A stretch of 64,000 bases of DNA from Styela clava (taxonomy: Eukaryota). The DNA is taken from contig NC_135261.1 in NCBI RefSeq assembly GCF_964204865.1, positions 9,982,001 through 10,046,000 of the forward strand. Direction: 5' to 3'. Position numbers and translations under genes: made by a program. How positions within the stretch are numbered: position 1 is the first letter of the stretch; every line of letters starts with the position of its first letter. Positions 1 through 64,000 of this stretch are shown piece by piece. The notes below the pieces were generated by a model. It searched no databases. It was not told the origin of the DNA and was given only the letters and a program-made list of their open reading frames with translations.

Positions 1-6
1 CACGTA

Positions 7-423
7 CCTAGTAGCCTTAGCTATTTTCAAGTCATTGTTATACTCCATCATATAACGATAAGTGGATGAAAATTCCCGATTACTTAGAATAGTTTTCAGG
101 GAAATTTATCATTGAATCGAATGAAACTAAAATCACCCAAATTGCTCATGAACATACAATTCCTGATAGGAAGTTGAAAAAATAAAATTTTATAAAATGA
201 ACGAAACAAAATATCTTAGAATGTGATTTAATACGGATTGTTGAAACTCAGAACTCTCTACCATACCCACAGCTATTTGTCCAAGCCTAATGCTTGTACC
301 ACCAGAAAGACTACGGCCTAAACACCCATGCATTGATCTAACAACTCGCGTAAAATGTTTGAGAATTTCTATTTTGTTAAATAAAAATCTATGCCGACTG
401 AAATTGTTTTCACACTCGCTCAT
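7..423 (-). pseudogene. Possible degenerate two-exon gene fragment, head-to-head with the first lectin gene (runs off the window)
   Basis: The ORF 423-190 is followed on the minus strand by a pyrimidine tract + CAG acceptor (~162) and an exon-like stretch ending AG|GTACGTG (~7). That stretch needs a frameshift, and the expected donor after ...HILR reads AT rather than GT. The peptide (ILKHFTRVVRSMHGCLGR...SNLGDFS) is only faintly like the N-terminus of chaperonin-like MKKS/BBS proteins; unverified. Confidence 0.3.
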
Positions 424-739
424 ATAAGTGTAGATAAAATAAATGAAATAACAAACCAGTAAAAAATATTTCTTAATTTTTTTTCGTGTTCTTCGGTCAC
501 GTATTGTTTTAACTATCCAATATTGAAAAATTCCGTCGAAATCTTTTGGATTTTCATCCTTGAATTATACAGGTAGTTTTTGCTGGCGCTTTTTTGAGTG
601 GTAAATTTTGGTAGGAGGAAGTGCATGGAAAAGTCCCATGACCGCGTTATTTAAAAATCCGAGATATCATGAAATGTTACTATCGAATTGCGGCAAGGAC
701 GGACATCAAGCGAGCAGCAATTTAACTGCAAGTCAGCAG

Positions 740-3700
740 ATGAGATTCTATGTAAAAATCATCGTGTCTTTTCTTTCGTTTAACTTTATGATGTCTGTAC
801 AAGGTAAGTGATACAAGTATAGCATAGTGATTCAACCTTAACAAGAGAAGGTAGGTTATGCTCGAGACAGAGCGATCCCGCCCTAAAGAATATTTAAAGA
901 TAGTTTATACTCGCCATGTATTCATGTGATACATTGGTAATTGGTGGTATATTCCCATTAGTAGTGTTCGCATTTTAGTTGGTTTTTAATGACCAGATTA
1001 GTCGGGATGAATAGTGATCGGGATTGGTTGAAATGCTTTTCAGATAAACATTATAATTCGAAATTCACGTAAACATTTTTAGGACTAAATATTTCGTTTA
1101 TTTTATCTTTTTTCTTCTGTTCCTGGCTAAAAATTTTGTCATTCAAGTATTCCATATTTTTTAATTAGATGAAATTGAATTAATTACTAAGAGTCAATTA
1201 ACTGATTGAGTTTGATTTTTAGTTGGTTCTGGCCCTTGCGTAACCAAGATAAAAAACGGACGATTTATCAGTCAAGGAAATTGCGAGAAAATTGACGAAG
1301 AAGGTAGATATTTATATATAAATAAAATTGAAGCCGAATAAAACTAATACCTAAACACATTGAATAAATTGAATCGATATGATCATATTGCGCAATTAGT
1401 TTTATAAGTCTAATATTTTATTTATCAAACAGTTCTTTGTGAGAAGAAACAAGAGAGCGATTCTGAAATATATGGACACAAAATTCAAAAAGCGTAGTAA
1501 GGTAATGCGATATATCCCACCCGTCACGATGTCATAAAAATATGGAAGACAGCAATCACGATATCATAAAGAGTGTTCCCGTAATCAAAAATGACACATC
1601 AAAATTTAGGAACAAATAAAAGCCTTCTAACGTAATACACAATCTTTAACTACTAAAAAGTTCAAAGCAATTAGTCCATTAGTGGATGTGAAAAGTAATT
1701 TTTTCATAAGGTAACAAGAAGAAGAATAATAACAACAACATAATAACAAAACGACCCGTAGGTCCATTTCGCGTCCAATAATGTAAAAGAGGTAAAATTA
1801 AGAAAGAAATGTAGAAAGTGTAGAAATAAAGTCTTAAAATCATATTGTTATCTTTGTGATCCATGTGTTTTTTATTTTTAGAAATAATTGGCCAGCTAGC
1901 AAAAAAGAAAAGGGTGAGTTGTGAAACTTTTGTACTGCGGTTTAAATGGCGAAAAATATTATGCGATATGCCTATGAAAAAACCTATTAATGAATATTTT
2001 GTTATTTGATAATAATGGCTTCTAAAAACTCTTCTTCAATCAGAACTAATTATCGGAAGAACTTTTAGTGCAAAATAAGTAACTTGATAAAACAATCGGA
2101 ATCGACAACTTGGGTATAAAAATTGCATTCCACTTGCTGTGTATGAAGCGAGTATGTCACTACTCGTCACGATTTCTGCCGTCACGTAATTTTATTACAT
2201 TTTCACGTTTTTATTCTCTATTTGAAAAAAAGTTATTACTTGCTTATGACATCATATGGCCTGCTTCCCATTCAACAAATTTCAGGGTACGCTACTAACT
2301 GGACAGTGATAAAAAAAAATTTCCACTCTCACTCTAGTAAAACATGATCCCCGTTTTAGATTTTAGAAAGAGTAAACATTTTTCATATGTTGTAATATCA
2401 GTTGCAGATGTTTGCATTTTACAGAATCTTGCCCCATATATCACGACAGCAAATGTTTTTGGCCTGTCAAAGCTGGTGAAGGAACAACAAATTTTGTTGC
2501 TGCCGTTTCCATTTGCGCCAAAATCGGACGAAAACTAGCTGATATCCAAAGCAAAGAGCAATATGATTCAATCGTCTCGTACATCAGTAAATGGACTGCA
2601 GAAGACAGAACAGGGGATTTCCGTGTGTGGACTGGAATGAAGTACAATCTGACGGTAAGTGAATGGCAAAAGTTCACATTCCAATAACAACGGGTCTTAA
2701 AATCAGGTTCGCAAGAGACAAATAGTTTTCTGAATTACAACCGAATAGATCTTAAAATGCCATATAGACCGGAGGTTCTTAAACTTTCTAAGCCGCGCCC
2801 CCCTTTAAAAAATCTTACAAACTTTGCGCTCCACCTCCTTTGCTTTGAAAAAATACCAAATACTTTTTTTCTGATGGGCAGAGTGCTATGGGAGTAAGCA
2901 AGTTGGTCTCATAGCGTCATTGCTCAGTTTTTTCCAAGAAAAAAAAAACACATTGGGGTGCACTTTCGCTATTTACTGCCGTATGTGTAAAGCTATACTT
3001 AATATAATTAACCAACACCATACAATCTCGTGCTTCTTGGCTTTCTTACCGTGACGGTTATTTTTACAGTGTTTTGGAGAGTTATCTCTTACAAACTGGT
3101 ACAGATGTTCAAAACTATTATTTTTATTCGAAACAATAAACCGCGTGCCGCTTGTAGGCTACTGATAGCTAATTTTAGCCTAATCAATCGCAGCAGTTGT
3201 CATATTAATTTTCGATCATTTCAACTAAACTGAAGGAGAGGCAAAATGGAAGTTATTTGATGTAAAACTATTTTTTTAACACAACTGAAAACTTATAAAT
3301 AACACGCAAAACCACGAAAACGAAGCAATGTTTGCAACCTTGCTAGAATATCTGTCTGAGCAACCTCACAAATCGTAATTGTTACATCATTGTTGACTTC
3401 GATCCTCGGATCGGATTTACATATTTATCTCGGGGGAGAGAAGAGCCGATAAAACGGCTTAATTATATGGCGAACTAGAACATCTCGTCCGGTTACCAGT
3501 TCATGATTTGAAAGCCATCCACGCAATCTCTTCAGTTAGTTAATCTAGTATCAATCAATGGATAAATAGTTATCTCAAACGTTTGATTATTTTCATTTCA
3601 GATAAACAACCTGACGTTGTCTGATGGTACAAAAGCCACCTGGTTGTCAGATTATCCTACTCCACCAACTAAAACAGAGGGGAAAAGAGTGGCAATTAGG

Positions 3701-3778
3701 ATATCAGAAAAATATCCCATGCACAAAATTATTTACCTGAACGAGAAGTACAAAAACATGGGAGCAATTTGCCTGTAA
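740..3778 (+). CDS. Secreted C-type lectin-like domain protein, copy 1
   Basis: Exons with GT-AG boundaries: 740-803 (signal-peptide-like MRFYVKIIVSFLSFNFMMSVQ), 1223-1303, [1882-1913, shortened], 2425-2654, 3602-3778. CTLD pattern: C-x7-CFW, A-x-SIC-x3-GRKLADIQSKEQ, VWTG, SDGT-x3-W, terminal AIC. The frame stays open if the 32-nt exon is skipped or paired with 1433-1493. Confidence 0.75.
839..1030. mobile_element. Short DINE-1/Helentron-like element in lectin intron 1 (paralogous copy at ~5818-6010)
   Basis: Begins AACAAGAG, then hairpin GCTCGAGACAGAGC, then GATCCCG, whose inverted copy CGGGAT lies near 1020. Same layout as the better-defined elements at 46806-47541. Confidence 0.35.
1680..1783. 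repeat. Dispersed repeat (TTATTGGACRCGAAAYGGACCTA + TTG/TTC-rich tract)
   Basis: The reverse complement recurs at ~50678-50785 and ~60212-60310; a paralogous copy is at ~6690-6772. Confidence 0.55.
3413..3500 (-). mobile_element. 3' fragment of the tRNA-derived SINE family seen at 48139-48478
   Basis: GGATTTACATATTTATCTCGGGGGAGAG...CTCGTCCGGTTACCA aligns to 48146-48231. Confidence 0.7.
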
Positions 3779-5660
3779 AAGTCAATGTCTGAAAAAGTTT
3801 ACCTACAACTAAAAACTGCGTCGTAAACTGGTATAGATTTATCTGTGATTTTCTTCAAACATATATAAGTGTGCACTCAATTTTTGTCATGGCTGTTCAA
3901 AATTATCAATAATTATTATTTCGTTTGGGTTTAGAAATAGAAAAAAAAATATGTATAACTATAAAATTACCTAAGAAATAAATAAAAAAAACAGATCGAA
4001 CAAGCATATCGTTTTGAAAATCAGGATGGAATAGGGTGAGTGCACAGTGAATAGGAAACATAACCAATGCTCGAATATACAGCGCGAGGGTAGCACATTA
4101 GTAGCTGCCTTAGCTGAGCATCGAGTTAGCTGAAAAGCGGTCAAGTGTGATGCAATCAAGCGTTCTCATACATCATAGAAAGTGATTTCGCGAATTAAAA
4201 TAAAGCAGCAAAATCAGAATGAAATATCACGCACAGAGAAAATTAAAAAAGTCATCACAAAAGCCTTCCAGCGACTTATTTCATTTTTAAATTCTGAAAT
4301 TTAAAATCGATTCGTTCATTAGCCCCTCAAAGAAGTAACGATACTTGCTTATATTCGGAATTGTTACATCATAATAGTCTCTACCATTTGCACGCTGCTT
4401 TTCACTTGGTTGGAGGTATGGCTTGACTAAGTTGATGGCTAGAAATATGAATTCGCGTGTGTGGGTTTGCAATGTGTTCGCATTCATTACGTACATCTCT
4501 CGGCAGCAAATGACAATAAAACCAATTTTATTTCGAAGACGGGTGTTTATGGGTGCAAACGGATATACGTGAAAATGCCCGTTGGTGCAAATGCTTGTGG
4601 GTACAAATATTCGTGAGTGCAAATGTCCACGGGTGTAAATACGTAAGATTTGGCATAAAGTATTTTAGTCGTTCACAATACTTTGTCTTGTGTGGCATTA
4701 TAATAATGTGTTGTAAGTGATATTAAAGTAGGAGTTGGGATTTGCGTTATGTAGGAAGTAAATTATTAAATTCATTCGACCGTTACTTCCGCATTTTATT
4801 TACAACATTCGTTCGTGCATTCGTTTCAACCTGCGTCCTCGCTCTCACTACCTTTGTACCGTTAAATCACAATTACCAACCCGTTGGAACTCGCTCAAAG
4901 TTCGCGTTCAGCTCACTATATGAAAAAATAAAATTTTGCATTTTTGCATTCAAAAATTCAAAGTGCATTGCTAACGAGCTATTTTGCGCATATCATGAAG
5001 TTGATACGATAAACTTTTTGTAAATGAACAAAGCAAAATATATCAGAAGGATGATAATACGGATGTCTGAAATAAGAACTTTCTCCCATACGCACAGCGG
5101 TTTTTCTCAACTTAAATGCTTGCACCACCAAAACGATTTGCGGTCTAAACCCATTTGAGCTAACAATTTGAATTATTTACAAATAAATTGACATAATTTC
5201 TATTTTTTTCAAAAAAAAAATATGTCACTTCAGTTCGTTTTTACTGTACTCTATAATATAGGTCAAGGATCGTGCGCACATTACTATGGCTTTTGGAATT
5301 TCATGCAGCAGTCCTTGTAGCAAAGCTCTTGAATTGACTTTTGTAGTAAATAGTGCATATTTGGCTCAAAACTGTTACAAAATAAATGAAAAGCACACTA
5401 GTAGGAAATATTGGAACACTACGACGATATATCTTCGAATGCTTTGATTCACACAAGTAAGGTTTTCTGACGCTTTTTTGAGTGATTCATTTTAGTATGA
5501 GGAAATGCGTGAAAAGTCTGGCTTCCCATGACCCCATTTTTTTTTTCTATGACCGCATTATTCAAACATCACAGGTATTATCAGGCGTTATTATCTTACC
5601 GCATTGTGTTAATTAAAGAAGGACAGCGAGTCAACAGCAATTTAATTACAATTCAGCAAA

Positions 5661-8600
5661 ATGAGATTCTTTGTAATTATCATCATGTCTTTTGTTTCGT
5701 TCAACTTTATAATGTCTGTACAAGGTAAGTAATACAAGTATAGCATAGTGATTCAATTTAATGGTATTATTCGCATTAACAATATGTCACTGGAAACTGT
5801 CAATTCTGGCACTGTACGAAGAGAAGATAGGTTATGCCCGAGACAGAGTGATTCCACCCGAACGAATATTCAAAGATAGTTTATACTCGCCATGTATTCA
5901 TATGATACATTGGTAATTGTTGTTATATTTCCATTAACAAATAAAAAAGTGTTCGCATTTTAGTTGGTTTTTAATGGCCAGATTGGTCGGGATGAATAGT
6001 GGTCGGGATTGGTTGAAATGCTTGTCCTATAAGCATTATATTTCCAAATTCACGTAAACATTTCAAAACTAAATATTTCATCTATTTTCTTCTGTTTCGG
6101 GGTAAAAATTGTTAAGATTTTGTTATTCAAGTATTCCATATTTTCTAATTAGATGAAATTTAATTAATTTTAAGAAGTTAATTAACTGATTGAGTTTGAT
6201 TCTTAGGTGGTTATGGCCCTTGCGTAACTAAGATAAAAAACGGAAAATTTATCAGTCAAGGAAATTGCGAAAAAATCGACGAAGAAGGTAGTTGGTTTTT
6301 TAATATAATTGAAGCCATATATAACTAATGCCTAAAGTCCTAAACATATTGAATAAATTGTATTAATATGTACATATTGTGCATTTAGTTTTATATGTCT
6401 AATGTTTTATTTATCAAAAAAATTATTTGCGAGAATAAAAAACAGAGCGATGCTCAAATATATGGACACGAAATTCGAAACGCCGTAGTATGGGAATGCA
6501 ATCTGTCACACCCGTCACGATATCATAAAAACGTGGAAGACAGCCATCACGGTATCATAAAACGTGTTCCGATAATGAAAAATTATACAGCACATTTTAG
6601 ATCTCACAGAAAATTTAGAAACAAATAAAAGCCTTCTAACGTAAATACACAATCTTCGACCACTAATAATTTCAAAGCAATTGGTCCTTTGGGGAATGAG
6701 AAAAGTGATTTTTTCATAAGGTAACAAGAAGGAGAATAATAACAACAACATACGTTCATTTCGTGTCCAATAATGTAAAAGAGATGAAATTAAGGTATAG
6801 ATCAGGGATGGCGAACCTTTTTTAATGAATGGGTCGAAAATTTAATTTTTATCGCGGAACAGAAGAGAGTGGGTCACAGATATTTAATCGATGTTTGTAT
6901 CTATAAGAAACTTCTGAAACAAATCTTATAAGCTTCTGTTGTTCGTGGTGTAGTTTTGAGCTTTACTTATGCAGGACTTCTATCGTGGACTTTTTAGGGT
7001 ACTCGATTTTATAAAAATTAGAGTAGGAAAACACGCATATGAATTACTAAAAACGTTTAGGATGATATAGCAAATTATTTTACGGTTCCAAGAAGTTTGG
7101 AGGGAATTCCATTCTGATAGTGTTATATTTTTCGATCAGCTTTCAATCACATTAAATCTCTTTTACACAATCTGATTGTTATTTCAGATTTCTAAATTTT
7201 TATTTCAAGTCTGAAAGATTTTGTTTTATCAACGTAGGCGTAGGCGAGAAACTAATAAAATTCAAAGTAGCATCTATTTCTCGTATAACCCATAAAACAG
7301 TCTGCAGATGCACTTCCAAAAGAGACAAGAAGTTTCGAGGAATGAACATTTAATTGCCTTGTTATGTCATAAATGATGTCAGGGCCAATAGCTGAATAAC
7401 GATACACAGCGGTGCAGACATGCGTCCAAAATAAGGTTTCGAAAATTACCATCCCGGACCGGAAATTTACAATTTGCATATGAGCGATCGCATTCCATAA
7501 TTTAAAGCCGTTTTTTTTTCAATTTTTATCACTGATATTTTAGCATTTTTTTTATATTATTCGTGCCTTGGTGGGTCACGGGTCACGAATAAAACGCGGT
7601 GGGTCACTTTGTGATCCGCGGGTCAGTGGTCTCTGGTATAGATAAAAAGTTTAAAATCACATTGTCATCATTGTAATCCAATTGTTCTTTTTTCAAGAAA
7701 TAATTGGCCAACTACGTAGAAATGTGGCAGCGAAAAAAGAAAAGGGTAGGTTGTGAACTATTTTGTACTGCGGTTTAGTGGCGACGTGTATTACGTGGAT
7801 GCCTATAAAAACCAATTAATGGATGTTTTGTATTGAATATTAATTCTCCCTAAAAACTCCTTTCAGATCAAAATTAATTATCAAATGGATTTTTGGTGCA
7901 AAATAAGTCACTTGATAAAACATTCGGAATCGACATGCTGGGCATAAAAATTGCATTCCACTTTCTGTGTATGAAGCGGGCATGTCACTAGTCGTCAAGA
8001 TTTCTGGCAACACGTAATTTTATTATATTCTAACGCTTTTTATCTTCTATTTAAATGAAAGTTATTACTTGCGTATATAACATCATATGGCCCGCTTCCC
8101 ATTCAACAAATTCCAGAATACGCTATCTGTATGAAAAGTGATAAAAAAAATTTCCACTTCCAATCCAGTATATTTTCTAAATATTTCGTGATCACCTTAT
8201 GTGGAAATTTTCCTTATGCTGTAATATCAGTTTGAGATGTTTAAACATATATCATTGCATGTTACAGAATATTGTCCCATCCATCACGACGGCAAGTGTA
8301 TTTGGCCTGTCAAAATTGGTGAAGCAACAACAAATTTTGTTTCTGCAGTTTCCATTTGCGCCAATATCGGACGAAAACTAGCTGATGTCCAAAGTAGAGA
8401 GCAATATGATTTAATCGTTTCGTACATTAATCCATGGCTGTCCGAAGATAAAGATGGAATATTTAGTGTTTGGACTGGAATGGTAAATTTAATCACATTC
8501 CAATACTAACGTGTCTTAAAATCAGGTTCGCTCGCAAAAAATAGTTTTCTAAATCACAGCCTGATAGATCTTGAAATGCCATTGACGTATGTCAAGTATT

Positions 8601-9259
8601 AAAGTACCGTTAAATGATATATAAATGATATTATGGGCCTACACTTACATTCTGTCATTCGTCGTTTCAACACACACACACACTTCATTTTTGCTTGACT
8701 TTACTTATGTATATTTGAGCATCCTATTTATAAACGGTCTATTTTGTATATATTATCTACTGTAGTGTAGAACTGTAGATGATCAGCAACAAACAAAACG
8801 ATCCAATGATTTATTATTGCTCGTGGGAAATGGTCTTTAACAAATTTGACTCTTCATTGAGTGGTTCAAATATATCGCATTTCTCAACAAATATTCTTCG
8901 CATATGAATCAATTACCACATTAAAGAGAACAACGTGCATCAGTTGGGAACACGCTAAATAACCATATACGCCTAATTCACTATTTTTTCTGATTTGAAA
9001 GCCATCCACGAAATCTCTTCAGCTAGTGAAACTAAAATCACTCGTCGGATAATTAATTATCTCAAACCTTTAATTATTTTAATTCCAGATGAACAACCAG
9101 ACGTTATCTGATGGTACTAAGCCCACCTGGTCGAAAGATCCTGTGCCACTGACTGAAACAGTAAAAGTCGCAATTCACATAAGAGAAAAAGAACAACCCA
9201 TGCACAATCTTGTTTACATGGAGGAAGAGAATGTACTATTTGGAGCTATTTGCCAGTGA
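5661..9259 (+). CDS. Secreted C-type lectin-like domain protein, copy 2
   Basis: Exons 5661-5724, 6207-6287, 7698-7745, 8268-8482 and 9089-9259 join in phases 1,1,1,0 with no stop. Paralogue of copy 1; introns and flanks also align (~560-4170 vs ~5440-9650). Confidence 0.85.
6803..7635. mobile_element. Non-autonomous hAT (Buster/Charlie-type) insertion, 833 bp
   Basis: CAGGGATGGCGAACC...CTCTG flanked by a perfect 8-bp TSD GTATAGAT (6795-6802, 7636-7643). Absent from the paralogous intron of copy 1. The right TIR is partly eroded. Confidence 0.8.
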
Positions 9260-10232
9260 ATTTAATGTCTAATTAAATTTATTGAAACTTCAACTAAAAA
9301 CTGTACGAGGAACTTCGCAGATATTGATTTATTTCAATCATTTCATTTTTACCATTGCAGTTCACAATTGTAAATAAATATTATTAATTCTAATTTCTAT
9401 TTGAATTTAAAAAAATATGCATAACTATAAGTATAACTATAAAATTGTTTAACAAATGAAAACCAGATCGAACAAGCATAATCGTATTAAAAATTAGGAT
9501 GCATAGTGAAAAGCAAACACAACCAATGCTCAAATTTATAGACACGGCCGCGGGGGTCGCACATTAGTACCGCTCTAGCTGAGCATCGAGTTAACTGAAA
9601 TGATGGAAGGTCAAGGCTGACGCAATTACGTGTTATCATAAATCATGGAAGGTGTACCGTACCAGTTTTCTTCGGATAAACCACCAAGTCGAAACGGTCA
9701 GAAAACACTACTCGAGCGTTCGCCAACGCAGCACAACGACATGCAGGTCACCGCAGATGAATAAAATGAAACAAACCAAAAAAATACGCTGCGGTGAGTT
9801 CGTACTCTTCCGTGTATACCGGCTAGAAATCCGAATTAACCAAGAACATGGATGTAGGGACGACAGTATACCACACAGCTTTTTCTCGTGAAAATCAGGC
9901 TGCTGATCAGCTGCACAAAATCAAAACAATTTAATACTAAGGTTAGGTTTACAACTCTTTTTTTTCTAAAGTAAATAGTCTACCAGTCTTCGCCAGTAGT
10001 GCAATATTGCTTCTAAGTAAAACAGGTAAAACTCTTCTTGACACTGAAGTACTCTTACTGCTGGCTCATCATTCTGAAGTCTTCGATCTAGCACAAACTG
10101 AGCGGTTTGAACTTCAAAAAATAAAGTTCAAAGCTCGCTTTTCAAAATTTATGAGCTTTCAAAATAAATTACGCTATGTAATCAGCTTTTTTGACTTCGA
10201 CGTGATAGAAACATGTTATATATGTTGTTAAC

Positions 10233-10435
10233 GGTGACCGTACATTTGAACCCACGTACATTTGAACCCATGTCTATATCCGCGGGTTCAATCAATATGC
10301 GGGTGCTGAAACCCATGGGTTAGGGTTAGTATGGGTTCAACTATCCGTACAACAAAAAAATTTCCATAGGTGCAATAGTATGCAGGTGCAATTGTCATGG
10401 GTTCAAATGTACGTGGGTTCAAATGTAATGGAACC
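10233..10435. mobile_element. MITE, 203 bp, 9-bp TSD (Mutator-like)
   Basis: TIRs built from GTACATTTGAACCC repeats; perfect 9-bp TSD GTTGTTAAC; central GGGTTAGGGTTAG. A second copy lies inverted at 38001-38185. Confidence 0.85.
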
Positions 10436-10579
10436 GTTGTTAACTATTTCTCTGTAACCGTAGCACGGATAGATTTTTTTTACGAAATTTCTTGGTGACG
10501 CCAGTCTCTGGTCACGTAGCAAGCTTCCTAGTCAATGCATCCGACATTGTTAACTGGCTAACTTAAAGTGTTAACTTAA

Positions 10580-10972
10580 AGTTAGGGAATTCCTCAAAAC
10601 AGCGCTCTTACTCCATAGTGACACCTTGTGTCCCATCACTAATTAATTGATAACTCGCTAATTATATGACATAATTCGCCCAAGATCAATAGGCTTTTGG
10701 TCCGAGATATGATGAATGCACATGCAAAATCTGGAGCAGATTCAATCTCGCTTTCGTGAGATATCGCGTGCANNNNNNNNNNNNNNNNNNNNNNNNNNNN
10801 NNNNNNNNNNNNNNNNNNNNNNNNNNNNNNNNNNNNNNNNNNNNNNNNNNNNNNNNNNNNNNNNNNNNNNNNNNNNNNNNNNNNNNNNNNNNNNNNNNNN
10901 NNNNNNNNNNNNNNNNNNNNNNNNNNNNNNNNNNNNNNNNNNNNNNNNNTACCGATTAAAATCGATAAGTAA
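10580..10972. mobile_element. DINE-1/Helentron-like element spanning an assembly gap (N at 10773-10949)
   Basis: Both flanks of the gap match the family at 46806-47541 and end ATCGATAAGTAA. The gap sits where the family has its (AGAC/AAAC)n microsatellite. Confidence 0.75.
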
Positions 10973-11297
10973 AAAAGAAAGCCGCATCACATTCTTCCCC
11001 CGACTATGGTTTGGATGTCTTGCTCAACGTGAATATAACCCTAAATTGCCTTTGTTCTGATGAAATATGACGTAATAATGTCTGGAATGAATGGCCTATA
11101 TCTGTGTGGGAATTGGGGTGTACTGATTCTGTCGTGGATCGTTTTGTAGTCATTGTCATTAGCAGTATAGCGCTTCTCTGTCACCTTATGTATTGCGGAT
11201 TTTGATATACGAAAAAACTTTTTTGAAATAAACTTTACATGTACAAAGTAGCCTACCGTGAACAACTTGTTTCCGAGAAGAAAACCTCCATTGCAAT

Positions 11298-14200
11298 ATG
11301 ACGACTCAAATCAACCAGAGTGATTTGATAGAGTACCGTACCAAATTACTACAGGTGATAAATAATTTTAAACTATTGAGTTTTTTTAAGATTCTGCTTT
11401 TATAATACTGTGTTATCAAAGTCATCAAGACGCCATGGATAACGTTATGTCATAATGCTTTAACGTTACCAGATATAACGTTACTCGAGCATCAGATAGA
11501 GTGAGAGGGCCGTCGTAGACTCTGGGAAAGTTTTAATTAATATCAAAATAAATATTTCTCAGCATGACATCGATTTCTAAGCTTCACTGGTGGTTGAACC
11601 ACGTTCTGGAGGTAATCCCTTTAAAAACGGAACCCATTCAATATGTTTCAAACGGACTGGGTTCGCTGTATATTATAAAAAAAAAACTAGAACGAAGAAA
11701 AATTGAAGTAGGCTTTCCACTCAATAATATGTGTTCAAACTTGAAATGATTGTATTCCACAGAGGTTGGAGGAGTTGCGGTACAAGCGAAAAGAATGTAA
11801 TGATTTACGAAATCAAGTAGAAAAATCTTTGGCAGATAAACTGCATGCTGAGCAGGATTTAGAAGAAATCAAAACAAAGCTCCAGGTATAATTTTTATTT
11901 TTCAGTTTTTATATACCGGTACTATTTGCTTTGATGTTTGAAATTACTTTTTTTCCATATATATATAAACTTTTTTCTGTCGACGAACCTTTCAAAATGA
12001 CGGCGATATCTCTCATATTGCGTTGGTTGCAACGAGAGAAATAGCTTGCTATTTTTCGGGTGATCGTCTGCCCGTTTTGGACGATCGCAATGACGTACTT
12101 TTTTCGGTGACGTAGTCAGGTGGGGATTTGGAATGACATATGCAAAAATTGTTCAGCCAGGCCAAATAGAAGTGCATGTGGTACTAAACTATTTGTGCAG
12201 AGATGCTGATACTATATGATAGAATGCATCCATTCCGAAGTTCACCATAGTAATAATTGAAACGCTGGTGATTGCAATATGCTGATTCAAATAGGAATGT
12301 GATAATAATGCTAGTTTTTACGTTCTTGTTTCCAGATTGAGATGTTACAAAAGTAGACTAGACACACAAAATTTTATGGTAGTCGGTCGCACCAAAACTA
12401 TTTTACTGTAGGGGATGAAATGATGTGTTAATAAGCAATTCATCATTCTTAGAACACGGAACAGAAAAACGAACAGCTTTTAATTGAATTGAAACAAACG
12501 TCGGCGTCTGTAACCGAAACTAAATATAAGGAAGAAAACGAAAAACTAAAGGAATCATTGGAAACGGCAGATAAAACTGTTTCTGGTCTAAAAAAGGAAC
12601 TTAGTTTGATGAGTCTGGAAAGGTTAGGTGTAGTTAGACTATCTTTTCTTGATTTGATTATACATTTTATGTCAATAACCATATCACATCATGAATTGAT
12701 TGAAGTTTACTGAAAAAAATTAAATTCGTTATTTTCGTTACGACTCGTTCGACTTCCGTTACTTATTTGACTTAATATTTCGAAACTCCTTTTTTGTTAT
12801 TGCCATTTTGTAAAACAACTCTCGCGTGAATTGAGAGTTGTATAATTTTCCTTATAGTGTACGTATGCTGTATGATATTATATCAATGATAAATTCTGCC
12901 ATAAAAAATGATTCTTATGAAGAAAAAAAATTATTAGAAAAGATTTACCCCAGTACCTCTCGCCATTATAGGCTATTCAATCACCCGAAATGACCATATC
13001 AAATTTATTTATTATAATAAGTGAATTTGACGCAATTTTTTGTCGGGCCGTTTGACCTAAAGGAGGGATCCCAAATTCACCGTACGTACTCTTGTATTGT
13101 AATTATGTAGGTGTTGTATAACACCATTTTCCGTTACACCACTTTTCTTATTCGGGTGTTAATATATTTTAGACATCATTTGGAGATCAACTTAAAACAA
13201 GCAGAACAAAAAGCATCTTCTAAAGTAACTTCCACAAGCGCCGTTATTGAACGTCTGAAATCGATTGAATTGACGACAGAAAAATTGTCGAAGTTATTGC
13301 AAGAGGTTTGATTACTTTTTACACTTAATCAAATATAAATTCTACGTTGTTAACTAATGATTGTACTCAATATCTCACAGACCTAATATTTCGTTCCATG
13401 ACTCGTTTGGCTCATTCGTATACGAATACACAAGCAGTTATTGATATAGAGGTTCCATGAAGCTTTGTATTACAAAAATCCTGGTACGACAAACAGCCTA
13501 TTAATTAAATTTAGTGCACAATTTACAGTTTTATAATGGTAAAGAAGAACGTGGATCAAGAATATTCAACCAATGTCTCAAAAGGAACTTGCTCTGTCCA
13601 TGGGTCGTGTATTTACACATGCAACACTTATATCAATACTGAGGCAATTTTCGATACTCGATTTTATGAAATACGTGTGTGAAAACGCGGATTCGCATAC
13701 ACACGAAAACCGAAAAAGGCTCATTATGCCGCATTAATCCGTTATTATCCTGGTCCATCATTTTTTCAGGGGTTTGTACAAATAATAATAACATTTAATA
13801 CAAATAAATAATAACAATTTATATCTATCCCATCCCTATACTATAATACTATAATAGTAGATCACTTATTGCTAGTTTAAATTAACGTCTTTTCATTACC
13901 AATTTCCAATTGATGGTAGATGGAGATGGTATGTTTTTTCTACAATCCGTGACATGGCGGGTCACCGACAAAGAAAAACGCGAGTAAGTGGTTCGCCATC
14001 TTTGAACTTTTTACTGAATACTTTCCTATTTAGTCCACAGCCGCTCAAACATTGCTTCGAAAGAACGTAGAATCTTCGAAAACTATGAATAGAGAATTGG
14101 TTCGTGTATGCGCACATGGAACATGTTTAATCAATGAATACAAGCGGGAGAAAGACGATCTTCAAAAGCGGGTAACCGTAGCAAAGCTTAAGATAAAAAT

Positions 14201-17200
14201 ATTGTATTTCCAAGTCATGCTTCAAATACATTTAATGCATTAACGACTAATTCTCGTATATTTATTCACAATTGAGGATCTCAATTATCGTCGAACTTTA
14301 TTTCTACACCGAAAAATTTCCCGTTGTTGGCTTTTTCTCAGAGCTGTTTTTCTTATAAGTTTAAAGTTTTTTAAATCTCAGCTACGTATATTTTTATTAC
14401 CAATGCCTTCACAAGTGGAGCTCTTAGTGCGTTATCGGTGCCTTGTGACACTTTTAATTTATCGTCTTTTGGGAAAATCTATTTTTTTTACGAAGTAGTA
14501 TTAATTTATAGCTTCTAGAGCAAGAATCGCGATATCGTTTACAAGCACATGATGGAGAATTGAGCGACAAAGAAAAGATTTTGACTAGCCAGGTCAGAAT
14601 TTTTTTACGTGAGATATTTTGCTTTGTATAAGACGCCAGCTAAGCAAATAGATACTAAAAATTAGAAAGGTGTTATATTTTGAAGGCCGATTACTTTCTA
14701 TGTACGCTATCTAGCGTATTCAATTTATTATGTGAGTTGAAATTGAATTAACTTGTAGATATTTTTCGATTATTTAGATTTTTAAATATTGTTTTATCAA
14801 AACTGTTGAATCAAACTATGCAAACGTATGGTAACAACCCATAAGCTCATTAAAAGCTCGTTTTTAACATTTTCTTGGGAAGTTTCGATAAATTGCGGAA
14901 AATAATATTGTGTGTTTTAATACATTATTAGGTTTGTGTCATGAAAAACTGGGTAGAATATTTCCTTGTATTTTACACTATAGATATCAGATATGAAAAA
15001 CGAAATTCAATGTCTTGAAGATCAAAATATGAAGCAAAAACAAACCATACACGATTTGCGTTGTCGTCTTCTAGATGCAGAAAATTGTAGGACCGATGCA
15101 TTGAAGATCGTCGAATTAAAAAAAGGAGACGATAAAGACGTAGTTGGTAAATTGTGCTATTTTTCTATGAAGAATAATTAATTTAGAAGGGTTTATTAGT
15201 AGACTGGTGTTTTATGCGAATGACATTACATGCGAATGTCAACTTATACTTCTCAGTACATCAAAGCAGCACCATTTCAGTTCTGCAAATATATTGATTT
15301 CAGAATTGCAACGACGATTGGAATTATTTGAAAATACCTGTATACAATTAGAAAATACAAACAGTGATTTGATGGACAAGGTAGAGAAAATGAAAGCTGA
15401 ACACGGAGAAGAGGTAGGTTAAGTCACAATGAGTGCAATTATATCATTGTTGATGCCCAACATATGTTTCATAAAAGACGACTTTTATTTCTTATAGTTA
15501 AAATCATTTTTCTGCTCAAAACTTCATTTTTTAATTGTATTGAAATTGATTTGAAAGTATTAGAAAAATTCTAATTACGTTCTATACTGATAACCTACGT
15601 TTTCAAGATATCGCAAGTAAAAATGGAGGCAAAGCAATCGGAAAACGAAATGAAGAAGCAGATTGAAACCTTAAAATCAGAACTAATTGAAGCAGAAAAA
15701 AATATTGTAAACACAAAAAGCGAACTGTCAAAACATATTGACACGGAACGGGATATGAAAGGTAAAACGATTGCGGTATAAGTTTCAAAGCAAAATTACT
15801 TTATATTCAATTTATCATTCTATGGACATTGATGTGGGAAGTGGATTGTTGTCGAACTTGAAATATCAAACGTTTAAGACCAGCAGTTTTAGGCCATATT
15901 GTTTCAATTAAAGTTTTGGTAGTTAGTTAAAAACAAAATCGTATTTCGGACGTTATGTTATTTTATGCTACTACAATAATATTATTATTATTCAATCAAG
16001 ACAAATATCTACTCTGGCCCTTATTACATTAAGAACAAATTTTAAAATTGATTGTTGTTTTTGTATAATGCCAAATAATTTAAATATGTTTTAGAATTTT
16101 GTGAGTGGATTTTCCATAAGTAAATTTTTTTTAGACTTTTTGTGCCCTGCTCGTACTCTGAATTATTGAAATATTGTATAATTTATTTGTAACATATTTT
16201 TTAATTAGTCATTTTGTTCTTGTATTTCAATTGTCTGCGTAATAGTGAGGAGAATTATATTTAGCAGAGCTCAAAGTGAGATTTGATTCACACATGCGCT
16301 CAAAAATATTTTGCAGAGCTTAGAGTGAGATTTGATTCGCTGGAAAACGACAAACGTATTTATTGTGAGGAATCAATGAAATTAGGAGAAGAAAACAAAT
16401 CTTTGATGGAAAAACTTGAAAATTTGAGCAAAGAAATTTCTAAGAATGAAAACAAAAAGGATAAAGCCTGCTATGATCAAGAAAGTCAGACAGAGGTACT
16501 TGAAAAAAATCACTTTGACACCATTGTATTACTCAAAATCTGAATTTCATTCAGGTTTTCCAGAATATTTGAGCAAAAACAACTATCGAGTCTTTAGAAT
16601 AAAAACAATTTTACCAATTTAATGAATTCATTTATAAATTAGACCGCATGGTATGCCGATGGTGGTTGATATTAGATTCCAACAAATCTTACAAATATCG
16701 AAAATTAAAACAGACTTATTTCATTATTCTGTTCCGAAATAAACTCATTTAAAATAATAATTAAAATTTCATAAAATTCTCTACTTAGATTTAATTTATA
16801 AAATATAAAGATTATGCATGTTTTATGTATGTTCGCTGGCAGAAACATCGCGACCGTTCACGTAAAAGCAAGGTTAATTAATACACCAATAACAAACTCC
16901 ACTGATATGTAGATTTTTCCCACCAAACGAAGTTAAATTGGAACAAAGCTTTAATTGTAGAGATTTACTTGACCTGCTGGAACTAACACATTAAATTTAA
17001 ACTTGTATTTAGTATGGTAGATTGAAAAACGTTTGTTGATATTTCAATTCTAAAACAAAAAATCTTATATACAGAAGCTTTCGTATATTGCTTTCAGAGT
17101 GTGACTGAATCTTCTAAAATGGAAGCTGGCTTATTAAAGGAGAGCACAGTTACAATTCTACCTGACCTATGCTCAAATGTAAACAGCCAGACTTCTACAC

Positions 17201-18438
17201 ACACCCGAGAACAACCGAATTCCGCGACGGATACCGGAATTACTAAACAGAATCTGATTTTAAAAAATAAAATAGGGGATACGGTATTGAATGATAATTC
17301 AGAAATGATGCAAAAACAGGTTGAGATGGGAAACGATTTTGCAACGAAAGTTTCGGATGAACATTTGTTGATCGATTTGAATAAATCGAAACAAGTAGGA
17401 GCTTGTTTGGAGGAGATTTCAGGAGATACAAAACCATTTGTACAGTTTCATACTGGGATAAACGAAACACTGGAAAGTAAGGATAAAGAAAAAATATCGA
17501 ATTCCGAAAGTATTGAAACCAATAATTCTACAAAAATTGTCTTCAAAAATGTAGACAGTACCGTTACGTCGAAAACGAATTCGGAAAATTCTGTCTCGCA
17601 TGGTAGGAAAACGAAATTTCAAGTTTCATTTACTGAACAGCAACACCATGCAACAGACTCTGAAATTTTGCATTCTGAAGGTGTGGAGAGTAATAACGAT
17701 TTTTGGAACGAAACAAAAAAAATTGAATCTATTGAGCATGTTGGCGAAGATAGCAACAAGCGTTACATTACCGACGTTGAGGATAATGAAACTAAACAGC
17801 CCTGTTCTTATACCACTCGAAAAATTTTCAATAAAAATTCAGATTCGACAAATTTCGATCAAGATTCGACGGTTTCTCGTCAAAATTTAGCAAAGAAAAG
17901 GAAACTTTCTAGTACTCCACCAATGTTAGACAATTCTTCGCAATGCAGTCAAATAGACACCGCTCCAATTTTGAAGCAATTGCCGCTAAGATCGATCAAA
18001 AATTTTACAAAGCAAGTGATGTCCAATAAGCCGCAACCAAAGCAGCCAATTGTTCGCTACAAACCTCTGGATATGATACCCAACACCGGTGATACAGGAT
18101 ACGCAGACCAAAATGATTTTCAAGAAACGATTGTTCACCAAGAATACGCCCCGAGTCTGAAAGAGTCACGACACAGCTTTCGGCCATACACTCAAACTCG
18201 TTTTTCTGAAGATTATGTTTGTCTCAAGGAAAGGCTAGCGACTAAATTTTTAAAGCACCCAATTTCGAGAAAAGAATCGCCATCTCGACAAATACCAGAC
18301 GCACTAGTATCCGGCACATCTGGAGGATTTTCTGTGGGTTTTCGATGTCGAAATGACCCTAGGAAATCTGGTTTCGTTCCGGCTAGCGATGACGACGACG
18401 CATTAATTGAAATTTGCGAGTCTGATGATTCACTATGA
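11298..18438 (+). CDS. Coiled-coil protein, ~882 aa, CCDC73-like
   Basis: 11 phase-compatible GT-AG exons: 11298-11354, 11763-11885, 12453-12622, 13173-13305, 14034-14171, 14512-14592, 14984-15146, 15304-15413, 15608-15761, 16317-16495, 17098-18438. The N-terminal half is E/K/L heptad-rich; the last exon is long and low-complexity. LIEYRTKLLQRLEELRYKR and later segments match my recollection of the CCDC73 N-terminus (LLDFKTSLLEALEELRMRR). The gene model is solid; the orthology is tentative. Confidence 0.75.
12090..12192. repeat. Dispersed repeat (TGACGTACTTTTTCGGTGACGTAGTCAGGTGGGG...GTGGTACTAAACT)
   Basis: Recurs as tandem pairs at ~50825-50923/51018-51118 and ~60350-60450/60545-60645. Confidence 0.6.
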
Positions 18439-18531
18439 CGTCATAATTATTTTTATAAACGATTATTCCCTTTCAATAGAACAGCATTCGGAATTGAAAT
18501 CGTCGTTTTCCTAGTGAAACGATACAGTACA

Positions 18532-18558
18532 GGGGGGGGGGGGGGGGGGGGGGGGGGG
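18532..18558 (+). repeat. Poly-G tract (27 G) downstream of the CCDC73-like stop
   Basis: Directly visible homopolymer. Confidence 0.9.
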
Positions 18559-19286
18559 TCAACTTCTCCTATGTAGATAGTGGAGGTAAACGTTGGTCCG
18601 AGTGTTTGTCAAATTTAAAACAGTGTTTCTACGAATTGAAAAAAAAGAAGAAGAAATATTTTGGTTGAATTATTGGGGACACTAACCTCAAGAATACGAA
18701 CAAACTATCCGCATGCACAATTGATATTCAATAGTAGTTGTAAACGCCATCAATCTGGTTGAGTTAAATAAACTTATGACACTATTTTGGATCTTTAGAT
18801 AAAATTTTTCTATAATGCTCTTATCAAATGCAACTTCATAGGTTGTTTCTGACAACGTTATCTTTTAGTTAATTCCACATTTTTTATATTATTATTTTTT
18901 AAATTCTTTTTGGTTATTCCTTCTTTTAATGCAATAAAACAAGATATCTAATCTGACATGAAAAGTTTTACTCCTCCAGGGACAAAGTGTACGAAGTCTT
19001 ATTTTTAAAATTGATTTGGAATGGTTGATTTTGAAAATCATCTTCACGACTGCCAGATGGCAGGCAGCTCACAGGAAAACTAAAAATCTCGACGTTATAT
19101 TCTGTAGAATTTTTCATGTGAAGCATAATGTTTTCATATATACAAACAATTTCGGTTAAATTTGGTTATAAAGTATTTTTCGAAATGTTTCTTAGATTGT
19201 CATATATTGTATAAAGTTCTAAAGGCGTTTATGGATAACAGTCTATTTCTCCCTTATGGGGCATATATGTAGTGAATTGCTTTTTT

Positions 19287-19499
19287 GGCGCTCCAGAAGT
19301 ATGTGTAGCAATATGGAGGTGACTAATTTTGTTCGCCTATTTTACATCAAGTTTTGGGAAGGGACAGAAACCTATGGGCAGAAAGTATATTCACTTGGAT
19401 AACACAGACAGTGCCAAACTCGCAATGTAACTAAAAAAAAGAAAATCGGAATAAAATCATGGCCTAACCCCAACCTGGTACACATACTACGGAAGTACC
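19287..19499. mobile_element. Small MITE (GGYGCTCC..AAGTATGTGTA family)
   Basis: Imperfect TIRs GGCGCTCCAGAAGTATGTGTA / TACACATACTACGGAAGTACC, flanked by CTTTTTT on both sides. Related to 19753-19850 and 31769-31885. Confidence 0.55.
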
Positions 19500-19752
19500 C
19501 TTTTTTAAATAAGCTGAAGCAGAAAGATTTTAAGTTGTTGAAGTGTCTGCCTGAACATTGCTATGTTCGGATAAAGGTATTTCACTCTCGGTTATAGATA
19601 TATATTAATGGTGAGAAAATTGTATACCAATGTTTTGTGTTTGCTGAGATCAATTTTATGCTGTCATCTCCAGCTCACATTAAAACCACAGTATGTATAC
19701 GTTAGGGTACTGAATTTGAGAACTGGAGCAGTTGTGTGATTTGGAAATTATC

Positions 19753-19850
19753 GGAACTCCTTAAGTATGCGCACCAAGATGGCGCACAACCTGAACTCAG
19801 GTTGGGGTTCAGGTTGTGCAACATCTTGGTGCGCATACTTCGGGGGAATC
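19753..19850. mobile_element. Hairpin MITE, ~100 bp
   Basis: 34-bp near-perfect inverted arms at 19763-19796 and 19807-19840. Confidence 0.65.
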
Positions 19851-20697
19851 AAATAGATAAGTGCATCATCTGAAAATGGTTCAAATCGGGCATCACGTCA
19901 ACAACATATTGTTATGGTGCGTCATTCATACTCCGCTTGACAAAAATAAATGTGTGACCGCGTTTCCCCGATTTAATAGCAAAGTCGTTGGCAAAAATAC
20001 GTTTCAACACGGAAATAAACTTTATTTACCCGTACTACCTAATACATTTTCGAATGAAATATTTTGTAAATAATGAAACCTGACACAGTTTGATTTTAAT
20101 GAGTTGTAACAAAACCCGCGGTATTTTGTTGGTTAGGGTAGTCAGGCCAGTAGTCAACTACTTTAATATTATTTTTAATATTGCAATATGATAATATATT
20201 TTCAATTTTCATCGTATTGGGTATTCGACTGACGATATTTATCTTCATTTTATAAAATTGGAGTTGATCTTGCCAGATTTAAGGTCTGATTTAAAAACAA
20301 TAGCAAGTTGGCATACTTAAACGAAGACTGTGGGATAACGAACTAAGTATTTTAAAAAGCGTAATTGTGAAAACGTTTCTTGTGCAGTCTTGAAATAGAG
20401 ACACGTTCGTATCGCCTCAAAAATGTCAGATTATTTAAAGAAACCTTTATTTCTCTTGGAAAGGAGGAAATTATTAAAGATTCAGTAAATATAATATTTG
20501 ATTTTGATTTATGATAAATTTTGTTTCATTTTACTCTAAAATGAACTTTACACTGATTAATCTGATTGAACTAATTAATATCTTCTTCTTTATTTGGTTA
20601 CTATAGGAATATGCAAATAGCGTAGTATTGTTATTTGAATATATATTAATATTCATAAAAAATACCTAAAAGCATTTCTAGAAAAACCCTACTGGAC

Positions 20698-23600
20698 ATG
20701 GTTAACAAGACAGTAATCGCAGCTGCAGTAGTAACGTTATTGGCTATCGCTTGTTATCTCATAGCTCTTGCGACGCCCAATTGGGCATATTCTGCGAAAA
20801 CTGGGGCATCAATTGGTTTATTTCAGATCTGTGGAGTGAATTCTGCTACTGGTGGTTGTGTTCCTTCGCAAGGTACGTTGTGACATATTTATGCTAGAAA
20901 GTTTAAACAAAAACAATCAATATTGAATCACCATGTCTGATGTTGTTTTATTGGTTGAATCTACTTATTTGCTAGGCTCTACTAAATACCTATGAATCAT
21001 GAGAGTTATTTACGACCCAGCAAATAGTGGTTGGGGCGAAGCATGAAGCAGTCCAGGTCATTATAAACATAAAAACAAATAAGGTGTAATGAATTTTACA
21101 TATAATAACTGAAATTCAGGGTGAAACTTTTTGACAGAATATAGACTACAAAAGTAGGCTTACCATACGTCCCGGTTTAGCCGGGACAGTCCCGGTTTTG
21201 ACGAGCTGTCCCGGCGTCCCGGCCGGTTGACTCAAATGTCCCGGTTTGTCAGCACGGCTGTCATGGGTGAAAAATTCATATTCCTTATTGGTACAAATTT
21301 TTTTTATTGGTGGCAGCCCATTTACCACTGTTTTGCGACACACTTCGCTAGTTCAGAGAGTAAAAAATTGCTCTATTGTTATGTCACAATCGGTATATGT
21401 TTTAATGCGTTTTCTGGCGTTAACTACAATGCCGTTAAGTTGACGAAATGCCATAAAAAAGTACAAACTTTCTAATGAGTTGAAAGGAGATTTTCCTTAT
21501 TTTGCGCAAACTGAAGGAGGAAAGGTACACTGTACGCATTGCAGATCTGTTTTTCTATTAGTCAAGACGGTCGTTCTGATGTCAACGATCATATCCAAAG
21601 CAGGAAGCACAAAACATTGAGGCATCGACTCGACTGACCAATTTTTTGCGATAACAAATTCGGATGATTCTTTGTCGTTGGCAGCCGACATTTGCCTATC
21701 ACACAAAGTTTTGACTGCACCTCTGAATTAATTTTAATTTTTTTAGCCTAAATTTGCATTAACTTGTAAATATACACAGTTAGAATTTCTGATGTCCGCT
21801 GTCTGATAAGCGGATTCGCTGATTTTGCACGTTTAGCCAGAAATAAATGAGAGTCGATGTTTTTAATTGAATTGCTCCGCTGTTCTCCTCTGAACCTAAT
21901 GATGATTTACTTTAGACCAGTTTCGTATCAGTAACCTTCGATGCATCAAACAGAAAGAATTTAAAGCTTGTTCCAGTTGTGGTTCGTTATTTTTTTACCT
22001 GATGTTTGTTGCGCTCGATTCTATGTAGCCTGGTTACTTCTCACGCACATTAAGAGATTGGAGACTTCAAAAACGCGTCCCAATACCCCAGTCCTGACCC
22101 CAAACCTATATCGGTTAATTGTTACAACTAGTCCGTGCTTTCAAGCAATTAAAGTCTGTAAACAGCGGTTAAAGTGCCGCCAGATTCTTCTGTGCCTTTC
22201 AAGTGCTGCCCCAATATAATTCAACTTGAAATCGGTGAATATCTTTAATAACAATCAACAGACACTTCAAATCAAATCTCGAACATGAATCAGGAAATTA
22301 GAACTTGTCGGGTACCGGAAACGGAATGTTGTTAATGGAACGTAACGTAACTCTTGATACCGGGTATGAGGAACGTAAAGGAACGTTGTTAATGGAACGC
22401 AAAGGAACGGTTTTCTGCCAAAATAATAGATAAAACTAAATAGCTTATATGGCACAATTAATCGAATATAACAGTATTACCATTTTTACAAGCAATAACA
22501 ATTCACATTAATTAGCAGATAACCATATGTCACAATTATGTACAGATTAAATCACATAGGATAAAATAGTATTCACAATACCAAATACAGAATAAATCAT
22601 ACAAGATAAAACAATATTTACATACCGAATGTTTAGGATCTCCAGGCAACTCAATTCAACAAATTATAATCCAAAGTAAATACAAATTAACTTATGTGAC
22701 TAAATACAAGAAACAGCATTTATCATTCTATTTGGACTATATTACAACCCTAACCTGTATCCCTACATTATATTACAACTCCAGTATAAACCGTTGATTT
22801 TAAACCCAATTAATAACTTCAATTCGAATCGTTTATCCTAACCGCGAATAGTAAACCCAATATTAAACACGATAAACAACTACTAGCGCAATAGATTACA
22901 CTGGATACAAGACAGAAGGTGCCAACTCATCGAAGCAGCGTGGCGATAATTTAGAATTCCCGGGATTAATCGAGAAACAGGACTCTGTCGCAATAATGCT
23001 GCGTCGATACGTTTGCAACGTCTGCGTAACAACGTAAAACGTCATCAAATTAGAAACACGTTATGATTCTCGCTAACATTCCCCGCCCCAAATGTAGGAA
23101 CGAAGAGAATACATCTTACAATTCAAAAAGAAAAAGTGAGAATCATCACAAATAAGTAATACAACTAACAATGAATTACTCATCAGCTCTCTGAATCATA
23201 CAAAGTTTTGCTATTGGTCTTCTTAAAAACCCATGAGAAGTTTTGACAGTCACTTGTCTGACAGCTCCAAATTTGTCTGGTATAACTTCCATAATTCTGC
23301 CAGTCAACCACTTCCCTCTTGGTATTGTGTTGTCAACCAGTAACACAAGATCATTGACTTTGAAATTGTCTTCCTTCTTCAACCATTTATGTCGAGCTTG
23401 TAGATTGACAAGTACTTCTCTGGACCATCTTATCCAGAATTGGTCAGCCAAATATTGTATTTGACGCCATCTTCTTCTCGCATAACAATCTTTCTTGTCA
23501 AATATTCCTGGTGGTAAATTTGCTTTATGCTTCAGCAACAATAAATGATTTGGTGAAAGTGGTTCTTCATCCAAAGGATCCATACTAATAGGTGTAAGTG

Positions 23601-26600
23601 GTCTTGAATTCAATTGACTTTCAACTTCACAAAATATAGTAGACAACGCTTCATCAGTAACCAATTGATCATGCAATAATGCAGTCAATATCTTTCTTGC
23701 TGATCTGATGAGTCTTTCATAGAAACCTCCAAAGTGTGAAGCTGTGGGAGGATTGAACTTGAATATGATATCACTTTGTCTGCAAAATTCTCCCATTTTA
23801 CTGGAATTCCAAATTTGAATTTCTTTCTTCAATACTTTATTTCCAGCTGTAAAATTGCTCCCATTATCACAAATAATGGTTGACATCTTGCCTCTTCTGG
23901 CAATGAATCTTCTTAATCCATTAATAAATGAATTGACATCCATACTATGCACAATTTCCAAATGCACTGCTCTAGTTGTTGCACAGGTTATTATCAAGCC
24001 CCATCTCTTCACAGAACTTCTTCCTTGCTTCACCAACAACGGTCCGAAGTTGTCAACTCCAACACATGTGAATGGTGGTTGATCTGGTGTCACACGCTCT
24101 TTAGGTAGGTCAGCCATAAATTGCTTACCCATCGAAGCATTTCTCTTTTTGCAAAAAATGCAATTACGAATATTTCGCTTTACAACAACAGCTCCATTGA
24201 TAATCCAGAACTTCTGTCTCAGCAAATTCCACGTATGACTTGCTCCACAATGATGTGAACTTTTATGGTATTCTCTGACAATCAACTGTGTGATGTGATG
24301 GTTACTTGGCAGTATTATTGGATGTTTCAAATCAAATTCTATGGGTGCGTTTTGCAATCTTCCACCCACTCTCAATATTCCATTAATTAAAACAGGATTC
24401 AACTTTTGCATTGAAGGTGCAATTTTCAAATTTCTAAGCACACTTTTTCCTTGTACATCAGAATTTTGTAACTTTGCAATAACTTTATTCAACTCACAAT
24501 TTTGTAAATACTTTATCAGCTCATTTTCGGATCTTCTCAACTCTTCTGTTTGCAATTCACCCTTTTGAACAGTTGGTTTAGCTTGTAAATAAATTTTGAA
24601 TCTGATAATCCATGCTGTAGCTTTCTTCAACTTATACCATGAAGAATAATAGTTGATGAACTTGTCCAATGGTTCATTCTCTGTCACTAGATTAATTAGG
24701 ACATTCATTGGCTTTTTCTGAATAAATTCCAATGGTAAATGTGGTAACTTAACTGGCATTTGTGGCCAGTTCTCTTCATTCTGGTAGAGAAATTCTGGTC
24801 CTTGTAACCATGATTTCTTTGCAATCAATTTCTTTGCTGTCATTCCACGGGATGCATAATCCGCTGGGTTCAATTCACTTGGAACATAACGCCATTGATG
24901 TGGCTCTGAACCTTCTTCAATTTTTGCTAATCGGTTAGCTATGAAAGTAGGAAATCTTTTCGACGAATTGTAAATTGATTGGATAGTAGCTGTGCTATCA
25001 CTCCAGAATATAGACTTAACATTCTTCTCAAATTTTAATTGACGTCTTAAAAACATATCCACTCGCACACAAAGCGCAGCAGCTGTAATTTCCAGCCGTG
25101 GAAGTGAACATATTGTCTTGATAGGACACAATCTTGATTTTCCAAGTAAAAATGAACAGTGTATTTGACCGTTTTCATCTGATAACCTCAAATATGAAAC
25201 TGATCCATAGGCAACTTGTGATGCATCGCCAAAATGATGTAATTCTTGTGAAACAATAACCCCAAATGAATTCGGTTTAATGTATCTTGGTAATTTGACT
25301 TCTGATAATTCTGGAATTGCTTTAGTCCAGCTTTCCCATGCTATTTGTTCATTTTCTCCGATAGTTTCATCCCATCCCAATTGTTGGCGACATAACTCTT
25401 GGAATATAAGTCTTGCTTGCAATATCACAGGTGATACAATACCCATGGGATCGAATACGGAACTTAAAATTGCTAGAACTCCTCTTTTCGTATCAGGTTT
25501 TGGCTTCAGCTTTGTATTGAATCCAAAGCAATCTTCTACCACGAACCACACAACTCCCAAAACTCGTTCAACACGATTTGGGTCTAAATTTACGTTCGCT
25601 TGAATTTGTGCTCTATCCTTTTCTGGAACACAAGAAATAATTTCTTCTGAATTACTCCTCCATTTGTTTAAATGAAAACCTCCACATTCAGTAAGTTCTG
25701 AGGTTTGCTTGACAATTCTCTTCCCTTCAGATATACTATCTGCTCCAAGTAGGAAGTCATCTATATATGAATTATCTTTGATATTGTCACTTATATCTGA
25801 TGGGAAGTCTTTTCCAAAATCCTCTGCAGTTCTCCTTAAACAGTAATTTGCACAAAATGGACTTGATGTATTTCCAAAACAATGCACTAACATCTGATGA
25901 TCGACAGGAGTTTTTGTCAAATCTCCATCAGGCCAAAATAGGAATCTCAATGCATCAACATCCCTAGGCGTTACACGAGCTTGTAAGAACATAGCCTCTA
26001 TATCTGCAGTTATACCATATTTGTACATTCTGAAACGTAGCAAAACAGATAACAATCCATTTGCCATATCTGGACCTTGCAGTAATTGATCATTCAGTGA
26101 TGTGTTCAAATATCTTGCACCTGCATCAAATACCAGGCGTACTTTACCAGGTTTCTGTTCTGATGTAACGGGTTGATGAGGAAGATACCACGCTTTACCA
26201 ATGGGTGCTTCAAATTCAGCAGCAGGAATTTTCCTTGCCAATCCTTTCTTTATAAATTCCGCCATGGTACTGCAATATTTGTCCCTTAAAACATCATTCC
26301 TCAACAAGCGTTTTCCCAAATTGTTGGTTCTTCTCATAACTGCATCACGATTATTAGGAAATTCAGGACATCCTGGTTTCCATGGTAACGAAGATTGGTA
26401 ATGTCCATCCACCATTTTTATATTATCTTCCATCAGTTGTAATGCATACTTATCTTCTCTTGACAATGTTGGTGTGGGAGTCAATGATATATCTTTAAAA
26501 TCCGTTTCCCACATCTCTCGAATTTGTTGTTGAAGATCTTCTCTTTTCACTTCAGCAAGATTTACTTGTACATGAAAACTTTCATTCCGAGAAGCTTTAT

Positions 26601-29600
26601 TAAAGGCAGGCCCGACCAGTGACCAACCAAGAATACTTCTTTTTGCAACTGGTTCATTTGTAGTACCACGCCTTTCATTTTTTTTTTTTTTACCCAGAAT
26701 ACTTCAGGTACGTACATTCACGCCAATCATGAGCATCACTCTTTCATCTGGTAATTTTGGAAATTCAATACCCTCGAGATATTCATGCCTTTGTAATTCA
26801 ATCCTTTTAGGTAATTTATTTGGTACTGTCGGAATTTCATCCACAGTGAGCACACGATGTAATGTCACACAACCTTCCCCTTTCAGTGGTTTAACAGTTA
26901 AGTCAAGAGCGAATCCATCTTGTTTCTGTGGATTCGGTGTGTTTACAGTAGTAATGGAATAACTCATTGGTTCACCATCCATCTCTAAAAGTTCCATCAA
27001 TCTTTTATCACATAGACAAGAGGTGCTTCCCTCGTCTAGGAAACAGTATACTTCAATTTCTCTACCTTGAGGTGAGGATACTTTCACTGGAACTATATTC
27101 AAGTATACTCCAGCTGAATTTCTGGTATAGTTTGTTAAGGTCGATCCCGATGTAGCAGTTTGAGTAGCGGAACTTGTACTTTGCTCTTTTCGCTTAGTAT
27201 CTGCAACATTTCGATGAAGCATTCTATGATGTCTGCCACCACATCCTCTCTCAGTACATGCAGGATTCTTACGACATTGCCGTGCCATATGACCAATGTA
27301 TAAACAGTTTCTGCAAATATGAAATTCACGAATTGTAGCCTCGCGTTCACTTGCAGATTTTCTTTCAAACTCTGGACAATGAATAAGAAAATGATCTTTT
27401 GAACAGATAACACATCTGTATCTATTTCTCACAAATGTACCTTTTTTCTCGGTAGATTGTTCAGGTTTGCCATCACCACTTGTTGAAGTAGAATTTGCAT
27501 AAATTCTCTTCTTTTGAGGGTGTTTAGCCTTTTCCCTCTCTTTATGAGCTCTCATAGCTTTGCCCATCGATGATTGTGCCGTAATTGCTGCTTTCTTGAC
27601 AAACTTTAAAAGATGTTCAAATTTTAGTTCAATGTTTCTATTCTCATAATCTGCTGCCTCTTCTTCCCATTTATTATGGTACTTCAGGGGTAATCTACAT
27701 GAAAGTTGCGCAATATTGTCAAAATTATTTAGATCTGAATATTGCTTCCAATGCGACAGCGTTAGGTAACATTCTTCCATTTTATGAGAAAGATCCAGAA
27801 GACTATCTCGATCATCTGGTTTCAACATTGGACCATGTACCAACTCTTCCATATAAGTTCTGGCAATCAACAATGGTCTTCCGTAAGCTTCTCTTAGAAG
27901 TCTCTTTGCTAAAGTCAATCCTTCTGTAGGAGGATATACAGAACATTGACGAATCAATTCTCTTGCTTTACCTTTGCAAAACTGTTGCAAGTAAGTAAGT
28001 CTCAGATTGTCATCTGAAATCTTGTTCTCAATATTTATCCTGAAACTATTCATGAATCTTGTATATTCTTCATGAGAACCATGAAACGAAAGTAATTCTG
28101 GTTTAGGTAAATCTACCATGTCACGCATTGTAGATGTCATAGTAGCAAGAATTGAGCCAACATCTTGTGATGGCATATTAGGTACTTCTACAGGACTCAC
28201 CAAATTAGCCTGTCTCATTCCACCTTGTCTAGTTCGAAATTCTTGATTAACGGGATTCATCACTTCCGCTACCACTTCCTGGACCGGATCCAGGGATAAT
28301 CTAACTTGTGGCTCTCTAGGAGGCACAATACAATTGGTTTGACCCACTTGAGGTGTGTTTACTTCAGCCCGTGCTGCTTCACATTCTACCAATTGTGCTA
28401 TCGGTGGTCCAGAATCTATTTCTTGAAACTGTACCCTTTCATTGCGATTAGAGCTTCTTTCCCACACTTCAGCCTCTACACATGCGGCTTGATATTCGTG
28501 TATAGCTTGTAATCGCCTTATTTCTCTCTCCGATGCTGATTTTATTTCTTGAGCTTTTCGCTTCTTTTCTTCAGCTCGCTGATTCATTTCTTCAGCTTGC
28601 TGGTTTATTTCTTCAGTATTTCGTTCAGCCTGTTCCAACTCTGACAGTTGCTTCATTTTCAATTTTGCAAGTTCTCTGACAGCTATTGCCTCAGTTCTCT
28701 TGTAACTGGAACTTGTACTTTTGTAACTCGATGCTGTCCTTGCAGATCGAGGTCTTGACATATTAGATGATTTTCTACTAGCTATAGATTGTGGTTTTGA
28801 TGGAGGATTCTCAACGATTTGTGTGCTTTCTTGTCTGGAAAGCCACTCTTCAACATGTGCTTTGAACTCTTCATATCCATAACTTCCTCTCTGGAAAGAT
28901 TCTTTAGCTACTCTTTGAGCCTCTTCATCTACTGGCAGTTCTGCAACATGTACTTCATAAGCTTTAGAATACTCCACAAACATTGCATCTATTTCTTTTA
29001 CTTGGGAGTGTAGAATCTCCTTATTTCTTGGATTCAACATCAATTCTTCTGCTGATCTATACTGACCATTCAGATCAGCCAATAAACGTTCCAGTTCTTC
29101 TTGTGAAACTGGTTTTGCAGCCATTTCGACTTTTAAGTGACTTTCTTCACTCAATCTAGGATCAATTGAAAAGTTTGATATCTTTCAATTGCTGCTTACA
29201 ATACTCTGGTTTGATTTCGAAATAGAAAACTTCAGTTTTCCTTCATTCGAAAACTTTATTGTTGCGCTCGATTCTATGTAGCCTGGTTACTTCTCACGCA
29301 CATTAAGAGATTGGAGACTTCAAAAACGCGTCCCAGTACCCCAGTCCTGACCCCAAACCTATATCGGTTAATTGTTACAACTAGTCCGTGCTTTCAAGCA
29401 ATTAAAGTCTGTAAACAGCGGTTAAAGTGCCGCCAGATTCTTCTGTGCCTTTCAAGTGCTGCCCCAATATAATTCAACTTGAAATCGGTGAATATCTTTA
29501 ATAACAATCAACAGACACTTCAAATCAAATCTCGAACATGAATCAGGAAATTAGAACTTGTCGGGTACCGGAAACGGAACGTTGTTAATGGAACGTAACG

Positions 29601-32600
29601 TAACTCTTGATACCGGGTATGAGGAACGTAAAGGAACGTTGTTAATGGAACGCAAAGGAACGGTTTTCTGCCAAAATAATAGATAAAACTAAATAGCTTA
29701 TATGGCACAATTAATCGAATATAACAGTATTACCATTTTTACAAGCAATAACAATTCACATTAATTAGCAGATAACCATATGTCACAATTATGTACAGAT
29801 TAAATCACATAGGATAAAATAGTATTCACAATACCAAATACAGAATAAATCATACAAGATAAAACAATATTTACATACCGAATGTTTAGGATCTCCAGGC
29901 AACTCAATTCAACAAATTATAATCCAAAGTAAATACAAATTAACTTATGTGACTAAATACAAGAAACAGCATTTATCAGGGTCTCCCTAAAACCAGGCAC
30001 TTGCGAATTCAGGCACTTTTTCAGGCACCATTTCAGGCACTTTGATATTTTTTTATTTTTACCGTACGTCATTGGGGTTTCCAATTTACCTGACAAGATA
30101 ATTAGACTTTAAATAATTTTTTACATCCCTATATTGCAATAAAACAATATTATTTCCAATTTATTAGAGTATAAATAATTTTTCAATATTAAAATGTGGC
30201 AACATTGATTACAAAATACAGAAATCAGGCACTTGTGAAATTTCAGGCACTTGGTCAAAACCTATCTTACAATGTATCTGATTACTCTAAAGCAGAAAAT
30301 TAAATATATACACTTTGTATGGTTGAATTTACAACATTTTGGTAAAATACAATACCGTTTGTGACTGATGGAGACGTGTCATATTTCGCAAGTGCCTGAT
30401 TTTTTATTTTTCTCGGTGACAGTTGCCATATTTTTTCGCAATTATTTTCTTAAATTATTTGCGTCAGCACTTACTATTCTTTGCTTTCTAACGCAAATTC
30501 ATTGTTCCACAACAATTTGAGCGTTTTTAATATTGCAATGAGCATTACCATTTGACAACATATGGTCAACCATCGTACTTTCTGGATTTATTTGAAATTG
30601 AATATGAATAATAAAATCTGGCAACCTTAAGCACAAAATACTAAAACCAGGCACTTGTGAAATTTCAGGCACTTCGTAAAAATCTATTTCTCGATGTTTT
30701 TACTTACTTTGAAGCAGAAAACTAAAATATACACTCTTTTGTATGATTTAAATGACGTCTTTTTGGTAAAAAGCAAGAACGATTGGGACTGGTGATGAGG
30801 GGTCAAATTTCGCAAGTGCCTGATTTTTCATTTTTTTCGATAACAGTTGCCATATATTTTCGCAACAATTTTTCTAAATTATTTGAGTCAGAACTTACTA
30901 ATCATTGCTTTTTAAAATAAATTCCTAGTTGTACAACAATTTCAGCGTTTTTAAAATGAGCAATATTATTTGACAACATATAATTAACCATCGTACTTTT
31001 TGAATTTATTTGAAATTGAATAGGAATGATAAAATCTGGCAACCGCAAACACAAAATACTAAAACCAGGCACTTGTGAAATTTCAGGCACTCTGTAAAAA
31101 CCTATTTCTCGATGTTTTTACTTACTTTGAAGCAGCAAACAAAAATATACACTCTTTTGTATGATTGAAATGACGTCTTTTTTGGTAAAAAAGAAAAACG
31201 ACTGGGACTTGTGATGAGGGGTCAAATTTCGCAAGTGCCTGATTTTTCATTTTTTTCGATTACAGTTGCCATATATTTTTGCAATACTTTTCATAAAATC
31301 ATTTTCGTCAGAACTTAGTACTTACTATACTTTGCTTTCTCGGTAAAATGTTTTTAAGACAATCCGATGAATATTGAGTGCTATTCTTATTGCTAATTTC
31401 AATTCGACGTCTGCCCGAAGATGGTGCAAGTATTTATATTTGAAGTGAGTAAATAGCTCTTCAAAACGCCCAAATGGAAGATTGAACAAGGCGGAGTCAA
31501 CAAAAATTCAATCACATTTGGAACGTTGTCGCACTGCATCGTCGCCACTCATATACTCTGACATTCCGATGCATGAATTTTGCTTTCTGGAAAATAATAA
31601 TTGGAGTGTCTGTTAAAGTGCGAACTGTATACGGGAGCACGTACAATACCAATGCTGCGTTTGCAAGCGTTGGTATCATGATACATGTGAGAAAGTATCG
31701 AAAGCGAAATTGTGGAAGTGTAAAATTTGTATTCGGTAAGTCGGTGTTGCAAATGTGGGTTATTTCAGGGCGCTCCCGTAGTAGCCTATGTGCTCCAAGA
31801 TGGCGCACAACCTAATACCTCTATCTTGGTACACATACTATGTTCGGGTTGTGTGCCAACTTTGTGCACATACTACGGGAGCACCATTTTCTGCACAACC
31901 TATTCTGATGCTCATTCGCGACATGAAGAAACTATACGCCCGACATATAAAAGTAGGAAAATATACACAAAACCTTTTCATGTTTAATTTCAGAACTGAC
32001 ATTTAAAATTTTCAATTCTTAGATCTGTGGTTTTACCTGATTGCAAGATACGTAAATCATATCATGTCAAAATAGAACAAATAGTAAGGATTTTCATTGG
32101 ATACTCAATATTTCTAATAATTTTCAAACTGAAAGCTTCGATTAGTGTTCACTCATACACTTCCTTTGTGAAGTGTTTTTAATGTTTTATCTCCTTAATA
32201 AATTTAAATTCAAATTTATATCCCCAATTACTGATGAAGAAAGATCTATAATCGAGAGTTCAATACGGCTTCTGTGACATTAAAAACATTTACTGTTTTA
32301 CGTTTTTATATATTTGCAACTTTTTGAATAACGCAAAAAAATTCGTTGACTGACTACTGGCGTGTTGAATATTGAAGGATTTTTATTGTAACATTCGTTT
32401 AACGATGCTTTTAAGCCTAACTTTGGGCATATCAGCTACCTGATGTCATTCGCCGAGCGAATTTTGTTTAGGTGACATTGCCATTTCGTATTTACCATCC
32501 TGTAGCCATTCTTCCTATTTAGGAACTACGTGTTTTACAGTTAGCTGTTACAGCATGAAATAATGTACAAATAATTCTACGTAAACTATCCATGAAATCC

Positions 32601-35600
32601 ATTCCATAAACTATCCATGAAAAGATATTACAGTCAGATCCTCAGGTTGTAAAGAATATTATACAACAGCAACAGCAAGTGATTGAATATCTTAATTGTA
32701 GCCGTGGTTGAACACCGCTGGTTGTCAATATAGATTTTGCACAGGCTTTTATACATTTTGTGAACGGTAAATTATGTTCTATTAGGGGATAATGTGACTT
32801 GGATACGTATTATAAAAGATTCTATACGACATAAGTCAATTGTTTCTGCTATGTAGTTTATATGAAGTCATAGGCCAAATTACATTATTGAAATCGTCGT
32901 CCGATAACAATTAAAACTGGAATTTCGAACTAATATTTTGCCAGAAGACAAATTAGGTTGTTTATAACGATGCGATTGCTACTACCTGGGTAATATATTA
33001 CGTCGAAATGTTTATAACAAATTAGAAGAAGTTTTGAACCAATTTCAAGGGTTCCGAACATTACTATAAAGATGTCGTCTGAATAACTAATATTCCCTAC
33101 AGATCTGTCAAATTTAAACCCGTATTTAAATAATACATATGTCATACTTTTGAATTAATAAAAATAAACAACACAATGTCATTCAAACTTTACAATATTC
33201 AAATAGTTTTGCAAAAGCGTGATCGGTTTAATTAAATACCGATTTCCGGATGTAGATACTGATGTTAAAAGTTTAATTCCATTTATGCTAAGTGGAGCTC
33301 TCATACAAACATTGACTTTTATAAAAAAACGCAATAGGGAAACAACATATAAAAAAAAAGACAAAAATTATAGAGATATGGCAACTACCATTGACAAAAC
33401 CAAAAAATCAGGCACTTGCTAAATTTGCCACATTCCTACCAGTGACAGTTCTTCTTGTTTTGGACAATAAAAATACCAAATTCAGTCATACAAAATATGT
33501 ATATTTGGATATTCGGCTTTAAAGTAATCAAAAACATCGGGAAATGGTTTTTTACAAAGTGCCTGAAATTTCACAAGTGCCCGATTTTAGTATTTTGTGC
33601 TTGCGGTTGCCAGATTTTATCGTTCCTATTCAATTTCAAATAAATCCAAAAAATACCACGGTTATCTATATGTTGTCAAATAATATTGCTCATTGTAAAA
33701 ACGCTGAAATTGTTGTAGAACTAGGAATTTATTTTAAAAAGCAACGATTAGTAAGTTCTGACGCAAATAATTTAGAAAAATTGTTGCAAAAATTTATGGC
33801 AACCGTTATCGAAAAAAATGAAAAATCAGGCACTTGCGAAATTTGACCCCTCATCACCAGTCCCAATCGTTTTTGTTTTTTACCAAAAAGACGTCATTTC
33901 AATCATACAAAAGAGTGTATATATTAGTTTTCTGCTTCAAAGTAAGTAAAAACATCGAGAAATATGTATTTACGAAATGCCTGGTTTTAGTATTTTGTGC
34001 TTGAGGTTGCCAGATTTTATTATTCATATTCAATTTCAAATAAATCCAGAAAGTACGATGGTTGACCATATGTTGTCAAATGGTATTGCTCATTGCAATA
34101 TTGAAAACGCTCAAATCTTTGTGGAACAATGAATTTGCGTTAGAAAGCAAAGAATAGTAAGTGCTGACGCAAATAATTTAAGAAAATAATTGCGAAAAAA
34201 TATGGCAACTGTCACCGAGAAAAATGAAAAATCAGGCACTTGCGAAATATGACACGTCTTCATCAGTCACAAACTGTATTGTATTTTACCAAAATGTTGT
34301 AAATTCAACCATACAAAGTGTATATATTTAATTTTCTGCTTTAGAGTAATCAGATACATTGTAAAATAGGTTATGACCAAGTGCCTGAAATTTCACAAGT
34401 GCCTAATTTCTATATTTTGTAATCAATGTTGCCACATTTTACTATTGAAAAATTATTTATACCCTAATAAATTGGAAATAATATTGTTTTATTGCAATAT
34501 AGGGATGCAAAAAATTATTTAAAGTCTAATTATCTTGTCAGTTAAATTGGAAAGCCCAATGACGTAAGGTAAAAATAAAAAATATCAAAGTGCCTGAAAT
34601 GGTGCCTGAAAAAGTGCCTGAATTCGCAAGTGCCTGGTTTTAGGGAGACCCATTTATCATTCTATTTGGACTATATTACAACCCTAACCTGTATCCCTAC
34701 ATTATATTACAACTCCAGTATAAACCGTTGATTTTAAACCCAATTAATAACTTCAATTCGAATCGTTTATCCTAACCGCGAATAGTAAACCCAATATTAA
34801 ACACGATGAACAACTACTAGCGCAATAGATTACACTGGATACAAGACAGAAGATGCCAACTCATCGAAGCAGCGTGACGATAATTTAGAATTCCCGGGAT
34901 TAATCGAGAAACAGGACTCTGTCGCAATAATGCTGCGTCGATACGTTTGCAACGTCTGCGTAACAACGTAAAACGTCATCAAATTAGAAACACGTTATGA
35001 TTCTCGCTAACAATGTTGGTGTGAAGATAAAACTATTAGAACTCAAATCTTTACCCAGGGAAACCGCCAAAACTTTTACTGAATACTTGCTCTCTTTGCT
35101 CTCAGCCGTTTTGACGATTATATTTTTTAAACTAAATTATATTATAACCTAACAAGTATATAATTCACAACTACTCGTTTAATGAGCCTATAATTTAATT
35201 ATAATTAGACAAATGGCAACAAAACGCAGAAAAATGATGCGAAGTGCAAAGGGTTCAATGGCGCTGAAAATATTCAAATGCAATTTTTTGCGATGCAATG
35301 AGGAAATAAATCTATATTCTATTCGAAAGATGTATTACTGCTTGATTTTTATTATAAAAAGTATCATTCGTTCGGTTTCAGCTTTCTAAAAATATGTACG
35401 GCTCGCCAATGACTCACAACCCTTAATTTTGTCCCGCGAACGACAAAAGGTTGCCGACCCCTGCCGTAGATGTCAGAGGTGAAGCTAAATTTGAAGGAAA
35501 AAGGGTGAAGAATGTTAATTCCGTCGCAATCACTTGTACTTCTGGAATCCTTGGAACGCTTTGGCGAAATCGATGTAACTGTATTTAAAAAGAATGTTTG

Positions 35601-37665
35601 CGGTATATAGAGCTGCATGATGAAGTCTACAATGCTCCCCAGGCCCCACATATGGACAAATTCGAAGGGTGATTTAAACTGGACTAAAGTGTTTGGTTTG
35701 CAAAATTGATAAATGATATGTTTGGTTAGCTAGTCAGGTTTTGAATAGAGATGCACTTTTCGACGAATACTGATAAAGAGATTTTATCTGAGCATGGTCC
35801 AAATGCAATTTGGCTTACTTTGCGGTTGAATTTAAGTGGACAGAGATGTTTAACGTTTTTTCTAACAGAAATATTAGCATTTCGAATTTGCAGAAACTCG
35901 TTCATTTTGTTTGCCGGAACATCGGCATCTGTTGAACAGATTTTTTCTCCATTGTTAAAATTTTCTGGTCTGGAAGCAGGTTCAGAATGCCAGAAGAAAA
36001 TATAAAAGCACTCGTAACCTGCAAATTTAATGGTGATGTCTCTTGTTATCAGTTTTATGACAAAATCAAAACAAGAATTTTTGAGAAGGGTTCCATCTGC
36101 AAACAAATACTTTTGGTCTAAACTAAATAAATAATACAAAATATTTTTTTGTGATTTCTCTAATTCAATGATCAGTATAGAGATTTACAGCCGTATATAC
36201 CCGCAATGGCATGGTAGACGTTTCAATATTACAAAGACTGGCAATCAACCGAATGTTTGCCAAATCGCACCGTCCCGGTTTTTTGTTTCAGATTTATGGT
36301 AAGCCTATACAAAAGTGAAGTAGGAAAAACAACATCATTATGACATATTGTATGAGTAAATATATTCTCGACGCAATTTTTCGATGGAAGATTCATTCCC
36401 CAATGGCAGTATGTGTGGCCCAGAGTAAGATTTAAAACATATTATAGCCTACAAGTATAAAGTGATTTGTCCAATTGTAACATTGTAAAAATCAATGTGA
36501 TCTGTCATCTATTTATGGCTTTAAAATGAACAGTCACGTTCTGATTACGTCGTAAATCCGTGTTAGATTTTTGTATCTTGCTATCCAAAATTTCTGGTAC
36601 TTTACCACCCCAATTCACTCCTATTGCATCCAGTTACCAAACTCATTTGAGTCATGTCTGCTACTTCATTGCGTGGACATTTTGGAAAAGCAATAAAACA
36701 TATATATATATACATATGCCCCAAAATAATTCAATCTTTTTTTCACTAAATTGCAGGTGAATGGATTCGTTATCATGTGCTATCCGCAAAAGACGTTTCC
36801 GTAGCAATTAACGTCTGTATTGGAACACTGGGCGGGGCTGTGTTTCTTTCTTTCCTATCTACTGTCATCCTGGTTGTTAGCACTCGCAAGAACCTTTTGA
36901 GTGGGAATTTATTAGCGTTAACTGCATCCGCTTTCTCGGGTTAGTTTTGTCGTTAGTTTAGTTTTTTTTTACTATATTTTTCCCAGGAAAACATTGCATG
37001 CACCCGACCCTGCATTTGTTTGAAGGTCGGGAGAGTCACTCAGAATACTGACTGCGTGGTTTTAAATAGTTGTGAATGCCGGAACATTTGTGTGTGTTTC
37101 AAACTAGAGTGCACAATTGAGACGAGGAACCATATATACCTGATTTTTAGGACAGTTATTAAAATTAGCACAAAAACGCTAACCAATTTTTTTCACTGCA
37201 TTTTAACTGGTAATTAAATTCGTAATGACATGATTTAATGCAATTATGGAGTATTTTAGTCATATATAATTATCGCTGCATACAGTTTTGGACGTAATTC
37301 AGTGTGGAAAAGATTGAAAACCTGGATGGTTATCGATTTTTTAAAAATGAGTAAAAATCACAGAAAAGTGTGCTTTTAAAGAAATTCTGATCTCGCGTAT
37401 TTTACCTAACCCTAATATATTTCATTTTACTATCTGCTCAGCGAAATCTTGTAAACGAGAGTGAATGAAACTATTTTTTTTATATTTAGTACTCTTTGTT
37501 GTCGCTGGAATCATTATCTTTGCAACGATGTTGGTTGAAGATTCTGGAAAAATTAAAAAGTTATACCTTACTAAAGCAATTGCGTTCGGATATAGCTTCA
37601 TTTTGGCATGTATTGGTGGAGCTTTAAATCTCGTTTCTACTCTATTATGTGCATTTGCAGCTTGA
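20698..37665 (+). CDS. PMP22/EMP/MP20/claudin-superfamily tetraspan membrane protein, 177 aa
   Basis: Exons 20698-20872, 36757-36939 and 37490-37665 (phases 1,1; open frame). Four hydrophobic segments, ATPNW...GLF-x2-C-x8-C first loop, and GYSFILA before TM4. Confidence 0.85.
23176..26703 (-). CDS. pol: BEL/Pao Pol (RT - RNase H - integrase)
   Basis: RT: YLPHQPV, KVRLVFDA, SLNDQLLQGP, ADIEAMFLQ, FGNTSSPF, YIDD. RNase H: FGDAS...PRLE...WSDS...NPAD. Integrase: HHCC and D(NFGP)-D(NGSNF)-E(R). The frame is open from just after the TGA at 26704-26706. Confidence 0.95.
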   Translation of the reverse strand, partial: SILGKKKKNERRGTTNEPVAKRSILGWSLVGPAFNKASRNESFHVQVNLAEVKREDLQQQIREMWETDFKDISLTPTPTLSREDKYALQLMEDNIKMVDGHYQSSLPWKPGCPEFPNNRDAVMRRTNNLGKRLLRNDVLRDKYCSTMAEFIKKGLARKIPAAEFEAPIGKAWYLPHQPVTSEQKPGKVRLVFDAGARYLNTSLNDQLLQGPDMANGLLSVLLRFRMYKYGITADIEAMFLQARVTPRDVDALRFLFWPDGDLTKTPVDHQMLVHCFGNTSSPFCANYCLRRTAEDFGKDFPSDISDNIKDNSYIDDFLLGADSISEGKRIVKQTSELTECGGFHLNKWRSNSEEIISCVPEKDRAQIQANVNLDPNRVERVLGVVWFVVEDCFGFNTKLKPKPDTKRGVLAILSSVFDPMGIVSPVILQARLIFQELCRQQLGWDETIGENEQIAWESWTKAIPELSEVKLPRYIKPNSFGVIVSQELHHFGDASQVAYGSVSYLRLSDENGQIHCSFLLGKSRLCPIKTICSLPRLEITAAALCVRVDMFLRRQLKFEKNVKSIFWSDSTATIQSIYNSSKRFPTFIANRLAKIEEGSEPHQWRYVPSELNPADYASRGMTAKKLIAKKSWLQGPEFLYQNEENWPQMPVKLPHLPLEFIQKKPMNVLINLVTENEPLDKFINYYSSWYKLKKATAWIIRFKIYLQAKPTVQKGELQTEELRRSENELIKYLQNCELNKVIAKLQNSDVQGKSVLRNLKIAPSMQKLNPVLINGILRVGGRLQNAPIEFDLKHPIILPSNHHITQLIVREYHKSSHHCGASHTWNLLRQKFWIINGAVVVKRNIRNCIFCKKRNASMGKQFMADLPKERVTPDQPPFTCVGVDNFGPLLVKQGRSSVKRWGLIITCATTRAVHLEIVHSMDVNSFINGLRRFIARRGKMSTIICDNGSNFTAGNKVLKKEIQIWNSSKMGEFCRQSDIIFKFNPPTASHFGGFYERLIRSARKILTALLHDQLVTDEALSTIFCEVESQLNSRPLTPISMDPLDEEPLSPNHLLLLKHKANLPPGIFDKKDCYARRRWRQIQYLADQFWIRWSREVLVNLQARHKWLKKEDNFKVNDLVLLVDNTIPRGKWLTGRIMEVIPDKFGAVRQVTVKTSHGFLRRPIAKLCMIQRADE
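26704..29154 (-). CDS. gag: BEL/Pao Gag-protease
   Basis: 816-aa ORF with the three BEL-type Cys/His knuckles (CVICSKDHFLIHC, CRNCLYIGHMARQC, CTERGCGGRHHRMLH) and the aspartic protease motif FLDEGS. Confidence 0.93.
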   Translation of the reverse strand: MSEESHLKVEMAAKPVSQEELERLLADLNGQYRSAEELMLNPRNKEILHSQVKEIDAMFVEYSKAYEVHVAELPVDEEAQRVAKESFQRGSYGYEEFKAHVEEWLSRQESTQIVENPPSKPQSIASRKSSNMSRPRSARTASSYKSTSSSYKRTEAIAVRELAKLKMKQLSELEQAERNTEEINQQAEEMNQRAEEKKRKAQEIKSASEREIRRLQAIHEYQAACVEAEVWERSSNRNERVQFQEIDSGPPIAQLVECEAARAEVNTPQVGQTNCIVPPREPQVRLSLDPVQEVVAEVMNPVNQEFRTRQGGMRQANLVSPVEVPNMPSQDVGSILATMTSTMRDMVDLPKPELLSFHGSHEEYTRFMNSFRINIENKISDDNLRLTYLQQFCKGKARELIRQCSVYPPTEGLTLAKRLLREAYGRPLLIARTYMEELVHGPMLKPDDRDSLLDLSHKMEECYLTLSHWKQYSDLNNFDNIAQLSCRLPLKYHNKWEEEAADYENRNIELKFEHLLKFVKKAAITAQSSMGKAMRAHKEREKAKHPQKKRIYANSTSTSGDGKPEQSTEKKGTFVRNRYRCVICSKDHFLIHCPEFERKSASEREATIREFHICRNCLYIGHMARQCRKNPACTERGCGGRHHRMLHRNVADTKRKEQSTSSATQTATSGSTLTNYTRNSAGVYLNIVPVKVSSPQGREIEVYCFLDEGSTSCLCDKRLMELLEMDGEPMSYSITTVNTPNPQKQDGFALDLTVKPLKGEGCVTLHRVLTVDEIPTVPNKLPKRIELQRHEYLEGIEFPKLPDERVMLMIGVNVRT
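29979..34651. mobile_element. Foldback-type element, 4673 bp, with ~1.3-kb modular inverted arms
   Basis: Ends GGGTCTCCCTAAAACCAGGCACTTGCG / CGCAAGTGCCTGGTTTTAGGGAGACCC. TSD ATTTATCA (8 bp, or 9 bp CATTTATCA); the empty site is visible in the other LTR (~22716-22724). Arms at ~29979-31290 and ~33360-34651, each with ~2.5 tandem ~420-bp units. The ~2-kb loop has no intact ORF. Confidence 0.92.
31769..31885. mobile_element. Small MITE inside the foldback loop
   Basis: GGCGCTCCCGTAGTA...TACTACGGGAGCACC inverted ends; same family as 19287-19499 and 19753-19850. Confidence 0.65.
35100..35463. mobile_element. Orphan right end of a Buster-type hAT element within the Blackjack relic
   Basis: Ends AAAAGGTTGCCGACCCCTG, followed by CCGTAGAT (nnnTAnnn). 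Transposase-like sequence stops at ~35095 and resumes after 35463. The left end was not found, so the left boundary is approximate. Confidence 0.5.
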
Positions 37666-38000
37666 AAACATCAGAGGAAATAAATTTGAATTGACATTTT
37701 TATAGTTTATTGTGACCACGTTTTTTCATTATTCTTATTAACAATGTGTAAAGCTACAAATAACAATGTGTGACAAGCAATGACTTCTAATTAAGCCATT
37801 ATTTTACCGCATTTAATTATTGGACACTTTAATATATATATTTCAAAACTTTCTGTGGGATTTATGTAATTCGCTTTTCATTTCGAAATTTTTTGTGATG
37901 ACCTCTTCAAAATTATTTGTAGCGGATTTTCGACATCTCTCGTGCTACACAAACGCAGAACGTTTTTGACGTTACCGGTACTACAAAAAGTGAGGTAGCC

Positions 38001-38185
38001 GGTTCCCGTACATTTGAACCCCGTACATTTGAACCCATGACAATTATATCTGCGTACAATTGCACCTATGAAAATTTTTTGGTTTGCGGATATTTGAACC
38101 CATACTAACCCTAACCCATGAGTTTTAGCACCCGCATATAGATTGAACTCGCGGATAAACACATGGGTTCAAATGTACGGTTACC
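38001..38185. mobile_element. MITE, second copy of the 10233-10435 family (inverted)
   Basis: Same TIR repeats; imperfect 9-bp TSD GAGGTAGCC/AAGGTAGGC. Confidence 0.8.
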
Positions 38186-38902
38186 AAGGTAGGCTACTGC
38201 TTTGCTGTGGTCTCCGTGTCCAGTATATATTTGAGCATCGTTGTGAACAATATGCGTGTTACGTATTTCTAAATATTTGAACCTCTTTTATAGTCTGTGA
38301 ATGTGATATTAAACACTTTCTCTTGTTTTTCTTGATTTTCTTCTTGTTCTGAAAAGTATAATGTAATGTCAATGCGACTGAAATAATATGCATTAAATTC
38401 GTGGATAACATGCAAAAAGTGACCTGATCAATTTTTGCCAGCGAGGTTACGCAAAGTAAATTGTTAGAATTGCAGATTAGGGTTATGGCCTACTAAAAAA
38501 AAATAAATGCTTTTTCAAACAAAAAAGGTGGAAACCGAATTTTGTGATGAGGTACTATATGCTCAATGACCCGTCAATTATTGTATTGTTGTTCGTTTTG
38601 GTGATATTTTTGCCTAGCGTTTGACGCCACGGCTTCAAAAAAAGCTCTGTAAAAACATGTCTGCAAAGTAATTAACGAAGTCGGGCTTGCAGTGAAACTT
38701 AGATTATGTCTGACTTATCAGTCATGACTTGGAACTGTTCTGAACTGTCATGACTTGGAACTGTATGTGTAAATATACAATTGCAATACATGTATTCGGA
38801 ACCAGGAGTATTTCTTCATAAGATCAGATCATAGAGCAACAGAAATAGCCAGAAACAACAGCAAATACAGAAATTACAGCAAATACACATTTGTTCCCTA
38901 AA

Positions 38903-39032
38903 GTTCTGATGAAACGTTTTGGAACGGCTGATGATTGCGCTGGCCTGGCGGCTTATTGAGCTTCAGATGATGCTAGTTACGTCACAGGGGAGGATTTTTG
39001 TAATTTCTGGTGGGTTGTATAGCAAACCATAA
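38903..39032 (+). pseudogene. DHRS4-like 3' fragment
   Basis: Aligns to the last ~42 codons and 3' flank of the intact copies, with a TGA and a frameshift. Confidence 0.8.
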
Positions 39033-39483
39033 GAGTCATGGACTAAAACTTGTTCAGTAAAATGATCGGGACCAAACAGCAACTCGTATTGGAATTAAAC
39101 AGAAAAAAATATTTATTCTTGTTACGACTTGTATACTATTGCAATTTTATTCTAGTTCTTTAAACCATTGCTCATTTTACCTTTTTTTCAATTTTTTTTT
39201 TCGAATACATTAGTCAAAAACTTCGTCAAATAATGAAATTCATTGTATTATCAAGCGAGCGCTATTATTCACGAATAGTTAGCTGTACATAGTATTGTAC
39301 ACCAGCCACAACTGAATCGGAGAAGAAAGCGAGATCAACGCGAGGACTTGCAAAAGTAGTACAGCTGTGTGATTCTTCAACGATACTCACAATTAACTGA
39401 ATAGTTATAGTCCAGAGTATAGGAAATTTATAGCTCTGGCTCTTTTTTCACATAGGCCACATAAGATTAGCTGTAAATTCCGA

Positions 39484-41426
39484 ATGTATCGCCTTTCACG
39501 TCTCTCAAAATATGGGCGGGTGGCGTCCCCGCGTTTTATGTCATCGGCCGGAAATCTTGGTGGCAGAGTGGCAATTATTACTGCAGGAACAGATGGTATA
39601 GGACTTGCAATTGCCAAACGATTGGGACAGAATGGAGCTCGTGTCGTTGTTAGTAGCCGAAAGCAGAAAAATATTGATCGTGCAGTTGATGAATTGAAAT
39701 CAATTGGAATAAAGGTGAATAAATTTTATTTATTTGATTTAATGTATAGGCAAACAATATTGAAATTTGAACGTTCGGTTTACGAATATTGCAAGGTTCT
39801 TGATTAAAAGTGTTTAGAGGTAAGAAAGAGTATTTTGATCTCCATGTCTTTGTTAGACACTTTGACGAGACAATGTCTTTTTTACCAGCTTCCAGTTTCC
39901 TATTGTAGCGAATGTGCATTGTGTAACTATGGATTATAATGTATTTAACCCTTTCATATTAATAGCATGTAACATTTCACAAAATATGACACATTATGTT
40001 TCGCAACAGTGATAATGCATTCGTTTTATGTATTGCCTTTCTCGTATCGACCAATTTAATACAGCGGGAATCGAGCTTTTGAAGTCTTTACTCCTAAGAC
40101 TTGCATCTCTTCTCCCTATACTATCACTGTAGAACACGATCGGAGTAGAATACGATACTTTCTACGCGATAATCAATCAGTGAATATTGAAAAACTTATA
40201 TACTAATTACCAATTCATAAAAATGTCATAATCACCGAGATAAATTATATTAAAACTGGTTAGTCATTGAGAAATGGCTCGGCGTCATTCAACGCAATTA
40301 TGTCGAGTAAAAACACGTTACGACGGTTTATTTCTAATAGAGACAGAATTAAATATTTCAATCCGATTAATATTATTAATTTTAAAAACAACATTTAAAT
40401 CTTACTAAAATAACAAAATTATTCCCGAAAGTGTAATAAATATCCGACCTTATATAAAAGTTTATATCAATTTCCTTTATCTTCATTCTAGAATTTCGAT
40501 CTCGATTTTCGTCCAGCCACGAAAGCTATTCAAGATTGTACTAAGATCCTATTGACTATGATTCACTCATGAACGAATATGACATGCTAATTCTCAAATG
40601 TCCATTCATTATTATACTATTGTGTATGGTATCTTATCATTATGTTCTTGTTGCTGAGAGTGGGAGGAACATGTTGAATTTTAATGAGAAGTAAATATTT
40701 TCTGGCACTGCATGAATTGCTCACCTGCTATCTGACTGTATGATCTTATTGTGAACATTATACCCACGTATCACGATTTACTACTCAACCAAATTAAAAT
40801 TAAGCACTCTTAGATACTCAACTTTTATTTAGGTTTTAGGAATACCATGCGACGTTGCTGATTCTGAGCAAAGACAAAATTTGATCAAAAAGACAATGAA
40901 AGACTTTGGTTCCATAAATATTCTTGTTCAGAATGCTGGAGTCAATCCCCATCTTCTTAACATTATGGAAACTCCAGGAAGCGTTCTTGACAAAACATAC
41001 GGCCTTCATATCAAAGCTAACTTTCAGATCGTACAAGAAATATTTCCTCATATGACCAAAAGTGAGCACCAAGGTTCTATTATATTAACGTCAAGCATTA
41101 TTGGTTATACATCTCAACTTATACCAGGAGCTTATGCAATCACCAAAGCATCGATCAGTGCCATGGTTCGTGCCTTTACGCCAGAACTAATGAATCGAAA
41201 CATACGAATAAATTGTGTCTCCTTTGGAGGAATTGATACTTCGTTTTTTCAAAAAGTTCAACAGAACCAGCCTTTTCGTGATAGTCTATTGAGTTACGTT
41301 CCGATGAAACGTTTTGGAACTGTTGATGAATGCGCCGGCTTTGCGGCTTATTTAGCTTCAGACGATGCTAGTTACGTCACAGGGGAGAATTTCGTAATTG
41401 CTGGAGGGTTGTATAGCAGACCGTGA
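39484..41426 (+). CDS. DHRS4: DHRS4-like NADPH-dependent short-chain dehydrogenase/reductase, intact, 274 aa
   Basis: Exons 39484-39714 and 40833-41426 (phase 0). Motifs [28 protein letters not shown], catalytic S and YAITK, ASYVTGE. Confidence 0.88.
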
Positions 41427-42375
41427 GAGCCAATGAATGAGCAAAAAATTCTATTATAACAAACTTCAATGCATTATCATGCGATGTTATTCAAGACTAT
41501 TTAGTTGCAAATAGAATTCGACGTTACTCATCCTTGAAAAGTGGGGGTAGTTGGAACGCTATCCAGCGTCGTCGTGGAACTGTGAATCTAAATATACTGA
41601 GACTGGTCACGAGGCTCTTATATCGTGATCGATTACGTCTGTTAGACAAATCTGTTCATCATGCAACTGAGCCACGGACTAACGCTGTATAAAAGGGTAA
41701 TCTTACTAATGGATCATGACTTCATAATCATTGATTTATCACACTTCTAATATACGTATTCAATATCATACCATCAATCAGTCTGTTAGTGTGATATAAA
41801 ACAAATAAATTTGTTTATTTTGGGACTCATAACGTCTTACTTCTACAATATGTTGATAACTTATGTGAATGACATTTTTTAATTTGTTTAAGATGCATGT
41901 CCTTTATTTGCGCTTATGTCGAGATTGTACTTTCGAACTCAGGGATTTAACAACTTGTTATTTTCGTGTTTTGATATTTAATACGTTACACAATATAAAA
42001 ACATATGTCAATTGCATCGGAATGAATTTAATTGAACCCGGTGACGCGGTGGCGGTGACCAATAAAAAAAAAGTAATTAGATAGTTCTTCATCAGGTTTT
42101 ATACCTGGGTAAATCATTTGGAACCAATAACGCAACTTTACTCTTAATCCCTGGATCATTGAAAATAAATGCCGATCTTTCATATATGACTAGGTGGAAT
42201 GATATACGTAGCAACGAAATAAACGAAAAAAAATTGAGTTCAAATATATTATTGTTTTATATGCATATACTCATTTTCACTATTTGGTGATAAATATATT
42301 TTTCTTTTCTAAAGTAAACTAAACTTGTCTGGCATAGCCAGAACGATTTGATTTAAAACATACAAATAAATTGTC

Positions 42376-42519
42376 TGTCATTCGGAAGAATTGATACTTC
42401 GTTTCTGAAATCTTTCGAGTTTGATTCCGATGAAACTTTTTGGAACGGATGATGAATGCGTCGGTCTCGAGGCTTATCTGGCTTCAGACGATGCCAGCTC
42501 GTCACATATTAGACCGTAA
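42376..42519 (+). pseudogene. DHRS4-like 3' fragment with internal deletions
   Basis: Aligns to GGIDTSF...[20 protein letters not shown]...RP* and to the shared 3' flank. Confidence 0.75.
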
Positions 42520-43352
42520 GAGCCATGGACCAAAACTTGTTCAGTAACATAATCGGGACCAAACAGCAACTCGTATTGGAATCAGTATAAAATATATAGT
42601 TATTCTTGATACAACTTGTATCCAATTGCAATTTTTTCTAGTTCTTGAACCCATTGCTCATCTTCATTTTTTTTTGTCGAATAGATTAGCCGAAAACTTT
42701 GTCAAAATTCATTGTACTATCTAGCGCTATTGTTCATGAATAGTTAGCTGTACATAGTATTGTACGTCAGTCACAATTGAAGCAGAGAAGAATATTGGCA
42801 AATTATCTTGCATCGTCGTCGGCCATTATTTGGGCAGTTTTAAAAGTAAATACCCAAATAAATTATAACTTATTTTAGTATATATTGATTTATTTGCAAA
42901 TAATCTCGGTCGTTTAGTTACGAAACGCCAGTTTTACCTTGCGTAAGCTTCTCGCAATTTACTACGAATTTTCTTTGGCGCAGCATTCATATTATAACGG
43001 CTGCAGTACCATACAATAATAATGTGCGCGTCCTGATCTATTGGAATAGATGTTTGTATAAGCACTTCATTTTTGTCGACGCGGTTCTATCTAATCGATT
43101 TTTTCAAAATCCGAAACGATTGTCCAAAAGATGTTGATTTTTGTATAAGTTAGTATGAGAAACAGTCAAAAGATTGTCGAAATAGCAGTCAAATCGAAAT
43201 CCGGTGAAATACAGTGCTTTCAAACAAATATTAACTTAACGAAACAAGAAAAATCATGATTATTGAATGTAAATGTAAACTAAGCCTAAATGATGATACT
43301 AACCCAAACGATTGGTGAGATACGAATTTCCAACCGACTCACGACGAAATAG

Positions 43353-44305
43353 GGAAAATATATACCAGAAAAATTCTTTTGGCAGGAATATTTCAATATC
43401 CCTTGTGTGAAATGGAATAAGTATTTCACAAACTCATATTTATCAACTATTGAAACAAAACATAGATCTTTTCAAATGAATTATTTTTTTATAAAGCTAA
43501 AATTCTGAATGATGTTTTATATGGATTCGGACTAGTGGAAACAAACCTCTGTGAATTTTGTAAATTACATATTGAAACCCTTTTGCATTTATTTTATTAT
43601 TGTCCAATCACCAGTGAATTTTGGTCTGACATAGACGAATGGATTGTCTTTAGGACCGAAAACTTGGATTTTAATCTTGGAATGAAAGAATGTTTTATTG
43701 GCTTCGATGACATTCCTGATATCCAACTCATCAACTGTGTGCAGCTAGCTGCACGTTTCTTTATATATAGATGCCTGATTCAAAAGCGTAAACTAGTTCT
43801 TGATGTTTTTTATAACTTCATTTCTGATATTCGAAACAATGAGAAATACATAGCAATGAAAAATGGTAAAATCCTGATACACAATACAAAATAGCGTTTC
43901 TTTATATAATCATTGATTACTTAGCCAAAACCTGACAACTGTGGTATTTTTTTTTTCTCATTTGTTTATAGTCTTTATGTAATATATATTTAAGTCTGAG
44001 ATTTTCAAAAAAAAAAAATCATGTTTATTCTGTAAGATAATTTGATTAAAAATGTTATGTTCATGTTATGAAAAAATACTCGAGTAATATTACTATTTAT
44101 TTATTTCTATGTTTTTATGTATAAAATCCAAAATTATCTACGGAATGGTTTATGGAATTTATTAATATTGTTTACTGCTAAAGTGTTCTATAATTCATGT
44201 CATATAGAGTGATCTGAAATGATATTGTTATATATTGTTTTTTGATTTTGAACAATATTGTTTATTGCAATATTGTTTTTATTCAATAAAAATTCAATAA
44301 AAAAA
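43353..44305 (+). mobile_element. 5'-truncated L1/Tx1-clade LINE (ORF2 C-terminal zinc-binding region + 3' UTR)
   Basis: LCEFCKLHIETLLHLFYYCPITSEFW (zf-RVT-type CCHC), FIYRC, AT-rich 3' UTR ending AATAAAAATTCAATAAAAAAA. Degenerate ~17-bp TSD GACTCACGACGAAATAG / GGCTCACGCCAAAAGAG. Confidence 0.8.
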
Positions 44306-44927
44306 GGCTCACGCCAAAAGAGATTCGCGACAACGCCGAAGTGGTCAGGGTTCAATGTCCAAGTTACAGTCGCCAGTTCAGTGACATGAGCAAAACACTA
44401 AGAGCGGCCACTGTCTAGCTAAAATCATGACCGCTACACATACGTGATTGCAAGTTTGATATATACAGACTTATTTCTGACTATTTCGTGACGATGATAT
44501 ATCACAACTATACTGAGAACTAAATGGGCGTTCGCAAGGTATGAAACATGTCTTTCATTAAACGAAAATATTGATTAGAGCACAAATGAGATCAACACAA
44601 TGACTTACAAATATAATATATATAGCTGTGTAATTCTCCAACGAATATCAAAATTGAATACTGTAAGTTACTGTATATTTACTCCAGAGTATGAAAATTG
44701 TTTTGGCAGGGTCTAAAGCAAGCTTAAGGTTATGTATGCATGACCACAGATGTTGAAATGTTAAACTCAACATAGAGCGTTGACACATGAAAACTATTTG
44801 CAAATAACGAAACAACAGTCACAGTGTGCAATCTTTATTTGCTTAAAAAAACAGTCAGCAATGAGCGTGTTTCTAATTGTTTGCTTTTATTCCATATAGG
44901 CCACATTGGGTTAGCTGTAAATTCCGA

Positions 44928-45158
44928 ATGTATCGTCTTTTAAGTTTCTCAAAATATAGGCGGGTGACGTCTCCGCGTTTTATGTCCTCGGCTGGAAATC
45001 TAGAAGGAAGAGTGGCAATTGTTGCTGCAGGAACGGATGGTACAGGACTTGCAATTGCCAAACGATTGGGACAGAATGGAGCTCATGTCGTTGTTAGTAG
45101 CCGAAAGCAGAAAAATATTGATCGCGCAGTTGATGAATTGATTTCAATTGGAGTAAAG
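44928..45158 (+). pseudogene. DHRS4-like exon 1 only
   Basis: 231-nt exon 1 with donor. About 95 bp into the intron the sequence jumps to the post-gene flank (45253+), so exon 2 is deleted. Confidence 0.85.
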
Positions 45159-46805
45159 GTGAATAAATTATTTAATGTATAAGTAAACAATATCGAAATT
45201 TGATTAATTTATTACTTTGCAAACGTTCGGTTTTACGAATATTGCAAGATACTTACCCAACTCGGAGCAGTGAAGGGAATTGGAACGCTATCCAGAACGT
45301 GTAACGATGAATCTTTGAATACTTAGGCTGGTCACGTGAATCTTATATCGTGGTTGATTACTTATGTAAGGCACATCTGTTTCAAGTGTATGAAGCTGTA
45401 TACAGATTAATCTCTCTAATGAATCATGACGTCATGAGCCATTATTTTATGACATTTCCAATATATTCATCCCATATAAAACTATCATACGTATAATCTT
45501 TTAATGTGATATAAAACAATCAAATGTGCTTGATTCAGGAATATTCACGTCTTTTGTCTTCGATATGTTGATAACTTGCGAATGACATTTTTTATTATAT
45601 GGTCAAGATATACATGTCTTTTATTTATGTTTAAGTTTAGACTGGACCTACTGACTCAGGTACTTATCGTCGTTGACCAGTTGGGTCAGATTTGATAGCG
45701 CTGCTGGGCCCTAGCCCAAATATGCGAGCCCGGCTCTACTTTATTCAATAATCATGCAATAGATCAATCATATAATTGTTTTGTTTTTAGATACTCATTC
45801 TCACTATTTGGTAATAAATATATATATTTCTTTTTTCGAAAAGTATTGTAATTCGTAAAGTAACATCTGACATTGTCAGTAAGATTTGGTACTGTGACCG
45901 GCGCTTCATAAAGAGACTTGACTGGTTTCATCAACTACTTAGTTGAAGCTCACGTGACCAGATGCTTTTGAACAAGTAACAATTATGTTGATGCTTCATA
46001 TGCTGACATTTTTACATTAACATTTGTTGGAACAGGAAATTGAATTTTGAACTAGATTGAAATCACAATTACAGTTGACAAATCGGATACCAAACAAATT
46101 TTTAAGAAAATTATATAAAAATACCCGTATGTATATTATAGTTCGATATCTATTATTATGAAACGAAAAGTTTTCGATTTTGGCAACAAGCAGTACATAT
46201 TAAAAACTAATTAGTCAAATTGCATCTAAATTGTAAAATGAGTTGGTGGCGGTGGAATCTCCCCCGTTCGCCGCTGCCTAAAAAATTTATTGCACTCTGG
46301 GTGAGATGGAGCATTGTTTAAAACCCAAATTCTCACAAGCGCTATCTATATATAGTATATAGCAGGGGTGGCCAACACGTCGATCGCCACGTCTCGAGCA
46401 GTCGATCGCGTCTGATGTAGAGTGTATTTCATTGAAATACCACCAAACCTTGAACCAGTTGTGTGTTTTATAACAAGAAGAATACAGTAATTTACACGCG
46501 CAAAATGCAATATACACATACAGTATTCAAGTCTGGGCAAGGCCAAGAAAGCATATTATAACGTGACAAAGGCAAGTTTTTTCGTTGCCAAGGTTTAAAA
46601 ATGAAGTGCCGGATATCGCGTGTCTAGACTGACAAACAATCCTACAATTACTTCTTCAGTATGAGTATGTTATTGTCTCACTCCAAGAGTGGTGTGATGA
46701 ATTTTATTCGCAATGGTGGCAGTGGCATTGAAATGCCCAATTTGTTCTAGTTCTAAGCAAGCGAGAAAATTGTAAATTAGATAGGCTACTGAAGTTGAGC
46801 ATTCA

Positions 46806-47112
46806 TTACTTATCGATCTTAAGATCGGTAGGTATGTTGATAGATATTAGTCTGTTTGTTTGTTTGTCTGCCTGTCTGTTAGATGCACGCGATATCTCAC
46901 GAAAGCGAGGTTGAATCAAATTTTGCATGTGCATTCATCATAGCTCGGATCAGAAGCCTATCAATTTTCGATGAATTATGTCGTATAATTAGCGACTTAT
47001 TAATTAATTAGTGATGAGACACATGGTGTCACTATGGAGTAAAAGCGCTGATTTGGGGGATCCCCTAACCCTCGATCGATAAGTCTTTGGTCTCCGACCG
47101 ATATTCTTGTTT
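46806..47112. mobile_element. DINE-1/HINE-like (non-autonomous Helentron) element
   Basis: TT + subTIR ACTTATCGATC, (GTYT)n microsatellite, inverted subTIR GATCGATAAGT, short hairpin GGTCTCCGACC, CTTGTTT end, no TSD. Duplicate at 55216-55522. Confidence 0.8.
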
Positions 47113-47269
47113 AACAATCATTCAATATTTATTTTTCGCTGTTTGGATAATACTTGGCAAGGTTGAAGAATTTTCAACGCTTACGAATAAAAATTAGGCA
47201 CGCCCTTTATCTGAATAGTATGATTTAAATGAATAATAAAACATTCACTCCGGGTACAATTGAATATTC

Positions 47270-47541
47270 AAACTAGATAGCGATCGGAGACTGCCGGCTT
47301 ATCGATCTTGCGGGTTCGATTTCTCCGCTCTGACTCAATAGCGACACCGCGTGTCTAATCACTAATTATTTATTAACTCTCTAATTATACGACATAATTC
47401 ATCCAAAATTAATAGGCCTGGTCCGAGATATGATGAATGCACATGCAAAATTTGGAGCAGATTCAACCTCGCTTTCGTGAGATATCGCGTAACATACGAA
47501 AATACCTATCAACGTACTTATCGATCGCGATCGATAAGTAA
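47270..47541. mobile_element. Second DINE-1/HINE-like element, opposite orientation
   Basis: Reverse-complement match to 46806-47112, ending GATCGATAAGTAA. Duplicate at 55680-55972. Confidence 0.75.
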
Positions 47542-48138
47542 CAACAATTTAAATGAAACACAAAAAATACTAATTTTGTTTCGATTTTAATAATAATGTG
47601 CCCACAAAGCCTTCTTATTGGCAGCGGTGGAATTTTTTGTATGGGTGTGTGCAGTTATCTGCACATTCAGTCAGTGCCCATTTGTTTTTGTGTAGGACCT
47701 TCTTACCGATCAGTCGATCGCCATCTATTTTGAGCATTTTAGTCGATCGCGGTCGAAAGCAGGTTTGCCACCCCTGGTATATAGTATATATATATATATA
47801 TAGTATACTATATAACGCTATACTCGAAATAGCAACTTTGTGTATTTCTTGCAAAAAGGTACAATAAAACTTGCAAGTTGATGTCTCTAGAGCAAATACG
47901 ACAAAGGTCATGCACTGCTATGGTACAGTGATCTATTTCTCATGTCATTTCATAAATATTATTGATGCTTTGCACCCGTTCAAACCATTGGAATTATTCA
48001 ATATGAATTCCTTCACACATGCCCAGTCAGCAAACGTTGTATGAATGAGTTATTCAAATAGTAGAGCTAACTGTTCATATTTAACTCTACAAGCAAGCGT
48101 GAAGTTTTTCTTGGAGCAATAAGTAAACAGTCGCGGTA

Positions 48139-48478
48139 TAAGATAGGATTTACATATTTATCCCGGGGGAGAGTAAAGCCGATAAGACGGCTTATCCATA
48201 TGGCGAACCACGGCCTCTCGTCCGGTTACCATTCTAGGTCGGGTATGGGATTAGTTATACTGTATTGTTTGTTTTCGGAAGCATGGACTTGGTGGTGGAG
48301 GAAGCCGTACCGACCAGCGGTTACGTGAACCACCCAACGACGGCGAGGAGTCCAGCAATCCTCTCGCACATAACCATCCCTGCATGGGATTCGAACCTGC
48401 GAACTCATGCAGAGTAATTATAGGTGCGGTGGCGAGCGTATTCCTCACGCTTAGCCCGTTGAGCCACACCGCCGCGCC
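48139..48478 (-). mobile_element. Full-length tRNA-derived SINE, ~340 bp
   Basis: The minus strand begins GGCGCGGCGGTG, with A box TGGCTCAACGG and B box GGTTCGAATCC, and ends ...AATCCTATCT. Empty site at ~56568. No TSD. Confidence 0.88.
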
Positions 48479-48581
48479 TGTACTCTGTTTGCTTAATCAT
48501 TAACCAACAAGCAATGAGTGAGTGTTTTTATACTTGGCTCTTATTCTATATAGGCCACATTGAGTTAGCTGGAAATTCAGA

Positions 48582-49790
48582 ATGTATCGCTTTCCACGTT
48601 TCTTGAAATATGGGCGGGTGGCGTCTCCGCGTTTCATGTCTTCGGCTGGAAATCTTGATGGCAGAGTGGCAATTGTTACTGCAGGAACGGATGGTATAGG
48701 ACTTGCAATTGCCAAACGATTGGGACAGAATGGAGCTCATGTTGTCGTTAGTAGCCGAAAGCAGAAAAATATCGATCGCGAAGTTGATGAATTGAATTCA
48801 ATTGGAATAAAGGTGAATACGGTGTTTTCAAGTGATTCAATATGTAGGCAAACAATATCGAAATTTGATTTATTTATTACTTTGCAAACATTTGGTTTTC
48901 CGTATATTTCAATGAAACTTGGTTAAAAGAGAACCTATTATCCTATTTTATATCATAGAAGTTATCAACTTCATCTGTTCATATTCTAAAATCTTGATAT
49001 CGTTTTCCGTCCATCCAAGTATTGGTATCGTATCATTACGTTGTTTTATTGCAGCGAGTGGACGGGTTGATTTGACATCAAGAAGAAAACACCTGGCACT
49101 ACATAATCTTTGCCTCCTATCTGACTGTATTACTGTTGTTGTGAAAAGTGGGCTACCAAATTAAAATAAAGCACACTCAGATATACTCAAATTTTATTTA
49201 GGTTTTGGGAATACCATGTGACGTTGCTGATTCTGAGCAAAGACAAATTTTGATAGAAAGGACAATGAAAGATTTGGGTTCCATAAATATTTTTGTTCAA
49301 AATGCTGGAGTCAATCCCCATCTTTTTAACATTATGGAAACTCCGGGAAGCGTTCTTGACAAAACGTACGGCCTTCATATCAAAGCTAACTTTCAGATCG
49401 TACAAGAAATATTTCCTCATATGGCGAAAAGCAAACACCAAGGTTCCATAATACTTACGTCAAGTGTCTTGGGTTATGCAACTCAACATTTACCTGGAGC
49501 GTATGGAATCACCAAAGCATCGATCAGTGCCATGGTTCGTGCCTTCATGTCAGAGCTTTTGAATCGAAACATACGAATAAATTGTCTTGCATTTGGAGGA
49601 ATTGTTACTTCGTTTCTACAAAAACTTCGACGAGCCTTTTACTAAAAATCTTTTGAGTTTAATCCCGATGAAACGTTTTGGAACGGCTGATGAATGTGCC
49701 GGTCTCGCGTCCTATTTAGCTTCAGACGATGCCAGTTACGTCACAGGGGAGACTTTCGTTATTTCTGGTGGGTCGTATATTAGACCGTAA
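48582..49790 (+). pseudogene. DHRS4-like copy with a 5-nt frameshift deletion
   Basis: Exons 48582-48812 and 49202-49790 (589 nt vs 594 nt). AGAAC is missing at ~49631 relative to the 57364-57957 exon. Confidence 0.85.
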
Positions 49791-51247
49791 AATCAAGGAC
49801 CAAAACTTGTCCAGTGAAATGATCGGGACTAAACAGTGTGAACTATACGTATTCATAACTCGTATTAAAATCAAACACAAACAAGAAAAATAATTAATTC
49901 TTGTTACTGCATGCATATAACTACAAGTTTTTTCTAGTTCTTGAAAACAATGCTTATCTTAATGTTTCTTTTTTCAATTCTTTGTCGACTGAATGAGCAA
50001 GAAATTTGTCAAAATGAACTTCATTGCACTATCAAGCAAAGTAGACCAGCTCTCGATAAGTACCAATCTATATTTGAGCATTTCGAAAGGTAAATGCCCA
50101 AATAAGGTATAACTTCCTTAACGTTGATTTATTTGCCAACAACCCCCGGTCGTTATAAACACCAGTTCTATCTCGCCTAAACTTCTAGCAATTTACTACT
50201 CGTGTTCTTCAGCTTATCATTCATGAGTGATTGCAAGTTTCATATATATAGACCTAATCCTTTATACATGACCCTGGTATATCAGAGCTAGACAATGATA
50301 GATAAGGGAATCCCCATGTGTGAGATGTCTTTTATCAAACGAAAATATTGATTAGAGCACAAACGAGATTAACGCAAGGACTTACAAAAGTAGTATAGCT
50401 TTCAAAATATTCAACAATTTTTACAATTACCTATAAGCAAGTTACTATATAGTATGGCCAGGGCATAATAATTATTGACACTCGTGCTACGGGAAAGTCG
50501 GAAGTTTCCTGACCGTTCCGTTCAGTGGACTAAGTAAAGTACTGTATATATAAGGTAAATTTTGAGTCCATATATTTTATCTTTGCTAAGTTGTTTGTAT
50601 TTAACGAAACCCCATGCACACACTGATATGTACAAAACGTTTTTAACTTATATTATGCGTTGTTGTGTAACAATAACTTATTGGACACGAAACGGACCTA
50701 TATATTGACATATTGTATTGATATTATGTTGTTGTTAAAACTCATTAACTTGTTGTTATGAAAAAAATCCGCATCACCATCCGCATACTTTTGTGGGCCT
50801 TATTACGCCAATGTGACGTCGAAATGACGTACTTTTTCGGTGATGTAGTCAGGTGAGGGTTAGGATTGGCATATGCAAAAATTGTTGAGACAGGCCAACT
50901 AGATGTGCATGTTGTACTAAACTATACCGGTACCAGACCCCGTACCGGTACTGTGAAATACATCGAACTCACTAAAGCCAGCTATCATCCTCGTATTGAC
51001 GTGATTGTGGCGTAGCAGTGACGTAATTTTTAGACGACGTAGTCAGATGAGGGTCAGGGAAGACGTATGCAAATAATGTTATACCACGCCTATTTGAAAT
51101 ACTTGTGGTACTAAACTGTAAACTGTAGCCATTCCGAAGTCTCAGCTTCGTCCAGGATATGGTTTCGGTTAAAAGAATTGGATATTCCATATTCATATTA
51201 TATTGATATTTATGGATTAGAAGCATTGGACGTTACAATATAATAAA

Positions 51248-52094
51248 ATGAAGAACCCTTATTTGATTGCATTTTTCGTTGTGACGACTCTCGGAATACT
51301 TTTAAATGTCGTGGCTCTCGCAACCAATGGTTGGATTAATGGATGGGTACAAAGTACAGAAGATCATCCTCAGTATTTTGCTATAGGATTGTTTTGAGCA
51401 TGTGTTGATGGGACTTGTGCTCATATGGGTGAGATTAGGTTGAATAATTTAAGTAGGATGTACACACGATGTATTTTCAAATGATGACCAATGTGGACAC
51501 TGATACAAGAGACTGTGTTCACTATCTTGTAGTGCCAAAAATTCCTACCCCATTTCTTGTGTTTTTCAGTTACCTCCGTACGGGAACAAGTTACAACCGC
51601 TTTTCTTATGATGTCATTGATAATTCAAATTACTGCAATTCTCCTCGCTTTGGTAACTCACATTGGAATGGATGACCAAAATAACAATGTTACAAAGTGT
51701 TGCATTTTATCTGGTATGTATGTGTGAATTGTTTTGTTGGGATCTCAATATTTGAATTTATATATATTTGGCGAAGATATAGAAAAAAACAACCAATTTT
51801 TAAGAAAGCTATTTAGTTTCCAGTTTCCAGTTCCTGGACTTAACCTAAGATGTATTTTGACTGTGATCTTATATATAGTTGACTTTCTGTTTGACACTTG
51901 ATGTACTATCTATTTTGAAATTTTCTTTCTTTTCAGCTACATTTACTTTAATCGCAGTCGCTTGTTATGGAGGATTGTTTGCTGGTACCGGGATAAGTTA
52001 TAAAGGTTATAGAATTGGATACAGTTTTGGGATAGCGTGTACAGTAGGCGTGATGAACATCGCATCTGCAATTTTGATTTTTAGAGGAACGTAG
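51248..52094 (+). pseudogene. PMP22/claudin-like pseudogene (3 exons, one in-frame TGA)
   Basis: Exons 51248-51428, 51570-51713, 51937-52094, with the same phases as the intact gene. ALATNGW...IGLF*AC-x4-C and GYSFGIA; TGA at 51395-51397. Confidence 0.8.
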
Positions 52095-52513
52095 CCTTCA
52101 TATCAAAGCAAACTTTCAGTTCGTACAAGAAATATTTCCTCATATGACCAAAAGTGAGCACCAAGGTTCTATAATATTAACGCCAACCATTGTTGGTTAT
52201 ACATCTCAACATATACCAGGAGCTCATGCAATCACCAAAGCATCGATCAGTGCTATGGTTCGTGCCTTCATGGCAGAACTAATAAATCGAAACATAGGAA
52301 TAAATTGTCTCTCATTTGGTGGAATTGATACTTCGTTTTTTCAAAAAGTTCAACAGAACCAATTTTTAAGAGAAAATCTTTTGAGTTTAATCCCGATTTA
52401 ATCACGTTTTGGAAAGCCTGACGAATGCGACGGACTCGCGTCATATTCAGCTTCAGACGATGGTATTTACGTCACAGGGGAGAATTTTCTAATATCAGGT
52501 ATAGCAGGCCGTA
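52095..52513 (+). pseudogene. DHRS4-like half exon 2 abutting the claudin-like stop codon
   Basis: Starts at LHIKANFQ; YxxxK is mutated to HAITK; frameshift near 52398. Confidence 0.85.
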
Positions 52514-53853
52514 AGAGCCAATAAATGAGAAAAGAAATCCTATCATAACGAACTCAATGTACTAATAAACGATTTTATTCAAGAGTATTCAGTTGCAAAT
52601 AGAATTCGACGTTACCCAACTCGGAACAGTGAAGGGAATTGAAACGCTATTCAGTATTAACGTGTAACGATGAATCTTAAAGTACTTAGGCTGGTCACGT
52701 GAATCTTATATCGTGGTTGATTACTTATGTTAGGCACATCTGTTTCAAGTGTAAAAAGCTGGATAAAGAGTTATCTTACTAATAAATCATGACGCCATAA
52801 GCCATTATTTTATGAAATTTTCAATATATGCATTCCATATGAAACCATTACTTCGTATAGTCTTCCAATGTGATATAAAACAATCAAATGTGCTTGATTT
52901 AGGAATATTCACGTCTTTTGTCTTCAATATGTTGATAACTTGCGAAAGACATTTTTTGATATATGTTCAAGATACACATGTCTTTTGTTTGTGTCTAGGT
53001 TTAGACTGGACCTACTAAATCAGGTACTTGTCGTCGTTGACCAGTTGGGTCAGATTTGATAGCGCTGCTGGGCCCTAGCCCAAATATGCGAGCCCGGCTC
53101 TACTTTCAAATGTTGTAAATATTTTTCTATTTTAGTGTTTTGATATTTAATCCGTCACACAATACATGAACGTATTTTGATTGCATCGAAATGCATTTGA
53201 TTGAACCCGATAAGACATACCAAGAAAATGGTTAGGTATTTCTTCATCATATTTGATACTTGCAACCAATACCGCAACTTTATATTTAAGTTTTAAATCA
53301 TTGTGCATAAATGCTAATCTTTCATATAGATGGTATAATAAGTAGCAAACGGATGAATGAAGATTTTTTTTTAATTAATTTCAAAAGGTATATATAATTG
53401 TTTTGTTTTCAGATACTCATTCTCACTATTTGGTAATAAATATATATATTTCTTTTTTCGAAAAGTAGTGTAATTCGTAAAGTAACATCTGACATTGTCA
53501 GTAAGATTTGGTACTGTGACCGGCGCTACATAAAGAGACTTGACTGGTTTCATCAACTACTTAATTGAAGCTCACGTGACCAGATGCTTTTGAACAAGTA
53601 ACAATTATGTTGATGCTTCATATGCTGACATTTTTACATTAACATTTGTTGGAACAGGAAATTGAATTTTGAACTAGATTGAACTCACAATTACAGTTGA
53701 CAAATCGGATACCAAACAAATTTTTAAGAAAATTATATAAAAATACCCGTATGTATGTTATAGTTCGATATCTATTATTATGAAACGAAAAATTTTCGAT
53801 TTTGGCAACAAGCAGTACATATTAAAAACTAATTAGTCAAATTGCATCTAAAT

Positions 53854-54632
53854 CAGTGATTCTCAAACAAGGGTTTGAGAGCCGCATGCGGCTCTCAACA
53901 ACCTTTCCTGCGGCTCTTGGTAATGCTTTAAAAATTTATTACTTTCAAAGAAAATTTAGTCGTTTTTTATTGAAAACTAATCATTGGCTTGAAATTAAAA
54001 TGCGGAAGTCTATTAGTTAGTCGAATGGGTTCCCCCATGTTTATTTGCGTAGTGTTGACTAATCTACCAAATGCAATAGTGACGCAACAGTAAGCGTTTT
54101 CGCGGACACTTTTCACTTGGAAAGATTTTAGACATGGCTGTTATCATTGGCTTGCTTTCGTGGATTTTTAGTTTTTGTCGCATTGCCGAATATTATGTAT
54201 AAATCAAATACCTCCATGAATATTTTAATTTCTAGAGCATTTTAATTTTGTTCCAGTAATCAAAAATAGTCCCGAAATATCTGGCGATCATCTCAAGCAG
54301 CTACTGCACCTTGCATCCTCTACGATTACGACTCGCTTTGACAAACTTGTTAGAAATCAAAGCCAAATTGAATGGCTGTTCGTCTAGGGTGGGCAAAATC
54401 GAATTTTCAAATGGTACCGGATATTCTAATAATAATATGCCATTCGTATATTTTACTATTCGAATCTTTTTGCCCAGCCCTAGTTGTTACGTGTGTTGTT
54501 GTTACGATGACTTGGTATTTTAATTACGCGCTTAAGTTTTGTTGCTATTTTAACTTGCGTTGTTTGTGTGCGGTTCTTTGACTTTGAGGTTTGAAATGCG
54601 GCTCTGGGACAAAAAAAGTTTGAGAACCACTG
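53854..54632. mobile_element. Non-autonomous hAT (Buster/SPIN-type ends), 779 bp
   Basis: CAGTGATTCTCAAAC / GTTTGAGAACCACTG; perfect TSD ATCTAAAT; subterminal GCGGCTC repeats; empty sites at ~46224 and ~63842. Confidence 0.92.
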
Positions 54633-54771
54633 ATCTAAATTGTAAAATGAGTTGGTGGCGGGGGAATCTCCCCCGTTCGCCACTGCCTAACAAATTTATT
54701 GCACTCTGGGTGAGATGGAGCATTGTTTAAAACCCAAATTCTCACAAGCGCTATCTATATATAGTATATAG

Positions 54772-56206
54772 CAGGGGTGGCCAACACGTCGATCGCCACG
54801 TCTCGAGCAGTCGATCGCGTCTGATGTTGAGTGTATTTCATTGAAATACCACCAAACCTCGAACCAGTTGTGTGTTTTATAACAAGAAGAATACAGTAAT
54901 TTACACGCGCAAAATGCAATATACACATACAGTATTCAAGTCTGGGCAAGGCCAAGAAAGCATATTATAACGTGACAAAGGCAAGTTGTTTCGTTGCCAA
55001 GGTTTAAAAATGAAGTGCCGGATATCGCGTGTCTAGACTGACAAACAATCCTACAATTACTTCTTCAGTATGCGTATGTTATTGTCTCACTCCAAGAGTG
55101 GTGTGATGAATTTTATTCGCAATGGTGGCAGTGGCACTGAAATGCCCAATTTGTTCTAATTCTAAGCAAGCGAGAAAATTGTAAATTAGATAGGCTACTG
55201 AAGATTGAGCATTAATTACTTATCGATCTTAAGATCGGTAGATATGTTGATAGATATTAGTCTGTTTGTTTGTTTGTCTGCCTGTCTGTTAGATGCACGC
55301 GATATCTCACGAAAGCGAGGTTGAATCAAATTTTGCATGTGCATTCATCATAGCTCGGATCAGAAGCCTATCGATTTTCGATGAATTATGTCGTATAATT
55401 AGCGACTTATTAATTAAGTAGTGATGAGACACACGGTGTCACTATGGAGTAAAAGCGCTGATTTGGGGGATCCCCCAACCTTCGATCGATAAGTCTTCGG
55501 TCTCCGACCGATATTCTTGTTTAACAATCATTCAATATTTATTTTTCGCTGTTTGGATAATACTTGGCAAGATTGAAGAATTTTCAACGCTTACGAATAA
55601 AAATTAGGCACGCCCTTTATCTGAATAGTATGATTTAAATGAATAATAAAACATTCACTCCGGGTACAATTGAATATTCAAACTAGATAGCGATCGGAGA
55701 CTGCCGACTTATCGCACTTACGGGTTCGATTCCTTCGCTCTGACTCAATAGTGACACCGCGTGTTCCATCACTAATTAATTATTAACTCGCTAATTATAC
55801 GACATAATTCATCCAAAATTAATAGGTCTGGTCCAAGATATGATGAATGCACATGCAAAATTTGGAGCAAATTCAACCTCGCTTTCGTGAGATATCGCGT
55901 AACATACGAAAGTGAAATAAACAAACAGACAAATACCTATCAACGTACTTACCGATCGCGATCGATAAGTAACAACAATTTGAATGGAACAGAAAAAATA
56001 CAAATTTTGTGTCGATTTTAATAATAATGTGCCCACAAAGCCTTCTTATTGGCAGCGGTGGAATTTTTTGTATGAGTGTGTGCAGGTATCTGCACATTTA
56101 GTCAGTGCCGATTTGTTTTTGTATAGGACCTTTTTCCGATCAGTCGATCGCGAGCTATTTTGAGCATTTTAGTCGATCGCGGTCGAAAGCAGGCTGGCCA
56201 CCCCTG
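54772..56206. mobile_element. Duplicate of the 46363-47776 hAT/HINE composite
   Basis: Same TIRs, flanks and internal elements; copied by the segmental duplication. Confidence 0.9.
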
Positions 56207-56671
56207 GTATATGGTATATATATATAATATATATAGTATACTATATAACGCTAAACTAGAAATAGCAACATTGTGTATTGCGTGCAAAAAGGTACAATAA
56301 AACTTGCGACTCGATGCAGAGCAAATACGACAAAGGCCATGCCCTGTTAGGGTACAGTGATCTATTTCTCATGTCATTTCATAAATATTATTGCTGCTTT
56401 GCACCCGTTTGAACCATTAAAATTATTCAATATGAATTTCTTCACACATGCCCAGTCAGCAAACGTTGTATGAATGAGTTATTAAACTGGTAAGGGTAAC
56501 TGTTCATATTTAACTCTACAAGCAAGCGTGAAAGTTTGTCTTGGAGCAATATGTAAACAGTCACGATATGTACTCTGTTTGCTTAATCATTAACCAACTG
56601 GCAATGAACGTGTTTTTTTATACTTGGCTCTTATTCCATATAGGCCACATTGGGTTAGCTGTAAATTCCGA

Positions 56672-57957
56672 ATGTATCGCTTTTCACGTTTCTTGAAATA
56701 TGGGCGGGTGGGGTCTCCGCGTTTTATTTCTTCGGCCGGAAATCTTGATGGCAGAGTGGCAATTGTTACTGCAGGAACGGATGGTATAGGACTTGCAATT
56801 GCCAAACGATTGGGACAGCATGGAGCTCATGTCGTTGTTAGTAGCCGAAAGCAGAAAAATATCGATCGCGCAGTTGATGAATTGAATTCAATTGGAATAA
56901 AGGTGAATACGGTGTTTTCAAGTGTAAATTTAATGTGTAGGCAACAATATCGAAATTTAATTTATTCATTACTTTGCAAACATTTGGTTTTCCGTATATT
57001 TCAATAAAACTTGGTTAAAAGAGAACTTATTATCCTACTTTATATCATAGAAGTTATCAATTTCATCTATTCATATTCTAAAATCTTGATATCGTTTTCC
57101 GTTTATCCATGAAAGGTATTTAAGACTCTACCAAGATGTATGATTTGCTTATGAACGAATGTGACATATATTATATGTATTGGTATCGTATCATTACGTT
57201 GTTTTGTTGCTGCGAGTGGAGACTTGTTAATTTGACATTAAGAAGTAAACACCTGGCACTACATAATTTTTTCACCTCCTATCTAACTGTATTACTGTTG
57301 TTGTGAACAGTGGGCTACCGAATTGAAATAAAGCACTCTTAGATATACTCAATTTTTATTAAGGTTTTAGAAATACCATGTGACGTTGCTGATTCTGAGC
57401 AAAGACAAATTTTGATAGAAAAGACAATGAAAGATTTGGGTTCCATAAATATTTTTGTTCAAAATGCTGGAGTCAATCCCCATCTTTTTAACATTATGGA
57501 AACTCCAGGAAGCGTTCTTGACAAAACATACGGCCTTCATATCAAAGCAAACTTCCAGATCGTACAAGAAATATTTCCTCATATGGCGAAAAGCAAACAC
57601 CAAGGTTCCATAATACTTACGTCAAGTGTCTTGGGTTATACAACTCAACATTTACCTGGAGCGTATGGAATCACCAAAGCATCGATCAGTGCCATGGTTC
57701 GTGCCTTTATGTCAGAGCTTTTGAATCGAAACATACGAATAAATTGTCTTGCATTTGGAGGAATTGATACTTCGTTTCTACAAAAACTTCGACAGAACGA
57801 GCCTTTCACTAAAAATATTCTGAGTTTAATTCCGATGAAACGTTTAGGAACGGTTGATGAATGCGCCGGTCTCGCGTCCTATTTAGCTTCAGACGATGCC
57901 AGTTACGTCACAGGGGAGACCTTCGTTATTTCTGGTGGGTCGTATAATAGACCGTAA
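56672..57957 (+). CDS. DHRS4: DHRS4-like short-chain dehydrogenase/reductase, intact, 274 aa (second subtype)
   Basis: Exons 56672-56902 and 57364-57957. [19 protein letters not shown]...YGITK; ends YNRP. Confidence 0.87.
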
Positions 57958-58431
57958 GACCATGAATCAAAATATGTCGAGTAAAATGATCGGGATTAAA
58001 CAGTGTGAAATATACGTATTCATTACTCGTATTAAAATCAAACACAAACAAGAAAAATAATTAATTCTGGTTACTGCATGCATATAACTACAAGTTTTTT
58101 CTGGTTCTTGAAAACAATGCTTATCTTAATGTTTCTTTTTTCAATTCTTTGTCGACTGAATGAGCAAGAAATTTGTCAAAATGAACTTCATTGCACTATC
58201 AAGCAAAGTAGACCAGCTCTCGATAAGTACCAATCTATATTTGAGAATTTCGAAAGGTAAATGCCCAAATAAGGTATAACTTTCTTAACGTTGATTTATT
58301 TGCCAACAACCCCCGGGCGTTTAGTTAAGAACACCAGTTCTACCTCGCATAAACTTCTAGCAATTTACTACTCGTGTTCTTCAGCTCATCATTCATGAGT
58401 GATTGCAAGTTTCATATATATAGACCTAATC

Positions 58432-59784
58432 TATGGTGGCCCATCGTTGTCACACGTAAAATTTAAAATAAAAATAAAAAACCGAAAATAAAAAAATAGT
58501 TGTGAAAAAAACATAAAAATAATTTGTCAACGTTGTCAGGCATAATCCTACGCGCACAAATGTGTTCCCTGGGTTTCCAACTCACTACTGATTTTCTTGA
58601 GCAATATTCAATATGAAAATGTTCTATAAATTCTCCATGCTACAAGTTCAACAAGAAGGAATATATTTATAATAATGATAAGAGAATATAAAATTGAATA
58701 CAAAAATTTGTTTTTACGTGTAGAAGGTAATTTAATTGGAGAATGCTGCTTAACTACTCAGTTGTCTGAACACTCGCGATGCCGGTACCGTACCGTCTTA
58801 CCAAATACCCGTAGTCGGTTATAGTCGCTTTGCGTCTGATCGTACCGGTAGTCATGCAATCACTCATGAAAGAATGGGAGATACGGATAGTCTCGTAGAA
58901 TATAGACTACTGAAACACTCTCTGCGCCTGCCCCATACCGTACAGCCGTAACGTACCGATCCAGACAAATGATAAATCGCCCGTGCTCAACCATTTATTC
59001 CTATTCATACCTCGACTCACTATATTCGACTAAGATCAAGGAATGGATTGAAATAAATGGTTGTGCACGAGCGATTTATCATTTGTCTGAATCGGTACGT
59101 TACGGCTGTACGGTATGGGGCAGGCGCAGAGAGTGTTTCAGTAGTCTATATTCTACGAGACTATCCGTATCTCCCATTCTTTCATGAGTGATTGCATGGG
59201 TACCAGTACGGTCAGACGGTACCGTACCGGCATCGCACGAGTGTCCAGACAACTGAGCAGTCAAGCAGCATTTTCCAATTAAACTACCTTATACACGTAA
59301 AAACAAATTTTTCGTATTCAATTCTATATTCTCTTATCATTATTATAAATATATTGCTTGTGGTTGAACTTGTAGCATGGAGAATTTATAGAACATTTTC
59401 ATGTTGAATTTATTGGATATAGCTCATGAAAATCAGTAGTGAGTTAGAAACCCAGGAAACACATTTGTGCGTGTAGGATTAAGCTTGACAACGTTGGTCC
59501 CAAGCAGCATCAAATTTTCTAAAAATAAAAACGCGTGACAACGATGGGCCACGAGGCGGACCATCGTTGTCAACCTTTTTGTTTTCTTTTTATCCAATTT
59601 TTTTTTTTAATTTTTTTTTTTTTCAGTTTTTTTTTCTTAAATTTTTTTTTTTACATTTAATAATTTTTTTGGTTTTTTTTTTTTTTTTCAATTATTTATA
59701 TGTTTTTTCACAACTATTTTTTTATTTTCGCTTTTTCATTTTATTTTTTATTAATTTTACGCGTGACAACGATGGGCCACCATA
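58432..59784. mobile_element. Palindromic non-autonomous DNA transposon, 1353 bp, 6-bp TSD (IS3EU-like termini)
   Basis: TIRs TATGGTGGCCCATCGTTGTCAC / GTGACAACGATGGGCCACCATA; TSD CTAATC (58426-58431, 59785-59790); empty site at ~50254. Internal inverted arms at ~58527-59015 and ~59035-59497. Confidence 0.88.
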
Positions 59785-60773
59785 CTAATCCTTTATACAT
59801 GACCCTGGTATATCAGAGCTAGACAATGATAGATAAGGGAATCCCCATGTGTGAGATGTCTTTTAGCAAACGAAAATATTGATTAGTAGAGCACAAACGA
59901 GATTAACGCAATGACTCACAAAAGTAGTATAGCTTTAAAAATATTCAACGATTTTTACAATTACCTATAAGCAAGTTACTATATAGTATGGCCAGGGCAT
60001 AATAATTATTGACACTCGTGCTACGGGAAAGTCGGAAGTTTCCTGACCGTTCCGTTCAGTGGACTAAGTAAAGTACTGTATATATAAGGTAAATTTTGAG
60101 TCCATATATTTTATCTTCGCTAAGTTGTTTGTATTTAACGAAACCCCATGCACACACTGATATGTACAAAACGTTTTTAACTTATATTATGCGTTGTTGT
60201 GTAACAATAACTTATTGGACACGAAACGGACCTATATATTGTATTGATATTATGTTGTTGTTAAAACTCATTAACTTGTTGTTATGAAAAAAATCCGCAT
60301 CACCATCCGCATACTTTTGTGGGCCTTATTACGCCAATGTGACGTCGAAATGACGTACTTTTTCGGTGATGTAGTCAGGTGGGGGTTAGGATTGGCATAT
60401 GCAAAAATTGTTGAGACAGGCCAACTAGATGTGCATGTGGTACTAAACTATACCGGTACCAGACCCCGTACCGGTACTGTGAAATACATCGAACGCACTA
60501 AAGATAGCTATCATCCTCGTATTGACGTGATTGTGGCGTAGCAGTGACGTAATTTTTAGATGACGTAGTCAGATGGGGGTCAGGGAAGACGTATGCAAAT
60601 AATGTTATACCACGCCTATTAGAAATACTTGTGGTACTAAACTGTAAACTGTAGCCATTCCGAAGTCTCAGCTTCGTCCAGGATATGGTTTCGGTTAAAA
60701 GAATTGGATATTCCATATTCATACTATATTGATATTTATGGATTAGAAGCATTGGACGTTACAATATAATAAA

Positions 60774-61645
60774 ATGAAGAACCCTTATTTGATTGCATTT
60801 TTCGTTGTGACGACTCTCGGAATACTTTTAAATGTCGTGGCTCTCGCAACCAATGGTTGGATTAATTGATGGGTACAAAGTACAGAAGATCATCCTCAGT
60901 ATTTTGCTATAGGATTGTTTTGAGCATGTGTTGATGGGACTTGTGCTCATATGGGTGAGATTAGGTTGAATAATTTAAGTAGGATGTACACACGATGTAT
61001 TTTCAAATGATGACCAATGTGGACACTAATACAAGAGACTGTGTTCACTATCTTATAGTGCCAAAAATTCCTACCCCATTTCTTGTGTTTTTTCAGTTAC
61101 CTCCGTACGGGAACAAGTTACAACCGCTTTTCTTATGATGTCATTGATAATTCAAATTACTGCAATTCTCCTCGCTTTGGTAACTCACATTGGAATGGAT
61201 GACCAAAATAACAATGTTACAAAGTGTTGCATTTTATCTGGTATGTATGTGTGAATTGTTTTGTTGGGATCTCAATATTTGAATTTATATATATTTGGCG
61301 AAGATATAGAAAAAAACAACCAATTTTTAAGAAAGCTATTTAAATATCCTTATCTTACCCCAAGTTCAGTTTCCAGTTCCTGGACTTAACCTAAAATGTA
61401 TTTTGACTGTGATCTTATATATAGTTGACTTTCTGTAGGTTTGACACTGGATGTACTATCTATTTTGAAATTTTCTTTTTTTTTCAGCTACATTTATTTT
61501 CATCGCAGTCGCTTGTTATGGAGTATTGTTTGATCGTACCGGGATAAGTTATGAAGGTTATAGAATTGGATACAGTTTTGGGATAGCGTGTACAGTAGGC
61601 GTGATGAACATCGCATCTGCAATCTTGATATGTAGAGGAACGTAG
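60774..61645 (+). pseudogene. PMP22/claudin-like pseudogene, duplicate with two TGAs
   Basis: Copy of 51248-52094, with TGA at 60867-60869 (new) and 60921-60923 (shared). Confidence 0.82.
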
Positions 61646-62465
61646 CCTCCATATTAAAGCAAACTTTCAGTTCGTACAAGAAATATTTCCTCATATGACC
61701 AAAAGTGAGCACCAAGGTTCTATAATATTAACGTCAACCATTGTTGGTTATACATCTCAACATATACCAGGAGCTTATGCAATCACCAAAGCATCGATCA
61801 GTGCTATGGTTCGTGCCTTCATGGCAGAACTAAAGAATCGAAACCTACGAATAAATTGTCTCTCATTTGGTGGAATTGATACTTCGTTTTTTCAAAAAGT
61901 TCAACGGAACCAATCTTTAAGAGAAAATCTTTTGAGTTTAATTTCGATGAAACGTTTTGGAAAGGCTGACGAATACGCCGGACTCGCGGCATATTTAGCT
62001 CCAGACGATGCTAGTTACGTCACATGGGAGAATTTCCTAATATCTGGAGGATGGTATAGCACATAGGTTCTCAAAGTGCTCCGTACGGAGCCCCAGGGCT
62101 CCGCGAGAGAAACCCAGGGGCTCCACGAGCTATTCGATTACTCTTCAAAATACTGACTCAAAATTTTGTAACTGTTCAAAGAAGCAATAACAGCTTTGAT
62201 AACATCTGACAACAATATAGCCTCGAAATATGGTAAAGGGCCGGAATTAAAAAATGACATTATTTATGAGCAGTAGCGAATATTAATAAACCCTATTAAA
62301 AAAGGTTCAGCATTTAGAATAAATATAGTACTTTTAACTTGCTCGGGAATAATAATCTGAAAGTAACAATTTTAAAATTTATTTTGGGGCTCCGCGAATA
62401 ATATTCAACCTTTCAAGGGCTCCGCAACACCAAAAGTTTGAGAACCCCTGGATAGCAGACCGTAA
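61646..62465 (+). pseudogene. DHRS4-like half exon 2, with a hAT insertion three codons before the stop
   Basis: Open from LHIKANFQ to GGWYS; the final RP* resumes after 62450. Confidence 0.82.
62062..62450. mobile_element. hAT-type MITE, 389 bp
   Basis: CATAGGTTCTCAAA / TTTGAGAACCCCTG; TSD GTATAGCA / G-ATAGCA (one base lost); GGGCTCCGC repeats; absent at ~52505. Confidence 0.85.
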
Positions 62466-64000
62466 GAGCCAATAAATGAGAAAAGAAATCCTATCATAAC
62501 GAACTCAATGTACTATCAAACGATTTTATTCAAGAGTATTCAGTTGCAAATAGAATTCGACGTTACCCAACTCGGAGCAGTGAAGGGAATTGGAACGCTA
62601 TTCAGTATTAACGTGTAACGATGAATCTTAAAGTACTTAGGCTGGTCACGTGAATCTTATATCGTGGTTGATTACTTATGTTGGGCACATCTGTTTCAAG
62701 TGTAAAGAGCTGTATAAAGAGTTATCTCACTAATGAATCATCACGCCATAACTCATGGCTTATGGCCCATAAGCCATTATTTTATGACATTTTCAATATA
62801 TGCATTCCATATGGAACCATTACTTCGTATAGTCTCCGAATGTGATATAAAACAATCAAATGTGCTTGATTTAGGAATATTCACGTCTTTTGTTTTCAAT
62901 ATGTTGATAACTTGCGAGAGACATTTTTGATATATGATCAAGATACACATGTCTTTCATTTGTGTCTATAAGTTTAGATTGGACCTACTAAATCAGGTAC
63001 TTATCGTCGTTGACCAGTTGGGTCAGATTTGATGGCGCTGCTGGGCCCTAGCCCAAATATGCGAGCCCGGCTCTGCTTTATTCAATAATCATGAAATAGG
63101 TCAAATGTTGTAAATATTTTCCTATTTTAGTGTTTTGATATTTAATGCGTCACACAATACATGAACGTATTTTAATTGCATCGAAATGAATTTGATTAAA
63201 CCCGATAACACATATAAGACATACCAAGAAAATGGTTAGATATTTCTTCGTCCTATTTGATACTTGCAACCAATAACGCAACTTTATATTTAATTTTGAA
63301 ATCCTTGTGCATAAATGACAATCTTTCATATAGGTGGTATGATAAGTAGCAAATGGATGAATGAAGATTTTTTTTAATTAATTTTAAAAGGTATATATAA
63401 TTGTTTTGTCTCATATACTCATTCTCACTATATGGTAATAAATATATTTCTCTTTTCGAAAAGTAATGTAATTCGTAAAGTAACATCTGACATTGTCAGA
63501 AAGATTTGGTACTGTGACCGGCGCTTCATAAAGAGACTTGACTGGTTTCATCAACTACTTAATTGAAGCTCTCGTGACCAGATGACTTTGAACAAGTAAC
63601 AATTATGTTGATGCTTCATATTCTGACATTTTCACGTTAACATTTGTTGGGATAGGATCTGGAATTCTGAACTAGATTGAACTCACCATTACAGTTGACA
63701 AATCGGATATCAAACAAATTTTTAAGAAAATTATATAAAAAGACCCGTATGTATATTATAGTCCGTTATCTATTATTATGTAGAAAAGTTCTCGATTTTG
63801 GCAACAAGCAGTACATATTAAAAATTAATTAGTCAAATTGCATCCAAATTGTAAAGTTAGTTGGTGGGGGTGGAATCTCCTCCGTTTGCCACTGCCTAAC
63901 AAATTTATTGCACTCTGGGTGAGATGGAGCATTGTTCGAAACCCAAACCCTCCCCAACGCTATTCCCGGAATAGCAACATAATGTATTGCTTGCAAAAAG

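What the first reader, a model, noticed from the sequence alone, without database searches (positions are those of the whole stretch)
29979..34651. Recently mobile 4.7-kb foldback element with arms built from ~420-bp modules of a reiterated binding motif
Seen: inverted arms of ~1.3 kb. Each has a terminal cluster of four CAGGCAC motifs, then ~2.5 tandem ~420-bp units (left arm units start ~30226, ~30648, ~31066). Every unit carries two direct CAGGCACT sites and one inverted copy (TTTCGCAAGTGCCTG) ~150 bp away, so each unit is itself a mini inverted repeat. The TSD is perfect and the empty site is visible in the other LTR. The arms differ from each other visibly more than the two host LTRs do. 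Inference: an already diverged, non-coding element was moved very recently by a transposase encoded elsewhere. GGG termini with an 8/9-bp TSD suit Mutator/Foldback or Merlin rather than hAT. This is probably an undescribed family.
Basis: partly seen in the sequence, partly recalled or inferred. Interest (0 to 1): 0.7.

Follow-up and report, generated by a model that had tools for sequence, protein, structure and literature searches.

The report
Dead foldback transposon still being moved
This is a real 4.7-kb jumping-DNA element of a known Mutator/foldback kind that has lost all but a dead scrap of its own enzyme gene and sits inside a young retrotransposon, so it was likely moved there by an enzyme made elsewhere in the genome; the family appears undescribed but its design is ordinary.

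Summary
The element is real (window 29979-34651). It has 1.3-kb inverted arms of ~420-bp units and sits in one LTR of a BEL/Pao retrotransposon whose LTRs differ by 0.47%; the other LTR shows the empty site. It belongs to a family of roughly 30 copies (70 termini). Of 30 other paired copies, 23 have an exact 9-bp target duplication; unit number per arm runs from 1 to 7. It is not purely non-coding: 31371-31736 is the dead C-terminal/PHD end of a transposase gene, with the same two stops in all 22 copies aligned. A sister family shares the terminal AGGCAC layout and 9-bp duplications and encodes a MULE DDE-SWIM-Ulp1-PHD protein. A decayed copy with this family's own end plus a decayed MULE transposase lies on another contig. 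So this is a non-autonomous deletion derivative of a Rehavkus-type Mutator foldback; none of 5 Merlin loci checked resembles it. The arm differences were inherited, so 'old element, recent jump' holds. No intact family transposase was found in the assembly; the mobiliser is inferred. The scan noted related foldbacks in this genome before; a look-up with this arm found none.

The parts
29979..34651 (+). Whole non-autonomous foldback element (4,673 bp); + is the direction of its transposase remnant
29971..29978 (.). Left target-site duplication (8 bp; 9 bp from 29970 if the right end is read one C short)
34652..34659 (.). Right target-site duplication
29979..30045 (+). Left terminus: 9-bp near-palindromic GGG..CCC end motif followed by four AGGCAC sites; same spacing of the first site (base 17) as in the transposase-coding sister family
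30211..31317 (+). Left tandem array, period 418 bp, 2.6 copies; each unit has two direct and one inverted AGGCAC site
31371..31736 (+). Dead 3' end of a transposase gene (tail after the Ulp1 domain plus PHD finger), two in-frame stops shared by all 22 copies aligned
   Evidence: tblastn with sister protein P0002: 33% over 128 aa, E 4e-14, 62 bits vs best 28.5 in 200 shuffles
31340..33370 (.). Family-wide ~2-kb core, 91-100% identical in 24 near-full-length matches
31768..31888 (.). Short palindromic dispersed repeat embedded in the core (also found at many unrelated loci)
32705..33101 (.). Older ~400-bp dispersed repeat embedded in the core (~75% to solitary copies)
33376..34651 (-). Right arm, mirror of the left; middle unit lacks its direct-site pair
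29260..35012 (-). 5' LTR of the host BEL/Pao retrotransposon, interrupted by the element
22007..23078 (-). 3' LTR of the host retrotransposon, showing the empty site at about 22717-22725
23176..29184 (-). Host retrotransposon gag and pol frames (DUF1759; RT, Peptidase_A17, integrase, DUF5641); host 5-bp duplication at 22002-22006 and 35013-35017

Best explanation
The element is an internally deleted copy of a Mutator-superfamily foldback transposon, likely of the Rehavkus type, which keeps both long arms and a dead tail of its transposase gene and was likely inserted into one LTR of a young retrotransposon by a transposase supplied from elsewhere. Shown: family, duplications, remnant, sister family, order of nesting. 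Inferred: one founder lost the promoter and most of a transposase-Ulp1-PHD gene and was then amplified in trans; the transposase's N-terminal domain binds the AGGCAC sites, the terminal cluster positions the cut and the arm units add binding sites (by analogy with Muta1); cut-and-paste with a 9-bp staggered target cut; unit number changes by unequal recombination or slippage, and arms are sometimes homogenised by conversion. The mobiliser is either a family transposase absent from this haploid assembly or the sister family's enzyme.
For: 70 termini in G000, 0 for the reversed control. Exact 9-bp duplications in 23 of 28 other paired copies and in neither of 2 more pairs (one 7 of 9 alike, one none), so 23 of 30. 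Remnant matches the C-terminus of the sister protein and carries the same two stops in 22 of 22 cores. Sister element C16:19142566-19151654 (9,089 bp) has a 9-bp duplication, GGG ends, 24 of the first 31 bases and the four-motif layout in common; 10 of 15 further sister pairs have exact 9-bp duplications. Its protein aligns with 14 relatives, 13 of the 15 rows hit Pfam MULE, with D282, C367, E461 invariant and D347, H370, W419 nearly so, and carries Peptidase_C48. A decayed element at C4:13487977 has this family's own end (27 of 31 bases) followed about 3.2 kb later by a decayed MULE transposase; a second decayed locus on C13 runs from transposase and Ulp1 sequence into pieces of this core. 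Muta1 makes 8- or 9-bp duplications and its subterminal repeats raise binding and excision (PMC5225508, PMC5499845, passages).
Against: No intact transposase flanked by this family's ends was found: 47 of 47 candidates scored with the sister protein, 61 of 61 with its C-terminal part; the MULE profile search gave 82 hits, of which 20 were fetched, plus 36 more stretches around related hits. P0001 itself has no Pfam hit at E 0.05. The C4 element has no second arm in the stretches read, so its link between end and transposase rests on adjacency and orientation. 7 of 30 other pairs lack an exact 9-bp duplication. No binding or transposition was tested. Placement in Rehavkus proper was not tested by a tree.
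Confidence: 0.88

Rival explanations
1. Within the best explanation: the mobiliser is the sister (TAGGCAC) family's transposase, acting across families because the AGGCAC sites and their spacing from the end are conserved.
For: It is the only near-complete transposase found with similar ends; first motif at base 17 in both; its C16 copy is broken by a frameshift after the catalytic and SWIM parts, and reads or contigs of two other samples carry eight more bases there, which would keep one frame; both families have copies about 1% apart.
Against: The terminal 9 bases differ except GGG and one C, and the terminal motif affects binding in Muta1 (PMC5499845, passages); the base before AGGCAC is fixed differently in the two families; unit bodies are unrelated (scores 44-49 vs shuffles 43.5 +/- 6); the family's own decayed transposase is only 32-37% identical to the sister's; both sister coding copies are broken in this assembly.
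Confidence: 0.35
2. Within the best explanation: the mobiliser is the family's own transposase, which segregates in the population or lies in unassembled sequence.
For: Cut-and-paste masters are often low-copy and polymorphic (general knowledge); the direct donor of the window copy is also missing (nearest copies 1.2% away), so the assembly does not hold everything recently mobile.
Against: The only own-family transposase sequences found are heavily decayed; none of 32 database relatives matched the remnant or the C4 gene better than the sister protein did.
Confidence: 0.5
3. It is a Merlin or P/Galileo-type foldback.
For: Merlin transposases exist in the genome (17 hits); Galileo has long internally repetitive arms (PMC3573991, passages).
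Against: 5 of the 17 Merlin loci fetched show no match to the element and no motif arms; Galileo duplications are 7 bp; the remnant and the ends tie to MULE proteins.
Confidence: 0.03
4. The structure is an assembly artefact or a fold-back rearrangement.
For: Long inverted repeats can be mis-assembled; no long read was available to span this copy.
Against: Dispersed copies on 12 or more contigs, each with its own duplication; arms differ from each other in an inherited pattern; reads of another sample end at the same terminus with many different flanks.
Confidence: 0.02

Closest known systems
Rehavkus foldback DNA transposons (Repbase; described in PMC6446971 and bioRxiv 10.1101/2024.12.02.626372, passages read)
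   Same: 9-bp duplication, single ORF with a PHD finger, long inverted ends holding a variable number of tandem repeats.
   Different: Units here are ~420 bp and carry opposed binding-site candidates; arms reach 1-3 kb against 26-400 bp TIRs in the table of PMC6446971; that paper lists arthropods and annelids as hosts, while earlier scan notes call this genome a sea squirt (not tested). A Ulp1 domain in Rehavkus is recalled and stated in earlier notes, not seen in a paper (one search found none).
Muta1 of Aedes aegypti (PMC5225508, PMC5499845, passages read)
   Same: MULE type-2 foldback; 8- or 9-bp duplications; a near-palindromic GGG..CCC terminal motif that differs from this element's by one base; subterminal repeats; non-autonomous derivatives with variable repeat number.
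   Different: Muta1 has 145-bp TIRs with 12-bp repeats and a 504-aa transposase; no Ulp1 or PHD tail is described in the passages read.
Tm1 of root-knot nematodes (PMC3169594, passages read)
   Same: Mutator/Foldback family with composite variable-length TIRs, mostly 9-bp duplications, arms about 93% identical, mostly non-autonomous.
   Different: 14-bp repeats, asymmetric 7-bp ends, Phantom-type transposase.
Galileo of Drosophila (PMC3573991, passages read)
   Same: Arm length changes by gain and loss of ~210-bp tandem units; conversion among arms.
   Different: P-element superfamily, 7-bp duplication.

Membership tests
Mutator/MULE superfamily | 8-11-bp target-site duplication, mostly 9 | tested here: met
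   23 of 30 other paired copies exact 9 bp; window copy 8 or 9
Mutator/MULE superfamily | Long terminal inverted repeats with G/C-rich ends | tested here: met
Mutator/MULE superfamily | DDE transposase with (C/D)xxH and W motifs in an autonomous partner | tested here: met
   Met for the sister protein and, as decayed sequence, for the C4 locus with this family's end; the window copy itself has lost this part
Mutator/MULE superfamily | Transposition by hairpin-on-flank cut-and-paste | not testable with these tools
   Inferred from Muta1 (PMC5499845)
Rehavkus | 9-bp duplication | tested here: met
   table in PMC6446971
Rehavkus | Single ORF with PHD finger | tested here: met
   Remnant and sister C-terminus show the Cys/His pattern; the related intact 1,013-aa ORF at L090 hits Pfam PHD weakly, E 0.009, below the curated cut-off; P0002 itself has no PHD hit at E 0.05
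Rehavkus | Subterminal tandem repeats of variable number in long inverted ends | tested here: met
   1-7 units per arm in 22 copies; description in the Tribolium preprint
Rehavkus | Transposase groups with reference Rehavkus sequences in a tree | not testable with these tools
   No Repbase sequences are held
Merlin | IS1595-type transposase between matching ends | tested here: not met
   5 of 17 Merlin loci fetched, none matches the element; remnant is from a MULE-type gene
Galileo/P foldbacks | 7-bp duplication | tested here: not met
Described family in Repbase/Dfam | Full-length match to a library entry | not testable with these tools
   Libraries not held

The most novel reading that the evidence does not exclude
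The family's own transposase is extinct, and this dead derivative has survived by switching to a sister transposase only about one-third identical to its original one, because both read the same AGGCAC sites at the same distance from the end; the 1-7-unit arms would then be a natural series for testing how binding-site number lets a parasite capture a foreign transposase.
Probability: 0.3. Interest if true: 0.5.

Novelty: new member of a known kind. Interest (0 to 1): 0.3.

Why it matters
It is a well-documented, recently mobile Mutator foldback family in an animal group where MULEs are little described (PMC6446971 found limited evidence in chordates), with a dated nested insertion, a traceable origin by internal deletion and a candidate partner enzyme. 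That is useful for repeat annotation and offers a natural test of arm length against mobility and of cross-mobilisation. It does not show a new mechanism.

Tried and rejected
ORF scan of 29 paired copies: no transposase; long ORFs only in nested insertions. Other MULE families of the genome (L057, L058-63, L067-76, L087-89, L090) have different ends and no AGGCAC arms; part of the output was cut and was re-examined. Rfam: nothing at E 0.1. PDB profile search: only weak WRKY hits to the N-terminal domain, E 0.11-0.63, a hint and no more. A structure prediction of the sister transposase had not finished after six collections, so no fold search was made. Presence/absence: reads and contigs of three other runs show the empty retrotransposon site and one contig an empty LTR, but those samples differ from this assembly at fixed positions and the flank is itself multi-copy (depth about 30 where about 5 is expected), so this is inconclusive. 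No RNA holder on record was listed; two runs guessed to be RNA did not cover the sister ORF: no evidence on expression. The DNA search with the C4 decayed gene was swamped by an inserted repeat (40 of 2421 candidates scored) and adds nothing. Target-site base preference was not tallied, so it stays open. Literature: 'Rehavkus'+'Ulp1' 0 papers; 'ascidian'+'foldback'+'transposable element' 0; two searches listed no description of this family. A modular foldback in Ciona (Simmen and Bird 2000) is recalled only. One paper id was not held. One search timed out and was redone. Dropped rows: 6 copies with indels or nested inserts in the outer arm (L017, L032, L033, L038_31, L044, L045) were left out of the arm tree, leaving 17 of 23; copies without a full core were left out of the core tree, leaving 22 of 29.
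Full report
Observation. The element spans window 29979-34651. Its arms align at 91.5% over 1297 columns and hold a 418-bp tandem array. CAGGCAC occurs 22 times inside it and never in the other 59,327 bp of the window. It interrupts the 5' LTR of a minus-strand BEL/Pao retrotransposon (Pfam DUF1759, Peptidase_A17, rve, DUF5641) that has its own 5-bp duplication. The 3' LTR shows the empty site, and the LTRs differ at 5 of 1073 positions. Since only one LTR carries the element, it most likely arrived after the retrotransposon integrated (inference).

Family. The terminal pattern matches 70 times in G000 and the reversed control 0 times. The 2-kb core has 24 near-full-length matches at 91-100%, a lower bound because 40 of 1062 candidates were scored. 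Among 28 other paired copies 23 have an exact 9-bp duplication; two more pairs have 7 of 9 alike and none. The window copy reads as 8 bp with full ends, or 9 bp with one C lost from a C run. Similar one-base slips at G/C runs occur at L044, L127 and L128, and Muta1 makes both lengths (PMC5225508, passages). Copies run from 0.5 to 14.5 kb. Arms carry 2-7 units on the left and 1-6 on the right in 22 copies.

Origin. No copy encodes a transposase, so I searched the genome for MULE proteins and read 20 + 20 + 16 stretches around hits. Two loci had arms with a sister motif, TAGGCAC, in ~350-bp units. The complete one (C16:19142566-19151654) has a 9-bp duplication and shares 24 of the first 31 bases and the four-site layout with the window element. 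It encodes a MULE transposase with SWIM-like, Ulp1 and PHD-like parts in two frames. In an alignment with 14 relatives the D, D, CxxH, W and E positions are invariant or nearly so, and 13 of 15 rows hit Pfam MULE although P0001 itself does not. The (C/D)xxH and W signature is as described in PMC5499845 (passages). Reads (3 of 4) and contigs from two other samples carry eight more bases at the frameshift, which would leave one frame.

The C-terminal 124 residues of this sister protein match window 31371-31736, just inside the left arm and reading inward: 33% identity, E 4e-14, 62 bits against a best of 28.5 in 200 shuffles. The same two stops stand in all 22 cores aligned, so one dead founder was amplified. 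A decayed element at C4:13487977 begins with this family's end and is followed by a decayed MULE transposase 32-37% identical to the sister's, and a decayed locus on C13 passes from transposase and Ulp1 sequence into pieces of the core. No second arm was found for the C4 element. Together these make the element an internal-deletion derivative.

Arms. The window's left arm is nearest to the left arms of L025 and L012 (0.61%) and its right arm to the right arm of L025 (1.08%), while its two arms differ by 2.7%. In the related copies L011, L012 and L026 the right arm carries the left-arm haplotype (own arms 0.6-1.4% apart), which points to arm-to-arm conversion; such dynamics are discussed for Galileo (PMC3573991, passages). 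In most other copies left arms group with left and right with right. The tree used 17 of 23 copies. The nearest relatives of the window copy differ by 1.2%, more than the host LTRs do, so the direct donor is not in this assembly.

Mechanism. Shown: structure, family, duplications, remnant, nesting. Inferred from Muta1 (PMC5499845, passages): transposase binds the terminal motif and the repeated sites, more repeats give more binding and excision, and the cut leaves hairpins on the flanks. Muta1's terminal motif differs from this element's by one base. That AGGCAC is the binding site is inferred from its conservation between two families whose unit bodies are otherwise unrelated; CG-1 hits in 6 of 15 rows and weak WRKY hits hint at the binding domain. 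The mobiliser is unresolved. No intact own-family gene appeared among 47 of 47 and 61 of 61 scored candidates. The sister enzyme is a candidate, but its ends differ in the terminal 9 bases and both of its coding copies are broken here.

Comparison and novelty. The 9-bp duplication, PHD finger and tandem-repeat arms fit Rehavkus as described in PMC6446971 (passages) and a Tribolium preprint (passages); a tree against reference Rehavkus proteins could not be made. G-rich ends and long TIRs are common in arthropod MULEs (PMC13359780, passages), and Tm1 is a close structural parallel (PMC3169594, passages). Merlin is not supported. Two database proteins have the same MULE + Ulp1 layout. Earlier notes of this scan describe related broken foldbacks with the same protein layout in this genome; a look-up with this arm found none. 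Searches showed no description of this family, but Repbase and Dfam were not available. Verdict: real, a new member of a known kind, interest 0.3.

Noticed in passing
L043:3726-6509 (+), G000 C10: A 928-aa intronless ORF distantly related to the MULE transposases (25% to L057's) starts 40 bp after a family copy's end; no Pfam hit, no inverted repeats seen around it; a candidate domesticated transposase.
   Followed up: partly
L040:572, L081:512, L083:509, L041:8347-9362: Relic or short family ends lie within about 0.3-1.5 kb of long intronless ORFs that look like housekeeping genes (labels such as dihydrouridine synthase, PUF60, mitochondrial S15, leucyl-tRNA synthetase are from recall); fits a Mutator preference for gene starts, not quantified.
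   Followed up: no
L057, L058-L063, L067-L076, L087-L089, L090: At least five more Mutator families occur in this genome, several with foldback arms and with OTU, PHD or Ulp1 fusions and open ORFs of 900-1,000 aa.
   Followed up: partly
L091:5998-6097: A very high-copy short repeat (hundreds of times the depth of the neighbouring ORF) lies directly upstream of the sister transposase ORF.
   Followed up: no
window 38900-63960: Tandem array of short-chain dehydrogenase (DHRS4-like, label from recall) genes and fragments, repeat spacing about 8-10 kb.
   Followed up: no
window 58432-59790: Another inverted-repeat element (arms about 83% alike over 58528-59496) with a long T-rich tract.
   Followed up: no
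L151/L152 (G000 C1:16633000-16644000): An older subfamily of the sister element, about 78-83% identical in the arms, with PHD-tail remnants like the one in the window element.
   Followed up: partly
L090 and L092: Two related transposase genes in opposite orientation next to a 72-bp tandem array, at two loci (C6, C8).
   Followed up: no
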